Part shown: piece by piece, positions 1 to 64,000 of the stretch | Layout: the number at the start of each line of letters is the position of its first letter | How positions within the stretch are numbered: position 1 is the first letter of the stretch | NCBI GenBank assembly: GCA_031459385.1 | Contig: JAVKIP010000011.1 | Span: 1-64,000 of the forward strand | Origin: Candidatus Fervidifonticultor secundus | Lineage (GTDB): Bacteria; Sysuimicrobiota; Sysuimicrobiia; Sysuimicrobiales; Humicultoraceae | Length of the DNA stretch: 64,000 nt | Direction: 5' to 3' | Made by a program: the position numbers and the translations under genes | The notes under the pieces: model-generated | Database searches by the model: none | Seen by the model: only the letters and a program-made list of their open reading frames with translations | Told to the model about the DNA's origin: nothing

Positions 1-1
1 G

Positions 2-301
2 CGCATTCTCCGCCAGGGGTTTTCCGGCGCCAACTTCTACGTCATCCTCGACGGCGAGGCGGCCGTGCGCATCGACGGCGTGCAGCGCGCGGTGCTGCGG
101 CGCGGGGACTTCTTCGGCGAGGTCTCGGTACTGTTGGGCGAGCCGCCCACGGCCGACGTGGTGGCGGTCCGGCCGCTGCGGTGTATCGTCCTGGGCGGCC
201 CGGAGGTCGAGCACTTCCTGCTCGCGCATCCCAGAGTGATGTTTCGCATGCTCCAGGCGCAGGCCCGGCGGCTGCGCAACGCCAACCTGTGGCGCAGCTG
301 A
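2..301 (+). CDS. Cyclic nucleotide-binding domain protein (5' truncated by window edge)
   Basis: Frame open from nt 2: RILRQGFSGANFYVILDGEAAV...GDFFGEVSVLLGEPPTADVVA, typical cNMP-binding barrel motifs. Confidence 0.85.
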   Translation, partial: RILRQGFSGANFYVILDGEAAVRIDGVQRAVLRRGDFFGEVSVLLGEPPTADVVAVRPLRCIVLGGPEVEHFLLAHPRVMFRMLQAQARRLRNANLWRS

Positions 302-1782
302 CCGCGCGCCCCTATCCGCCAGGGCCGTATCCCCTGGTGATCGTGGGCACGGGCCCCGGCGGCCTCCAGCTGTCCTACGCGTTGCGGCGGCTTGGCATCG
401 CCCACGCGGTGCTCTCGGCCGATGACGGGCCCGGCGGGATGTTCCTCCGCTACCCGTTGTTTCAACGGCTGAACACCTGGTCGAAGCCGCACGCCCTTGC
501 CGACCCGCGCAGCCATCCCTATGCGTGGTTCGACTGGAACAGCCTGGTGGCCGACGACCCCGCGCACCGCTCGCTCGTCCTCGAGTTCATGGACGGTGTC
601 TCCTACTTCCCGGCCCGCGCCGAGATGGCTGCGGGCCTGGGAGCGTTCGCCGAGCGCGCCGGGGTCGAGGCGCGTTACGGCGTGCGCTGGGAGCGCACCC
701 GGCGTGAGGACGACGGCTCCGTGCTGGAGACCTCAGACGGCGAGTACCGCGCCCCGGTCGTGGTGTTCGCGGTGGGCATGGCACAGCCGTGGAAGCCCGC
801 GATTCCGGGGCTGGACGTCGCGCCCCACTACGTCGAGGTGGGGCCAGCGCGCGCCTATGCGGGGCAGCGCGTGTTCATCGTCGGCAAGCGCAACTCGGGC
901 TTCGAGGTGGCCGACGCGCTCCTGCCATGGGCCCGCCAGATCATCCTGGGGTCGCCGCGGCCGCCGCTGCTCTCGGTCTTCGCGGCCGGCGCCGGGGTCC
1001 GCGCCAAGTATATCGTGCCCTACGAGGACTACGTCCTGGGCGGCGGCGTGTGGGTCCTCGACGCGGCCATCGAGCGCGTCGAACGGTCTGCCGACGGCTG
1101 GCGGGTGCACACCCATGGCCCCAAGACCGGCGCCCGCACCTTCGAGGTCGATCGTGTGATCGCAGCCACCGGCTTTGCGGTCCCGCTGGGCGACCTGCCG
1201 CAGCTGGGCGTGGCCACGTTCAACCAGGGACGCCTGCCGCGCATGACCCACTTCTGGGAGAGCCCCACCGTGCCGGGCATCTACTTCGCCGGCACCATCA
1301 CCCAGGGCGCGCCCGGGATGCGCAAGTACGGCTATCCGGGAAACTCCGCCGCCGTGGGCGGCTTCCGGCACAACGCGCGAGTCCTGGCCGAGCACCTGGC
1401 CGAGCACCGCTTCGGGCTGCGCCTGCCGCGGCGCCAACTGGCACGCGACGCGGTCGTGCCGTACCTGCTGGCCGAGGCCACCCACGCGCCCGAGCTGCTG
1501 AACCAGCGGGGGTACTTGGCACGCGTCGTCTCCTTCGACCGGGGCCGGGGGATCGTAGACGAGGGCATCCGCCCGCTGGCCTGGTTCGTGGACACAGACG
1601 GCCCCGATGCCGTGGCGATGGCGGTCGAGGTGGACGGCGTCAACGAGCACCGCCCAGTGGCGTACCTGCGCCGCGGGGGCGCGGTCTCCGAGCACGCGCT
1701 GCCCGGCGACCCGCTGCACGACTTCGAGGGATCGGTGCACCAGGCTGCGCTGGCAGAGGTGCTGGCAGGGTTTGTGTCGTAG
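289..1782 (+). CDS. FAD/NAD(P)-dependent oxidoreductase (pyridine nucleotide-disulfide/FOXRED2-like)
   Basis: GTGPGG FAD-binding motif, DWNSL motif, second Rossmann motif VGKRNSG, IAATG, IYFAG; GTG at 289 overlaps the upstream stop. Confidence 0.8.
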   Translation: MAQLTARPYPPGPYPLVIVGTGPGGLQLSYALRRLGIAHAVLSADDGPGGMFLRYPLFQRLNTWSKPHALADPRSHPYAWFDWNSLVADDPAHRSLVLEFMDGVSYFPARAEMAAGLGAFAERAGVEARYGVRWERTRREDDGSVLETSDGEYRAPVVVFAVGMAQPWKPAIPGLDVAPHYVEVGPARAYAGQRVFIVGKRNSGFEVADALLPWARQIILGSPRPPLLSVFAAGAGVRAKYIVPYEDYVLGGGVWVLDAAIERVERSADGWRVHTHGPKTGARTFEVDRVIAATGFAVPLGDLPQLGVATFNQGRLPRMTHFWESPTVPGIYFAGTITQGAPGMRKYGYPGNSAAVGGFRHNARVLAEHLAEHRFGLRLPRRQLARDAVVPYLLAEATHAPELLNQRGYLARVVSFDRGRGIVDEGIRPLAWFVDTDGPDAVAMAVEVDGVNEHRPVAYLRRGGAVSEHALPGDPLHDFEGSVHQAALAEVLAGFVS

Positions 1783-1813
1783 CACCGGTGCAGGATCGGG
1801 AGGGGGTGGGGGC

Positions 1814-2177
1814 ATGGCCAGGATGTTGTTCGTCGGCACGGCCGGGTCCGAGAACCCGACAAAGTCGGTGCTACCGCTGCTGGGGGCGATCGGGGCCACC
1901 GACGCCGGGCACGAGGCGATGATCGCGCTGCTGGGGGACGCCGTGGTGGTTATGAAGGACGTGGTGGCTAACGCCATCGTGCCCGTGGGGGTGGCCGCCG
2001 TTTGGAGACCTGTTCCGCAAGGTGGTCGAGCGCGCGATTCCGATCTACGTCTGAGGCGGCTGCTCGGCCGCCCGTGGGGTGGTCGACAGCGATCTGCAGG
2101 GCAAGAACGCCAAGTTCATCACGCCCACACAGTTCGCGGAGTACCTGGCCCAGGCCGACCGGGCGGTGTCGTTCTAG
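1814..2177 (+). CDS. DsrE/DsrF-like protein, probable selenoprotein (in-frame TGA 2052-2054, U-G-G-C), with one extra G in run 1987-1991
   Basis: N-half MARMLFVGTAGSENPTKSVLP..ALLGDAV; removing one G gives VGWPPFGDLFRKVVERAIPIYV-TGA-GGCSAARGVVDSDL...ADRAVSF-stop, a 120-aa DsrE-like protein. Confidence 0.8.
2059..2090 (+). promoter_or_regulatory. Putative bacterial SECIS element
   Basis: Hairpin GCTG-C-TCGGCCGCCC-[GTG]-GGGTGGTCGA-CAGC starting 4 nt after the TGA; G-U at the start of the apical loop, about 20 nt from UGA. Confidence 0.65.
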
Positions 2178-2203
2178 CCGTCTCGGTGTCGTTCTAGCCG
2201 TCT
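2164..2203. repeat. Perfect 20-bp tandem duplication spanning the DsrE stop codon
   Basis: CGGTGTCGTTCTAGCCGTCT at 2164-2183 and 2184-2203. Confidence 0.95.
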
Positions 2204-2282
2204 ACGGAGGCAACCCGACAGGCACCACACACCGCCAGTGGTCCCGGCGGAGGAGACACAGCCGCCAGGCGGTGCGCCGGCG

Positions 2283-2711
2283 TCAGTAGCGCACTGACGC
2301 GGTCGCGGCCCGCAGGCGCTGGGCCATGCCCCGCAGCAGGGCCAGGGCGATTCGGGGATGGCGCTCCAGCACCTTGGCAAAGTCCCAGGACGCCAGCGCC
2401 AGACACGTGGTCGGCTCTTCCGCCACCACGTGGGCGACCCGCGGCTGCTGGTCGAGCACCGAGAGTTCGCCGAAGAAGTCGCCGGGGCCCAGATGTGCCA
2501 GCGTCTCCCTGCCGCGCACGACGCGGGCCCGGCCGCTGACGATCAGGTAGACGCCGGTTCCGACCTGACCCTGGCGCACGATGTACTGGCCCGGCGCGTA
2601 CTCGATGTCGATCGCCTTGTCGGCCACCGTGGCCAGCCCGCGCTCGGTGAGGCTCGAGAAGAGCGCCACACCCCGCAGCAGCTCCCCCTTGCGTTTCCTG
2701 GTCAGCGGCAT
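2283..2711 (-). CDS. Stand-alone cyclic nucleotide-binding domain protein
   Basis: LFSSL, IVRQGQVGTGVYLIVSG, GDFFGELSVLDQQPRVAHVVA; no HTH. Confidence 0.9.
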   Translation of the reverse strand: MPLTRKRKGELLRGVALFSSLTERGLATVADKAIDIEYAPGQYIVRQGQVGTGVYLIVSGRARVVRGRETLAHLGPGDFFGELSVLDQQPRVAHVVAEEPTTCLALASWDFAKVLERHPRIALALLRGMAQRLRAATASVRY

Positions 2712-2748
2712 GGGCCCACTGTTCGACGGTGGGCGACGCCCGCTCCTG

Positions 2749-3321
2749 CTACCGGGTCAGGTCGCCCGGCCTGAAGCCCCGCAGCACCTCGTCGCAGAGC
2801 TTCTGCGCGGTGCGCCAGTGCGTCAGCGCGCCGGCGCACACGACGTAGTGCAGGCGCTTCGGCCCTGTCACCAGCAGGCCGACCGAGGCCCACTCGCGCC
2901 CGGCCGTGGCGCCGGTGAGCTCGAAGCGATACCACGCCACCTCGTCGCTGCTGTGCGTGCGCTGGAAACCCGACACGCCGTGCATCGGCAGCAGCGACAT
3001 CGCCAGGCGGCGCACCTCGGGCTCCGGGAGCGGGCCGGGATCGTCGCGCGTCATGACGACCAGGAAGTCGATGGCGGCCTGTTCGGGGAGCTGTCCTTCG
3101 GGGAGGGTCTGCGGGAGGAACCAGACGTGCCGCCCACCGTCGGCCTCCACGCGGTGCCACGCGGCGGGATGTGAGAGGGCGAACCCGAACCGTGGCGACA
3201 CGTAGGGTGCCAGGCGCTGCGCATTGCGGCCCCCGCAGCCTGCTGCCACCGCTGCCGCGGCCAGCAGCGCCAGGCCGCGCGCGACGGCGAGGGGACGAAG
3301 GCAAGCGCGCGCGTCCGCCAC
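2749..3321 (-). CDS. Hypothetical lipoprotein
   Basis: Hydrophobic signal ending in lipobox AAGC; body loosely PsbP/Mog1-like. Confidence 0.6.
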   Translation of the reverse strand: MADARACLRPLAVARGLALLAAAAVAAGCGGRNAQRLAPYVSPRFGFALSHPAAWHRVEADGGRHVWFLPQTLPEGQLPEQAAIDFLVVMTRDDPGPLPEPEVRRLAMSLLPMHGVSGFQRTHSSDEVAWYRFELTGATAGREWASVGLLVTGPKRLHYVVCAGALTHWRTAQKLCDEVLRGFRPGDLTR

Positions 3322-3401
3322 AGGGCTGTTCTACGCCGCCCGCGCCGCGATCCCTTGCCGCGCCCCACCGCCGGCGGCATCATGGCAGGGGAGGACACGC
3401 C

Positions 3402-4064
3402 GTGATCCAGGTGCGCATCGACCCGTCGGTGGCGCCGCACCTGCGCCTGGCCGTGGTGGAGGCCGACGCGGTGTCGGTGACCGACCGCGACGCTGCCCTC
3501 GGGCTGGAGATCGAGGCGGTAACCCAGCGTGTGCGCGCAGCGTCGGCGGGCAGGACGCCGGCAGAGATCCCCGGGCTGCGGCCCGCGCGCGAGCTCTACC
3601 ACCGCATCGGGGTGGATCCCACCAAGCTCCGGCCGTCGTCGGAGGCTCTGCTGCGGCGCGTTCTGCGGGACGAGGGGCTGCCCAGCATCAACTCGCTGGT
3701 AGACCTGAGCAACCTGTGCTCCCTGGAGTTCCTCCTGCCCATCGGCCTGCACGACGTCGACCGGCTGGTCGGGGATGAGGTCACGATGCGCCGCGGCCTG
3801 CCCGGCGAAGGCTATGAGGCGATCGGGAAGGGCTGGTACGGGGTGGAGGGACGGCTGGTCGCGGTGGACGGGCAGGGGCCCTGCGGCAGCCCGACCAGCG
3901 ACTCCCGGCGCACGATGATCACGCTCGCCACGCGCCGCTGCGTGATGTTCATCTACGCCCCGGCGGGGTACGACGCCGGCCGGCTCGCCGGCCACGCCGC
4001 CGTCGCTGCAGAGCGGCTGCAGCGCTTTGCGGGCGGGGTCGTCGTGCAGGCACGGGTGCTCTGA
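3402..4064 (+). CDS. B3/B4 domain protein (PheRS beta-like, putative tRNA editing)
   Basis: DPTKLRPSSEALLRR, INSLVDLSN, PIGLHD motifs; SD GGAGGA before the GTG. Confidence 0.85.
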   Translation: MIQVRIDPSVAPHLRLAVVEADAVSVTDRDAALGLEIEAVTQRVRAASAGRTPAEIPGLRPARELYHRIGVDPTKLRPSSEALLRRVLRDEGLPSINSLVDLSNLCSLEFLLPIGLHDVDRLVGDEVTMRRGLPGEGYEAIGKGWYGVEGRLVAVDGQGPCGSPTSDSRRTMITLATRRCVMFIYAPAGYDAGRLAGHAAVAAERLQRFAGGVVVQARVL

Positions 4065-4078
4065 CCGCGCCGGCCGCC

Positions 4079-5083
4079 ATGCGCGCAGCGTACCTGTCGC
4101 ACCCGGGGCCGATCGAGGGCGCGCCGCTCATCGTGGGCGAGCGCCCGATGCCCGAGCCCGGGCCAGGCCAGGTCCGCGTGCGCGTGGCCGCCTGCGGGAT
4201 CTGCCACACCGACCTCCACGTGGCCGAGGGAGACCTGCCGCCGCGCCGCTCGCCGGTGATCCCCGGACACCAGATCGTGGGCGTGGTGGAGGCCATGGGG
4301 CCCGGCGCGACCGCGGCCGGCCGGCGGATCGGCGAGCGGGTGGGGGTCACGTGGCTGGCATGGGCCTGCGGGACCTGCGAGGCCTGTCGGCGCGGCGACG
4401 AGAACCTGTGCGAGTGCGCGCGCTTCACAGGCTACGACGTGGACGGCGGCTTCGCGCAGCACGCGCTGGCCGATGCGTCGTTCGTGGTACCGCTGCCGGG
4501 CATGTTCGACGACGTGCACGCCGCGCCGCTGCTGTGCGCCGGCGTGATCGGCTACCGGGCGCTGCGGGTGGCCGGGGTGCGGCCCGGCGAGCGACTGGGG
4601 CTGTTCGGCTTTGGCGCCTCGGCCCACCTGGCGATCCAGGTGGCGGTGCGGTGGGGCTGCGAGGTGGCCGTCGTCTCGCGCGGGGCGCACCACCGCGAGC
4701 TGGCGGCGGCGCTTGGCGCGCGGTGGACCGCTGCGCCAGGCGACCCGCTGCCGCAGATCCTGGATCGCGCCGTGGTGTTCGCGCCGGCGGGCGAGGTCGT
4801 GGTGGCTGCGCTGCGCGCCGTGCGCCCGGGCGGCGTCGTGGCCGTCAACGCGGTGACACTCGACCGCCTCCCCGAGATGCCCTACGGCGTGCTCTACGGG
4901 GAGCGCGTGCTGCGTACCGTCGCCAACCTGACGCGCCGCGACGCGGTGGAGTTCCTGCGCGTGGCCGTGGAGACGCCGGTGCGGGTCGACGTCGAGACGT
5001 TCCCCCTCGACGCTGTCAACGAGGCGCTGGCCCGACTGAAGCGTGGCGCGCTGCGCGCCGCCGGCGTCCTCCTGCCGGGCTAG
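4079..5083 (+). CDS. Zinc-dependent alcohol dehydrogenase (AdhP-like)
   Basis: CHTDLH, PGHQIVG, CGTCEACRRGDENLC, APLLCAG, GFGASA. Confidence 0.92.
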   Translation: MRAAYLSHPGPIEGAPLIVGERPMPEPGPGQVRVRVAACGICHTDLHVAEGDLPPRRSPVIPGHQIVGVVEAMGPGATAAGRRIGERVGVTWLAWACGTCEACRRGDENLCECARFTGYDVDGGFAQHALADASFVVPLPGMFDDVHAAPLLCAGVIGYRALRVAGVRPGERLGLFGFGASAHLAIQVAVRWGCEVAVVSRGAHHRELAAALGARWTAAPGDPLPQILDRAVVFAPAGEVVVAALRAVRPGGVVAVNAVTLDRLPEMPYGVLYGERVLRTVANLTRRDAVEFLRVAVETPVRVDVETFPLDAVNEALARLKRGALRAAGVLLPG

Positions 5084-5085
5084 AT

Positions 5086-5290
5086 AGGAGTGTATCCGAG
5101 GAGTGGCTGTAGTGAGTGGAACGTCGTCGGAGCGCCCAGCCGCGCAGCGCTGAGGCCCCTGGCCAAAACCCCCTGGCGTGCCCAAACAGCTTACACAGGT
5201 TGTGCGCCGCGGTGATCAGTCGCCACTTGTCCTTCACCGTGGCCAAGCCACGTGGCGCCGGCGGCAGCGCGTGCGGGTGTTTGTACGGGG
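5086..5290 (-). mobile_element. Remnant of IS1182-like transposase 3' end with possible terminal repeat
   Basis: Minus-strand RGLATVKDKWRLITAAHNLCKLF resembles the DDE transposase C-terminus (RGL..V..EW.L....HNL.KL); end sequence CTCGGATACACTCCTA. Confidence 0.55.
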
Positions 5291-5667
5291 GCGAGAAGCT
5301 GGCCAAACTGGAGCGTCAGGGCGCCTACCTGATTGTCGCCGTCCGCAGGGAGCTGGCGCTGCGGGTTGTCGCCGGGCCGGCAGAGGTGCTGCTGTTCGCC
5401 AACGGAACCTTGTTGAAGGAGCTGTTGCCGCGGCTGGAAGCGTTCGGGGCGTGATCGGAGCCCGTGTGGGCCTGCTGGGCCGGTCGTGCCAGTGCAAACC
5501 CGATGACGCGTGCCAGCCGCGCGTCCGCCATCCGCAGTTCGCACCTCCGCAACTCGGCGCCCGTCCTGTACACCCTCTCGGGGGCCGGACGTGCCCGAGG
5601 ACATCGGACTCCTGCCCACGAAGTCATCCGCGAACCTCGTTTGCGGATCTGTCCAAGGAGGAGTGGC

Positions 5668-6952
5668 ATGCCTCTCGCTATCCGCGCAGGTACGCTGATC
5701 GACGGGACCGGGCGTCCGCCCAGGCAGAACGTCCTCATCCTCACCGAGGGAGATCGCCTAAGCGTCGTGGCGCCACAGGCCGAAGCGACGATCCCGCCCG
5801 GCTATCACGTGATCGACGCGTCGCGCTACACTGTGCTCCCCGGGCTCATCGACTGCCACGTGCATCTGATCGCAAGCGGCAATCCCCGCGACATCACCTT
5901 CGGACTCGGCGAGGTCGCCCGGTCCATGCCGGCCGTGACGCTGGAGTGCTACAGGAACGCGCTGAAGGACCTCTCCGCGGGCTGGACCACGTTGCGCGAT
6001 GCGGCTTCGCGCCACTTCGCCGACGTGGCGCTGCGCGACACGATCAACCGCGGTGACCTGGTGGGTCCGCGGTTGTGGTGCTGCGGCCTCGGCATCACGT
6101 CCACAGCCGGCCACATGGACCGCGAGAAGTACCTGGCGCCACACGTTAGTTTGCCCGGACCGTCAGCGGTCGCGGACGATCCCACCGAGGGGCGCAAGGC
6201 GGTGCGGCTCAACCTGCGCAACGACGTGGACTTCATTAAGATCAACGCCACACTGACAGAGCACGTGCGACGGTACTCCGGCTACTGTGCCCCGGAGATG
6301 ACGCGGGAGACCATGCGGGCGATCTTCGAGGAGGCGCACTGGCACGGCCGGCGGGTGACGGCGCATTGCTACGGCGGCGACGGGGCCATGTGGGCCATCG
6401 AGGAGGGAATCGACGGCATCGAGCACGGGTTCTACCTCTCGGACCAGCAACTCGACCTGATGGCGCAGCGCGGGGTCGTCCTGTGTCCCACGCTCAGCGT
6501 TGTCGGCCGTTTCCGTGAGAAGGGCGACGCCGCCCTGCCGCCGGGCCAGCCGTTCCTGCCTGCTTGGCGCGAGAAGGCGGTGGCCCACGCCTGGAATACC
6601 ACGCGCCGGGCGCACCAGCGGGGGGTGAAGATCATTTGCGGGAGCGATGCGGCCATGCCCTATGTGTTCCACGGCACCAACGCCTATGAGCTCGAGATGC
6701 TGGTCGAAGCGGGCCTGACGCCGCTGGAGGCCATCACGAGCGCCACCGGCGCTGCGGCCGAGGCGATCGATTTCAAGGACGTGGGCACTGTTGCGCCGGC
6801 CAAGTTCGCCGACCTGGTGTGCGCGGATGGCGATCCGTTGCAGGACATCAGGATCCTGCAGGATCTGCAGCGGATCCCGCTGGTCATCAAGGGTGGCGAT
6901 TGTGGCCGACCGGAGACCTGCCGGGGTTCCCGCGCCAGGCGCGGTGGCCTGA
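5668..6952 (+). CDS. Metal-dependent amidohydrolase; probable frameshift near 6898
   Basis: PGLIDCHVH, DFIK, AHC, IEHG, GSDA, GTVAPAKFADLV, VIKGG; the +1 frame continues IVADRR...stop at 6950-6952; SD AAGGAGG. Confidence 0.85.
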
Positions 6953-7011
6953 GCGCGGGCGTCTCGTCTGGCGAGCGCCGCCGAGCAGCGTGCGTGTGCG
7001 GACGTGCCAGT

Positions 7012-7146
7012 ATGAGCGTCCACAAGCGTCATTCGAGCCTCATCCGGACCGGCCACTTGTTTGACGGCACCAGTGCGCCTGCGGTCGAGCACGGTGCGCG
7101 ACGGCCGCGTCGCGGCCGTACGCGCGGGGGCTTCGCTTGGTACTAA
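7012..7146 (+). pseudogene. N-terminal remnant of a second amidohydrolase
   Basis: MSVHKRHSSLIRTGHLFDGTSAPAVEHG resembles the upstream gene's start AIRAGTLIDGTGRPP. Confidence 0.5.
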
Positions 7147-7277
7147 TCGGGGAGCCGGTCACGATCCGGAGGGCACCCGGGCGGAGGGATCTCCCCAGAT
7201 TCAAAGAACCACACAGCGATGATTGGCGGATTTCGCAATTCGGGCGCTCGTGGCAGACGCCGGAGGGGGCACGGGGG

Positions 7278-8891
7278 ATGAGGAGTCTCACACGGATCGC
7301 GGTCCTGCTGGCGGTGGTGCTGGCAGTTGGCATGGCCGCCGGGCTGCCGGGACGGTCTGCGTTCGGTGCGCCGGCCGGTCCTGCGGCCGACGCGAAGCCT
7401 GGCGGGAGGCTGACCCTTGCTTTCCAGTACGAGCCGGTCACCCTCGACCCGCACGTCTCGGGTCAGGCCAACGCCTTTCGCATCCTGCTGAACATCGTGG
7501 ACGGGCTCGTGTATGTCGACCAGCAAGGGAACGTTCGGCCCATGCTGGCCGAGCGATGGCGCATCAGCCCCAACGGCAAGATCTACACCTTCTGGCTGCG
7601 CAAGGGGGTGAGGTTCCACGACGGCACGCCTTTCAACGCCCAGGCGGTGAAGTTCTCGCTGGATCGGGTGGTGGATCCAGCGACCGCCTCCCAGTCGGGG
7701 CGCATCGCCATCGGCCCGTACGAGAGCTCCGAGGTGCTCGACGAACATACGATCCGCATCACACTCAAGGAGCCCTATGCACCGTTCTTGCTGAACCTCG
7801 GGCCCGCGTCGCTGGCGCCGGTGTCGCCCACGGCGGTCCAGCGCCTCGGTAAGGATTTCGGCCGGCAGCCTGTGGGGACCGGCCCGTTCATGGTGAAGGA
7901 GTGGCGGGCCAAGAGCCACATCACGCTGGTGCGCAATCCCGACTGGAAGTGGGGTCCGTTGACCAACAAAGGGCCGGCCTATCTGGAGGAGATCACGATC
8001 AAGTTCGTCCCCGAAGACGCCGTGCGCTTTGCAGTGCTGGAGACTAACGAGGTTCAGGCCATCGAAGACGTGCCGGCGCAGAACGTGGCCGATATCGAGA
8101 AGAACCCCCGGTTCACGCTGTACAAGGAGAACTTTCCCGGCTCGCCTCGTCAGGCGATGATCAACACGCAGCGGGCGCCCACGAACGAGCTGGCCGTGCG
8201 ACGCGCCATCCTGCACGCGGTCAACGTCGAGGCGCTGATCAGGACCCTGTACTTCGGCGTCTATCCGGTCGGGAACGGGGTTATGAGCGCGGCCACGCCC
8301 ATGGCGATCAAGGGCCAGTTCCGGCAGATGTACCCCTACGATCAGGGCCGCGCCAGGGCGTTGCTCGAGGAGGCCGGCTGGCGTCTGGGCCCGGACGGCG
8401 TGCGGCAGAAGGCAGGTCAGCGGCTGCGGGTCGGTATCTACATCCTCACCGACGTGCCGGCCTTCCGACCGCTGGCCGAGTTCATCCAGGCCAACCTCAA
8501 GGAGGTAGGGTTCGACGCCTTCATCAACGCCCAATCGCGCAGCCCGTGGTTTGCCGCGCTTGGCAACGGCGAACACCATCTGGCACCGATGGGTCTGTGG
8601 AGCGCCGACCCGGACATGCTGCGGGCGCTATACCACTCCCGCGGCAGCGCATTCTCGTGGTCGCACTACAAGAACCCGGAACTGGACAAGCTGGTCGAGG
8701 ACGGCCTGTTGTACACCAACCCCAAGGTGCGCCAGCAGTACTACGTAAAGGCACAGGAGATCCTGATGCGTGACGCAGTGACCCTACCCATCCATGAGCA
8801 GGTCAACCTCTATGCCATTCGCGCCCAGTACAGGGGACTGGCATTCAACGTGAACGCCTATCCGGTCTACTACGACGTGTCCATGAGGTAA
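7278..8891 (+). CDS. Peptide/nickel ABC transporter substrate-binding protein (family 5)
   Basis: Signal peptide, TLDPH, YTFWLRKGVRFHDGTPFNAQAVKFS, PVGTGPF. Confidence 0.93.
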   Translation: MRSLTRIAVLLAVVLAVGMAAGLPGRSAFGAPAGPAADAKPGGRLTLAFQYEPVTLDPHVSGQANAFRILLNIVDGLVYVDQQGNVRPMLAERWRISPNGKIYTFWLRKGVRFHDGTPFNAQAVKFSLDRVVDPATASQSGRIAIGPYESSEVLDEHTIRITLKEPYAPFLLNLGPASLAPVSPTAVQRLGKDFGRQPVGTGPFMVKEWRAKSHITLVRNPDWKWGPLTNKGPAYLEEITIKFVPEDAVRFAVLETNEVQAIEDVPAQNVADIEKNPRFTLYKENFPGSPRQAMINTQRAPTNELAVRRAILHAVNVEALIRTLYFGVYPVGNGVMSAATPMAIKGQFRQMYPYDQGRARALLEEAGWRLGPDGVRQKAGQRLRVGIYILTDVPAFRPLAEFIQANLKEVGFDAFINAQSRSPWFAALGNGEHHLAPMGLWSADPDMLRALYHSRGSAFSWSHYKNPELDKLVEDGLLYTNPKVRQQYYVKAQEILMRDAVTLPIHEQVNLYAIRAQYRGLAFNVNAYPVYYDVSMR

Positions 8892-8963
8892 CCCATCGGA
8901 GTATCACAGCAATCCGTGGGCTGACCGGAGCACCCTCCGGTCAGCCCCCTCGGAGGGCGTCGC

Positions 8964-9887
8964 CTGCTCCGGTTCCTGTTCAAACGTTTGGTTGCGGCAC
9001 TGCCGGTCCTGGTGGGGATTTCCGTCGCCGTCTTCCTGATGATGCATCTCGTGCCGGGCGACCCGGCCAAGATGATGCTGGGCGAGCTGGCGGTCGACGA
9101 GGAGGTTGTCGCCAACTTCCGGCACCAGCTCGGGCTAGACGATCCGATTCCGGTGCAGTACTGGCGCTTCCTGCGCAACGCGCTCCGGGGCGACCTGGGC
9201 CGGTCTATTCTCGAGAACCAGCCGGTGGCACGGATGATCTGGCAGGTCCTGCCGTCCACCGTGGAGCTGACGCTGGCGGGCATGGGGGTGGCCGTCTTGC
9301 TCGGGGGCGCCCTGGGCATCACGGCCGCAGTGCGCCACCACACCTGGGTGGACAACGGAAGCATGTTGCTGGCCCTGTGGGGGGTCTCGATGCCCTCGTT
9401 CTGGATGGGGCTGCTGCTCATCTTCCTGTTCTCGCTGAAGCTGGGCTGGCTGCCCGCTACCGGACAGGGAGGGTGGGTGCGCCTGGTCATGCCCGCGTTC
9501 ACGCTGGGCTATGTGGCCGCAGCGGTGATTGCCCGACTGGTGCGGTCCAGCATGCTGGAGGTGCTGCGCCAGGATTACGTCCGTACCGCCCGTGCCAAAG
9601 GTCTGGCTGAGCGGCTGGTCGTCTACCGGCACGCGTTGAGAAACGCGCTGATCCCAGTGGTCACTGTCATGGGCCTGCAGTTCGGCGCGTTGCTGGGCGG
9701 GACCGTGGTCATCGAGACCGTGTTCTCCAGGCCCGGCATCGGCCGGCTGGCGGTGACTTCGATCCTCAGCAAGGACTTCCAGGTCACGCAGGGGACCGTG
9801 CTGATGTCCGCCGTCTTCTACACCCTGGTCAACATCATTGTGGACGCCTCGTACGCCGCGCTCGACCCAAGGATTCGATATGACTGA
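8964..9887 (+). CDS. Peptide ABC permease (DppB/OppB-like); probable CTG start
   Basis: PGDPA, GDLGRS, DYVRTARAKGL, LDPRIR; SD GGAGGG 6 nt before CTG CTC CGG TTC (MLRFLFKRL). Confidence 0.92.
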   Translation: MLRFLFKRLVAALPVLVGISVAVFLMMHLVPGDPAKMMLGELAVDEEVVANFRHQLGLDDPIPVQYWRFLRNALRGDLGRSILENQPVARMIWQVLPSTVELTLAGMGVAVLLGGALGITAAVRHHTWVDNGSMLLALWGVSMPSFWMGLLLIFLFSLKLGWLPATGQGGWVRLVMPAFTLGYVAAAVIARLVRSSMLEVLRQDYVRTARAKGLAERLVVYRHALRNALIPVVTVMGLQFGALLGGTVVIETVFSRPGIGRLAVTSILSKDFQVTQGTVLMSAVFYTLVNIIVDASYAALDPRIRYD

Positions 9888-10737
9888 CCGGCGACCGGAG
9901 AGCCCGTGGCGGTCGGCCACCCGCCGGCTGCGACGCAACCGCGGCGCTGTCGCCGGCTTGTATCTAGTACTCGCGCTGGTGGCGGTGGCTGTGTTCGCGG
10001 ACCGGCTGGCCCCGTACGATCCGGTCAAGATCAACCCCGAAGCGGCGCTGCGGCCACCGGGCCGGCCGTTCCTGCTGGGAACCGACACCTTGGGCCGGGA
10101 TGTTCTCTCGCGCCTAGTGCACGGCGCGCGAATCTCGCTCCGCGTCGGCTTGGTTTCCGTGAGCATCGCAGCCGCGCTGGGCACCACGCTCGGCCTGCTG
10201 GCGGGGTACTACGGGCGCTGGCTGGATCTGGGCATCATGCGGTTCATCGATCTGCTGCTGGCGTTTCCCAGCGTGCTCCTGGCCCTGGCGATCATCGCCA
10301 TTCTAGGGCCGAGCATCTTCAACCTGATGATCGCGGTGGGCATTTCGGCCACGCCAGCGTACGCACGCCTCGTCCGCGGGTCGGTCCTGTCCGCCAGGGA
10401 GAACACCTACGTGGAGGCGGCGCGGGCCGTGGGCTGCAGCGATCGCCTCATCATCTGGCGGCACATCCTGCCCAACGTGCTGGCGCCGCTCATCGTGCTG
10501 TCGACGCTGGGCATGGCCGGTGCGATTTTGACCGGTGCGGCGCTGTCGTTCCTCGGACTCGGCGTGCAGCCACCGACGCCCGAGTGGGGGGTCATGCTGA
10601 GTGACGGCCGCAACTACCTTCGGCGGGCGTGGTGGATCACCACATTTCCCGGGATGGCCATCATGATCACCGTGCTGGCGATCAATATGTTGGGCGACGG
10701 CCTGCGGGACGCGCTCGATCCCAGGTTGAGGATGTGA
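9880..10737 (+). CDS. Peptide ABC permease (DppC/OppC-like)
   Basis: LGTDTLGRD, YVEAARAVG, PPTPEWG, GDGLRDALDPR. Confidence 0.93.
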   Translation: MTDRRPESPWRSATRRLRRNRGAVAGLYLVLALVAVAVFADRLAPYDPVKINPEAALRPPGRPFLLGTDTLGRDVLSRLVHGARISLRVGLVSVSIAAALGTTLGLLAGYYGRWLDLGIMRFIDLLLAFPSVLLALAIIAILGPSIFNLMIAVGISATPAYARLVRGSVLSARENTYVEAARAVGCSDRLIIWRHILPNVLAPLIVLSTLGMAGAILTGAALSFLGLGVQPPTPEWGVMLSDGRNYLRRAWWITTFPGMAIMITVLAINMLGDGLRDALDPRLRM

Positions 10738-10796
10738 GCACCACCCGCGCGGGCGGGGCAGGAGCGTCCGGAGACCAGTACTGGAAGGGTGTCGGG

Positions 10797-11753
10797 ATGA
10801 ACGAGGAGACATTCTCGGCGGGAACTGCGACGGTGGTCCCCGGACAGAAGGCGCGCGGCGTGCTGGAGGTGCCCGGTACCGATCTACGGCTGCCATTGAC
10901 GCTGGTGTGCGGTCGGACGCCGGGGCCCACGGTCCTGGTGACGGCCGGTGTGCACGGCGGCGAGTATCCAGGCATCGAGGCGGCCATTCGCCTGGCACGG
11001 GAGCTCGATCCCGCGCAGGTGCGCGGCCGCGTGGCGATTGTTCACATCTGCGGGATTTCGGCGTTCCATGCCCGGATGCAGTACCTCACGCCGGAGGACG
11101 GCAAGAACCCCAATCGGGTGTATCCCGGGCGGGCGACCGGAACGGTCTCCGAGCGCCTGGCGTACACGATCATGGAGACGTTCGTGGCCCGCGCGGACGC
11201 GTGGGTCGATCTCCACGGCGGCGACATCCATGAATCCTTGTGGCCATTCACCATTCACTCGGCCAGGGGCCCGTCCGATGTGGCATCGCGGGCCCGTGCC
11301 ATGGCCGATGTGTTCGGCATCCGGCACATCATCGTCTCGGAGTCGATCTCCGGTGGGACCTACGGCGCGGCCGCGGCGCGGAGCGTGCCTGCGATCCTGG
11401 TCGAGGCGGGGGGTGTGGGGCAGCTCGACGAGGAGAGTGTGGCGATCCACCTGCGCGGGTTGCACAACGTGCTGCGGCTGCTCGGGGTGCTGCCGGGGAG
11501 CCCGCAGCCGGCCCAGCCACCGGTGCGCCTGAGTCGGTTCGACTGGCTGCGGGCCGAGCAGGCGGGCTGCTGGTATCCAGCGGTGCAGGCCAGCGAGCGG
11601 GTGAGGGCGGGGCAGGTCGCCGGGACCATAAAGGACTACTGGGGCGAGACACTGGCCGACTACCGCGTGCCGGCAGACGGCGTCGTGCTCTTCGTGGTCA
11701 CGTCGCTGGCGATCAACCCCGGCGATCCCCTGGTCGGCATCGGGGTGGTGTAG
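10797..11753 (+). CDS. Succinylglutamate desuccinylase/aspartoacylase (M14-like) family hydrolase
   Basis: GVHGGEYPG, NPNRVYPG, DLHGG, C-terminal barrel-sandwich hybrid. Confidence 0.88.
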   Translation: MNEETFSAGTATVVPGQKARGVLEVPGTDLRLPLTLVCGRTPGPTVLVTAGVHGGEYPGIEAAIRLARELDPAQVRGRVAIVHICGISAFHARMQYLTPEDGKNPNRVYPGRATGTVSERLAYTIMETFVARADAWVDLHGGDIHESLWPFTIHSARGPSDVASRARAMADVFGIRHIIVSESISGGTYGAAAARSVPAILVEAGGVGQLDEESVAIHLRGLHNVLRLLGVLPGSPQPAQPPVRLSRFDWLRAEQAGCWYPAVQASERVRAGQVAGTIKDYWGETLADYRVPADGVVLFVVTSLAINPGDPLVGIGVV

Positions 11754-11759
11754 GCAGCC

Positions 11760-12456
11760 ATGGCTACCGAATTTGCGTGCCCGGGCCACATCCGACGACA
11801 TCGGTGAGGCCGGGCTCACGTCGGTGGCCGTGGTCGGCGATGTGGCCGACGAACACCAGGTGCGGGCCATCGTCCAGCAGACCACACAGGCGTTGGGGCC
11901 CGTGGACATCCTGGTGAACTCTGCCGGCATCTTCCCCAACTGCCCGGTGGTCGAGATGGATGTAGCCGAGTGGGACCGTGTCTTCGCCGTGAACGTCCGC
12001 GGCCCCATGCTCCTGTGCCGCGAAGTGGCCCAGCAGATGATCGCGCGAGGGATGGCCGGCGCTATCGTCAATATCACGTCGCCGGCGGGCTCGTCGGCCC
12101 GCACCGGCGGCGCACATTACTGCGGGTCGAAGGCGGCGCTGAACCTGCTCACGCACACGCTGGCCATTGAGCTCGGCCCGCACGGCATCCGGGTCAATGC
12201 TGTCTCGCCGGGCCTCGTCCTCGACGAGGTGGTCTCGAAGGACCGCCCACCGGCCGACGAATACCCGCTGGCAATCCTGCGGGGCATTCCTCTGGGACGC
12301 ACCGGCACCGGCGACGACGTCGCGCCGGCGGTGTTGTTTGCGGCCAGCCGCCAGCGCGCTGGCTACATGACTGGTGCCATCATCGAGGTAACCGGCGGCG
12401 CGCATGCAGGCCGACCGCATCTCCCGCCTAACCGTCGGGTGGCACAGAGCGTGTAG
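11760..12456 (+). pseudogene. SDR oxidoreductase with internal deletion of the N-terminal TGxxxGxG motif
   Basis: ATG 11760 (MATEFA) is out of frame with the body that has DILVNSAG, YCGSK, NAVSPG; no glycine-rich motif present. Confidence 0.75.
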
Positions 12457-12664
12457 AATGAAACGAGAGCCCGTGGCCATCACGGCGCACGTCCTCGGCT
12501 CGCTTGCACAGTTCCTCGCGGCCGTCGCTCTTCAGTGGGTTGCTCGGCTCTCCTTGCTTGGCTCGCTTTCGTAGCGGTCCACCGTGGCCTTGGCCCGCTC
12601 GATCGTCTGCTGGAGGAAACCCGTGCTTCCGGCGGTATCGCCGGGTGGGTCGCCACCAGCCCTC

Positions 12665-13201
12665 CTAGGCCGCTCGCCACTTGATGGTGCAGCCGCGCGG
12701 CGGGGTGGCGGCCGGCTGCGGGTCGCGGCCTGCCAGCAGGGCCTCGATGGCGTCCCGCAGGTAGTGCGCCCGCACGGCCGCCGGATCTTCCACGTTGTCG
12801 TCCGGCGCGCCGTGGTAGCGCAGCTCCCGATTCTTGTCGAAGAGGAAGATCTCCGGGGTGCGCGTCGCGCCGTAGCGCCGCGCCACTGCCTGCGTCTCGT
12901 CGAACAAGTAGGGGAAGGGGTACTGCTTCTCTCGCGCCCGCTGCTGCATCGCCTCGAACGAGTCGTCCGGATACGCGACGGGGTCGTTGCTGTTGATCAG
13001 CACGAACTGCACACCGCGCTCCGCGTATCGGCGCTGAGAGGCGATGATCCGATCCTCCCAGGCCTTCACGTACGGACAGTGGTTGCACCAGAAGATCACG
13101 CCGAGCACCGGCGCGGCGGCGAACTGCTCCGACGTGACGGTGGTGCCGTCGGTGGCGCGCAGGGCAAAGGGCTGAAGGCGCTCACGCAGTGCCAGGGCCA
13201 T
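12665..13201 (-). CDS. Thioredoxin-family/AhpC-TSA peroxiredoxin-like protein
   Basis: WCNHCPYV, INSND, YPFPYLFDETQ, TPE, GCTIKW; SD AAGGAGG. Confidence 0.92.
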   Translation of the reverse strand: MALALRERLQPFALRATDGTTVTSEQFAAAPVLGVIFWCNHCPYVKAWEDRIIASQRRYAERGVQFVLINSNDPVAYPDDSFEAMQQRAREKQYPFPYLFDETQAVARRYGATRTPEIFLFDKNRELRYHGAPDDNVEDPAAVRAHYLRDAIEALLAGRDPQPAATPPRGCTIKWRAA

Positions 13202-13529
13202 GGACACCCTCCTTGACTGGCGTCCGCCGGCGCAGCGCCGCGCGGATCATGGCAGCGGTCGGGAGCGGCGAGAGGCGCCCGGTCTCCGTACGGTACGTCC
13301 GGCATGTCAGCACGCCCCGTGCCTGGACTCCGTCGGGCTGGAGGTCCTCGCCATCGAGGCGAATCGTGGGCGACCCGGGAAAGGCCAGGCGCTCCGCGTC
13401 CTCCTGGGTCTCGACGCGCACGACCTCCACGGCGACGTCGAAGCCCTCATCTCGGAGCGCCTGGCGCAGGCGCGCCAGGGCTTCCTCGTGCGACGGACAC
13501 CCCTCCCAGTAGAGAAACTGCACCTTCAC
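13182..13529 (-). CDS. Small thioredoxin-fold protein (DUF2703/alkylmercury-lyase-associated type)
   Basis: LYWEGCPSH, FPGSPTIRLDGEDL, CRTY. Confidence 0.8.
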   Translation of the reverse strand: MKVQFLYWEGCPSHEEALARLRQALRDEGFDVAVEVVRVETQEDAERLAFPGSPTIRLDGEDLQPDGVQARGVLTCRTYRTETGRLSPLPTAAMIRAALRRRTPVKEGVHGPGTA

Positions 13530-13639
13530 GCCGCGTCCTCTGCTGACCGTGATCCCGCGGCCCGCGCCGCGGTCGTCTCCACGTTCCTCTCCATGCAACG
13601 CGGGATGCGGCGCGGCTCTTCCCGACGCCGCCGGCGCGG

Positions 13640-14428
13640 CTAACGGGTGGCGCAGTTGAGGCAGTGTCTGGACAGCACCAGCACCAGGTGGCCGTCGACT
13701 CGACCGAGCCCCTGCACGTCCGTCGAGGTGTCGCTCTGTACCTCGCGCCAGAACGGGCGGCCGCCCACCATCACGAACGCGATCTGACTCCCCACCTGTC
13801 CCCAGTCATAGTACAGGATCAGCTGGTGGACCAGGCCCGCGTCGTCCACCGTGGCGGTCAGCGCGTAGGGGGGCCCGGAGCGGACGATGCTGGCGCGCCG
13901 GGCCGGCGAGAACAGCCAGCGCGCCAGCGCGCGGCGGGCTGTGGGGTCGGTGACGTAGGCTCCCTGGCCGTAGCGCTGCATCGCCTCGGTCACGATGTCG
14001 TGCCGCACCCCCCCCAGGACGTAACGCCCGACGCGCTCTTCCAGCACGAAGACGTCCTGGGTGGGCAGGAAGTCGCCCAGGCGCTGCTCGGTCTCGATCA
14101 GGTCGGTGACCGCCTTCTTGATGGATGGGGTGAACGGCCGGAGCAGCAGGGGCACGTCCAGGTGCTGCACCACTGCGCGGCGTTCGCGCGGGGCCGCGCT
14201 GGTCGGACGCGCCTCCAGGTAGGTGCCCTGCGCCCTGACCGTGACGCGCCCCGTGGACAGGAAGAGGGTCACCGCTGCGGTGAACTCGGCGGTCATGGTG
14301 TACGGCTGCGGGTGAGGATCCGCGACGACCCGCGCCAGGAGCGCGTCGATCGTCAGAGGCTGCGCGAGCACAGGGGCGGCCAATAGGAGCACCGCCACGA
14401 CCGCCCTCCGGCAGGCGCCCGTGGTCAT
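13640..14428 (-). CDS. Hypothetical secreted protein with C-terminal CxxC
   Basis: Signal peptide ending VLA-Q; ends HCLNCATR; TATAAT 10 nt upstream. Confidence 0.65.
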   Translation of the reverse strand: MTTGACRRAVVAVLLLAAPVLAQPLTIDALLARVVADPHPQPYTMTAEFTAAVTLFLSTGRVTVRAQGTYLEARPTSAAPRERRAVVQHLDVPLLLRPFTPSIKKAVTDLIETEQRLGDFLPTQDVFVLEERVGRYVLGGVRHDIVTEAMQRYGQGAYVTDPTARRALARWLFSPARRASIVRSGPPYALTATVDDAGLVHQLILYYDWGQVGSQIAFVMVGGRPFWREVQSDTSTDVQGLGRVDGHLVLVLSRHCLNCATR

Positions 14429-14554
14429 GACGGCACCGATTATACCTTCTTGGTCTGCGGGCATGGAAGCGTCTGGCCTGCTGTGGGCATGTATATAATA
14501 AATTAATGAAACCGAGTCTGCGCGGCTGGTACGCCGCGCGCAGTTCGCGAGGGG

Positions 14555-15382
14555 ATGATGCGGTACACTGACGCCGACCTGCGGTTTCTGGCTCACGTGC
14601 TGAGCGGCGGCGATCCCAGGGCGGGCGAGGCCTACCTCCGCCAGTGGCGACGCGATCCCGACCAGCTTGAGCACCATCTTGACGATGACCGCATCGTCAG
14701 GCGGCTGATGGCGGACGATCAGGCGGTGCTGGAACTCTCGCCCCGGCTGCTCTTCACCATCCTCCTGCGCCGGATCCGGCGCGACCTGGCCGAGATTCCG
14801 TATACGGTCGAGCGGGTCGAGCCCGACGGCCGGCTGGTCGTCTTCGATGCCGGCGTTGTGCGCGACTGGCTGGCAGTCGAAGAGATGTTCCGGTACCTGG
14901 TGGAGCTCCTGGTGTCGTTCGAGCGCGTCGAGACCGTCACCGTCCAGCGGACGCAGCCTGTGCGCGAGATCCGGCGGCTCAACACCCTGAACATCGACGA
15001 CATGGTGGAACTCGCGGGCCTGGTCGAGCCGCACGTCCAGCCCCTGGTCTTCCGCCGCATCGGCGACATCGCCCTGTTCACCAGCGGCCTGTTCGGCGAG
15101 GCGATCGCGGGCCCCCGACGCTTCCCGCTGGCGTTCGCCGTCAGCGCGCGCGGGATCCGCCAGCATCGGCTGGAGGACTACGAGGAAGCCGGACGGCGGT
15201 TTTACCGGCTGGCGGCGGACCGCCTCGGCGAGATCCGGCCCGACCTGGCCAGGGTGCTTGCGCGCCTGGCCGACGAGTTCACCATCGCTCGCAAGCCCCT
15301 GGCGGTGCTGTCTGAGCGCTACATTAGCTGGGTGCGTCCGGGCTGGACAGCCGGTCCGCAACTGGGGGCTCTGCCATCGTAG
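14555..15382 (+). CDS. Conserved hypothetical protein
   Basis: Long ORF with coding-like codon use, SD GAGGGG, AT-rich promoter upstream; motif RRIGDIALFTSGLF...GRRFY. Confidence 0.75.
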   Translation: MMRYTDADLRFLAHVLSGGDPRAGEAYLRQWRRDPDQLEHHLDDDRIVRRLMADDQAVLELSPRLLFTILLRRIRRDLAEIPYTVERVEPDGRLVVFDAGVVRDWLAVEEMFRYLVELLVSFERVETVTVQRTQPVREIRRLNTLNIDDMVELAGLVEPHVQPLVFRRIGDIALFTSGLFGEAIAGPRRFPLAFAVSARGIRQHRLEDYEEAGRRFYRLAADRLGEIRPDLARVLARLADEFTIARKPLAVLSERYISWVRPGWTAGPQLGALPS

Positions 15383-15911
15383 GCCGCCGCGCGCCAAACC
15401 GGTTCCAGTGCACCAGGGTCCCCAGCGGCTTTCGGCCCCCTCCGGTGGCGAGCGCGAGGACCAGGCGTTCGACGCGCCCCCGGCCGCGCGGGTGAGGGTA
15501 GCCGAGGGCGATGACCGGTGCCAGGGCGAACCGGGCCGGAATCGCCAGCACGGTGCGGGCCGACGCTTCATGGTGGAGGGTCGCCGGGCAGGAGGCCACG
15601 CCCAGGCTCCACGCGGCCAGCATCATGTTCTGGGCGCAGCGCCCCGCATCGAAGAGCGCGCGCGCATCGTCGAGGGCGATGACGACGGCGGCGCCGGCCC
15701 GGGCCAGATGGCCGGCGAACCGGCCGCACCGGCTGAGCCGGCGCAGGAGGTCCCGGTCGGTGACGACCACGAACTGCCAGGGCTGGCGGTTGCGGGCGCT
15801 GCCGGCCCGGCGGCCGGCGTCCAGCACCCGGCGCAGCACCGCCTCCTCCAGCGGTCGGTCCAGGTACGCGCGGACGTCGCGCTTGCTCACCACGCACCGG
15901 TAGGCGTCCAT
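15324..15911 (-). CDS. Nitroreductase family protein
   Basis: KRDVRAY, AGSARNRQPWQFVVV, AQNMMLAAWSLG, IALGYP. Confidence 0.88.
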   Translation of the reverse strand: MDAYRCVVSKRDVRAYLDRPLEEAVLRRVLDAGRRAGSARNRQPWQFVVVTDRDLLRRLSRCGRFAGHLARAGAAVVIALDDARALFDAGRCAQNMMLAAWSLGVASCPATLHHEASARTVLAIPARFALAPVIALGYPHPRGRGRVERLVLALATGGGRKPLGTLVHWNRFGARRPTMAEPPVADRLSSPDAPS

Positions 15912-15945
15912 CTGCCGGGATGATACCATGGCGCGCGAGGAGCGC

Positions 15946-17310
15946 ATGCCGACCCGCGATCACGAGCTCTTGCTCCGCGTCGACCGCCTCGCCTACGGCG
16001 GCCGGGGCGTGGCGCGTCACGACGGACTGGTCGTCTTCGTGGAGGGCGCCGCGCCGGGCGACCTGGTGCGGGTGCGCGTGCGCAAGGCCAGGCGCACCTT
16101 TGCCGAGGCCACAGCGGTGGACGTCCTGGAGCCGTCGCCCGTGCGCACGGCGCCCCGCTGTCCGCACTTCGGTCCGTGCGGCGGGTGCATCTGGCAGCAC
16201 ATCGACTACGCGGCCCAGGCGCAGGCCAAGGAAGCCATCGTCCGCGAGAGCCTGACGCACCTGGGCGGGGTCGCGACGCCGCCGGTGCGAGCCATCGTGG
16301 CCGCCGACGACCCCTGGTACTACCGGAACAAGATGGAGTTCTCGTTTCACCCGGTGGGCACGCTGGGACTGCACCGGCGCGGCGACTGGAACGCCATCGT
16401 CCCCATCGCGACCTGCTACCTGCAGTCGGACGTATCGGCGGCGCTGGTGCGCGCGGTGCGCGCCTTCGTCGAGGAGCGCGGGCTCCCGCCGTACGACCCG
16501 CGGACCCACCGTGGTCTGCTGCGCGCGCTGGTGGTCCGGGAGGGGCGCGGCACCGGTGACCGGCTCGTGGGCCTGCTCACGACGCCGGGCCCGTTTCCCG
16601 CGGCCGAGGCGTTTGCGCGGGTGGTGCGCGAGGCCGCGCCCGATGTGACCGGGATCGTCCGCGGGGTGGTGCCAGGCGTCGCCGACGGCGCGCCGATCGC
16701 GGCCGTCGAGCCGATCTTCGGCCGGCCGTACCTGGAGGAGGTCCTGGGCGACCTGCGCTTCCGCATCGGCCTGGAGACGTTCTTCCAGACCAACACCCCG
16801 CAGGCGGCGCGCATGGTGGCGCACGTCGTCAGCCGGGCGGCGCCCGCGCCGGGGGCGCGCATCTTCGACCTCTACTGCGGCGTGGGGACGTTCGCCCTGG
16901 CGCTGGCGCGCGCCGGTGCCGCCGTCGCCGGCGTGGAGGCGGTCCCCGCCGCGATCGAGGCCGCGCAGGCTAACGCCGCCCTGAACGGGCTCAAGGGGCT
17001 GGACTTCCGCGCGGGCGACGTGCGCCTGGTGTTGCCGGCCCTGACGGCCGCGTATGGCCCGCCGGACGTCCTGGTGCTCGACCCGCCGCGCTCCGGCGCG
17101 GGCGGCAGGGTGATGCGGAAGATCGGGCGCAGCGGCGCCCGACGGGTCATCTACGTCTCGTGCAACCCGACGACGCTGGCGCCCGACCTGAAGGAACTGC
17201 TGCCCTTTGGCTATCGGTTGCTCGAGGTGCAGCCATTCGACCTGTTTCCGCACACGTATCACGTCGAGGCCGTCGCGGTCCTCGACCGGGACGAGGGAGG
17301 GACATCGTGA
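15946..17310 (+). CDS. rlmD: 23S rRNA (uracil-5)-methyltransferase RlmD
   Basis: TRAM domain, CPHFGPCGGC, YRNK, FFQTN, DLYCGVG, LDPPRSG, YVSCNP, DLFPHTYHVE. Confidence 0.93.
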   Translation: MPTRDHELLLRVDRLAYGGRGVARHDGLVVFVEGAAPGDLVRVRVRKARRTFAEATAVDVLEPSPVRTAPRCPHFGPCGGCIWQHIDYAAQAQAKEAIVRESLTHLGGVATPPVRAIVAADDPWYYRNKMEFSFHPVGTLGLHRRGDWNAIVPIATCYLQSDVSAALVRAVRAFVEERGLPPYDPRTHRGLLRALVVREGRGTGDRLVGLLTTPGPFPAAEAFARVVREAAPDVTGIVRGVVPGVADGAPIAAVEPIFGRPYLEEVLGDLRFRIGLETFFQTNTPQAARMVAHVVSRAAPAPGARIFDLYCGVGTFALALARAGAAVAGVEAVPAAIEAAQANAALNGLKGLDFRAGDVRLVLPALTAAYGPPDVLVLDPPRSGAGGRVMRKIGRSGARRVIYVSCNPTTLAPDLKELLPFGYRLLEVQPFDLFPHTYHVEAVAVLDRDEGGTS

Positions 17311-17870
17311 GTGTGCACGACCTCATCAAGCGCCGCCGCAGTATTCCCAAGATGCGTCCCGACCCGGTGCCGCGCGAGGTGCTGGAACGCATGCTGGACG
17401 CGGCCGTCTGGGCGCCCAACCACCGGCTCACCGAGCCCTGGCGCTTCTACGTGTTGGTGGGCGATGGCAAGCGCCGGTTCGCCGAGATCCGGCGCGCGGT
17501 ACGGGCCGCGGCCCTGCCCGACCCGGACGCGCCGGAGGCACAGCGGGCCCTCGAGCGCGTCTTCCAGGACACGATGGCGACGCCGGCGCTGATCGTGGTG
17601 ACGGCGCACCAGGCCGCCGACGAGGAGACGCGCCGCGAGGACGAGTACGCCACGTTCATGGCGATTCAGAACATGCTCCTGGTGGCGACCGAGGCTGGCG
17701 TCGGCACCTATATGCGCACGGGCGCGGCCCTGATGAACCACCCGGAGCTGCGGGCGCTGCTGAACCTCGAGGACGACCGCCGCGTGGTGGCGGTGGTCTA
17801 CGCCGGCTACCCGCAAGACGTCCCGCAGAAGCGGCGCACGCCGGCCGAGGAGAAGACCGTCTGGCTGTAG
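17307..17870 (+). CDS. Nitroreductase (YdjA-like)
   Basis: RRSI, APNHRLTEPWRF, IQNMLL, AGYP. Confidence 0.88.
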   Translation: MSVHDLIKRRRSIPKMRPDPVPREVLERMLDAAVWAPNHRLTEPWRFYVLVGDGKRRFAEIRRAVRAAALPDPDAPEAQRALERVFQDTMATPALIVVTAHQAADEETRREDEYATFMAIQNMLLVATEAGVGTYMRTGAALMNHPELRALLNLEDDRRVVAVVYAGYPQDVPQKRRTPAEEKTVWL

Positions 17871-18664
17871 TCGGGTTGATCCCCGCGGCGGGGCGGGCAA
17901 CGCGGCTGGGGCCGCTGCCGTTCAGCAAGCCGTTGTTTCCGATCCGCGTGACGTCAGGGAGACCGGGCGCGCCGGCGGTCACGGTGGTCGGCGCCCACCT
18001 GCTGGCGCGCATGCGGCAGGCCGGCATCGGGAAGGCCTACGTGCTGGTGGCCCGGGGGCAGTGGGACATGGCATCGTACTTTGGCGACGGGACAGCCGCG
18101 GGCGTGCGCCTGGCCTACATCGCGGTGGACGCGACGCCCAGCACCGTCCATACCCTCGACCGGGCGCACCCGTTCGTCGAGGGCGTGCCGGTCGCGCTGG
18201 GATTTCCGGATATCCTGTTCAGGCCACCCGATCTCTACAGCCGGATCATCGCGCACCAGCAGGTGACGGGTGCCGACGTGGTGCTGGCGGTGCTCCCGAC
18301 CGACCGCCCGCAGCGCATGGACATGGTCGACTTGGACGCCCAGGGTACGGTGCGCGATATCGTCATCAAGCCCCAGCACACGACGCTGCGGTTCACGTGG
18401 ACGGCCGCGGTCTGGACACCCGCGTTCACCCGCTTCCTGCACGCGTTCCTGGCCCGCGCTGGCCCTGACGACGCCGTGACGCACGGTCAGTGGGAGGGCC
18501 GCGAGCTGTTCGTGGGCGATGTCATCCGCGCGGCCCTCCGCGAGGGCATGCGGGTAGAAGGGGTGACGTTTCCCGAGGGAGCGACGCTCGACATCGGCAC
18601 CCCGGAGGACCTGGCGCGGGCCCTGGAAGGCGCAGCGGCGTTCGAGGACGACGCCCTGCCCTAG
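17861..18664 (+). CDS. Sugar-phosphate nucleotidyltransferase (RmlA-like); start uncertain, possibly CTG
   Basis: [12 protein letters not shown]...K motif, FPD, DIGTPED. Confidence 0.82.
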
Positions 18665-19125
18665 CGGGGCGGCGTCCGGATGGTCCAGGTCCGGTAGAAT
18701 TCCGCGTCGCTGAGCTGCGCGTGCAGCCAGCGGTCCAGGTGGGGGACCGCCATGGTGACCGTCAGCACGATGCTGCCGTTGGGGCGGACCGCCCGCACCG
18801 TGATCAGGTCCAGGGCCAGGCGAGGGTTGGCGCCCGGCGCGGCCACCCGGGCGACCTCGGGGCGCAGGGCGGCCGCCGTGCCGCCCGCGCGGGTGACGTA
18901 GACGATGTCGGCGCGCCGGGCCCCGCCGGTGGCGCGCCGATCGGTGATCGCGAGCGCCAGTACCCGAAAGCCCTGCGCCTCCAGCGCCCGACGGTAATCG
19001 CCCGCGAGCGCGCTGTCCGGAGATGCGGCTACAGCGCCACGGCCCCCCACGGCCACCGCCAGGATCGCCACGATCGACGCCAGCACCCATCGCCGCATCT
19101 GCATCTTCCACGTGAGGTTCGCCAT
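18661..19125 (-). CDS. Hypothetical secreted protein
   Basis: SD GGAGGG, signal peptide [19 protein letters not shown]; stop overlaps the convergent gene. Confidence 0.6.
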
Positions 19126-19215
19126 CGCCCTCCGAAGCTCCCACCGCGCTGGCGCGGCAGGAGGCCGCTGAGGAGCCGCGAAGGTTCCTCCCACGATCAC
19201 CGGGAGAGACGGTGC

Positions 19216-20223
19216 ATGTCGCGTCCACGGGTCTACGTGACCCGGCGCCTGCCGGCGCCGGCGATGGAACGGCTGGCGCAGGCGGCGCAGGTCGCGACGT
19301 GGCCCGACGACGACCGCCCGCCGCCGCGGGAGGTGCTGGTCCGGGAGGCGGCGGCCTCGGACGGCCTGGTGGTGCTCGTCACCGACCTCATCGACGGTGC
19401 ACTGCTCGACGCCGCGCCCCGCGTCCGCGTCGTGAGCAACGTCGCCGTCGGCTATGACAACGTCGATGTCCCGGCCGCCACTGCCCGAGGTGTGGTGGTG
19501 ACCAACACGCCGGGCGTGCTGACCGAGACCACCGCCGACTTCGCGTTCGCCCTGCTGCTGGCCGCTGCGCGCCGCGTGGCCGAGGCCGACCGCTTCACTC
19601 GCGCCGGGCGCTGGACGAGCTGGGGGCCGCTCTTCTTCGTCGGGCGCGACGTCTACGGACAGACGCTGGGGCTGGTGGGGCTCGGCCGCATCGGCACCGC
19701 GGTCGCCCGCCGCGCGCGTGGCTTTGGCATGCGCGTGCTCTACCACAGCCGCACCCGCAAGCCCGAGGCGGAGCAGGAGCTGGACGTGGCGTACGTGGGG
19801 CTGGAGGAGCTGCTCCGGCGCGCCGACTTCGTCAGCATTCACGTGCCGCTGTCGGAGGAGACCCGGCATCTGATCGGCGCCCCCCAGCTGCGCCTGATGA
19901 AGCCCACAGCCATTCTGGTCAACACGTCGCGGGGAGCGGTGGTGGACCAGCGTGCGCTCTACGAGGCCCTGGCGCGGCGCCAGATCTGGGCCGCGGGCCT
20001 GGACGTCTTCGAGGTCGAGCCCATTGCGCCCGACGACCCGCTGCTGGCGCTGGACAACGTGGTAGTCGCGCCGCACATCGGCAGCGCGTCGGTCGAAACC
20101 CGCACGAAGATGGCGCTCATGGCCGTGGAGAACTGCCTGGCGGCCCTCGACGGGCGGCAGCCGCCCCACATGGTGAACCCCGAGGTATGGGAGCGGCACC
20201 GCGGGAGGAGGACGGAGACATGA
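19216..20223 (+). CDS. gyaR: D-2-hydroxyacid dehydrogenase (glyoxylate/hydroxypyruvate reductase)
   Basis: [42 protein letters not shown]. Confidence 0.9.
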
Positions 20224-21074
20224 AGGGACGGTTCGGTCCGTACCTGGCCGTGCTGGCGGTGGTGGTGGTGCTGGGGCTCTACTACCGCGCCCGTCAGCAG
20301 CCCGCGCCGCCACCGGCCCCGGTTCAGCAGGAGCCCGCCCCGACCGCCGCGCCCACGGCCGCGCTCCCCGACCTGGGTGGGCGTGAGCTCAAAATCGGCA
20401 GCGACACCACCTACCCGCCTTTCGAGTACGTCGACGAGAACAAGAACATCGTCGGCTTCGACCCCGACCTGCTGGCCGAGATTTGCCGGCGCGTGAACTG
20501 CAGGGCCAGCTTCGTCACCACCGCGTGGGAGGGCATCTTCGTGGCCCTGGCCCAGGGCCAGTTCGACGCCGTCGCCTCGGGCGTGACCATCACCGAGGAG
20601 CGCAGGAAGACCGTGGACTTCTCGGAGCCCTACCTCACCTACGGGCAGGTGGTGCTGGTCCGCCAGGACGAGGCGTTCATCAAGGGCGTCGATACCCTGG
20701 TGGGGAAGACCGTGGCCGTCCAGACCGGCACCACCAACGACGAGAAGGCGTTGGCGTTGCAGAAGGAAGGCAAGCTCGGCAGTGTGCGGCGCTACGAGAC
20801 GTTCGCCCTGGCCGTACAGGCGCTGATCAACCGCGATGTGGACGCGGTGATCATCGACTCGTACGCCGCCGACGGCTTCATCGCTCTGCACGCCGGCCAG
20901 TTGAAGAAGGTCGGGGAACCGTTCACGAGCGAGGCGCTGGGCATCGCCATCAAGAAGGGCGATGCGGTTCTCAAGGAGGCGCTGGACGCCGCATTGATCC
21001 AGATGAAGGCCGACGGCACGCTCGAGCGCCTGTACCAGAAGTGGTTCGTCGAGCGGGCGCCGGGCAAGCAGTAG
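20220..21074 (+). CDS. Polar amino acid ABC substrate-binding protein (family 3)
   Basis: [33 protein letters not shown]. Confidence 0.92.
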
Positions 21075-21109
21075 CCCGCGGCCGGCTGGCGCCGATCCCG
21101 TGGGAGCGA

Positions 21110-21883
21110 GTGCCGTGGTGGGTCGTCGTCTTGCTGACCGCGGGTCTGGCGGTGTCGCTGCAGGTCGCGACCTCGACCGTCTACTGGGAGACCCTGCGGT
21201 TCCTGTGGGACGGCGTGCTGCTGACCCTCCACCTGTCCGTTGCGGCGTTCGCGCTGGCGCTGGTCGTCGGGCTCGTGGCCGGGCTCATGCGCCTGTCGAC
21301 CCACCCCGTGTTGCACACGGCGGCGACGCTGTACGTGGAGGTGGTGCGCGGCGTCCCGCTGCTCGTGCTGCTGATCTACATTGCGTTCGTGGCAGCGCCG
21401 GTCGTCTCCGATGCCCTGGCGGGCCTGGCGCGGGCGCTGGGCCTGCCCGGCGTGGCGCGCTGGCTCGCCGCGGGCATCCGCAATGACGTCAACCGGGCCG
21501 TGCTGGGGCTGGGCATCGGGTACGGCGCCTACCTGGCCGAGGTCTACCGGGCCGGCATCCAGGCCATCCCCCGTGGCCAGGTCGAGGCTGCCCGGTCCCT
21601 GGGCATGACCCACGGGCAGGCGATGCGCCTGGTGGTCCTGCCGCAGGCCGTGCGCATCATCCTGCCGCCGCTGGGCAACGACTTCATCGCGCTGCTGAAG
21701 GACTCGGCGCTGGCGTCGGCCATCGCAGTGCCGGAGCTGACCCAGGCAGGGCGCCTGCTCTCCGCCCGCACCTTCCGGGCCTTCGAGACCTACAACATGG
21801 TGGCGCTGCTCTACCTGCTGATGACGCTGGCAGGATCGGCCGGCGTGCGGCTGCTGGAGCGATGGGCGAAGACCGGGCGGTAG
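21110..21883 (+). CDS. Amino acid ABC permease (start uncertain)
   Basis: YVEVVRGVPLLV, AYLAEVYRAGI, GQVEAARSLG, LLKDSAL. Confidence 0.9.
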   Translation: MPWWVVVLLTAGLAVSLQVATSTVYWETLRFLWDGVLLTLHLSVAAFALALVVGLVAGLMRLSTHPVLHTAATLYVEVVRGVPLLVLLIYIAFVAAPVVSDALAGLARALGLPGVARWLAAGIRNDVNRAVLGLGIGYGAYLAEVYRAGIQAIPRGQVEAARSLGMTHGQAMRLVVLPQAVRIILPPLGNDFIALLKDSALASAIAVPELTQAGRLLSARTFRAFETYNMVALLYLLMTLAGSAGVRLLERWAKTGR

Positions 21884-22950
21884 ACCCTGGCCCTGCCCGC
21901 GACCGCCCGCCACGGCCCCGGCGCGCGCCGCGCCTGCGGGGGCTGGGGGTGGTGGTGCGCGATCTGCTGCCGCCGGCCGGGCGACACGACCTGCTACCGG
22001 TGGAGGCGCTGGTGGACCTGGCCGCGCTGGCCGACCGCCTGGGCTACGAGAGCCTCTGGGTGCCCGAGGGCCGCGGCCGCGAGCTGTTCAGCCTGTTGGG
22101 CGCCATGGCGCGCGTGACACGACGGGTGCGCCTGGCCACGGGCATCATGCCGATCTACTCGCGTCCGCCGGCGCTGGCGGCCATGGCGGCCGCCACGCTC
22201 GCGGACCTGACGGGCGGCCGGTTCATCCTGGGGCTGGGCACCGGTCATCCCGGGATCGTGGAGGAGGGCTACGACCACGCGTACCGGCAGCCGCTGGTGG
22301 CGATGCGCGAGTACGTGGAGATCGTCCGCCGCGTGCTCGCCGGCGGCCCCGTCGCCGTCGCCGGCCAGGTCTTCCGCGTCCACCACTTCGAGATCGAGGC
22401 GCCGCCGCGCCACGCGGTACCCGTGTACGTCGCTGCGCTGGGCGAGCAGATGCTGCGTCTGGCCGGGCAGACCGCCGACGGCGTCATCCTCAACTGGATG
22501 GGCCCTGGGCGCGCCGCATGGGCAGTGGACGTGGCGCGCCGTGCCGCGCGCGAGGCCGGCCGCGACCCCGCGGACCTTACGGTCGTCTGCTTCGTACGCG
22601 CGGCCGTCACCCAGACCCCTGACGCCGCCCGCCGCGTGCTGCGCCGCCTGGTGGCCACCTATGCGGCCATGCCCGCGTACAGCCAGATGTTCGCGGCGGC
22701 CGGATACGCCGGCGAGATGGCGGCCGTGGAGGGCGCGTGGGCGTCCGGCGGCGTGGAGGCCGCGGCCGCGACGCTGTCAGCGGAGTTCGTGGCGGAGCTG
22801 AGCGCGGTCGGCGACGCCGCCGCGTGCCGGGCACGCTTTGCCGCGTACCATGCGGCCGGCGTCGACGTGGTCGCGGCGTACCCGTTCCCCTTCGGCGCCG
22901 ACCCCGCGGCGTCGCTGCGGGCGACAGTGGAGGGGCTGGCGGCGGCGTAG
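21862..22950 (+). CDS. LLM-class flavin-dependent oxidoreductase (start uncertain)
   Basis: GYESLWVPE, RLATGI, GRFILGLGTG, ADGVILN. Confidence 0.88.
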   Translation: MGEDRAVDPGPARDRPPRPRRAPRLRGLGVVVRDLLPPAGRHDLLPVEALVDLAALADRLGYESLWVPEGRGRELFSLLGAMARVTRRVRLATGIMPIYSRPPALAAMAAATLADLTGGRFILGLGTGHPGIVEEGYDHAYRQPLVAMREYVEIVRRVLAGGPVAVAGQVFRVHHFEIEAPPRHAVPVYVAALGEQMLRLAGQTADGVILNWMGPGRAAWAVDVARRAAREAGRDPADLTVVCFVRAAVTQTPDAARRVLRRLVATYAAMPAYSQMFAAAGYAGEMAAVEGAWASGGVEAAAATLSAEFVAELSAVGDAAACRARFAAYHAAGVDVVAAYPFPFGADPAASLRATVEGLAAA

Positions 22951-22965
22951 CGGTTGTCCGCCGCC

Positions 22966-22995
22966 TTGCCGCACTCGAGCGCCGTCGCCTATAAT
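22966..22995 (+). promoter_or_regulatory. Sigma70-type promoter of tRNA-Val
   Basis: TTGCCG-N18-TATAAT. Confidence 0.7.
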
Positions 22996-23006
22996 GAACA
23001 TGTTTC

Positions 23007-23081
23007 GGGCGCTTAGCTCAGAGGTAGAGCGCCTCTCTGACGCAGAGGAGGTCGGAGGTTCAAGTCCTCCAGCGCCCACCA
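23007..23081 (+). tRNA. tRNA-Val (GAC)
   Basis: Cloverleaf: GGGCGCT/AGCGCCC acceptor, GCTC/GAGC D arm, CCTCT-CTGACGC-AGAGG anticodon arm, GGAGG-TTCAAGT-CCTCC T arm, encoded CCA. Confidence 0.97.
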
Positions 23082-23342
23082 GAAACCTGGCGTTCATCAA
23101 CCGAATTCGATCCCTGTCAGGGAGAGGACGTGCGTGCGTTCCTGCGTGCCGGGCTGCACCGAACGCCAGGTGCCCGTCCCACGGATCGGTGCTCACAGCG
23201 GTCCCCACCCAGCCCTTCACCCAACGTGGCACCGTTTTCGTTAGGCCACCACCGGTGGCCATCGGACGGTCGCTCCTTCGGGCCGTCGACGCGGGGCACA
23301 GTCGTGGGGCCAGGCGACCGTGGGCGCCGGGGCGCAGCGATC

Positions 23343-24395
23343 CTACGGTGCCCGCACCAGCTCCTCCAGGTTTACCCCCAGCAGCCGCGCCACCTCGCGG
23401 ATCGGCGCGAAGAACTCGTCCAGGCTCGACAGCTTGACCCGGTGCGCCGTCCGCAGCGTGTCCAGGTCGGCGAACGCCTGGATCCGGTAGAGCGCATCGA
23501 GGGTCTCCCTGCCTGGAGCGGTCTGGGCGATGCGCACCAGGGCCAGCGCCACTCGCGCCGCCACCTCCTCAGGCAGGTCCCGACGGAACGAGACAGTGTC
23601 GGCCGGGATGGGGTCGGTGCGAAGCAGCACCCGTACCCGCTCCTTGACGTCGGGATAGTGGCGGATGACGCGCTCGCGGGCGTCGTTTCCGAACTCGTCG
23701 CCGAAGGTGGCCCCGGCATCGACGCTGCCGGTGTAGACCGCCAGCACCACCTTGTCGTGCCCGCCGGCGAACACCACTTGGCTGAAGTGGCGCTGGGGGT
23801 CGAGGCCGTGGCGTTTGAGGAGGGCGGCGGGGAAGAGGTAGCCCGACGCCGAGGCGGGGTCAACGAACGCGAACCGGCGGCCCCGCAGGTCGGCAACGGT
23901 ACGGATGGGCAGGTCGGCGCGGTAAACGATCTGGGAGCGATAGTACGGGACACCGAACCGCACGCTGACCAGACGGACCTCCGCCCCACACCGCTGGTGC
24001 GCCAGCACGTAGGCGAATGGGTGCAGGAAGGCGACGTCCACGCGGCCGGCGCACATGGCCTCGATGGTGGCCGCGTAGCTGGTGGGGACGTCGGCGCGGA
24101 TCCGGTAGCCGGTGGCCACCTCGAGCATCCGGGCCAACGTGCTGCCGGTGGCCAGCACGCGCTGTGCGTCGCTGGAGGGGGTGAACGCCAGCGTGATGGT
24201 CTGGACGGGCGACGCGGCGCCGGCTAGGATGGACGGCTCGGCCCGCAGCGACCCCGAACTGGCCGCGACCAGCGCCAGGGACGCCAGCGCCGCAGCGGCC
24301 ACCCGTCCCACGCCTCCCCGCACAGCCACGGTTGCCTGCGCCGCGTCAGCAGCCGTCCGCCGTGGACCTCCTGTCCGGTCTCGCCTGGCTCGCAT
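23343..24395 (-). CDS. PhnD-family (phosphate/phosphite/phosphonate-type) substrate-binding protein, orphan
   Basis: PTSYAATIEAM, YYRSQI, FAFVDPASASGYLFP, FAGGHDKVV, TDPIP; SD AGGAGG. Confidence 0.88.
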   Translation of the reverse strand: MRARRDRTGGPRRTAADAAQATVAVRGGVGRVAAAALASLALVAASSGSLRAEPSILAGAASPVQTITLAFTPSSDAQRVLATGSTLARMLEVATGYRIRADVPTSYAATIEAMCAGRVDVAFLHPFAYVLAHQRCGAEVRLVSVRFGVPYYRSQIVYRADLPIRTVADLRGRRFAFVDPASASGYLFPAALLKRHGLDPQRHFSQVVFAGGHDKVVLAVYTGSVDAGATFGDEFGNDARERVIRHYPDVKERVRVLLRTDPIPADTVSFRRDLPEEVAARVALALVRIAQTAPGRETLDALYRIQAFADLDTLRTAHRVKLSSLDEFFAPIREVARLLGVNLEELVRAP

Positions 24396-24459
24396 CGCCG
24401 CACCTCCTGCGGGGGCTAACGACACTGCAGCCGCCCGGTCCACGCGGACTGGCGGCTGC

Positions 24460-24580
24460 GGCACGGCTCCCCACGCCAGCATTACCTGGATCGGGTCCAA
24501 CGGGTCGGCGAAGATCCCGGTGAGCGCACCGGGCGGTTCGCCCTCTCAGCCCGCCTGCTTTCGAGCTCCCCGACGATGGG
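24460..24580 (-). ncRNA. TPP riboswitch (THI element)
   Basis: Minus strand GGGGAGC...GCTGAGAG-[P3a stem]-GACCCGTTGGACCCGATCCAGGTAATGCTGGCGTGGGGAG matches the TPP aptamer consensus. Confidence 0.88.
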
Positions 24581-24732
24581 TCTGTCGCCTCCAGCCTACC
24601 GACGACACGCCGCCGCCCGCAAGGGCCTGTACCGGCCAGGGCCTGGGTTCGCGTTAGACGGCCAGCCTCTCCTGGGTACGCGCGGCGGTGTTGCACCGGG
24701 GGCGCGGGTGTGGTAAGGAGGTGACACGGCAG

Positions 24733-25638
24733 ATGTCTCGTGTGCGGATGCAGTTGGTAGTCCTGGTGGCCGCGCAGGTCCTGGTGGCCGCGCTGCTGGT
24801 CGGTGCGCCGGCGCGGTCGGCCACCGGCCTGGGCGCCACGCAGGTACTGGTGGATGTGGCCTGGGTGGCAGCGCACCTGGAGCGGCCGGACGTGCGCGTG
24901 GTGGACGTCAGCAGCGCGCCCGCGGTCTACGCGCGCGGGCACCTGGCGGGCGCCGTCTACGTCCACTGGCAGGCCGACCTGACGGATCCCACCCACCGGG
25001 TCAAAGGGATGGCTCCGACCCGCGAGCAGTTCCAGGTCCTGGCACGCCGGTTGGGGATCCGCAACGAGGACAGCGTGATCCTCTACGACGATACCAGCAG
25101 CCTGTTCGCGGCGCGGGCGTTCTGGATCTTCAAGCTCTACCGCCATCCGCGTATCGCGATCCTCGACGGCGGTAGCCGGCGCTGGGTGGCCGAGGGCCGG
25201 CCACTGGTGACCGGCAGCAGCGCGCCGGCACCGTCGACGTATGCAGCGCCCCCGCGGGACGAGAGCATCCTGGCGACAACCGAGGACCTGCTGGCGAAGC
25301 TGGGCAGCGGGCTCGTCTGCGACGCGCGCAGCCCGCGGGAGTACGCAGGCCTCGACGTGCGCGCGGCCCGCGGCGGCCACATCCCGCATGCGGTGAACGT
25401 CGAATGGACTGCCGCCGTCAACCCCGACGGGACGTTCAAGCCCGCAGAGGCGCTGGCGGCCATCTACGGGCCCCGGTTTGCGCGCGACCGCGAAGTGATC
25501 GTGTACTGCCAGACCGGGGTACGGGCTGCCCACACCTGGTTCGTGCTGAAGTCCCTGCTGGGGTACCCCCGGGTCCGCAACTACGACGGCAGCTGGGAGG
25601 AGTGGGGGAACCGCTCCGACACACCGGTGCAGCGGTAG
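24733..25638 (+). CDS. Tandem-domain rhodanese/sulfurtransferase with N-terminal signal peptide
   Basis: GHLAGA, ILDGG, GGHIPHA, active site YCQTGVRA, YDGSWEEW; SD AAGGAGGTG. Confidence 0.92.
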   Translation: MSRVRMQLVVLVAAQVLVAALLVGAPARSATGLGATQVLVDVAWVAAHLERPDVRVVDVSSAPAVYARGHLAGAVYVHWQADLTDPTHRVKGMAPTREQFQVLARRLGIRNEDSVILYDDTSSLFAARAFWIFKLYRHPRIAILDGGSRRWVAEGRPLVTGSSAPAPSTYAAPPRDESILATTEDLLAKLGSGLVCDARSPREYAGLDVRAARGGHIPHAVNVEWTAAVNPDGTFKPAEALAAIYGPRFARDREVIVYCQTGVRAAHTWFVLKSLLGYPRVRNYDGSWEEWGNRSDTPVQR

Positions 25639-25919
25639 CGACGGGGCCAACCGCGGGCCGCCACCCGCCTTCTGGGCGTTCGGGATCGCGCGGGGATTCG
25701 TACTGCAGCGCAGCCGGTTCTGCTTCGCCTCAGTCCCGCGACCTGTTTCTCTTGGACTCCGGACGCATCATGCGCAGCATCCTGGGCAGTCTGGCGGTGG
25801 CCGGCGAAGGCTACGTGGCCTCGGCGGTGGCACTGGTCAGCATCAGGCGGGCGGGCTCGTCTGCGGGGTGAGGGCCCGGACGGCCAGATCGGGGGTCGGT
25901 GGAGACCAGCCGTGTCAGC

Positions 25920-27197
25920 TCAATGATCTTGGCGGTGCGCCTGGCTCCCGTATGCAAGCCGCGCGGCGCCCGGGGGCGTCGCTCCGTCGACCCGGAGGGC
26001 GAGTCCGCACGCCAGCGCGATCCCCATGAAGCCGACACCCGGGAGGAAGAACGCACCGAACCCCAGGGCGTCCACCGTCCACCCGTAGATCGGCGGCGCG
26101 ACCAGCCCGCCCACAGCGCTCACCGCGCTCCACAGGCCGGAGTACAGGCCCACGCGGGCGGACGGAATGAGCTGCAACAGCACCGGGTAGGCGTTGTTCA
26201 GGTACAGCGCCCACGCGAGGCCGCCCAGGAGGAGCACCAGAACGAACGGCCCGGGCGTGCGCACGGCCTGCGCCAGCAGGAACGCGGCGAAGGTGCCGGC
26301 CAGGCCGGTCCGCATCACGCCCACGCGCCCGTACCGGTCGCCTGCCGCGCCGGCCGGCACGGCGCCGGCGATGAAGGTGAGGACGAAGAACCCGAGCAGC
26401 GTGGTGGCGCCGGCGGCGTCGAGTCCGAGCTGGTGGACGCCGAACCGGGTGAACATGTTCTGCACGCCGTTGACCGCGGCCACCGCGCAGAACCCCTGCA
26501 GGCCCAGCAGCGCCAGGGGCCGGATGCGGCTGGCCTCGTGCACGGCCGCCAGCACGCGGCCCCGCCCGGCTGCGGCCGCGACCTGCACGCGCTCCGCCGG
26601 GGCAGCGCAGGAGGGGTCACCTCCAGCCGTCAGGGCGTCCCGGCGCTCGCGGATCACCAGCGCGATAACGATGAGGGCGGCCACGACGACCAGGCCAGTG
26701 CCATCGAAGGGGACGGTGGCCTGCCGGCGCGACAGCGGCGCCAGCACGAAGAAGGCGATCAGCGCGCCGCACCCGGCCAGGGCGTTGATGATGCCGTTGG
26801 CCCGCCCGCGCCGCGCGTCCGGCGTGATGTCCGGCATGAGCGCCATCATGGGACCGGCGGCGAGCGCCAGCCCCACGTTCATCAGCAGGGTCGTCGCCAG
26901 CAGCGATGCGACGCTCGCGGTGCGGGGCACCAGCAGCAGGCAGAGCGCAGTGATCGGCATGCCCGCCGCCAGGAACGGTATGCGGCGCCCCCAGCGCGTG
27001 GTGACCTGGTCGCTGCGCGCGGCGACGTAGGGGACCAGCAGCACGGCAAACACGTTGTCGAGCACCATGATGAGGCCGATCAGCGTGTTGCTCTGCGTGA
27101 ACCGGCCGTACAGCAGCGGCAGATAGGCGTTGTAGGTGGCCCACGTCAGCTGCGTGGCGAGGGCGCCCAACCCCAGGGCGACGGTGCGGAGTATCAA
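25920..27197 (-). CDS. MFS transporter (maltose/sugar-like)
   Basis: About 12 TM segments, SDQVTTRWGRRIPF, ALMPDITP..RGRANG, GDRYGR. Confidence 0.88.
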   Translation of the reverse strand: MILRTVALGLGALATQLTWATYNAYLPLLYGRFTQSNTLIGLIMVLDNVFAVLLVPYVAARSDQVTTRWGRRIPFLAAGMPITALCLLLVPRTASVASLLATTLLMNVGLALAAGPMMALMPDITPDARRGRANGIINALAGCGALIAFFVLAPLSRRQATVPFDGTGLVVVAALIVIALVIRERRDALTAGGDPSCAAPAERVQVAAAAGRGRVLAAVHEASRIRPLALLGLQGFCAVAAVNGVQNMFTRFGVHQLGLDAAGATTLLGFFVLTFIAGAVPAGAAGDRYGRVGVMRTGLAGTFAAFLLAQAVRTPGPFVLVLLLGGLAWALYLNNAYPVLLQLIPSARVGLYSGLWSAVSAVGGLVAPPIYGWTVDALGFGAFFLPGVGFMGIALACGLALRVDGATPPGAARLAYGSQAHRQDH

Positions 27198-27345
27198 GGC
27201 AGCAGGGGCTTCGGCAGCGGCTGCGGCGTTCCTGGGAGGATCGCCGTGGGGCGCCTGGCGGGGCAGCTGTGACGCTCCAGGCAGGACTGTTGCAGCCGTG
27301 CGGGTCTCGCGCGCCGCGTCGGCCGGGGTGCATTGCCCTCGCTTG

Positions 27346-30180
27346 CTAGCGCGTCGCGACAGGCCCTTCGTGTCCCAGCAGCTCGTCCAGCAGGCGCAGG
27401 AGCCGCGCCACGTCGACCGGCTTGGTCAGGTACGCGACCGCGCCCAGCTCCCGTACCTGCTGCACGCGTGCTGCCGTGGCGTCGGCGCTGAGGACAACCA
27501 CGGGAATGTGCTGGAGGTTCGGGTGCGCCTTGAACCGCCGGAGCAGCTCATCCCCTGGCACATCCGGCAGGTGCAGGTCCAGCAGGATCAGATCCGGACG
27601 GTGCTCCAGGGCCAGGTCCCATCCCAGCCGCCCCTGCATGGCGGGCACCAGGCGAATGTACGGCCGACGGGCGACGAGGCGCTCGACCAGCCGGAGGTTG
27701 GAGACGTTGTCTTCGAGGTAGAGCACTGTGCGCGGGGCGACCGTGATCTCGGGCGAGACGGCCGCCGCACGCTCCGTCTCGACGGATGCGGCCACAGCAG
27801 TCGGGCCGGCGGCCAGCGGGAACTCGACCCAGAAGACGCTGCCGCCCCGCGGCCCCGGCTCGTAGCCGATCGTCCCGCCCATCGCCTCGGTGAGCCGGCG
27901 CGACAGGGCGAGCCCGAGGCCCGTACCCTGAACCCCGGTGCCCTCGGCGCCCAGCCGCTCGAAGGGCACGAAGAGCCGCGCAACCTGCCCGGGCGGGATC
28001 CCCGGACCGGTGTCAGCCACGGCGAGCCGCACGCGCCCGTCAGAACGCCCCTCCACCGTGATCGTGACGGCGCCGCCGTCGACGTTGTACTTGATGGCGT
28101 TGGCCCCGAGGTTGAGCAGCACCTGCTTCAGCCGCTGGGCATCCGCCAGGGCGTGCAGGGACGTGTCCTCGGGGGGCCGGCGTGAGAGCGTGATGCCCCG
28201 AGCCGCCGCCAGCGGAGTGAGCAGGTCGAGCGTCTGCTCCAGGATGTCTGCCAGCGGGACCGGTTCGACCGAGATCGTCATCCGGCCAGCCTCGATCCGG
28301 GCCACATCGAGCACCTCGTCGATCAGGCTCAGGAGATGGCGCGAGGCCCTGAGGATGTGCGCCGTTGCCTCGTCGTCCCCGTCGGCGGGCCTGTCCATCT
28401 CCAGCAGCTGGGCAAACCCCACGATGGCGTTCAGCGGCGTCCGCAGTTCGTGGCTCATGCGCGAGAGGAACTCGCTCTTGGCCCGGTTGGCGGCCTCGGC
28501 GGCCCGTCGGGCCTCCTCTAGCTCTGCGGTACGGACGGCGACCGCTCGCTCGAGGTCGGCGGCATACTGCTCGAGGGCCGCGTGGAGATGCGCCTGGTAG
28601 ATGCCGATGGCCAGCTGGTCGGCGATCTCGCGCAGGATCTGCAGTCCCTCGGCCCCGAGCGGCGAGGCGTTGGCGATCACCAGGAAGCCGCGCAGGTCCC
28701 CTGCGATACGCAGCGGGACTGCGTGGAGGTTCTCTGTCGGCGCGGGAGCCGCACGGGCCGGGCCGCGGGCAGCCAGGTCGACGACATCACCCTGCCGGAG
28801 TCGGCCCAGGGCCGCCTCGGTGATGCCAAGGTCGGCCAGAGACAGCCGCGCGCCTGCCGCATGCGGCGCGGCGCCGTGCACCGCAATGACCGCGATGTGC
28901 TCCGCACCGGGAGCGTACTCCAGGAGGGTGGCGTACTGTGCCCCGGCGAGCGCCACGAGCGGCGGCAGGGCGTCAGCCGCGATCGCCGCACGCGTCGGGG
29001 CCGAGAGGACTGCGCGGCCGATGCCGTGCATCAGCTCGAGGCGTCGGGCATGGCGTTCGAGCGCCGCCCTGCTGCCGTCGAGTTCCATGGTCTTCGCCTG
29101 CAGGCCCGCGGCCATCTCGTCGAACGTACGGGCCATCTCGCGGACTTCCGCCGCGCCCCCAACCTCCCCGACCCTGGTCGCCAGGTGCCCGCTGCCGAGC
29201 CGCGTGGCGGCGTCGAGCAGCGCCCGCACCGGTCGGAGGACCTCGCGATCCGCCACGAGCATCGCCGCCGCGAGCACCAGCCCCGCCACCAGGAGCACGC
29301 CGACGATGTTCGCCGCCGTGGCGCGGTCGATGGCGGTGTAGACGGAGGCCAGAGGAATCCCCACGGCGACCACGACGCGCCCGCCCGCGCCGGTGTCGTC
29401 GAGCGGCGTGAACGCGTACAGACGTCGGACGCCGTCTGCGCCGGGGGCCTCGGCCACGCCTTCGGCGGTGGCGACGCGGAGCAGTCGGACGATCGGGGCC
29501 TCCGGCAGGGTGCGACCGACCAAGCCGTCCAGGTGAGGCTGCCGGGCGAGCACGGTGGCGTTGCGGTCCACCACGATCAGCGCCCCGCCGTCGGGCAGCC
29601 CGATCCGCTGGCTTGCGCGCTCCAGCGCCGCCAGGCTCACGGCGGCGAACACCACGCCCCGCAGTGTCCCGCCCGGTCCGATGACCGGATACCCGAAGTT
29701 GATCGTGGGCTGGCCCGTAATGCGGCCGATCTGGTACTCGCCGACCGAGAACGTCCGGTAGCGTGCCGCGTGCTGGAAGTACTGGCGATCGGCGACGCTC
29801 ACCGGCCGCCGCGACGGGCGCGCGCTGCAGACGACCACCCCATCTGGCGCCGCCACCCCGAGGTTGGCGTACGTAGGGTGCTGGGCCAGCAGGTCGCCGA
29901 AGAGCCTGCTGCACCGCGCGGGATCCCAGGGCTCTTCCTGGATCACGCGTGCCAGGACCGGCAGGAGGTGCTGCGCGCTGGCAATGAACAGGCGGTGGTG
30001 TTCCCGTGCGCTCCGCGCGAGCCGGAGCGCTTCCGCGGCCACGTCGTTGCGCGCGCGGCTGCGCTGGCTGCCCCCGGCGTACAGGTGCAGGCCCACGAGG
30101 GGAATGACGGCCAGGAGGATCAGGCGGCGGACGTGGGTGCGGAGGTTGGCACCTGTGGCCGCAACCGTTGCGCGAGCCGT
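27346..30180 (-). CDS. Hybrid sensor histidine kinase (dCache-HAMP-GAF-HisKA-HATPase-REC); start anomalous
   Basis: DRQYFQ Cache motif, HAMP, FLSRMSHELRTPLN, NAIKYN, DTGPGI, GTGLGL, REC LLDLHLPD..KP. Confidence 0.92.
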   Translation of the reverse strand, partial: TARATVAATGANLRTHVRRLILLAVIPLVGLHLYAGGSQRSRARNDVAAEALRLARSAREHHRLFIASAQHLLPVLARVIQEEPWDPARCSRLFGDLLAQHPTYANLGVAAPDGVVVCSARPSRRPVSVADRQYFQHAARYRTFSVGEYQIGRITGQPTINFGYPVIGPGGTLRGVVFAAVSLAALERASQRIGLPDGGALIVVDRNATVLARQPHLDGLVGRTLPEAPIVRLLRVATAEGVAEAPGADGVRRLYAFTPLDDTGAGGRVVVAVGIPLASVYTAIDRATAANIVGVLLVAGLVLAAAMLVADREVLRPVRALLDAATRLGSGHLATRVGEVGGAAEVREMARTFDEMAAGLQAKTMELDGSRAALERHARRLELMHGIGRAVLSAPTRAAIAADALPPLVALAGAQYATLLEYAPGAEHIAVIAVHGAAPHAAGARLSLADLGITEAALGRLRQGDVVDLAARGPARAAPAPTENLHAVPLRIAGDLRGFLVIANASPLGAEGLQILREIADQLAIGIYQAHLHAALEQYAADLERAVAVRTAELEEARRAAEAANRAKSEFLSRMSHELRTPLNAIVGFAQLLEMDRPADGDDEATAHILRASRHLLSLIDEVLDVARIEAGRMTISVEPVPLADILEQTLDLLTPLAAARGITLSRRPPEDTSLHALADAQRLKQVLLNLGANAIKYNVDGGAVTITVEGRSDGRVRLAVADTGPGIPPGQVARLFVPFERLGAEGTGVQGTGLGLALSRRLTEAMGGTIGYEPGPRGGSVFWVEFPLAAGPTAVAASVETERAAAVSPEITVAPRTVLYLEDNVSNLRLVERLVARRPYIRLVPAMQGRLGWDLALEHRPDLILLDLHLPDVPGDELLRRFKAHPNLQHIPVVVLSADATAARVQQVRELGAVAYLTKPVDVARLLRLLDELLGHEGPVATR

Positions 30181-30366
30181 GGACGCACCCCCTTTCTCCG
30201 ACGCGCCGGCGCCCGGGCGTGATGTCGAGCAGCGCTAGATGGCGCTACAGATGGTATGCCCAGGTGGGCGGATCCAGACCACCGGCCTGGGCGTGGCGAG
30301 CGCCGTGCCGCCGGACGACAGGAAGCCACGTGCGCTGCCGCGAAGCGCGCAGGCGTGGCTGGACGC

Positions 30367-31341
30367 GTGCACGACCGCGCGCCGCGGCCGCTCGTCGCCG
30401 GTGCAGTGGTTGCACTCCTGGTGTGGGCGCGGGGCCCCACTGCCGGCGGCCAGGCGCCCGCCGGCGGCATCTTCGTAAACGATCCGGGCAACGCCCGCGT
30501 CGTCCGTCTGGCCGACCTGACCGGCGCGGGGTGGACGGCGCTGGCCACCGGGGGAGACGCGCGGGGCGGCGGCCGCCACTTTGCCTTCCAGTCAGGCATC
30601 GCCCTGGATGCCCGGGGCCGGATCTACTTCACCGACGCCACGCGCTCACGCCTCGTCCGCGTCGACGACCTCAGCGGCGCGGGCTGGGTTGCCTTCGGCA
30701 CCCGCGGGAGCGGGGTCGGCCAGTTCGACCTGCCGGCCGGGGTGGCCGTGGACGCCGCCGGCCGCATCTACATCGCCGACGCCAGCAACGCGCGCATCGT
30801 GCGCATCGCGGAGATGACGGGTGCGGGATGGGTGGCGTTGGGAACGCGCGGGGCCGGGGTCGGGCAGTTCAACTTCCCGCAGGGAATCGCGGTGGACGGC
30901 GCGGGGCGCATCTACGTGGCGGATGCGCTCAACGACCGCATCGTGCGCGTCGACGACATGCGCGGGGCGGGATGGACGACGCTGGGCCGTCCCGGGGCCG
31001 GCGTGGGGCAGTTCGACTTCCCGGCGTCGGTGGCGGTGGGCCGCGACGGGCGAGTCTACGTCACCGACTCGTCCAACGACCGGGTGGTGCGCGTGGACAG
31101 CATGACCGGAGCCGGCTGGGTGGCGTTCGCCGGGCTGAGCTCGCGCGCCACGGAGTTCGCCTTTCCCACGGGACTGGCGGTGGACGCGGCAGGCCGCATC
31201 TACGTGACCGATGAGATGCACCGGATCGTGCGCATCGCCGACATGAGCGGCGCGGGCTGGACGGCGTTCGGGACCATGGGGGGAGGGGTCGGCCAGTTCT
31301 CCTTCCCCTCGGGGATCGCTGTCGCACCGGCCGTGCGGTAG
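30367..31341 (+). CDS. Secreted NHL-repeat beta-propeller protein
   Basis: Six ~48-aa repeats GxAVDxxGRIYVxDxxNxRIVRxxDMxGAGW...GQFxFP; hydrophobic N-terminus; start uncertain. Confidence 0.88.
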   Translation: MHDRAPRPLVAGAVVALLVWARGPTAGGQAPAGGIFVNDPGNARVVRLADLTGAGWTALATGGDARGGGRHFAFQSGIALDARGRIYFTDATRSRLVRVDDLSGAGWVAFGTRGSGVGQFDLPAGVAVDAAGRIYIADASNARIVRIAEMTGAGWVALGTRGAGVGQFNFPQGIAVDGAGRIYVADALNDRIVRVDDMRGAGWTTLGRPGAGVGQFDFPASVAVGRDGRVYVTDSSNDRVVRVDSMTGAGWVAFAGLSSRATEFAFPTGLAVDAAGRIYVTDEMHRIVRIADMSGAGWTAFGTMGGGVGQFSFPSGIAVAPAVR

Positions 31342-31350
31342 GATGGGGGC

Positions 31351-32049
31351 ATGATGGGTCCCCTCGCACAGACCGCCACGGCGGCGGCCACCGTGGCCGC
31401 GATCACCATCGGCCAGAGCCCGCGGCCCGACATCATGGACGAGGTGGTGCCGCTGCTGCCGTCGCGCGTCCGCGTGGTGCAGACGGGCGCGCTCGACGGC
31501 CTCTCCCTGGCCGAGGTGGCCGCCATGCGCCCGGAGCCGGGGGACCACACCCTGGTGACGCGGTTGCGCTCGGGCGAGGAAGTGCTGATCGGCATGCAGC
31601 GTGTCGCGCCGCGGGTGCAGGCGTGTATCGACGCGGTGCAGGACGCCGCAGATCTCATCGTGGTGCTGTGCACGGGGACGTTCCCGCAGCTGCGCTCGCG
31701 CCGGCCCGTCATCTATCCGGAGCACCTGCTGCTGCAGGTAACCCGTGCCGTCAGCCCCGGCGCGCATGTCGGCGTGCTGACACCGGCTGCAGCGCAGATC
31801 CCCCACCAGGAGCAGCGGTGGGGTATGGTGGCCTCGGCGGTGACCGTGCGGGCCTACGCGCCGTACGCCACCCGTGAGAGCGTAGAGGAGGCCTGCGCAG
31901 CCTTTGCCACCGCAGGCGTCGATCTGGTGGTGCTCGACTGCCTGGGGTACACGGTGGCGCTCAAGGACACCGTCCGGCGGCTCGTGGGGCGCCCTGCGCT
32001 GCTGGCCCGCACGCTGCTGGCGCGCGCGGTGGCCGAACTGCTGGGCTGA
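31351..32049 (+). CDS. AroM family protein
   Basis: TIGQSPRPD, LVTRL, LCTG.FP, LDCLGY. Confidence 0.85.
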   Translation: MMGPLAQTATAAATVAAITIGQSPRPDIMDEVVPLLPSRVRVVQTGALDGLSLAEVAAMRPEPGDHTLVTRLRSGEEVLIGMQRVAPRVQACIDAVQDAADLIVVLCTGTFPQLRSRRPVIYPEHLLLQVTRAVSPGAHVGVLTPAAAQIPHQEQRWGMVASAVTVRAYAPYATRESVEEACAAFATAGVDLVVLDCLGYTVALKDTVRRLVGRPALLARTLLARAVAELLG

Positions 32050-32055
32050 CGGCGG

Positions 32056-32084
32056 TTGACGCGGCAGGCGGCGGCGGCTAGCAT
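32056..32084 (+). promoter_or_regulatory. Sigma70 promoter of thrS leader
   Basis: TTGACG-N17-TAGCAT. Confidence 0.7.
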
Positions 32085-32090
32085 GGGCTC

Positions 32091-32380
32091 TGCGGTGGCG
32101 AGGACGAGGACGAGGGCGCCGGGCGTCCGGCCGGAGCCGCGCGCAGCGGCGGAGAGAGGCGGGGCCACCGGCTGAGAGCCCCGCCGGCTGGATCGGCGAC
32201 ACACCACCTCTGAGCCGCGGTCGACGGACAGGCGCGACGGCGCCCGTCACGGAAGACCGCCGGGTGCGCCCGAGAGCGCGCAGCGAGCGTCTGACACCGC
32301 GCCTGCCAGGCAGGCCGGTGCGGGCGAAACGAGGGTGGAACCGCGGACAGCCCGCCCCTCAGGGGCGGGCTGTTGTGTTT
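32091..32380 (+). ncRNA. T-box riboswitch (Thr, specifier ACC ~32203-32205)
   Basis: AGAGA and GCTGAGA stem I motifs; T-box AAACGAGGGTGGAACCGCGG 32327-32346; terminator ACAGCCCGCCCCT/AGGGGCGGGCTGT followed by T-rich tail. Confidence 0.9.
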
Positions 32381-32404
32381 GCGTATGGAAGGGGAGGAGG
32401 CGCG

Positions 32405-34324
32405 ATGCCGCGCATCAGGGTGCAGCTAGCGGATGGGTCCACGTACGAGGTGGAGACCGGGACGACGGCCGGCGCGCTGGCCCGGCGACTGGGGCTGCGT
32501 GACGCGATCGCCGTGCTGGTCAACGGCCGGGCCCGGGACCTGGCCGCGCCCCTGGACGACGGGGCGAGGGTGCAGTTCCTCACCTTCGAGGATCCCGCCG
32601 GCCGGGAGATCTTCTGGCACTCCACGGCGCACCTGCTGGCCCAGGCGGTGAAACAACTGTTCCCGCAGGCGAAGCTGGCCATCGGCCCGCCGATCGACGA
32701 CGGCTTCTACTATGATTTCGACATCGGCCGGCCGTTCAGCCCCGAGGACCTGGAACGGATCGAGGCGCGCATGCGCGAGCTCGCGGCTGCCGACCAGCCC
32801 ATCGAGCGGCTCGAGCTGCCCCGCCAGGATGCGCAGCGGCGCCTCGAGCAGGATGGAGAGGTCTACAAGCTGGAACTGCTGGCCGAGATTCCCGACGCGC
32901 ACGTCTCTTTCTACCGGCAGGACGGCTTCCAGGACATGTGCCGCGGGCCGCACCTGCCGCGCACGGGCCTGATCGGCGCGGTGAAGCTGCTGTCGACGTC
33001 CGGCGCATACTGGCGCGGGGACGAGCGCCGGCCGATGCTCCAGCGGATCTACGGGGTCTCGTACCCCACGGCGGAACGGCTCGACGCGCACCTGCAGCGC
33101 CTGGAGGAGGCGCGGCGGCGGGACCACCGGCGGATCGGGCGCGAGCTGCAGTTGTTCCACATCGCGCCAGAAGTGGGCCCGGGGCTGCCCCTGTGGCTGC
33201 CCAAGGGCGCCACGATCCGGCGGATCGTGGAGCGCTACATCGTGGACCTGGAGCTCGCCGCGGGTTACCAGCACGTCTACAGCCAGGAGCTGGCATCCTC
33301 GACGCTCTACAAGATCTCCGGGCACTGGGACCACTACCGCGACAACATGTATCCGCCCATGCAGGTGGACGCCGAAGAACTGGTCCTGCGTCCCATGAAC
33401 TGCCCCCACCACATCATGATCTACCGGGTGGGGCAGCGCTCCTACCGCGACCTGCCGGTCCGCATCGCCGAGCTCGGCCGCGTGTACCGATATGAGCGGT
33501 CCGGGGTGCTCGCAGGGCTGGCGCGCGTGCGGGGCATGACCATGAACGACGCCCACATCTTCCTGCGCCCCGATCAGATCAAGGACGAGATCGCGGCCGT
33601 CGTACGCCTGATCCAGCGAGTCTACGCCGACTTCCGCATCAGCGGCGCCTGGTACCAGCTCTCGCTGCGCGACCCGGCCGACCGGGAGAAGTTTATCCAG
33701 AACGACGCGCTGTGGGACCAGGCGGAGCGGATGCTGCGGGAGGCGCTGGGGGAGCTGGGCATTCCCTACCGCGAAGCGATGGGCGAGGCGGCGTTCTACG
33801 GGCCCAAGATCGACGTGCAGGTGCCCACGGCGGCGGGCAAGGACGAGACGATCTCCACGGTGCAGCTCGACTTCCTGCTGCCCGAGCGGTTCGCGCTGGA
33901 GTACATCGGCGAAGACGGCCGGGCGCACCGCCCGGTGCTGATCCACCGGGCCATCACCAGCACCATGGAGCGCTGGGTGGCGATGCTGATCGAGCAGTAC
34001 GAGGGGAAGTTCCCGCTGTGGCTCGCGCCGGAACAGGTGCGCGTGCTGCCGATCGCGGACCGCCACCACGACTACGCCCGCGCCGTGGGCGACCGCCTGG
34101 CCGCCGAGGGCCTGCGGGTGGCCGTCGACGCGTCCAACGAGCGGATCAGCTACAAGGTCCGTCAGGCGCAGCTCGAGCACGTGCCCTACATGGCCGTGGT
34201 CGGCGACAGGGAGCAGGCGGCGGGCACGGTGGCGGTGCGCAGCCGGTCCGCTGGCGACCTGGGCCCGATGCCGGTCGAACAGTTCCTGGCGCGGCTGCGC
34301 GACGAGGTGGCGGCCAGGGCCTGA
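32405..34324 (+). CDS. thrS: Threonine--tRNA ligase
   Basis: TGS domain, HSTAH, GFYYDF, CRGPH, RDHR, RPMNCP, YGPKID. Confidence 0.97.
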   Translation: MPRIRVQLADGSTYEVETGTTAGALARRLGLRDAIAVLVNGRARDLAAPLDDGARVQFLTFEDPAGREIFWHSTAHLLAQAVKQLFPQAKLAIGPPIDDGFYYDFDIGRPFSPEDLERIEARMRELAAADQPIERLELPRQDAQRRLEQDGEVYKLELLAEIPDAHVSFYRQDGFQDMCRGPHLPRTGLIGAVKLLSTSGAYWRGDERRPMLQRIYGVSYPTAERLDAHLQRLEEARRRDHRRIGRELQLFHIAPEVGPGLPLWLPKGATIRRIVERYIVDLELAAGYQHVYSQELASSTLYKISGHWDHYRDNMYPPMQVDAEELVLRPMNCPHHIMIYRVGQRSYRDLPVRIAELGRVYRYERSGVLAGLARVRGMTMNDAHIFLRPDQIKDEIAAVVRLIQRVYADFRISGAWYQLSLRDPADREKFIQNDALWDQAERMLREALGELGIPYREAMGEAAFYGPKIDVQVPTAAGKDETISTVQLDFLLPERFALEYIGEDGRAHRPVLIHRAITSTMERWVAMLIEQYEGKFPLWLAPEQVRVLPIADRHHDYARAVGDRLAAEGLRVAVDASNERISYKVRQAQLEHVPYMAVVGDREQAAGTVAVRSRSAGDLGPMPVEQFLARLRDEVAARA

Positions 34325-34426
34325 CGCGGGGCACGGCACATCGGGCCGGCGGTCGCACTCGACGGGAGCGCGCCGGCTGCGCCCGGTACGCCTGCGAGGC
34401 GTTGGCCGATCTACGGGGCAGACGCC

Positions 34427-36985
34427 ATGCTGCCGCATGCGCCGCTGCTGCCCCCGCTGGTCTGGATCGCCGCGGCCACAGCCAGCGGCATCGCCCTGCA
34501 CGCGCACTGGCCGGCGCCGTGGGGCCCAAGCGCCGGGGTGCTCGCGGTCCTGGTCGCCGTGTGGGCTGGCCTCCTTCGGCGTGGTTGGGAACACCTGGGG
34601 GCGGTCCTGGCGCTTGGCGCCTGCGCCGCCCTGGGGTTCGTGCACGCGGCCGCCGCCGACGCCCGCCAGCCATCCTGGCCCGCGGCTGCCGACGGGCGCC
34701 GTGTCGAGATCCGCGGCGCGATCCGTGCGGGCCCCGAACCCGGTCCCCACGGCTGGTGGGCCGTGGTGCGCGTGCGCGGCCTGCGCGTGGCCGGAGCGGT
34801 GCCGCGCGGTCGCCGCACCGGCATGCCGCCGTGGGAGGCGCCGCTCGGTCCGGTCGAGGCTGCGGCCGGGCTCGTGCGCGCCACCGGGCGCGGGCCCACG
34901 CCCGCCGTCCGCCCGGGCGACGAGGTGCTGCTACGCGGGCGCTTCCGGCTGGGCCGCCCCGCAGGCAACCCCGGCGAGCGCGCGGAACGCGACGCGCTGC
35001 GCCGGCGCGGGCTGGCCGGCGTCATTGCCCTCGACCGGGACCGCGGGCTCGAGGTGATCGGCCGGGCGGGATGGTCGCCGCGCGCGGCGGTCGGTGCGGC
35101 GCGTCGCCGGATCGTCGAGGTCACGCGGCGAGCGCAACCCGATCCCCACGCGGCGCTGGTACTGAGCCTGCTGCTCGGCATCGACGCATTCCTGCCGCCC
35201 GAGCTCTACCAGCGGTTCACGCAGGCCGGGCTGGTGCACCTCATGGTCGTCTCGGGCGCGCAGGTCGCCATCGTGGCCGGTGTGCTCGCAGCGCTGGCGG
35301 GCGCCCTCCGGCTGCACCCGTGGGTCCGGGCGGGGCTCGTGGGCACCGGCATCGGGACCTTCGCCGCGCTCGTGGGCTGGGCGCCGTCGGTGGGCCGGGC
35401 CGTGCTCATGACTGGCCTGGCCCTGATGGCCGCCACGGTGGGACGGCAGCGCGATCCGGCGACGTCGCTCGCGGCCGCCGCGCTGGGCCTGCTCGCCGCG
35501 AATCCGGCCGTGCTGTTCGACGTGGGGTTCCAGCTGTCGTTCGCCGCCACCTGGGGGCTGCTCTATCTGGCCCCGGTACTGGCGGCGACGGTCGGGGCGG
35601 TCCCCGCGTGGGCGGCGCGGGCCGCGCCGCCCGCGCAGGGTGTGGCCGCACCTGCGGCGACGGGGGGCCGCGTCATCGGCGCCCGTCGCATCCTCGCTGC
35701 CGTGGTGGCTGGCCTGGCTGCGTCGCTGGGCGCGCAGATCGCAGTCGCGCCGCTGCTCGCCCTGCACTTCCAGAGCCTGCCGGCTGCCGGGCTCGTGGCG
35801 AATGCGCTGGCCCTGCCCATCGTGGCGTCGCTGGTGCCGGTAGGGTTCGCGCTGCTGGCGGTGGTGCTGCTGCTGCCGGACCTGGGCGGCGCGCTGCTGG
35901 GGCTGCTGCGTCCCGCGACGGCCGCGCTCGTCTGGATCGCCGAGCGCACGGGCGGGCTGCCATGGGCGGTGGTCACCACGCCTCCTGTGTCGGCGCCTGT
36001 GGCTGCGGTCGCGTACCTGGCGCTCGGGGCGGCCGTCGCCGCAGGCCGCGGCACCTGGCGGCCCGCGCGGAGCGTGCGCACCGGCGCTGCCGCGGTCCTG
36101 GTCGGGGCCAGCGCGATCTGGCTGTCCGCAGCCGTGCGGCCGCCGTCGGTCCTGCTGGTCACGGTCCTCGACGTCGGGCAGGGCGACGCCATCCTGATCC
36201 AGAGTCCCTCGGGCCGCGTCGCGCTCATCGACGCGGGCGGCGACCTGGATGCCGCAGCCACCGGCCGCGACGTGGGGCGGCGCCGGGTCCTCCCCGCCCT
36301 GCGCCGTGCCGGCGTGCGCCGTCTGGATGTGGCCGCGCTCTCGCACCCGCACGAGGACCACGTGGGAGGACTGCCTGCGGTCGTGGAGAACTTCCCGGTC
36401 GGAGTCGTGCTGGATCCCGGCGTCCCGCATCCATCGCCCGCCTATCTCCGCCTGCTGGGCGCCATCCAGGGCGGGCGGATTCCTCACCGAATCGCGCGGG
36501 AGGGTATGGAGGTGGACCTCGGGGCGGGCGTCCGCCTCTCGGTGCTCTATCCGCCGGACGTCCCGCCCGCCGTCGACGACGACCCGGTCCACGCCCGCGG
36601 GCTGGTGGCCCGCGTGCAGTACGGCGCGTTCGCCGCGCTCCTGACCGGTGACGTCGAGGACGGCGTCGAGGAGTACCTGCTCGGCCGCGGGGTGGTGCTG
36701 GAGAGCGTGGTCCTCAAAGTCGGGCACCACGGGAGCCGGACGTCCACCAGCGCCGCGTTCGTGGCCGCGGTCCGTCCACGGGTCGCGGTCCTCTCCGTGG
36801 GGGCCGACAACGTCCACGGTCACCCGCATCCGGCGGTGCTCGACGCGCTCTGGCGCGCGGGGGCCCGCATCTACCGCACCGACCGGCACGGCGCGGTGCG
36901 CATCGAGAGCGACGGGGTCGTCCTCCGCGTGCGGCCCCATCGCGGCGAGCCTGCCCCGGGGCCCGATGCCGTGCGCCTGCCGTGA
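34427..36985 (+). CDS. comEC: DNA internalization competence protein ComEC/Rec2
   Basis: HLMVVSG, GFQLSF, LDVGQGDA, SHPHEDH, LKVGHHGS, RTD..GA. Confidence 0.93.
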   Translation: MLPHAPLLPPLVWIAAATASGIALHAHWPAPWGPSAGVLAVLVAVWAGLLRRGWEHLGAVLALGACAALGFVHAAAADARQPSWPAAADGRRVEIRGAIRAGPEPGPHGWWAVVRVRGLRVAGAVPRGRRTGMPPWEAPLGPVEAAAGLVRATGRGPTPAVRPGDEVLLRGRFRLGRPAGNPGERAERDALRRRGLAGVIALDRDRGLEVIGRAGWSPRAAVGAARRRIVEVTRRAQPDPHAALVLSLLLGIDAFLPPELYQRFTQAGLVHLMVVSGAQVAIVAGVLAALAGALRLHPWVRAGLVGTGIGTFAALVGWAPSVGRAVLMTGLALMAATVGRQRDPATSLAAAALGLLAANPAVLFDVGFQLSFAATWGLLYLAPVLAATVGAVPAWAARAAPPAQGVAAPAATGGRVIGARRILAAVVAGLAASLGAQIAVAPLLALHFQSLPAAGLVANALALPIVASLVPVGFALLAVVLLLPDLGGALLGLLRPATAALVWIAERTGGLPWAVVTTPPVSAPVAAVAYLALGAAVAAGRGTWRPARSVRTGAAAVLVGASAIWLSAAVRPPSVLLVTVLDVGQGDAILIQSPSGRVALIDAGGDLDAAATGRDVGRRRVLPALRRAGVRRLDVAALSHPHEDHVGGLPAVVENFPVGVVLDPGVPHPSPAYLRLLGAIQGGRIPHRIAREGMEVDLGAGVRLSVLYPPDVPPAVDDDPVHARGLVARVQYGAFAALLTGDVEDGVEEYLLGRGVVLESVVLKVGHHGSRTSTSAAFVAAVRPRVAVLSVGADNVHGHPHPAVLDALWRAGARIYRTDRHGAVRIESDGVVLRVRPHRGEPAPGPDAVRLP

Positions 36986-37989
36986 ACTCCGCCCCGCGGG
37001 CCGGCGCCGGCATGGGTGAGCGGCCGACGCTGATCATCGGCGAGGAAGAGTTCCTCGCGGAGGAGGCGCTGGGGCGCCTGCTGGATCGGCTGCTCCCGGG
37101 CGAGGAGCGGGCCCTGAACCTCGACGTGCTCGAGGCCACCGCGCCCGTCGGCGAGCTGCTCGTGCGCCTGCAGACGGCGCCGTTCTTCGGCCCGCGCCGG
37201 GTGGTCGTGGTCCGGCGCCTGGAGGCGATGCGCGACGCCGATCAAGAGCGGCTCGCGGCGCACCTGGACGCGGCGGGCGAGGCGCCCACCGCGGCGATCT
37301 TCGTCGCGCGCGAGCTCGACCGACGCCGACGCCTGTTCCAGGTGTTCACGCGACGCGCCGAGATCGTGGAGTGCCGGCCGCTGCCCCCGCGGGAGCTCCC
37401 CCGGTGGGTGGCCGAGCGGTTCCGGGCCGTCGGCAAGCGGGCCGGGCCCGGTGCCGCCGAGCAGCTGGTGGCGCTGGCGGGCAGCGGGCTGCGCGACCTC
37501 GCCCACGAGGTGGAGAAGGTGGCAGCCTACGCGGGTGATCGGGCCATCGTTACGCCGGCGGACGTGACGGCGATCGCCAGCCGCCTGGGAGAGGCCTCGG
37601 TCTTCACGCTGGTGGACGCCGTGGGCAACGGAGAGATGGCCACGGCCTTGCGCGCGCTGCACGACAACCTGGCCACCCACGAGCCCCTGCAGGTGCTGTT
37701 CATGATCGCCCGGCAGTTCCGGTTGATCCTCCGCGCGCACCACCTGGTCGCCCGGGGCGGCGGCGCCGCGGTCGCGGACCGGCTGGGCGTGCCGCCGTTC
37801 GTGGCGCGCAAGGTGGCCGAGCAGGCACGGCGGTTCCGCGCCGGCCAGTTCCCGGGGATCTTCGCGGCGCTGGAAGACGCCGATCGGACCATCAAGAGCG
37901 GGAGCCCCGCCAGGCTGGTGCTCGAGACGCTGATCGTGCGGCTGTGCGGCGGCGAGCGGCGCGCCGCGGTGGGGCGGCGGGGACGGTGA
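36982..37989 (+). CDS. holA: DNA polymerase III delta subunit
   Basis: GEEEFL, PFF..RRVVVV, EVEK, VFTLVDA, DRTIKSG; follows comEC. Confidence 0.92.
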   Translation: MNSAPRAGAGMGERPTLIIGEEEFLAEEALGRLLDRLLPGEERALNLDVLEATAPVGELLVRLQTAPFFGPRRVVVVRRLEAMRDADQERLAAHLDAAGEAPTAAIFVARELDRRRRLFQVFTRRAEIVECRPLPPRELPRWVAERFRAVGKRAGPGAAEQLVALAGSGLRDLAHEVEKVAAYAGDRAIVTPADVTAIASRLGEASVFTLVDAVGNGEMATALRALHDNLATHEPLQVLFMIARQFRLILRAHHLVARGGGAAVADRLGVPPFVARKVAEQARRFRAGQFPGIFAALEDADRTIKSGSPARLVLETLIVRLCGGERRAAVGRRGR

Positions 37990-38049
37990 CGGCGCCGGTG
38001 GGGCGGACCTGCCCGCGGCAGTGTCGCACCCACCCAGCCGCCGCCGGGA

Positions 38050-38068
38050 GCGAAGAGACGCTCTTCGC
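38050..38068. terminator. Hairpin between convergent holA and rpsT
   Basis: GCGAAGAG-ACG-CTCTTCGC; no U-tract. Confidence 0.45.
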
Positions 38069-38087
38069 CGCCCCCTGCGCCGCGCGG

Positions 38088-38330
38088 TCAGGCGGGACGG
38101 GCGCTCGCGCGGCGCATCAGGCGGGCCTTGGTGCGGGCGGCGACGTTGGGGTGAATGACGCGGCGCAGCGCGGCTTTGTCCAGCGCCTTCTGCGCCAGGG
38201 GGATCCGGGACGGATCGGCCAGCGCCCGTTTCACCAGCGTCTTGATGCGCGACTTCACCGACGCGTTGGCCGCGCGCCGGCGCGCCGACTTGCGCAGATG
38301 CTTGAGCCCCGATCTGATCCGCTTGGCCAC
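38088..38330 (-). CDS. rpsT: 30S ribosomal protein S20
   Basis: AKRIRSGLK...NASVKSRIKT...LDKAA..VIHPNVAARTK; SD AGGAGG. Confidence 0.93.
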   Translation of the reverse strand: MAKRIRSGLKHLRKSARRRAANASVKSRIKTLVKRALADPSRIPLAQKALDKAALRRVIHPNVAARTKARLMRRASARPA

Positions 38331-38422
38331 GTGCATGCCTCCTGCAGGGGCGCACAGCCCGCTGCGTCAGTCCCGCGGCATTCTAGCACGCGCGCCGGAG
38401 ACGGACAAGCCGACGATCGCTC

Positions 38423-40030
38423 ATGACCGTCGCGCCGCCGCGCCTGGTGCGTGCCGCGTCACTGCTGGCAGTGGCGACGGTGGGCAGCCGCGTCCTGGGC
38501 CTGGTCCGCGAGATCGTCGTGGCGGCGCTGTTCGGCGCCACGGATGCGAAAGCCGCGTACGTGATCGGGTACTATGTGCCGTTCTTCGTGCAGCGGCTGT
38601 TCCTCGGCGGGACGCTCTCCATCGTGCTGATCCCCACCCTGGCCGAGGTCGAGGCCCGGGCGGGCGAGGTCGAGCGCGCGCGCGTCGTCGGGTCGCTCTT
38701 CACGCTGGTCGTGGGCGTGGGCGCGGCGATGGTCGTCCTGGGACAGCTGGCGGCGCCCTGGCTGGTGCCGATCGCCGCGCCAGGGTTTGCGGCGAACCCC
38801 GCGCAGATGGCGCTCACGGTGCACCTGACGCGCATCAACTTCCTGGCGATGTTCTTCCTGGCCCTGGCGGTGTTCGCCACGGCCTATCTCCAGGCCCGGC
38901 AGCGGTTCACCGCGCCGGCGCTGGCGCCGCTGGCGTTCAACGTGACGATCATCGTGCTGACCCTCTGGCTGGGCCCGCGGCTGGGGATCACCGGGCTGGC
39001 CGTGGCCTGGGTGGCCGGCACAGCAGTGCTGTTCGCCGCGCAGGCACCGGCGCTGTGGACGGCCGGGTTCCGCGCGCGTCTGACCGTCGACTGGACCCAT
39101 CCCGCGTTGCGCACGCTGGCGCGGCTGGCGTTCCCCGCCATGCTCGGCCTGGCCATCGTCGAGATCAACGCCTACGTCGGTCGGCTGCTCGCCTCGCTGT
39201 TGCCCGCCGTCCCTGGCGTCAACGCCGTTGCGGCGCTGGACTACGCGTACGAGGTCGTGCAGGCGCCGATCGGCATTCTGGCCATCTCGGTCGCGACGGT
39301 CCTCTTCCCGGGCATGAGCCAGGCCGCTGCCGGCGGCGACCACGCGGCGCTCCGGCAGACGACGGCGCTCGGGATCCGTGCCCTGGTGTTCCTCGTGCTG
39401 CCGGTGTCTCTGGCCCTGGCGGCGCTGGCCGAGCCAGTGGTGCGCGTGGTGTTCGAGCGCGGCGAGTTCGGCACCGGCGCCACGGCCACGGTGGCCGCGT
39501 GCCTGGCGGCCTATGCGGTGGGCCTGGTGCCCATGGCGCTGTACTACGTGGCGACGCGGGCCTTCTACGCCCTGCAGCGCGTGCGCACGCCCGTCGCGGT
39601 GGGCGCCGCCATGGTGGTGGTGAACGCGCTGCTGGCCCTGGGGCTGATGCGCCGTCTGGGCGTCGCAGGGATCGCGCTGGCCAGCGGCGTGGTGGCCGTC
39701 GCCAACGTGGCCGTGCTGCTGATCCTGCTGGCGCGCGCGCTCGGGGGCCTGGAGGGCGGGCGGGCGGCGTCCACCGCGCTGCGAGCCGGGCTCGCCGCCG
39801 CCGCCGCCGTGGCGGGCGCGCGGGTGGTGCTGACCGGGCTCCACGACAGCCTGGCGCCGGCAGGCGCTGCCGGGCGCGCGGCGGCGCTGGGCGTGGCGCT
39901 CGGCGCCGCCGCGATCATCTACCTGGCTGGCTGCGCGGCCCTGCGCGTCGAGGAGGTGGCGCTCCTGCGGGATCTGGTGCGCCGGCGGGGACGGCGGGCG
40001 GCCGCGCCCGCCGCGTCGGGCGTTCCTTGA
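38423..40030 (+). CDS. murJ: Lipid II flippase MurJ
   Basis: SRVLGLVRE, FERGEF, FYA..RTP; multi-TM. Confidence 0.92.
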   Translation: MTVAPPRLVRAASLLAVATVGSRVLGLVREIVVAALFGATDAKAAYVIGYYVPFFVQRLFLGGTLSIVLIPTLAEVEARAGEVERARVVGSLFTLVVGVGAAMVVLGQLAAPWLVPIAAPGFAANPAQMALTVHLTRINFLAMFFLALAVFATAYLQARQRFTAPALAPLAFNVTIIVLTLWLGPRLGITGLAVAWVAGTAVLFAAQAPALWTAGFRARLTVDWTHPALRTLARLAFPAMLGLAIVEINAYVGRLLASLLPAVPGVNAVAALDYAYEVVQAPIGILAISVATVLFPGMSQAAAGGDHAALRQTTALGIRALVFLVLPVSLALAALAEPVVRVVFERGEFGTGATATVAACLAAYAVGLVPMALYYVATRAFYALQRVRTPVAVGAAMVVVNALLALGLMRRLGVAGIALASGVVAVANVAVLLILLARALGGLEGGRAASTALRAGLAAAAAVAGARVVLTGLHDSLAPAGAAGRAAALGVALGAAAIIYLAGCAALRVEEVALLRDLVRRRGRRAAAPAASGVP

Positions 40031-40092
40031 CCTGGGGACAACCGTGATGGTAGGCTGGGTGGTGATTAGCACTCTCGTCGTGAGAGTGCTAA
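40027..40092 (+). promoter_or_regulatory. hrcA promoter with CIRCE operator
   Basis: TTGACC-N18-TAGGCT; perfect CIRCE TTAGCACTC-N9-GAGTGCTAA at 40066-40092. Confidence 0.97.
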
Positions 40093-40111
40093 TCTCGGGA
40101 GGGTCGAGGGG

Positions 40112-41137
40112 ATGACCCAGCTCGACGAGCGCAAGCGGGCGGTGCTGTGCGCCGTGGTCGAGGAGTACATCCGCTCGGCGGAGCCCGTCGGCTCGGAACA
40201 CCCCGCGGTCCGCGAGCGCGTGGGCGTCAGCCCGGCCACGATCCGGAACACGATGGCCGCGCTCGAAGAGCTAGAGCTGCTGACCCACCCGCACACCTCG
40301 GCCGGCCGGGTGCCCACCGACGCGGGCTACCGGCTGTACGTGGACCTGCTGCTGCACGCCGAGCCGCTGCCGGCGGCCGAGCGCCAGACGATCCGGCGGC
40401 GGCTGGAGCGCACGGCGGACCCCGACGAGGTCCCCGAGGAGGCCGCGCGCGTGCTGGCTCTGGTGACCCACTACGCGTCGGTGGTGGCCTCGGCCTCGCT
40501 CGAGCACCAGACGTTCCGCTCGCTGCACCTGATGCCGGTGGGCGCCCGCCGCGCGCTGGCAGTCATCGTGACGACCGCGGGCGGTTTCCAGGGCCGCGTG
40601 ATCGACCTGCCCGAAGGGATCGGCCCGGACGATCTCGAGCAACTGTCGCGGACGCTCACGCAGCGCCTCCAGGGCGTGCGCCTGGCAGATCTCACGCACG
40701 ACTGGCTGGAACGGGCTGTGGACGAGGCGTCGTGGCACCACCGGCTGCTGCAGGAGGTGCAGGGCTGGCTGCGCCGCGAGGTGGCGCGGGGCGGGGTGCG
40801 CATTGTGGTGGAAGGCACGCGGCACCTGCTCCGCGAGCCCGAGTTCCACCGGCCCGAGGCCGCCACGCGCGTGCTGTCGGTGCTCGAAGAGGAGACGCTC
40901 CTGGCCGAAGCGCTGGCCGGGGCCCCGGCGGAGGGCGTCTGGATCACCATCGGCAGCGAGAATCGCCGCGAGGAGCTGCGCGCGTGCAGCCTCGTTGTGG
41001 CCACCTACCGCGCGGGCGGGCAGCCCGCCGGGCTCGTGGGCCTCGTGGGACCCACCCGCATGCGCTACCGTCGCGCGGTGTCCGCGGTGCGCTACGTGGC
41101 CGACCGGCTGAGCGAAGCCCTCGCGGCGCTGGAGTAG
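40112..41137 (+). CDS. hrcA: Heat-inducible transcription repressor HrcA
   Basis: EPVGS, SPATIRN, HTSAGRVPT..GYR.YVD, GPTRM.Y. Confidence 0.96.
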   Translation: MTQLDERKRAVLCAVVEEYIRSAEPVGSEHPAVRERVGVSPATIRNTMAALEELELLTHPHTSAGRVPTDAGYRLYVDLLLHAEPLPAAERQTIRRRLERTADPDEVPEEAARVLALVTHYASVVASASLEHQTFRSLHLMPVGARRALAVIVTTAGGFQGRVIDLPEGIGPDDLEQLSRTLTQRLQGVRLADLTHDWLERAVDEASWHHRLLQEVQGWLRREVARGGVRIVVEGTRHLLREPEFHRPEAATRVLSVLEEETLLAEALAGAPAEGVWITIGSENRREELRACSLVVATYRAGGQPAGLVGLVGPTRMRYRRAVSAVRYVADRLSEALAALE

Positions 41138-41146
41138 CCCCGGCCC

Positions 41147-42268
41147 GTGCCGTCCCGGGATCTCTATGCCGTCCTCGGGGTGGATCGTAACGCCACGCAG
41201 GAGGAGATCAAGCAGGCGTTCCGCCGTCTGGCCCGTGAGTACCACCCCGACGTCAACAAGTCCGCCGGCGCCGAGGAACGGTTCAAGGAGATCAACGAGG
41301 CGTACCAGATCCTGGGCGATCCAGCCAAGCGCCAGCAGTACGACCGCTTCGGTCGGGTGACCGGTGACGTCGACCGCGATCCTTTCGCGGGGACCTCGCC
41401 CTTCGACGACCTCTTCGAGATGTTCTTCGGCGGCCGCCCCGGCGGGACGCGCGCTGCGGCCGAGGCGCGCGAGGCGCCCGAGCGGGGTGCCGACCTGCGG
41501 GTCGAGCTGGAGATCACGCTGGAGGAGGTCGCCACAGGGGTCGAGCGGCGCATCCAGGTGCCCCGGCTCGAGACCTGCCCCGCCTGTTTTGGGACCGGCG
41601 CCGAGCGCGGCTCGCGGCCGGAACGGTGCCCGACTTGCCAGGGAACCGGCGAGATCCGGCATGTCTCGCGCACCGTCTTCGGGCACTTCACGCGGATCGG
41701 ACCGTGTCCGCAGTGCGGCGGGGTGGGCACGTACATCGCCAACCCGTGTCGGCAGTGCCGCGGCGCAGGCCGGGTGGAGGCGCAGCGCGAGGTCACCGTC
41801 ACCATTCCGGCCGGAGTCGAGGACGGCATGCAGCTGCGCCTGGCGGGTGAGGGGGAAGCCGGCGCCCGGGGCGGCGCGCGCGGCGACCTCTACGTCGTGG
41901 TGCGGGTGGCGCCTCACCGGGTGTTCACACGTCGCGGCCCCGACCTGTCGTGCGAGCTGGAGATCTCGATGGTCCAGGCCGCGCTCGGCGACGTGATGCA
42001 CATCGAGACGCTCACCGGGACGGCGAAGCTCGAGGTGCCACCCGGCACCCAGCCGGGCGCGCGGCTCGTGCTGCGGGGCCACGGGTTGCCCGACCTGCGC
42101 GGCGGCAGGGGCGACCTCTACGTCACCGTCCGCGTGGTCATCCCCACGCGCCTGACCCCGGAGCAGCGCGCGCTGCTGGAGCAGTTCGCGCAGCGTGGCG
42201 GTGCGCGCGGCGGGCGGCGGAAACCCATCTTGAAGAAGGTCAAGGACCTGCTGCAGCCCTCGTCGTGA
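41147..42268 (+). CDS. dnaJ: Chaperone DnaJ
   Basis: J domain HPD, four CxxCxGxG repeats. Confidence 0.96.
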
Positions 42269-43146
42269 GGTGGATCGAGGTCGCGGTGGCCGTGCGGCCG
42301 GGGGAGGTCGAGGCCGCTGGTGCGCTGCTGCTCCGGGCTGCGCCCGCAGGGTTCGCCGAGGTGCTGCGGCGCCGGCGGCGGGTCCTGCTGGCGTACCTGC
42401 CTGCGTCGGCCGCCGGACGGGCAGCGCTGCGCCGGCTGCGGCTTGCGCTGCGCGGTCTGGGCCTGCACCCGCAGGCCCGCGTGCGCTCCGAGGCGGGCTG
42501 GCTGGTCCCGCAGCACGCGCACCACCGGCCGGTGCCCGTGGGCCCCATCGAGGTCCAGCCGGCGCAGTGGCGGCGTCCGCCAGCCGGCGGGCGCGTGGCC
42601 GTGCGGCTCGACGCCGGGATGGCGTTCGGCAGCGGCACGCACCCCACGACGCAGCTGTGCTTGCGGGGTCTGCTGCCGCTCGCGCGCGGCGCACGGGTGA
42701 TCGACGTGGGGACGGGCTCCGGCATTCTGGCCATTGCGGCGGCACGCCTGGGCGCCGCGCGGGTACTGGCCATCGACACCGACCCCGTTGCCGTAGCGGT
42801 GGCGCGGGCCAACGTGCGGAACAACGGGGTGGGCCAGCGCGTGCACGTGCGGCAGGGCGACGGTGTGCGCGGCGTGCGCGGGCGGGCCGACCTGGTGCTG
42901 GCCAACCTGACCGCCGAGGAGGTTGGCCGCGTGCTGCCGCAGCTGGTCCGGCGCCTCCGCCCGGGCGGGCGCGTGGTACTCAGCGGTTTCAGCTACGCTC
43001 GTGCGGCCGGTGTGGCGGCCGCGGCGGCGCGCTGCGGGCTGGCCGTGGAACGCGTCGCGCGGCTCCGCGGGTGGGCCGCGGTGCACGCGCGCACGGACGC
43101 GCGCCAGCGGACCGGGGCGGCGTCCGGACGGCGGGCGGGACCGTGA
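42265..43146 (+). CDS. prmA: Ribosomal protein L11 methyltransferase
   Basis: [27 protein letters not shown]. Confidence 0.93.
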
Positions 43147-43901
43147 GCGCGGGCGGGCCGCCGCGGCAGCCGGTGCGGCGCTTCTACGTGGCGTCCGGCA
43201 GCCTGCAGGGCTCCGCGATCGCGTTCGCCCCGCGCGAGGCCCACCACATCGCCCGCGTGCTGCGCCTGCGGGCCGGGACGCGCATCGTGGCGTTCGACGG
43301 CACCCAGGAGGTCGACGCGGAACTGGTCGAGGTCTCGGGCCACGCGGTCACGGCGCGGGCCCTGGGCCCGGCGCGGCGCGTGGAACGTCCGGTGGCGATC
43401 ACGCTGCTCCAGGGCCTCCCGCGGGGACCCAAGATGGACCTGATCGTCCGCATGGCCACCGAGATCGGCGTCGCCGCCGTGCAGCCGGTCCTGACCACGC
43501 GCAGCCTGCCGACCGCGGGCGCCGCGCGCCTGGAGCGGTGGCGGCGAATCGCGCGCGAGGCCGCGCGGCAGTGCGGCCGCGGAGATGTGCCGACGATCGA
43601 CGCGCCCGCACCGCTGGTCGAGGCCCTGGCCGTCCTGGGCCCGGTGGACCTGCTGGTGGTGCCGTGGGAGCGCGCCACGCGCCCCCTGGGAGCGGCGACA
43701 GCGGGCCGGCCGTTCGTCACGGCGGGCGTGGTCGTGGGGCCGGAGGGCGGGCTCACCGACGACGAGGTGGCGGCCGTGACTGCCGCCGGCGGCGTTGCGG
43801 TCTCGTTGGGGCCGCTGGTGCTGCGCACGGAGACTGCGGGCGTGGTGACAGTGGCCATGCTGCTCTACGAGCGGCTGCTGCGATTGCATTTCGATTCATA
43901 A
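43143..43901 (+). CDS. rsmE: 16S rRNA m3U1498 methyltransferase
   Basis: HIARVLRL, KMDLIV..ATEIG, EAARQC.R, GPEGG, LRTETA. Confidence 0.94.
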   Translation: MSAGGPPRQPVRRFYVASGSLQGSAIAFAPREAHHIARVLRLRAGTRIVAFDGTQEVDAELVEVSGHAVTARALGPARRVERPVAITLLQGLPRGPKMDLIVRMATEIGVAAVQPVLTTRSLPTAGAARLERWRRIAREAARQCGRGDVPTIDAPAPLVEALAVLGPVDLLVVPWERATRPLGAATAGRPFVTAGVVVGPEGGLTDDEVAAVTAAGGVAVSLGPLVLRTETAGVVTVAMLLYERLLRLHFDS

Positions 43902-43920
43902 GACTGTATACTTATGCAGT
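43883..43920 (+). promoter_or_regulatory. Tandem ARG boxes overlapping the argC promoter
   Basis: ATTGCATTTCGATTCATA-AG-ACTGTATACTTATGCAGT; -35 TTGCAT 43884, N17, -10 TATACT 43907. Confidence 0.88.
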
Positions 43921-43921
43921 C

Positions 43922-44959
43922 ATGGCGATCCGGGTGAGCATTATCGGCGCCTCCGGCTACGGTGGCGGCGAACTGGTGCGGCTGCTGTGGGGGCATCCCC
44001 ACGTACGACTGGTCCACCTCACCGCCGAGACCCGCAAGGCCGAGGCCTACGGCGACGTCTTCCCCAACCTGCGAGGCGTGGTGACCCACGCCACCGAGGA
44101 GGCGGACCTGGCGCGCGTCGCCGCCGACTCCGACGTGGTGTTCTTCGCGCTGCCCCACGGCATGCCGATGCAGATGGCCCCGCAGCTCGGCGACCGCGTG
44201 AAGATCATCGACCTGGGCGCCGACTTCCGGTTCCGCGATCCCGCGACGTACCAGCAGTGGTACCGGGTGCCGCATGCCTGCCCCGACCTGCTGGCCGCCG
44301 CGGTCTACGGGCAGCCCGAGGTGCACCGCGACCGGCTGCGCGCCGCGCGCGTGGTGGGCAATCCGGGCTGCTACCCCACCGCGGCGTTGCTGGCCATGGC
44401 GCCGTTCCTGCGGGCCGGGGTGGTGGAGGCCGACGGCATCGTGGTGGACGCCAAGTCGGGCGTCTCGGGCGCGGGCCGCGGTGTCTCCCTGGGCGTGCAC
44501 TTCTCGGAGGTCAACGAGAACGTGAAGCCGTACAACGTGGCCGCGCACCGCCATCAGCCCGAGATCGCCCAGGAGATCCAGCAGCTCACGGGGCGCCCGG
44601 CCACCGTCACCTTCGTCCCGCACCTGGTCCCCATGACGCGCGGCATCCTGGCCACCGTCTACCTCCGCCTGCGGCAGCGGCTGACCGCGCAGGAGGCCGA
44701 GGGCCTGCTCCAGGAGGCCTACGCCCGCGAGCCCTTCGTGCGCGTGCTGACCGGCGCCCTGCCGCAGACCAAGGCCACCTGTGGCTCCAACTACTGCGAC
44801 GTGGCCGTGCGGGTCGACCAGGATGCGGGGTGGGTCATCGCCATGGCCGCCATCGACAATCTGGTCAAGGGCGCCAGCGGCCAGGCCATCCAGAACATGA
44901 ACATCATGTGGGGGCTTCCCGAGGACGCCGGCCTGCGGGTGTTGCCCCTCTACCCGTGA
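43922..44959 (+). CDS. argC: N-acetyl-gamma-glutamyl-phosphate reductase
   Basis: GASGYGG, NPGCYPT, SGVSGAG, HRHQPE, DNLVKGASGQA. Confidence 0.96.
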   Translation: MAIRVSIIGASGYGGGELVRLLWGHPHVRLVHLTAETRKAEAYGDVFPNLRGVVTHATEEADLARVAADSDVVFFALPHGMPMQMAPQLGDRVKIIDLGADFRFRDPATYQQWYRVPHACPDLLAAAVYGQPEVHRDRLRAARVVGNPGCYPTAALLAMAPFLRAGVVEADGIVVDAKSGVSGAGRGVSLGVHFSEVNENVKPYNVAAHRHQPEIAQEIQQLTGRPATVTFVPHLVPMTRGILATVYLRLRQRLTAQEAEGLLQEAYAREPFVRVLTGALPQTKATCGSNYCDVAVRVDQDAGWVIAMAAIDNLVKGASGQAIQNMNIMWGLPEDAGLRVLPLYP

Positions 44960-44970
44960 CGGAGGCGTCC

Positions 44971-46188
44971 ATGGCCCGCAGCGGTCTCCGGATCACCCTG
45001 CAGGACGGCACGGTGACCACCCCGCGCGGCTTTCGCGCTGCGGGCATCCACTGTGGTATCAAGCCCGACCGGCCCGATCTGGCCCTGGTGGCGGCCGAGG
45101 CGCCTGCCGCGGCGGCCGGGGTGTTCACCACGAACAAGATGCGCTCGGCGCCCGTGATCCTGAGCGAGGCCCGCCTGCGCGCGGGCCGGGCGCAGGCGGT
45201 GGTGATCAACAGCGGCAACGCCAACGCCTGCACGGGCGCCCGCGGCGAGGCCGATGCGCGGGCCATGACCGCGGCGGCTGCGGCGGCCCTGGGCATCGCC
45301 GAGGACCTGGTGCTGGTGGCGAGTACCGGTGTGATCGGCCGGCCGCTGCCCATCGAGGCGATCACGGCGGCGATGCCGCGCCTGACGGGCGCCCTGGGCG
45401 CCGACGGCCTGGCGGCGGCCCGGGCGATCATGACCACCGACGCCTTCCCCAAGACCGCAGCGGCCGCGGTGGCGCTGGGCGACGGCACCGTGCACATCGG
45501 CGGCATCGCCAAGGGCGCGGGGATGATCCATCCTGACATGGCCACCATGATCGCCGTGCTGACGACCGACGCCGCGGTGGCGCCGGAGCTGCTGCGCCGC
45601 GGCCTGCGCGCCGTGGTGGACCGCACCTTCAACTGCATCAGCGTCGATGGCGATACCAGCACCTCGGACAGCGTCTTCCTGCTGGCCAGCGGGGCGGCAG
45701 ACGCACGGCCGATCGAGGCGGTCGACGCGCGGTACGCGGCGTTCACCGACGGCCTGGCGGCCGTGGCGGGCCGCCTGGCGCGCCTCATCGTGCAGGACGG
45801 CGAGGGGACGACCCGGGTCGTCGAGGTCCGGGTGCGGGGAGCGCGCTCCGTCGCCGACGCCCGGCGCGTGGGCAGGGCCGTGATGACGTCCCTGCTGGTG
45901 AAGACCGCCTTCCACGGGGCCGAGCTGAACTGGGGGCGCCTGGCGGCCGCCGTCGGCCGCAGCGGCGCCGACGTCGACCCCGGCCGGCTGGCGATCGCCA
46001 TCGGCGACGTGTGGGTGGTGGAGCGCGGCGTGGGCGTCCCGGAGCGCTACGACGCCGCGGCGCCGCTCCTGCAGGCGTCCGAGGTGGCCGTCACGCTGGA
46101 CCTGGGGCTGGGCACCGGCGCGTTCGTCGGATGGACCAGCGACCTGGGCGAGACGTACGTGAAGATCAACAGCGGGTACCTGACGTGA
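44971..46188 (+). CDS. argJ: Ornithine acetyltransferase/N-acetylglutamate synthase
   Basis: NSGNANACTG, STGVIG, KGAGMIHPDMAT, DGDTST.D, DGEG. Confidence 0.96.
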   Translation: MARSGLRITLQDGTVTTPRGFRAAGIHCGIKPDRPDLALVAAEAPAAAAGVFTTNKMRSAPVILSEARLRAGRAQAVVINSGNANACTGARGEADARAMTAAAAAALGIAEDLVLVASTGVIGRPLPIEAITAAMPRLTGALGADGLAAARAIMTTDAFPKTAAAAVALGDGTVHIGGIAKGAGMIHPDMATMIAVLTTDAAVAPELLRRGLRAVVDRTFNCISVDGDTSTSDSVFLLASGAADARPIEAVDARYAAFTDGLAAVAGRLARLIVQDGEGTTRVVEVRVRGARSVADARRVGRAVMTSLLVKTAFHGAELNWGRLAAAVGRSGADVDPGRLAIAIGDVWVVERGVGVPERYDAAAPLLQASEVAVTLDLGLGTGAFVGWTSDLGETYVKINSGYLT

Positions 46189-47054
46189 CGCTCGTCGACC
46201 TGGCCTCCGAGGCGCGGCTGATCGCGGCCGGGGTGCGCTACGCCGCGGCCTGGCGGGGGAAGACGGTGGTCGTCAAGTACGGCGGCAGCGTCATGGACGC
46301 CGGTGCGGCCGGCACCGTCATCGAGGACCTGGTGTTGCTCAAGGCCGCGGGGATCCACCCGGTGCTGGTGCACGGCGGCGGCCCCGAGATCACGCGGATG
46401 CTGGAGCGGGTCGGCAAGCCCACGCGGTTCGTCGACGGCCTGCGCGTCACCGACGAGGAGACGATGGAGATCGTGGAGATGGTGCTGGCGGGCCGCGCCA
46501 ACAAGGCGCTGGTCACGCTCATCGGGCAGGCCGGGGGCAGCGCCGTAGGGGTGTCGGGCAAGGACGCCGGCCTGCTCCGGGCGCGCAGGTGGGAGGGGGC
46601 TGCAGACCTCGGGCTCGTGGGCGAGGTCGTCGAGGTGCGCGCCGACCTCCTGCGTACCCTGAGCGAGGCCGGGCACATTCCCGTGGTCGCCTCCCTCGGC
46701 CTGGGCCCGGGCGGCGAGAGCCTGAACCTCAACGCCGACCACGCCGCGGCCGCCCTGGCGGCCGCCGTGGGCGCCAGCAAGCTCATCATCCTCACCGACG
46801 TGCCGGGCGTGATGCGCACGCGGGACGGGACGCCCGCGCTGATCTCCAGCCTCACGGCCGCCGAGGCCAGGGCCTTGATCGCCGACGGCACGGTATCGCG
46901 GGGGATGATCCCCAAGGTCGAGGCGTGCCTGATGACCCTGGAGCGCGGCGTGCCCAGCGCGCACATCATCGGCACCGAGGCGCCCCATGCCCTGCTGCTG
47001 GAGCTGTTCACCGAGGAGGGCATCGGCACCATGATCACGGGAGGGGGACGATGA
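46185..47054 (+). CDS. argB: Acetylglutamate kinase
   Basis: VKYGG, VHGGG, GLRVTD, NLNAD, GMIPK. Confidence 0.96.
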   Translation: MTLVDLASEARLIAAGVRYAAAWRGKTVVVKYGGSVMDAGAAGTVIEDLVLLKAAGIHPVLVHGGGPEITRMLERVGKPTRFVDGLRVTDEETMEIVEMVLAGRANKALVTLIGQAGGSAVGVSGKDAGLLRARRWEGAADLGLVGEVVEVRADLLRTLSEAGHIPVVASLGLGPGGESLNLNADHAAAALAAAVGASKLIILTDVPGVMRTRDGTPALISSLTAAEARALIADGTVSRGMIPKVEACLMTLERGVPSAHIIGTEAPHALLLELFTEEGIGTMITGGGR

Positions 47055-48262
47055 CGACCGACGAGGTGCTGGACCTGACGGGCCGCTACCTGCTGCCGAC
47101 CTACCGGCGCGCGCCCGTGGCGTTCGCCTCCGGGCAGGGGGTGTGGCTGTACGACCTGGAGGGCCGGCGGTACCTGGACTTCATCGGCGGGATCGCCGTC
47201 TGTGCCCTCGGGCACAACCATCCGGCGCTGGTGGCGGCCGTGGCGGACCAGGCGGCGAGGGTGATCCACGTCTCCAACCTGTTCCACATCGCGGAACAGG
47301 CCCGCCTGGCCCAGTGGCTGGTCGAGCACTCGGCGTTCGACCGCGTCTGGTTCTGCAACAGCGGCGCTGAGGCCAACGAGGCAGCCATCAAGCTGGCGCG
47401 CAAGTGGGGCCGGCGGGGTGAGCGCCACCGCTATGAGATCATCGTCGCCCACCAGTCGTTCCACGGCCGGACGATGGGGACCCTGGCGGCCACGATGCAG
47501 CCCAAGTACCAGGAGCCGTTCGCGCCGCTGCTGCCGGGGTTCGTGGCGGTGCCGTTCAACGATCCCGACGCGCTGGCCGGCGCGACGACCGAGCGCACCG
47601 TGGCGGTGATGCTGGAACCGGTGCAGGGCGAAAGCGGCGTCGTGCCCGCCGACCCCGCGTACCTGCAGGCCGCCCGCGAGTGGTGCACGGCCAACGATCT
47701 GCTGCTCATCCTGGACGAGGTCCAGACTGGGATGGGCCGCACGGGCACGCTCTTCGCCTACGAGCAGTACGGCATCGTTCCCGACATGATGACGCTGGCC
47801 AAGGGGCTGGGGGGCGGCGTGCCGATCGGCGCGCTGCTGGTCAGGGAGCACTGCGCCGCCCTGGGCGCCGGGGACCACGGCAGCACGTTTGGCGGCAACC
47901 CGCTGGCGTGCGCCGCAGCCCTGGCCGTGGCGCAGACGATCGTGGCCGCGCGCCTGCCGGAGCGCGCCGGGACCCTGGGCCGGTACTTCGCCGCTGGCCT
48001 GCAGCGGCTCGTGGACCGCGGGCTGGCGCGTGCGGTGCGCGGGCGCGGACTGCTGCTGGCGCTGGAACTGGGGACCGACGCCGCTCTGGTCGTCGACCGG
48101 TGCCGCGCCGAGGGGCTGCTGGCGAACGCGGTCCAGGCGCAGACGCTGCGGTTCGCGCCGCCGCTCATCGTCAGCGAGGAGGAGATCGACCAGGCGCTGG
48201 CCGTCCTGGAGCGCGTGCTGGCCGCGGTGGTCGCCGCCCCTGGGCCGGTCGGGACGACCTGA
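47051..48262 (+). CDS. argD: Acetylornithine aminotransferase
   Basis: NSGAEANE, SFHGRT, EPVQGE, DEVQTG.GRTG, LAKGLGGG. Confidence 0.95.
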   Translation: MTTDEVLDLTGRYLLPTYRRAPVAFASGQGVWLYDLEGRRYLDFIGGIAVCALGHNHPALVAAVADQAARVIHVSNLFHIAEQARLAQWLVEHSAFDRVWFCNSGAEANEAAIKLARKWGRRGERHRYEIIVAHQSFHGRTMGTLAATMQPKYQEPFAPLLPGFVAVPFNDPDALAGATTERTVAVMLEPVQGESGVVPADPAYLQAAREWCTANDLLLILDEVQTGMGRTGTLFAYEQYGIVPDMMTLAKGLGGGVPIGALLVREHCAALGAGDHGSTFGGNPLACAAALAVAQTIVAARLPERAGTLGRYFAAGLQRLVDRGLARAVRGRGLLLALELGTDAALVVDRCRAEGLLANAVQAQTLRFAPPLIVSEEEIDQALAVLERVLAAVVAAPGPVGTT

Positions 48263-48321
48263 CAGACGGCGCGGCGCCGCGGCGGGAGGGGCCCCGGCTG
48301 GCCCCAGAGAGGAGCACGGAA

Positions 48322-49537
48322 GTGACGCAGGTGCGGAAGGTGGCGCTGGCCTACTCAGGCGGGCTCGACACGTCGGTGGCGATTCCCTGGTTGCGCGAGA
48401 CCTACGGCTGCGAGGTCATCGCCGTCATCGTCGATGTCGGCCAGGGCGAAGACCTGGAGGCGACCCGGGCCAAAGCGGTCGCCTCGGGCGCCGCAGCGGC
48501 GCACGTCATCGACGTGCGCCGCACGTTCGTCACCGACTTCATCGTGCCCATGGTGCAGGCCGGTGCGGTCTACGAGGGCCGCTATCTGCTCGGCACGGCG
48601 CTCGCCCGGCCGCTCATCGCCAAGACGCAGGTCGAGGTGGCGCTGGCCGAGGGGTGTGACGCCCTGGCCCACGGGTGCACGGGGAAGGGCAACGATCAGG
48701 TCCGGTTCGAGCTGGCGTACCAGGCGCTGGCGCCGGGTCTGAAGGTCATCGCGCCGTGGCGGGAGTGGCCGATCCGCTCGCGCGAGCAGGCCATGGCCTA
48801 CGCCGAACGGTACGGCATTCCGGTGCCGGCCAGCCGGGAGAAGCCCTACAGCGTCGACCGGAACCTCTGGCACTGCAGCAGCGAGGCCGGCATCCTGGAG
48901 GACATCTGGGCCGAGCCGCCGGCGGACCTGTACCAGTACACGGCCGACCCGTGCACCGCGCCCGCCGAGCCCGAGTACGTCGAGATCGACTTCGAGGAGG
49001 GGCGCCCGGTGGGCCTGAACGGCCAGCGCACCGATGCGCTGGCCCTGATGGAGCGGCTCAACGCGCTGGGCGGCCGCCACGGCGTCGGCCGGGTGGACAT
49101 GGTGGAGAACCGGCTGGTAGGGATGAAGACGCGGGGAGTCTACGAGACCCCCGGCGGCACCGTCCTGATGGCGGCGCACCGCGACCTGGAGGCGATCACG
49201 GTGGAGCGCGAGTGCGCCCACTTCAAGCTCCAGATCGCTCATCGCTACGCCGAGCTGATCTACTACGGCCAGTGGTTCTCACCGCTGCGCCAGGCGCTGG
49301 ACGCGTTCGTGGGGGCCACGCAGCGCACGGTCACGGGCACGGTGCGCCTGCGTCTCTACCGCGGCACCGCGCTGCCGGTGGGCCGGCGCTCGCCCGTGTC
49401 GCTGTACAACCCCGCGCTGGCCACGTTCGAGGCGGACGATGTCTACGACCACCGGGACGCGGGCGCGTTCATCCGGCTGTTCGGGCTGCCCACGCGCGTC
49501 TTCGCCCAGGTCAACCCGCATCTGATCCGTGCCCTGC

Positions 49538-49554
<17 letters not shown>
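48322..49554 (+). CDS. argG: Argininosuccinate synthase
   Basis: AYSGGLDTS, HGCTGKGNDQVRF, VENR..G.K.RG.YETP. Confidence 0.97.
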
Positions 49555-51016
<1,462 letters not shown>

Positions 51017-51021
51017 GCGCC

Positions 51022-51474
51022 GTGCACCGGCGCGCGCAGCGCATCTTCGAGATCATCGCCCGCACGCCGATCGCGACCCAGGAGGAACTGGTGCGGGCGC
51101 TGCGCGCCCGCGGGATTCGCGTGACCCAGGCCACGGTGTCACGGGACATCAAGCGGCTGGGGCTGGTGAAGGTCCCCACGGGCGATGGCTCCTACCGCTA
51201 CGCGGCGCCCGGGGCGACACCGCCGCCGGGCGAGGAGGTGCGGCGCAGGCTCCAGCGGGCCTTCGCCGACTACGTCACGGCGGTCGAGGAGGGCAGTGGG
51301 CTGGTGCTGGTCAAGACGGCCGACGGCAGCGCCGGCCCGGTAGCCGAGGCCATCGACGACGCGGCGTGGCCCGAGGTCGCCGGCACTGTCGCTGGCGACA
51401 ACACCATCATCGTCGTCCCCCGCCTGGCCCGCCACCGGGCCGTCGTCCTGCGGCGGCTCCGCAGCCTGCTCTAG
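51022..51474 (+). CDS. argR: Arginine repressor
   Basis: TQEEL, TQATVSRDI, GTVAGDNT. Confidence 0.95.
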   Translation: MHRRAQRIFEIIARTPIATQEELVRALRARGIRVTQATVSRDIKRLGLVKVPTGDGSYRYAAPGATPPPGEEVRRRLQRAFADYVTAVEEGSGLVLVKTADGSAGPVAEAIDDAAWPEVAGTVAGDNTIIVVPRLARHRAVVLRRLRSLL

Positions 51475-51568
51475 CCTCCCGCCGACGCCCGGCTCCGCGG
51501 TCCGGCCACGCCTCGGGCAGAGGATGGGTCACGCCCCCGCCGAAGGGTATAGAGATCGGGGGAACCGC

Positions 51569-52552
51569 GTGAGAGAACCCGCGTCCCAGCAGGCGACGGT
51601 CCAGTTGCCCTCCGGGCCGGCGGCCGTGGCCGTTCTCGGCCAGCAGGACCTGCTGCTGGCCATGGTGGAGGAGGAGGTGGGAGCTTCGGTTCACGTCCGC
51701 GGTGACACCCTGGTCATCCGCGGGACCGCCGCCCAGGTCGACCGGGCGACGCGCGTCTTCGAGGAACTCATCGGCCTGGCTGCCGCCGGCCATACGCTGA
51801 CGCCTGCGGACCTGCGCCGCCTGCTGCGCGCCGATGCGCCGGCTACGGCCGTGCGCGCGGCTGGAGACGTGCTGTTACAGACGCCCAGCGGCAAGCCGAT
51901 CGCCCCGCGCACTCCTGGCCAGGCAGCGTATGTCGACGCGATCCGCTCCCACGATCTGACGTTCGCGATCGGGCCGGCTGGCACGGGCAAGACCTACCTG
52001 GCCGTGGCCATGGCCGTGGTGGCGCTGCGCGCCCGCGCCGTCCAGCGCATCGTCCTGACCCGGCCGGCCGTGGAAGCGGGCGAGCGGCTGGGGTTCCTGC
52101 CAGGGGACATCGCGGCCAAGGTGGACCCCTACCTGCGGCCGCTGTACGACGCGCTGTACGAGATGCTGGGGCCCGAGCGGTTCACCCGGCTGTCGGAGCG
52201 GGGCGTCATCGAGGTCGTGCCGCTGGCGTTCATGCGGGGCCGGACCCTGAACGACGCGTTCATCATCCTCGACGAGGCGCAGAATACGACCCACGAGCAG
52301 ATGAAGATGTTCCTGACGCGCATGGGGTTCGGGTCGCGGGCGGTGGTCACCGGCGATATCACGCAGATCGACCTGCCCCGCGACCGGGTCTCGGGGCTGG
52401 TCGAAGCCCGCGAGATCTTCCGTGGCCTGGAGGGCATCGCGTTCGTGGAGCTGCGCGAAAGCGACGTCGTGCGCCACGAGCTGGTCCAGACCATCGTGCG
52501 CGCCTACGAGCGCTACGAGATGACGCGGGGGTCTGGCGGAGGTTCTGCCTGA
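51569..52552 (+). CDS. phoH: PhoH-family ATPase (YbeZ-like)
   Basis: [32 protein letters not shown]. Confidence 0.95.
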
Positions 52553-54663
52553 TGGCCCGCAGCGCCCCGCGGGCTGTGGCCGGCCCGCGCCGCCTGGCGT
52601 GGGCGCGCCGCGTGGGGATCGGCCTCGGCACACTCGTGGGGCTCGTGGCCATCATCGGCGTGGACTACCTTCCGCCCCGGCTGGACCTCCAGCCCGGCCA
52701 GCCGAGCCCGCGCGACATCCGGGCGCCCCGCACCGTCGAGTTCGAAGACGACGTCCGGACCGAGGCGCTGCGGGCCGAGGCGATGCGCGCGGTGCCGCCG
52801 GTCCTGCGGCACGTGCCCACCGAGGTGGCCGCGGCACGCCAGGCCGTGGCCCGGGCGTTTGCGGCCGTTCTGGATGTACGTGCGCGCAGCCGCTTCGCGT
52901 CGGTCGTCGCCGGGATGGCGGCGATGCGGGCCGCGGCGGCACTTCCCCTCTCCGATGTCGCGGCCCGCGCCGCAGCCACGGCGCCGCGCACCCAGCTGGC
53001 GCGAGCGGCGAAGGTCGCCGAGGCCGCGGTGGACCAGGCCCTGGCTGCCGGCGTCCGGGTCGAGGATCTGACCATGGCCCGCGAGCGTGCCCGGCAGGCG
53101 GTGCGCGATGGCGGCCTGCCGGTCGACCTGCGGGCCCTGGCCGCGGAGGTCGCCGCCGCGGCGGTGCGCCCGACCATGGAGGTGGACCAGGGCAGGACTG
53201 CGGCGGCGCGCCTGGCTGCCGCGAGTGCCGTCCCGCCGGTTCGCGTCCGGCTCGAGCGCGGGCAGATCATCGTGCGCGACGGCGACGTCGTGACGCCCGC
53301 GCACCTGCGCATGCTGGCTGCGGCCGGGCTCTACCCGCCGCGCGTGAGCTGGGCGGGGGTGGGCGGGGTGGCGGTCGTCGCGGCCCTGGTCCTGGTCGCG
53401 ACCGGCGCGTACCTGTGGCAGTACCAGCCGGAGATCTGGACCAGCGAGCGCTTGCTCGTGGTTTGGAGCCTGATCGTCCTCCTCACCGTGTTCCTGAGCC
53501 AGGCGCTGGGCGCGCCGCGCTTCAGCAACTTCCTGGCGCCGTCGGCCATGGGTGCCATGCTGCTGGGCATTCTGCTCCGACGCCGGCTGGCACTCTTCTC
53601 GTCCGCCACGGTCGCGGTGCTGGTGGGGCTGGCCTCCCAGCGCGACCTGGCGTCCGCCGTCGTTGCGTTCCTGGGCGGCCTGGCCGGCGTGTTCGCGACG
53701 CGCCAGATCCACCGCCGGTCCGACTTCGGGCTGGCCGGGCTCGTGGTGGGCGCCACCAACGCCGTGGCCATCCTGGGCATGGGGCTGGCCGAGGGCCTTG
53801 AGGTCTACCCCGCACTGGTAGTGGCGAGCGCGTGGGGCGTGGCCGGCGGGCTCCTCTCGGGCGTGGCGGCCATCGGCGTGCTGCCATTCATCGAGCAGCT
53901 CTTTGGGCTCGTCACGCCCATCAAGTTGCTGGAGCTGGGCAACCCCGCCCACCCGCTGCTGCGACGGCTGCAGCTGGAAGCCCCCGGCACCTATCACCAC
54001 AGCATCATGGTCAGCAACCTGGCCGAGGCGGCGGCGGAGGCCGTGGGCGCCGACGCGCTGCTGGCGCGCATCGGGACGTACTACCACGACGTGGGCAAGC
54101 TGCGCCGACCGGCCTTCTTCGTGGAGAACCAGATGGGCGTCGACAACCCCCACGAGAAGATGACCCCGAGCCTCTCGGCCCTCACCGTGGCGGCGCACGT
54201 GCGCGACGGGCTGGACCTGGCCCGCGAGTACGGCCTGCCGCCGGTGATCCAGGAGTTCATCGCGCAGCACCACGGCACCACCCGCCTGACGTACTTCTAC
54301 CATCAGGCCCTCGAGCGCGGGGACGCGGTAGACGAGGCGGCCTTCCGGTACGAGGGGCCCAGGCCCCAGACGCCGGAGACGGCGATCCTCATGCTGGCCG
54401 ATGCGGCAGAGGCCGCCGTCCGCTCGCTGCCCCGCCCCACGCCCGACCGGCTGGAGGAAGCGGTGCGCAAGATTATCCGTGAGAAGCTGGAGGACGGCCA
54501 GCTGGACGAGTGCGGGCTCACGTTCCGCGACCTCGACCGCATCGCCGGCGCGTTCGTGCGCATCCTTTCGGGCATCCTGCACCCGCGGGTCGAGTACCCG
54601 GATCTGGAGCGCGAGCTCCAGCGCCGGCGGCCCGAGCGGGTGGCGCGGCTGCGATGGCGCTAG
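52552..54663 (+). CDS. pgpH: 7TM-HD phosphohydrolase (PgpH/YqfF-like, putative c-di-AMP phosphodiesterase)
   Basis: Extracellular domain, 7 TM, APGTYHHS, YHDVGK, HHGT, FRYEGPRP. Confidence 0.85.
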   Translation: MARSAPRAVAGPRRLAWARRVGIGLGTLVGLVAIIGVDYLPPRLDLQPGQPSPRDIRAPRTVEFEDDVRTEALRAEAMRAVPPVLRHVPTEVAAARQAVARAFAAVLDVRARSRFASVVAGMAAMRAAAALPLSDVAARAAATAPRTQLARAAKVAEAAVDQALAAGVRVEDLTMARERARQAVRDGGLPVDLRALAAEVAAAAVRPTMEVDQGRTAAARLAAASAVPPVRVRLERGQIIVRDGDVVTPAHLRMLAAAGLYPPRVSWAGVGGVAVVAALVLVATGAYLWQYQPEIWTSERLLVVWSLIVLLTVFLSQALGAPRFSNFLAPSAMGAMLLGILLRRRLALFSSATVAVLVGLASQRDLASAVVAFLGGLAGVFATRQIHRRSDFGLAGLVVGATNAVAILGMGLAEGLEVYPALVVASAWGVAGGLLSGVAAIGVLPFIEQLFGLVTPIKLLELGNPAHPLLRRLQLEAPGTYHHSIMVSNLAEAAAEAVGADALLARIGTYYHDVGKLRRPAFFVENQMGVDNPHEKMTPSLSALTVAAHVRDGLDLAREYGLPPVIQEFIAQHHGTTRLTYFYHQALERGDAVDEAAFRYEGPRPQTPETAILMLADAAEAAVRSLPRPTPDRLEEAVRKIIREKLEDGQLDECGLTFRDLDRIAGAFVRILSGILHPRVEYPDLERELQRRRPERVARLRWR

Positions 54664-54706
54664 TGGCGCCGGCCAGTCGGGTCCGGCGCGTTCGGCGGGC
54701 GTGACC

Positions 54707-55162
54707 ATGCGCGTCCACCTCGTGACCCACCGCGTACGGAGCGGCGTCCCGCGCCAGGTCGTGGCGGCGGCGGCCCGGGCGGCGTTGCGGGCCACGCGGG
54801 CCCCGGCGGCCACCGAGGTGGAGGTCGCTCTGGTGGACGACGCGACGATCGCGCGCCTGAATCGTCGCTACCTGGGGCATCGCGGCCCCACCGACGTGCT
54901 GACGTTTCCGGGCGACAGTTCGCCGGTGCTGGGCGAGATCGTGGTGTCAGTGGAGCGTGCCCGGGCCCAGGCGGCCGCGCTGGGGCACGGGCTGTGGCGC
55001 GAGGTCGCCCTGCTGGTGATCCACGGCGTGCTGCACCTGCGCGGCTACGACGACCGGACGCATGCCGGCGCGGCCCGCATGCACCGCCGCGCCCACGCGA
55101 TCCTGGCCACCCTCCGGCGGACCGGGGCGGCGCGGATGCGGCCGCCGCGGGGACGCCGGTGA
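54707..55162 (+). CDS. ybeY: rRNA maturation endoribonuclease YbeY
   Basis: PTDVLTF, GEIVVS, HGVLHLRGYD. Confidence 0.9.
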   Translation: MRVHLVTHRVRSGVPRQVVAAAARAALRATRAPAATEVEVALVDDATIARLNRRYLGHRGPTDVLTFPGDSSPVLGEIVVSVERARAQAAALGHGLWREVALLVIHGVLHLRGYDDRTHAGAARMHRRAHAILATLRRTGAARMRPPRGRR

Positions 55163-55635
55163 GGCACTCGCTCTGGCAGAGCCTGCAGTTCGCCGGGCGC
55201 GGGTTGCGCGACGGGTGGCGCTCGCAGCGGACGATGCGCGTGCACGTGGCCGCCGCTCTGGTCGTGGCCGGGGCGATCCTGTGGCTCGACGTCGCGCCGG
55301 CGGAGACGGCGGTGCTGCTGGTGACCGTGGCGGCGGTGCTGGCCGCCGAGCTGTTCAACACCGCGGTGGAGGTCCTGGTGGACCTCGTTGTTGGCGAGCA
55401 GCACCACGACCTCGCCCAGCGCGCCAAGGATCTCAGCGCCGCGGCCGTGCTCGTGACCGCCGTCGCCGCAGCCGGGGTCGGCCTCCTCGTGCTCGCAGGC
55501 CCGGCGCTGGCGGCGCTGCGCCGCGGCGCGCTCACCGGTCAGGCGACCGCGCGCCTGCTGGCCGCGGCGCTGCTGGTGGCGCTGGCGGCGGCGGTGGTGC
55601 GCGCGGCACGGCGCCCGTCGCCTGTGGTAGAATAA
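55159..55635 (+). CDS. dgkA: Diacylglycerol/undecaprenol kinase
   Basis: ELFNTAVE.LVD, AKDLSAAAV. Confidence 0.9.
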   Translation: MRHSLWQSLQFAGRGLRDGWRSQRTMRVHVAAALVVAGAILWLDVAPAETAVLLVTVAAVLAAELFNTAVEVLVDLVVGEQHHDLAQRAKDLSAAAVLVTAVAAAGVGLLVLAGPALAALRRGALTGQATARLLAAALLVALAAAVVRAARRPSPVVE

Positions 55636-55686
55636 CATCTCGAGCGCGTTGGGCCGTCCTGGCCCAGAAGGCAGGCACGACCTCGG

Positions 55687-56982
55687 GTGGACGCGTCACG
55701 TGCGGGGCTGGGTGCGTACAGTGTCGAGCTGGTCATCCTCGGGCTGCTGGTAGCGCTCGCTGCGTTCTTCTCGGGGGCCGAGACCGCGCTCCTGACGGCC
55801 AACCGGCTGCGGCTGCGCCGCCTCCAGGAGGAAGGCAGCGGGCGCGCGCGGACGGCGCTGCGCCTGCTCGAGCACCCGGCACGGCTGCTGTCCACGCTGC
55901 TCATCGGCAACAGCATCGCGACCATCGCGGCGGCCGTGGTGGCTACCGCGATCCTGATCCGCCTCCTGGGGGCCGAGCGCGGTCCGCTCTACGCGTTCAT
56001 GGCCACGACGCTGGTCGTGCTGATCGTCGCCGAGATTGCGCCCAAGACCGTCGCGGCCCACCACGCCGACCGCCTGGCCATGTGGGTCGCGCCGCCGCTG
56101 CGGGCGCTGGTCTGGCTGCTGGCACCGGTGGTGCGGGTGATCTCCCTTTTCGCGAGCTTCCTGGTGCGGCCCTTCGGGGGCCGCGTGCAGCCCGATGCCC
56201 CCATGGTCACGCAGGAGGAGATCCAGCTCCTGGTGCGCATGGGCGAGGAGCAGGGGGTCCTGGAGCAGGACGAGCGCGAGATGATCCACTCCATCTTCCA
56301 GTTCGGCGACACGGTGGTGCGCGAGGTCATGACGCCCCGCATCGACATGGTGTGCGTCGAAGCCGACGCGCCGGTCGAGGCGCTGCTGGACGTCGTGCGC
56401 GAACACGGCTATTCCCGTGTCCCGGTCTACAGTGACACCGTCGACCAGATCGTTGGCGTGGTGCACGTGAAGGACCTGCTGACGGCCTCGCGGCAGGGGA
56501 CGCTGCGGGGCGCGGCGCACGAGTTCGCGCGCCCGGCCTACTTCGTCCCGGACAGCAAGCGGCTTGACGATCTCTTCCGGGAGATGCGCCGCAAGAAGGT
56601 GCACATGGCCATCGTGGTGGACGAGTACGGGGGGACCGCCGGACTGGTCACGATCGAGGACCTGCTGGAAGAGATCGTGGGGCCCATCCAGGACGAGTAC
56701 GACGCCGAGGAGCCGCCGATCCGCATGGTGGACGAGCGGGTCGCCCTGGTGGACGGGCGCGTGCACCTGGAAGAGGTCAACGCGGCCCTGGGCCTCGACC
56801 TGCCGGCGGGCGAGGTGGACTCGCTGGGCGGCTTCGTCTACAGTCTGCTCGGGCACGTGCCGGCACAGGGTGAGCGCGTGACGTACGATGGCGTGGAACT
56901 GGCCGTCGAGCGCGTCGACGGCAACCGGATCGCGCTGGTCAAGGTGACCAAGGCCGAGCCTGCCGCCACGGCCCAGGATTGA
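55687..56982 (+). CDS. CNNM/hemolysin-family CBS-CorC protein
   Basis: FFSGAETA, LIGN, EIAPK, MTPR, YSRVPV, DEYGGT.GLVT.EDLLEEIVG. Confidence 0.92.
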   Translation: MDASRAGLGAYSVELVILGLLVALAAFFSGAETALLTANRLRLRRLQEEGSGRARTALRLLEHPARLLSTLLIGNSIATIAAAVVATAILIRLLGAERGPLYAFMATTLVVLIVAEIAPKTVAAHHADRLAMWVAPPLRALVWLLAPVVRVISLFASFLVRPFGGRVQPDAPMVTQEEIQLLVRMGEEQGVLEQDEREMIHSIFQFGDTVVREVMTPRIDMVCVEADAPVEALLDVVREHGYSRVPVYSDTVDQIVGVVHVKDLLTASRQGTLRGAAHEFARPAYFVPDSKRLDDLFREMRRKKVHMAIVVDEYGGTAGLVTIEDLLEEIVGPIQDEYDAEEPPIRMVDERVALVDGRVHLEEVNAALGLDLPAGEVDSLGGFVYSLLGHVPAQGERVTYDGVELAVERVDGNRIALVKVTKAEPAATAQD

Positions 56983-57600
56983 ATGCGCGCGCGGCTCCGG
57001 ACCTATCTCATCGCCGGCCTGCTGGTCGTGCTGCCCGTGGCCGTCACCGTGGCGGTCCTGCGGTGGCTGTTCCGGGTGCTGGACAGCGTGCTGGCGCCTG
57101 TTTTTGCCCTGGCGGGCCTGCGCGTGCCGGGCCTGGGGCTGCTGGCCGGCGTGGCGCTCATCCTCGTGGCCGGGGCCATGGCCAGCAACGTCCTGGGGCG
57201 CCGGCTGGTCGAGGCCTTCGACCGAGTGATGCTCCGGATTCCGCTTGCCCGGTCGGTGTACGCCGCCACCAAGCAACTGGCCGACTCGATCTTGCACCCC
57301 AACCGCATGGCGCTCAAGGAAGCCGTCCTGATCGAGTGGCCGCGCAAAGGGCTCTACACCGTCGGCTTCCTCACCGGCGAAGCGCGGGGCGAGATCCGGG
57401 CCGTGGCCGGCGAGCGCATCGTGAACGTCTTCGTCATGACCACCCCGAACCCCACCAGCGGGTTCGTGTGCCTGGTGCCCGAGAGCCAGGTCGTCAGGCT
57501 CCAGATGCCCATCGAGGACGCGCTGAAGCTGGTGGTCTCGGGTGGCATCGTGGTCCCGCCCGAGGCGGGCCAGCCCGTGGCGGCGCGCCGGTTCGAATGA
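56983..57600 (+). CDS. DUF502 membrane protein
   Basis: GLLVVLP, RIP..RSVY, TTPNPTSGF, SGG. Confidence 0.88.
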   Translation: MRARLRTYLIAGLLVVLPVAVTVAVLRWLFRVLDSVLAPVFALAGLRVPGLGLLAGVALILVAGAMASNVLGRRLVEAFDRVMLRIPLARSVYAATKQLADSILHPNRMALKEAVLIEWPRKGLYTVGFLTGEARGEIRAVAGERIVNVFVMTTPNPTSGFVCLVPESQVVRLQMPIEDALKLVVSGGIVVPPEAGQPVAARRFE

Positions 57601-57995
57601 GCATCGGCGCGGGCGAGGTCGAGGCGCTGACGCGCGCAGCCCGGGCCGTACGCCGTCGCGCCTACGCCCCCTATTCGCGGTTCGCGGTGGGTGCGGCGGT
57701 GCTCACGGTGTCCGGCACGATCGTGGCCGGGTGCAACGTGGAGAACGCCTCTTATGGCCTCTCGATCTGCGCGGAGCGCGTGGCGGTGGCGTGCGCCGTG
57801 GCCGGGGGCCATCGCCGCCTGCGCGCCGTGGCCGTGGCGGCCGATCCGCCGGCGCCCCCCTGCGGCGCCTGCCGGCAGGTGCTCCTGGAGTTCGGCGTCG
57901 ACGCCGTGATCGTGGCGCCCGTGCGCGGGGCGCCGCGCCTCCACCGGCTGGCCGACCTGCTCGCGCATCCGTTCGTGCCCGACCGGCTTCCTTGA
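57597..57995 (+). CDS. cdd: Cytidine deaminase
   Basis: AYAPYSRF.VGA, NVENASY, CAE, PCGACRQ. Confidence 0.94.
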   Translation: MSIGAGEVEALTRAARAVRRRAYAPYSRFAVGAAVLTVSGTIVAGCNVENASYGLSICAERVAVACAVAGGHRRLRAVAVAADPPAPPCGACRQVLLEFGVDAVIVAPVRGAPRLHRLADLLAHPFVPDRLP

Positions 57996-58021
57996 CGCCC
58001 TTGCGCGGGCGTCAGTATAGT
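57992..58021 (+). promoter_or_regulatory. Sigma70 promoter of the Mg-transport pair
   Basis: TTGACG-N18-TATAGT. Confidence 0.65.
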
Positions 58022-58076
58022 AGTCGCGACGCGGTGCCGGCGCGGCCGTCCGGCCGCGATCCAAGCTGGGAGCAGG

Positions 58077-59366
58077 ATGGTGCATGTTACGTCGCTGCCG
58101 TTCAGCCGGCTCCTGGGCAGGCGGGTGGTGGACGCCCACGGCTATCCGCTGGGCCGCCTCGCCGACCTGGCGGCCGAGGTGCACCCTACGCGGCCCCGCA
58201 TCGTCGGGCTCCTGCTGGATGTGGACCGGCCCCGCGTGGCCCTCATCCCCTGGAGCGCGGTCGGCGCGCTTGAGCCCCAGGTTCGCCTGAGCGTCCCGCG
58301 CGCGGCCCTCCAACCGCGCCCCCTGCAGCCCAACGAGGTGCCCCTGCGCGAGGCGCTGCTGGACAAGCAGGTCGTGGATACGCACGGCCTGCGGGTCGTG
58401 AAGGTCAACGACCTGTTCCTCTCCCAGAGCAACGGCGAGCTGCTGCTCAGCGGCGTGGACGTGGGCCTGACGGGCCTGCTGCGCCGGCTGGGGCTCGAGC
58501 GGCCGGTGCGCTGGATGTTCGCGCACCTGCGGCGGCCGCTCGTGGACCATGCGCTCCCCTGGACCTACGTCGCCGCGCTCGGCGGGCCCGTGACTCCCTT
58601 GAAGCTGTCGATCTCGCGCGAGCGCCTCCAGGCTATCCACCCGGCCGACCTGGCCGACCTGCTGAGCGAGATGGATCGCGAGGAGCGGGTCGAGGTCATG
58701 TCCGCGCTGCGCGACGACGTCGCCGCCGAAGTGCTGGAAGCGGCAGAGCCGGAGGTGCAGACCAACATCCTCCGGTCGCTGCCGGCCGATCGCGCCTCAG
58801 ACATCCTGGAGGAGATGGAGCCCGACGAGGCGGCGGACGTGCTGGGCGAGTTGCCCCACGAGACCGCGACGCAGCTGCTCGACCGCATGGAACCCGAAGC
58901 CGGCGCCGAGGTGAGCCGGCTGCTGGCCTACCCGCCGAAGTCGGCCGGGGGACGCATGACCCTCGACTTCATCGCGGTACCGGCCGAATTCACCGCGGAG
59001 CAGGCCATCGCCCGCCTCCGGGAACTGGCGCCGGACGCCGAGACGATCTACTACGTGTACGTGGTGGACGACGCCGGCCGGCTGCAGGGCGTGCTGTCCC
59101 TGCGGCGGCTGCTGATCGCAGATCCCCAGACGCCCGTGACCCGGCTGATGTCCTCCGACCTGGTGGCGGTCCGTGCGGACGAGAGCGACGAAGCGGCGGC
59201 CGGGCTCCTCATGAAGTACGACCTGCTGGCGGTCCCGGTCCTCGACGCGGAGGGCCGGCTGCTGGGCATCATCACCGTCGACGACGTCGTCGACCTGCTG
59301 GCTGACCGGCTGGGCGGCCGGCTCCCCCGCCGCCTGGAGCGCATCCGGCGGCGGTCGCGGGAGTAG
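58077..59366 (+). CDS. Soluble PRC-barrel + MgtE N-terminal + CBS pair protein (no TM domain)
   Basis: HPADLADL, EMEPDEAAD, AGGRMT, YYVYVVD, GIITVDD; ends without an MgtE membrane domain. Confidence 0.88.
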   Translation: MVHVTSLPFSRLLGRRVVDAHGYPLGRLADLAAEVHPTRPRIVGLLLDVDRPRVALIPWSAVGALEPQVRLSVPRAALQPRPLQPNEVPLREALLDKQVVDTHGLRVVKVNDLFLSQSNGELLLSGVDVGLTGLLRRLGLERPVRWMFAHLRRPLVDHALPWTYVAALGGPVTPLKLSISRERLQAIHPADLADLLSEMDREERVEVMSALRDDVAAEVLEAAEPEVQTNILRSLPADRASDILEEMEPDEAADVLGELPHETATQLLDRMEPEAGAEVSRLLAYPPKSAGGRMTLDFIAVPAEFTAEQAIARLRELAPDAETIYYVYVVDDAGRLQGVLSLRRLLIADPQTPVTRLMSSDLVAVRADESDEAAAGLLMKYDLLAVPVLDAEGRLLGIITVDDVVDLLADRLGGRLPRRLERIRRRSRE

Positions 59367-59371
59367 GGTGC

Positions 59372-60604
59372 GTGCGGGGGGTGCGGCGGCGCTGGACGGC
59401 CCTCGTCGTGTTCCTCTCGGTCGCCGGGCCGGGCATCATCACCGCCGCGGTCGACAACGACGCCAACGGCATCGCGACGTACTCGACGGCGGGCGCCCAC
59501 TTCGGATACACGCTGCTGTGGACCCTACCGCTGGCCGCGGTGGCCCTGGTAGTCATCCAGGAGATGACCGCGCGCATGGGGTCCGTGACCGGCATGGGGC
59601 TGGCCGACCTGATCCGCGAGCAGTTCGGGGTGAAGGTCACGACGGCCGTCATGGCCGTCCTGGCCGTGGCCAACTGGGCCAACACCATCGGGAACTTCGC
59701 GGGCGTGGCCGGGAGCCTGGAGATCTTCCGCCTGCCACGGCTCGTCGGCGTGCCCGTCGTGGCCGCAGCCGTCGCACTCCTCGTGCTGCGCGGCGGCTAC
59801 CGCCTCATCGAGCGCGTCTTCCTGGGGGCCTCCGCGCTCTACGTCCTCTACGCGGTCTCAGCCGTCCTGGCCCGGCCCGACTGGGCCGCGGTCGCGCGGG
59901 CCGCCGTCGTGCCGGTCATCCGGGTCGAGCCCGACTACCTCTACCTGCTGATCGCGCTGATCGGCACGACCATCGCGCCGTGGATGCAGTTCTACCAGCA
60001 GGCCGCCGTGGTGGACAAGGGCCTCACCGCGGGAGACCTGCGGCTCCAGCGGGTGGACACGGCCCTGGGCGCGCTGGTGACGGCGCTGGTTGCCGGGTCG
60101 ATCATCGTCGCCACCGCCGCGACGCTCAATCCCGCCGGCGTGACGGTCGAGCGGGCCGAGGACGCGGCACGGGCGCTGGCGCCGCTGGCCGGGGTCTACG
60201 CGTCCGGGTTGTTCGCCCTGGGGCTGCTGAACGCCGCCGTCTTCTCCGTGGCGATCATTCCCCTCTCCACGGCCTACGCCGTCTGCGAGGCGTTTGGCTG
60301 GGAGGCCGGACTCGACCGCCCCATCGCGCAGGCGCCGGTCTTCTACGGCCTGTTCCTCACTGTCCTGGCTGCCAGCGCGCTGCTGGTGCTGTGGCCGGGG
60401 TTGCCCCTGATCCCGGTGATGGTGTTCTCGCAGGCGCTGAACGGTGTGCTGCTGCCTGCGGTGCTGCTGACGATGCTGCGGCTGGTCAACGATCCGCGGC
60501 TGATGGGCGCGCACGTGAACGGTCCCGCGGCCAATGCCATCGCGGGGACCGTGACCGCCGCGCTCGTGCTGCTGACCCTGGTGCTGCTGGCGTGGAGCTT
60601 CTAG
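59372..60604 (+). CDS. Nramp-related divalent cation (probably Mg2+) transporter
   Basis: GPGII, DNDANGI.TYS (in place of DPGN), QEM.AR.G, IGTTIAPWMQF. Confidence 0.88.
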   Translation: MRGVRRRWTALVVFLSVAGPGIITAAVDNDANGIATYSTAGAHFGYTLLWTLPLAAVALVVIQEMTARMGSVTGMGLADLIREQFGVKVTTAVMAVLAVANWANTIGNFAGVAGSLEIFRLPRLVGVPVVAAAVALLVLRGGYRLIERVFLGASALYVLYAVSAVLARPDWAAVARAAVVPVIRVEPDYLYLLIALIGTTIAPWMQFYQQAAVVDKGLTAGDLRLQRVDTALGALVTALVAGSIIVATAATLNPAGVTVERAEDAARALAPLAGVYASGLFALGLLNAAVFSVAIIPLSTAYAVCEAFGWEAGLDRPIAQAPVFYGLFLTVLAASALLVLWPGLPLIPVMVFSQALNGVLLPAVLLTMLRLVNDPRLMGAHVNGPAANAIAGTVTAALVLLTLVLLAWSF

Positions 60605-60642
60605 GGCGCGGTCCACAGCGGGACCCCCAGGCGCGCTGACCC

Positions 60643-61428
60643 GTGGGGCTGTACGTCCTCGAGGGCATCGTGTTGCGGCGCCGGAGCCTGGGCGAAGCCG
60701 ACCGCCTGGTGACCCTCTTCTCCCGCGACCGGGGGAAGGTCACAGCCGTGGCGCGCGGTGCCCGGCGTCCCAGGAGCCGGCTCGGCGGACGGCTGGAGCC
60801 ACCCGCGCGGGTGCGGGCGCTGGTGGCCGAAGGCCGCACGCTCGACGTGCTCGCCCAGGTCGAGGTGCTCGACGCGTATCCTCCGCTCCGGCGGGACCTG
60901 GAGCGGATGGCGGCGACGGCTCTGGTGCTGGAGCTGGTCGACCGCGCGCTGGCCGACCGGCATCCCCACCCTGACGTTTACCGCCTGCTGCAGGACGCGC
61001 TGGGGCTGCTCGTGCAGGGTGCCGGCGATCTGGCCTGCGTGTGGTTCCTGGCGCGGCTGCTCGTGCTGACCGGATATCGACCGGTGGTCGGGCGGTGCGC
61101 CGCGTGCGGCAACCGGACACGCGGGGAGGTCGCCTGGAGCGCCATCCTGGGAGGCGGCCTCGACGCCAGCTGCCAGGCGAGGGACCCGCAGGCGACGCCG
61201 CTGGACGCGCGGGCCGCGGCATTGCTGGCGTTCCTGTTGGATGCTCGGCCAGCGGCGGTGCGGCGGCTGCGGCCGCCGGCGCGCGCCCTTGCGGCGGCCG
61301 GGAGGGCGCTGCGCCGGACGGCCGAGGCGGCCTGGGAGGTGCGCCTGCGGGCGCCTGCGGTCATCGGGCGCCTGCGGGAGACGGCGCCGTCGTACGCGAC
61401 GGCACGGAGCGGTTCCGGCACGCCTTGA
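60643..61428 (+). CDS. recO: DNA repair protein RecO
   Basis: GEADR.VTL....GK..AVARGAR, zinc-finger-like CAACG. Confidence 0.92.
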   Translation: MGLYVLEGIVLRRRSLGEADRLVTLFSRDRGKVTAVARGARRPRSRLGGRLEPPARVRALVAEGRTLDVLAQVEVLDAYPPLRRDLERMAATALVLELVDRALADRHPHPDVYRLLQDALGLLVQGAGDLACVWFLARLLVLTGYRPVVGRCAACGNRTRGEVAWSAILGGGLDASCQARDPQATPLDARAAALLAFLLDARPAAVRRLRPPARALAAAGRALRRTAEAAWEVRLRAPAVIGRLRETAPSYATARSGSGTP

Positions 61429-61471
61429 GCGCGGCCCTGCATGGTATATTTCCTCCTGGGGAGGTGCACGC

Positions 61472-61726
61472 ATGGAGATCGATCTCGATCGGGCGCGTCG
61501 CGCCATCGTAGACCTGGGCGCGGCCCTGGCGGAAGCGCGCGGTGTGGTGCGGGTGGCGCCGGACTCGGTCGTGCGGATCCGGACCGAGTCCGAGGTGATC
61601 GAGCTGCCGGTCTCGTGGGCCGTGGCGGGGCTCGTGGCGTTTGCCGCCGCGGCGCTGCTCTCGGCCGTGCCCGTGCCCACCGTGCGCCGCCGCAGCCGGG
61701 AAGAGGAGCCGCTGGGCATCGGCTAG
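61472..61726 (+). CDS. Small hypothetical membrane protein
   Basis: SD GGAGGT, upstream TGGTATATT, one TM segment. Confidence 0.6.
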   Translation: MEIDLDRARRAIVDLGAALAEARGVVRVAPDSVVRIRTESEVIELPVSWAVAGLVAFAAAALLSAVPVPTVRRRSREEEPLGIG

Positions 61727-61738
61727 CGCTGGCGCGAG

Positions 61739-61768
61739 TTGACCCCGTTTCCACGTCGCTGCTAGAAT
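61739..61768 (+). promoter_or_regulatory. Sigma70 promoter of glyQS leader
   Basis: TTGACC-N18-TAGAAT. Confidence 0.75.
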
Positions 61769-61784
61769 GAGCCTAAATCGTCGA

Positions 61785-62030
61785 CCGTCTGGCAATGCGG
61801 GAGAGGAGTAGGCGCGCGGCCGGCCGAAGAGAGCCCGTGGCCGGTGCGAACGGGTGCGGCGTGCGCTGAACGGCGCTCCCAAGCTGGCGCCCGGCGCGCG
61901 GATCTCGTCGCGCTGCTGTGGCCGGGATCCGCCCGAGAGCGCGGAGGGAAGGGCCCGCCGGGCGGGACCGCCGGCGGGAATCAGGGTGGAACCGCGGAGC
62001 CGCCGTCCCTGAGGACGGGGCTCCTTTTTG
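61785..62030 (+). ncRNA. T-box riboswitch (Gly, specifier GGC 61872-61874)
   Basis: GAGTAG, AGAGAG, GGTGCGA, GAACGGC; T-box AATCAGGGTGGAACCGCGG 61979-61997; terminator hairpin followed by TTTTT. Confidence 0.93.
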
Positions 62031-62039
62031 TGTGAGCCG

Positions 62040-62937
<898 letters not shown>

Positions 62938-62945
<8 letters not shown>

Positions 62946-64000
62946 CCTGCTGGTGGAAGTCGGCGCCGAGGAGTTGCCGCCGCACGCGCTGCCGGCGGTG
63001 CTCGACCAGCTGGCGCGCGGAGCGCAGGCGGCGCTGAAGGGCGCGCGGCTGGAGGCGCGCGACGTGCGGGCGACCGGCACGGTGCGGCGCCTGGTGTTGA
63101 CCGCGGTGCTCGTCTCGACCCGGCAGCGCGACGCTGTGACAGCGGTGCGTGGCCCGGCGGCGCGCGCGGCGTTCGATGCCGAAGGCCGGCCGACCCAGGC
63201 GGCCCTGGGGTTCGCGCGGGCCCAGGGTGTACCGGTAGAGGCGCTGCAGGTCCGCGACCTGGAAGGCGGCCGGTACGTGGTCGCGGAGCGCCGCGAGGCC
63301 GGGAGGCCGGCCGCGGCGGTTCTCGCCGAGATCCTCCCTGGCGTCATCGGCGGTCTCGTCTTCCCCAAGATGATGCGATGGAACGGTGAGGGCGCCCGGT
63401 TCGGCCGCCCGATCCGCTGGATCGTGGCCCTCCTCGACCGGCAGGTGGTGCCGCTCGCCTTCGCCGGTGTGCGTGCCGGCCGGCACACCGTCGGGCACCG
63501 GTTCCTGGCGCCTGGGCGCATGATGCTGCCGCGGGCCGCAGCATACGAGGCGGCGATGCGCCGGGGCCGCGTCCTCCTCGATCCGTCGGCCCGGCGGGCG
63601 CGTATCGCCGAGGGGGCCAGCCGTCTGGCCGCGGCCGCCGGCGGCCGCCCGGTCCTCGACCAGGCACTGCTGGAGGAACTCGTATGGTCGGTGGAGCACC
63701 CGACGCCGCTCCTGGGCCGGTTCGACGAGAGCCTCGCCCGGGAGCTGCCGCGGCCCGTGGTGCTCGTGACCCTGCAGCATCACCAGAAGTGCTTTGGGGT
63801 CGAAGGAGCCCACGGCGAGCTGCTGCCGCTGTTCATCGCCGTGCGGGACGGCGGGACCGCGCACCTCGCGCAGGTGCGCACAGGGCACGAGTGGGTCGTG
63901 CGGGCGCGGCTGGCGGACGCGCGGTTCTTCCTTGAGGAGGACCGACGCGGTACCTTTGACGCGTGGCTCGCGGCGCTGGCGCGGGTGGCCCACGCCACCG
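62938..64000 (+). CDS. glyS: Glycine--tRNA ligase beta subunit (3' truncated; absent from ORF track)
   Basis: GTG 62938: [46 protein letters not shown]. Confidence 0.95.

Follow-up and report, generated by a model that had tools for sequence, protein, structure and literature searches.

Few markers point to thiamine-metabolism genes as reliably as TPP riboswitches, and ThiT, ThiXYZ, YkoEDC, CytX and PnuT were discovered through them. ThiY, the binding protein of ThiXYZ, has a dedicated permease and ATPase encoded with it and takes unphosphorylated ligands. TbpA/ThiB (of thiBPQ) and the Mycoplasma protein p37/Cypl are earlier examples of ABC binding proteins that take TMP or TPP. PhnD is usually under Pho control, and to our knowledge the ligands known so far for the PhnD/PhnT family are phosphite, phosphonates, arsenic oxyanions and glycerol phosphates only. 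Binding proteins may also share a transporter, as in the case of HisJ and LAO, two paralogs of about 70% identity with one common permease. ThiXYZ serves B1 salvage in auxotrophs, and the excerpt of the source for this (PMC3766115) does not mention phosphonate. A full-text literature search found no publication that links the TPP riboswitch or thiamine to PhnD-family or phosphonate-binding proteins.

A PhnD-family gene behind a TPP riboswitch

The window, i.e. the whole stretch of 64,000 nucleotides that was analysed, carries on its minus strand a gene for a PhnD-family substrate-binding protein with a TPP riboswitch directly in front of it (Table 1). A sequence-only reading of this DNA had called the aptamer and proposed Infernal with RF00059 as a check. 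Scanned at the gathering threshold, the whole window gives a tRNA alone, with RF00059 not among the matches; the permissive E-value mode, applied to 24200-24800, returns an aptamer that covers the full model and scores just 0.2 bits under the Rfam gathering score of 54.3. The complete architecture is present (P1-P5, CUGAGA, ACC and the pyrophosphate-sensor helix sequence), the covariance-model alignment places the conserved cores CUGAGA, ACCC and GAUCCAGGUAAUGCUGGCGUGGGGA, and an insert of ~25 nt is confined to the variable P3 loop. Orthologous leaders score 55.6 (genome G002), 54.4 (G001) and 51.9 bits (a third copy), the first two exceeding the gathering score, and the riboswitch is 82-84% identical (84% over 159 aligned columns) to that of the thiW operon in the same genome (G000, the host). 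The call of a TPP aptamer is therefore upheld, as is that of a PhnD-like binding protein downstream of it.

Table 1 Features of the riboswitch-linked locus and its neighbours (positions in the window).
Feature	Position	Strand	Basis or remark
TPP riboswitch aptamer (RF00059)	24451..24582	-	54.1 bits, E 7.7e-10, model 1-105 of 105
Conserved GC-rich expression-platform hairpin (GCAGCCGCC...GGCGGCUGC)	24427..24459	-	MFE and centroid folds
CCGCAGGAGGUGCGG hairpin (CCGCA-GGAGG-UGCGG) enclosing the Shine-Dalgarno sequence	24398..24412	-	Sequence reading; partly formed in fold
PhnD-family (PF12974) substrate-binding protein, 350 aa	23343..24395	-	PF12974, 213.3 bits
tRNA	23007..23078	+	Neighbour of binding-protein gene
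Rhodanese	24658..25638	+	Neighbour of binding-protein gene
MFS transporter			Neighbour of binding-protein gene

Two leader hairpins had likewise been read from the letters. The stronger one folds into nine GC-rich pairs plus an inner stem of four pairs, as claimed, and its sequence is kept in the leaders of G001, G002 and G007 as well as in the thiW leader of the host. An AUUUU lies 3' of the hairpin in that thiW leader; the hairpin in the binding-protein leader has no T-run, a scan for consensus terminators near it found none, and the whole-leader fold, with a z-score of -0.38, carries no usable signal. The second hairpin, around the Shine-Dalgarno GGAGG (24403-24407, 7 nt ahead of the ATG at 24395), does exist, but it is absent from all three orthologous leaders and is therefore specific to the host. 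Neither phnC nor phnE adjoins the gene, in line with the earlier reading, and no neighbours beyond the riboswitch and the binding-protein gene are common to this locus and the orthologous loci.

The protein resembles PhnD, PtxB, HtxB and GpxB (PhnT ABC family, TC 3.A.1.9) in its family models and in its Tyr/Tyr/S-x-S/His site. It far exceeds the cut-offs of PF12974 (27 bits) and TIGR01098 (198.9 vs. 112 bits), whereas it stays below that of TIGR03431, the PhnD equivalog for the C-P-lyase-linked alkylphosphonate binding protein (153.2 vs. 261.1 bits). Among proteins of solved structure, PtxB, HtxB, ArrX, AioX and E. coli PhnD come closest (E 1e-22 to 1e-10). With ThiY it shares membership of the type II periplasmic binding proteins, the clan and the TPP riboswitch, but ThiY is from another family, PF09084 (NMT1), which here gives only 29.8 bits against the 213.3 of PF12974, placing the protein outside ThiY/NMT1-THI5. 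Since the canonical paralog in the same genome also matches PF09084 (37 bits), this match is no distinguishing mark of the riboswitch-linked protein. There is no real sequence relationship to TbpA/ThiB, whose profile models give nothing at E <= 0.01, or to p37/Cypl, as NF045838 (NCBIfam name 'thiamine pyrophosphate-binding lipoprotein') has a cut-off of 225 bits and the protein reaches 16.4. A hydrophobic export segment can be read by eye at about residues 31-46, and the N-termini of the orthologs and of the other two riboswitch-linked lineages described below are short and signal- or lipoprotein-like. A THI5-like HMP-P synthase was ruled out in view of the export of the protein and of PF09084 being no more than a weak secondary match.

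Riboswitch linkage in relatives and in other lineages

A survey of 41 related genomes yielded 49 PhnD-like matches. RF00059 lies directly upstream of only four, those in G000, G001, G002 and G007, all of at least 74% identity and from two Armatimonadota genera; at 15 loci of other PhnD-like type there is no RF00059 match at E <= 0.01. The pairing of riboswitch and gene is thus kept in 4/4 close orthologs (the host counted), and in three of them the gene opens a thiE-thiL-thiD salvage operon. The order is riboswitch, binding protein, thiE, thiL, thiD in G002 and G001, and riboswitch, binding protein, SSF transporter, thiW, thiM, thiE, thiL, thiD in G007. Stop and start codons in these operons overlap or lie near each other, the SSF transporter of G007 having a start codon that overlaps the binding-protein stop. 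The syntenic locus of the host reads riboswitch, thiW, thiM, thiE, thiL, thiD, with the binding protein elsewhere, and we take the gene to have left the operon together with a duplicate of the riboswitch there. The description of the gene as an orphan consequently holds for the host but not for the relatives, and the orphan state is a derived one. The leaders of the orthologs, in front of thiE-thiL-thiD or thiW-thiM-thiE-thiL-thiD operons, have the upstream-of-thiamine-genes position expected of RF00059, and among the ORFs scanned none of the 20 other riboswitch loci in relatives has a gene unrelated to thiamine under TPP control.

The riboswitch, the missing phnC/phnE and the thi operons of relatives all set this protein apart from the PhnD type. 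Of 31 non-riboswitch relatives, 28 have phnC/phnE adjacent. The context of PhnD proper combines phnC and phnE beside the gene with phosphonate catabolism in the genome; this combination is not seen here, and PhnJ was not found in the host genome (97.6% complete). Together, the RF00059 match and the linkage of the orthologs to riboswitch and thi operons make the repurposing of a PhnD-type protein for thiamine metabolism well supported.

The same pairing of TPP riboswitch and PhnD-family gene is found in two Chloroflexota genomes, G041 (41.7 bits) and G043 (49.8 bits), and on two metagenome contigs, L150 at 64.5 bits and L138, where the end of the contig truncates the match, at 47 bits. These other-lineage proteins are old and divergent, at about 40% identity. 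On a tree of 39 rows the riboswitch label takes three changes, and a single riboswitch-linked clade is rejected by the AU test (p 1.08e-5); judged by this tree, the PhnD type appears to have been recruited to thiamine metabolism repeatedly. No riboswitch is seen at the 70% ortholog of G042, which belongs to the Chloroflexota clade, and one regex riboswitch match, L096, was false, with no confirmation by Rfam. The Chloroflexota carriers possess TPK (thiamine pyrophosphokinase) and a riboswitch-controlled ykoFEDC system.

Paralogy and the binding site

In the tree, the protein groups with its three riboswitch-linked orthologs (support 100/99). Its 69% identity to the phnD product of contig C57, the canonical phnDCE binding protein of the host, indicates a recent paralog, and the dN/dS values of 0.04-0.21 within the riboswitch-linked clade indicate purifying selection. 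The canonical clade has 183 conserved columns, and in 146 of these the riboswitch-linked clade carries the same residue. Fixed differences between the two amount to 7 columns, four of them a change to Arg, and are mostly conservative; the only non-conservative ones are V72T, A125H and Q304R, which leave T72, H125 and R304 as clade-specific residues. Three such changes are little for a shift from a small phosphonate-type ligand to one as large as TMP or TPP, a point against the explanation we favour below. The radical A125H is restricted to the four riboswitch-linked sequences of G000, G001, G002 and G007 among 110 aligned. Position 125 aligns with Thr111 of GpxB, a residue in contact with glycerol phosphate at its head as well as its tail (PDB 9lf9, taken as GpxB by residue-number match alone), so that a Thr there stands against a His here.

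The phosphoryl-binding motifs that the earlier reading gave as Y, SASGY and GGHD are indeed present (as TSY, YYRS, ASASGY and GGHD), and the residues expected around a phosphorus head group, two Tyr, S-x-S and His (Y107, Y152, S182, S184 and H213), are kept together with D266 in 7/7 riboswitch-linked sequences. D233 and D266 form an acidic tail pair that presumably corresponds to E177 and D205 of E. coli PhnD, from an alignment made by eye. The six head-group residues align with Y55, Y100, S130, S132, H160 and Y208 of Te_PtxB (PMC5700983). E. coli PhnD has an Asp (D205) where PtxB has this capping Tyr, and the riboswitch-linked protein likewise has Asp. The acidic pair and the head residues of the pocket are common to the canonical paralogs too, and the alignment revealed no specificity residues shared by the three riboswitch-linked lineages.

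Candidate role, ligand and competing explanations

The thiamine salvage set of the host consists of CytX, ThiW, ThiM, ThiD, ThiE and ThiL; ThiC, full ThiG, TenA, ThiT and TPK were sought there and not found. ThiC, TPK and ThiT were not found in any of the four riboswitch-linked genomes, whereas the control genome G009 has TPK and ThiT. HMP and HET are served by riboswitch-controlled carriers of their own, CytX and ThiW. Because TPK and ThiT are missing from the four genomes and TenA from the host, free thiamine, AmMP and FAMP would be unusable by known routes. The TPK of the Chloroflexota carriers means that this argument does not generalise to them. A C57-type PhnE is encoded in G000, G002 and G007; in G001 (94% complete, 350 contigs) only a distant C23 type was found. 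Having arisen recently from the canonical phnDCE binding protein, and with most of the positions conserved in the canonical clade retained, the protein probably borrows the permease of that paralog. The arrangement would recall HisJ/LAO, with an orphan 69% identical to the cognate protein beside the permease, although sharing is here proposed from sequence. The second protein also differs in answering to an RNA switch of its own, specific for a metabolite, and in belonging to a cofactor salvage operon.

With a riboswitch in front and the same gene heading B1 salvage operons in relatives, the locus probably represents an undescribed B1-related capture route. At high cellular TPP the aptamer would be bound and the downstream hairpin, perhaps with the Shine-Dalgarno hairpin in the host, would shut expression off, at either termination or translation; at low TPP the binding protein would be made. 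This exported protein, duplicated from the PhnD of a phnDCE ABC importer, would pick up a thiamine-related compound from the surroundings of the cell and hand it to a PhnC/PhnE-type permease encoded elsewhere, most likely that of the C57 paralog. The ligand may carry a phosphoryl group, in which case TMP or TPP would rank first and HMP-P or HET-P next; these compounds are our leading guess, drawn from the sequence comparisons. In a host without pyrimidine synthesis, ThiT or TPK, a phosphorylated B1 compound would enter the pathway straight at ThiL or ThiE. We hold a thiamine-related uptake role, taken alone, to be likely, and give an even chance to the fuller claim of a TPP-repressed salvage component with a phosphorylated ligand, whose ligand part is drawn from the retained head residues, the missing TPK and ThiT and the one substitution at a ligand-contact position. 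This is also where the idea of a repurposed phosphonate-binding protein, advanced by the sequence-only reading, now stands: its thiamine-metabolism part is borne out by the RF00059 match, the linkage of the orthologs (which the reading had named as a check) and the recurrence in other lineages, and for its ligand part the evidence is indirect. Besides the small number of non-conservative changes, observations against this best explanation are the lack of a specificity signature across three lineages and of a canonical terminator after the hairpin, the aptamer score just below threshold, G001 without a C57-type permease, G042 without a riboswitch and the Chloroflexota carriers with TPK.

The protein could instead be thiamine-related but bind an unphosphorylated ligand (thiamine, HMP, AmMP, FAMP or a thiazole precursor) in the manner of ThiY, the head residues being leftovers of ancestry or serving another polar group. 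ThiY (NMT1 family) is itself riboswitch-controlled, comes from the same superfamily and takes unphosphorylated pyrimidines or thiamine; the weak PF09084 match points the same way, as do the usability of free thiamine in the Chloroflexota carriers through TPK and the recent date of the duplication. We nevertheless regard this as rather unlikely: unused head residues would be expected to erode, yet they are intact in all seven sequences from three lineages, including those at ~40% identity, the four Armatimonadota genomes have no known use for free thiamine, AmMP or FAMP (TenA being missing in the host), and HMP and HET already have their carriers. Still less probable, in our view, is that the ligand of the paralog (phosphonate, phosphite or a small phosphate ester) is still bound and the riboswitch is a by-product of landing behind a thi leader, or couples the supply of phosphorus to the demand for cofactor. 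The few, mostly conservative fixed differences would suit such continuity, as would the head residues and D233/D266 pair shared with canonical paralogs, but the gene retained its own riboswitch copy on leaving the operon in the host, two or more other lineages acquired the pairing as well, the 20 other TPP riboswitch loci of the relatives showed no thiamine-unrelated gene among the ORFs scanned, PhnJ was not found in the host, and the clade-unique H125 sits at a ligand-contact position.

A role outside ABC transport, as the extracytoplasmic partner of a kinase or chemoreceptor or of a secondary carrier (in G007, for instance, the SSF transporter behind it), appears very improbable, even if a binding protein without a dedicated permease, the overlapping stop and start codons in G007 and the missing C57-type permease in G001 would all fit it. 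Binding-protein paralogs of ~69% identity classically share one permease, as HisJ and LAO do, no transporter or signalling gene follows the binding protein in G001 and G002, and most positions conserved in the canonical clade are kept. In favour of a sensor role, the abstract of PMC8050422 describes PhnD-type domains as modules of sensors.

The broadest reading we offer with slightly less than even confidence, namely that on three or more separate occasions PhnD/PhnT proteins became receptors for phosphorylated B1 (TMP, TPP or HMP-P/HET-P) under riboswitch control, borrowing a phosphonate-type ABC permease. A thiamine-related ligand would extend the substrates of the family, whose members are usually auto-annotated as 'phosphonate binding', by a new class, and the annotation of riboswitch-linked PhnD-family genes in metagenomes would be corrected. 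The locus would also offer a clean natural case of functional change in a binding protein, since the paralog is recent and the substitutions are very few, with one of them at a known ligand-contact position. For the uncultured thermophilic Armatimonadota and Chloroflexota it would mean a new B1 salvage route that relies on the B1 compounds of their neighbours and, if the broadest reading is true, phosphorylated B1 vitamers would be traded nutrients among hot-spring B1 auxotrophs.

Riboswitch, leader and binding protein in the window

The sequence-only reading had described, on the minus strand, a TPP aptamer followed by a strong hairpin and by a second hairpin around the Shine-Dalgarno sequence, directly upstream of a PhnD-like binding protein with no phnC or phnE adjacent, and all of these elements were recovered. 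The aptamer lies just below the curated RF00059 cut-off (by 0.2 bits, at 54.3) and is missed by Rfam at default settings (gathering threshold), under which a tRNA gene is the sole match. All 105 of 105 model positions are aligned and the invariant cores are present, with an insert of ~25 nt confined to the variable P3 loop. On TPP binding, a stabilised aptamer would let the conserved hairpin fold and so shut off the gene; an additional level of translational control may come from the Shine-Dalgarno hairpin, a feature peculiar to the genome containing the window (G000). In the riboswitch copy before thiW in the same genome the hairpin is directly followed by AUUUU, which suggests transcription termination; the window copy has a U-poor tail, and a consensus terminator scan found no terminator after it.

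Features of the window and of the loci compared with it
Feature	Position	Strand	Description
TPP riboswitch RF00059	24451-24582	minus	permissive Rfam scan of 24200-24800: 54.1 bits, E 7.7e-10
Hairpin 3' of aptamer	24427-24459	minus	nine GC-rich pairs plus inner stem
Shine-Dalgarno hairpin, CCGCAGGAGGUGCGG	24398-24412	minus	encloses GGAGG; 7 nt 5' of ATG at 24395
PhnD-family binding-protein gene	24395 to 23343	minus	350 aa; PF12974 'Phosphonate-bd', 213 bits
tRNA gene	23007-23078		abuts 3' end of binding-protein gene
Sigma-70-like promoter match	22966-22995		strong (10/12 positions); 12 nt before tRNA gene
Riboswitch before thiW, G000 (L003)	C12:236509-236640		near-copy of window riboswitch, 84% identical, P3 insert and hairpin included
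G002 and G001 loci			riboswitch, binding protein, thiE, thiL, thiD
G007 locus			riboswitch, binding protein, SSF carrier, thiW, thiM, thiE, thiL, thiD
Genes upstream of thi operon riboswitch, genus g1	L048:11232-12740, L049:9602-11005, G000:C12:236696-238042		AIRS-family / DegT-type
PF00474 symporter gene, G007	L050:2382-3884		behind TPP riboswitch
Metagenome binding-protein genes	L150:861-1748, L138:1-1106		open frame of L150 upstream of residue ~40 reads differently
Second TPP riboswitch locus, G041 (L165)	C170:70500-80500		heads ykoF-ykoF-ykoE-ykoD-ykoC; TPK gene convergent just downstream

The encoded protein passes TIGR01098 (198.9, cut-off 112) and fails the PhnD equivalog model TIGR03431 (153, cut-off 261); on sequence grounds it is classified as a PhnT-family member, not a PhnD equivalog. 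The flanking genes encode a tRNA, a rhodanese, an MFS carrier and a hybrid histidine kinase, and no ABC ATPase or permease is found among them. G000 has three strong PF12974 genes, and the two others lie beside transporter genes: the paralog on contig C57 (69% identical to the window protein) is followed by phnC and phnE, and that on contig C23 (identity 39% in blastp and 40% in the genome-wide search) by phnC, phnE and phnE. The window protein is a recent paralog of a canonical PhnD; PhnJ was not found in the G000 genome. Its N-terminus is a hydrophobic segment, and those of its orthologs and of the other riboswitch-linked lineages are short and of signal or lipoprotein type, indicating that the protein works outside the cell. 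It resembles ThiY, TbpA and p37 in role, yet belongs to none of those families.

Thiamine operons of relatives and relocation in G000

The analysis is comparative throughout and its genomes are mostly MAGs. Sequencing runs labelled 'hot springs metagenome' may themselves have yielded this DNA, and the habitat label is therefore no independent support. A survey of 41 related genomes, G000 included, gave 49 protein matches, whose positions were compared with every RF00059 match there. A riboswitch lies directly upstream of all four matches of at least 74% identity (G000, G001, G002 and G007, in genera g1 and g6) and of none of the remaining 45, although G039 has both on one contig, 39 kb apart. 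The sequence-only reading had proposed looking for riboswitches or thi genes at orthologous loci, and both are there: RF00059 was found in all three loci scanned (55.6, 54.4 and 51.9 bits), each time heading a thi operon, vs. none at E <= 0.01 in 15 loci of the other type (61,370 bases). A 35-sequence tree groups the four riboswitch-linked proteins in a single clade (support 100/99) that lies within the canonical ones. phnC adjoins none of these four genes and 28 of the 31 without a riboswitch, the exceptions being L034 (which ends with its contig), L038 and L053.

The start of the SSF carrier gene overlaps the stop of the binding-protein gene in G007, 21 nt separate the latter from thiE in G002, and no more than one riboswitch was found in each orthologous locus. 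We regard the ortholog gene order as the decisive evidence: the conserved riboswitch linkage is part of thi operons. Two congeners of G007 (G016 and G022) have an operon head of riboswitch and SSF gene, with thiW next in G022, and no binding protein. Among the scanned ORFs of 20 other TPP riboswitch loci of Armatimonadota relatives are cytX, thiW, thiT, TPK (thiamine pyrophosphokinase), thiO-thiG, thiE, tenA and an SSF carrier, and none is PhnD-like. A sodium:solute symporter gene (PF00474) is first or second behind TPP riboswitches in G016 (L112), G022 (L114), G005 (L117) and G007, usually with thiW next; it probably encodes a thiamine-precursor carrier, which we take to be ThiV-like.

RF00059 matches the G000 assembly (3.3 Mb; completeness 97.6%, contamination 5.5%) at three sites: before a CytX-type permease gene, before thiW (in the order riboswitch, thiW, thiM, thiE, thiL, thiD) and in the window. 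ThiC and TenA were not found in this genome and ThiG is represented just by 25-bit fragments; tblastn with the relatives' proteins likewise gave no ThiO, ThiG, TenA, ThiT, TPK or SSF carrier. With these absent, the pyrimidine and thiazole halves would be imported and then joined; the organism is predicted to be a B1 auxotroph living on precursors, for which free thiamine should be unusable through known routes. TPK and ThiT are absent from all four Armatimonadota carriers, and the control genome G009 is positive for both. Thiazole supply differs between two congeneric species, G002 having a riboswitch-controlled thiO-thiG and G000 thiW-thiM without thiG.

The thiW locus of G000 and the loci of G001 and G002 show synteny, with upstream genes common to all three. 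In an alignment of ~160 columns running from P1 through the hairpin, the riboswitch before thiW in G000 shares 88% identity with the binding-protein riboswitches of G001 and G002, the window riboswitch is 82-84% identical to all of these, and the cytX riboswitch is just ~50% identical to the group. Synteny and identities together indicate that in the G000 lineage the gene moved out of the operon, carrying along a full riboswitch copy with P3 insert and hairpin, and the pair clearly exemplifies duplication of an entire riboswitch along with a gene. The new site and the ortholog loci have unrelated neighbours, and the 'orphan' status of the window gene is a derived state; survival of the switch through the move speaks for selected, not accidental, TPP control. 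The relocated unit landed beside a tRNA gene. In genus g1 the thi operon riboswitch is always preceded by a gene for an AIRS-family protein of ~500 aa (not ThiL, to which it is ~30% identical) and a DegT-type aminotransferase gene.

The same pairing in other lineages

A scan of a genome collection (44 loci; motif pre-screen, then Rfam on 10) revealed RF00059 (41.7 bits) in a Chloroflexota MAG (L064, from G041), directly before the gene of a PhnD-family lipoprotein 40% identical to the window protein, the ATG falling within the aptamer's 3' end. Five of the 41 genomes around G041 have a binding-protein match at E <= 1e-40. Among the eight loci scanned in this set, the G043 ortholog (81%) has RF00059 at 49.8 bits and the G042 ortholog (70%) has none; phnC is adjacent to none of the G041, G042 and G043 genes, vs. 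their 45-53% identical paralogs in the same genomes, which have it. A metagenome-collection scan (36 loci, 15 of them scanned with Rfam) added contigs L150 and L138, whose binding proteins are 98% identical mutually and ~41% to either other lineage, with RF00059 upstream at 64.5 bits and, cut by the contig end, 47 bits. A frameshift or misassembly in either contig may explain their frame difference. Three changes of the riboswitch label are required on a carefully built 39-row tree, and an AU test rejects a single riboswitch clade (p 1.08e-5), for a group named after the draft tree had been seen and with L138 on a long branch. Further PhnD-family clades without phnC within 0.7-3 kb occur in Chloroflexota and metagenomes (L060-L063, L104, L136 and L137); none of the six such loci scanned with Rfam has a TPP riboswitch, and L060 has a PhnE match upstream.

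Ligand pocket, transport partner and likely role

Pocket residues were equated by alignment to Te_PtxB (5JVB), read against the residue list in PMC5700983. Y107, Y152, S182/A183/S184 and H213 correspond to Te_PtxB Y55, Y100, S130/T131/S132 and H160, and D266 to the capping Y208, a position that is D205 in E. coli PhnD and T247 in GpxB (PMC12718374). The head-group residues and D266 are kept by all seven riboswitch-linked proteins and by almost all of the 110 aligned relatives. In 183 columns conserved among 16 close canonical sequences, the riboswitch-linked clade agrees in 146, varies in 30 and has a fixed difference in seven (V72T, A125H, K173R, K195R, K255R, Q304R and D334E), unchanged without the unpublished genome G019, which with G010, also unpublished, was used solely as two canonical rows. 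Among the 110 sequences, H125 and R304 are unique to this clade. Residues 63-231 of the window protein align with 9lf9_A 49-217, an offset of 14 that places Y152, S182, S184 and H213 on Tyr138, Ser168, Ser170 and His199 of GpxB and H125 on Thr111, which contacts phosphate and glycerol hydroxyls (PMC12718374; 9lf9 is taken as GpxB from numbering alone). Position 72, two residues N-terminal of the PtxB D22 equivalent, belongs to a loop latching over the pocket. No specificity signature common to the three riboswitch-linked lineages was found. dN/dS in the Armatimonadota riboswitch-linked clade is 0.04-0.21 over 278 codons, with dS near saturation.

The exported protein would likely partner a C57-type PhnC/PhnE. 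Locating the partner permease genes had also been proposed earlier: this type is found in G000, G002 and G007 and was not found in G001 (94% complete, 350 contigs), which has the C23 type only.

A thiamine-related function is quite likely. That the ligand is a phosphorylated B1 compound is favoured by preservation of the head-group site across three old lineages, the lack of TPK and ThiT in the Armatimonadota carriers and the existence of dedicated HMP and HET carriers, and we put it at about an even chance. Counting against it, the Chloroflexota carriers have TPK and a riboswitch-controlled ykoFEDC-type system (ykoF-ykoF-ykoE-ykoD-ykoC), and an unphosphorylated B1 compound is an unlikely but serious candidate. 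The pocket also differs little from that of the canonical paralog, and retention of the paralog's phosphonate-type ligand seems rather improbable. We found no publication linking a TPP riboswitch to a PhnD-family protein, although the supplementary gene-association tables of riboswitch surveys could list one. With a phosphorylated B1 compound or another thiamine-related ligand, the binding protein would be a riboswitch-marked component of vitamin uptake, the new part being a PhnD-family member in such a role.
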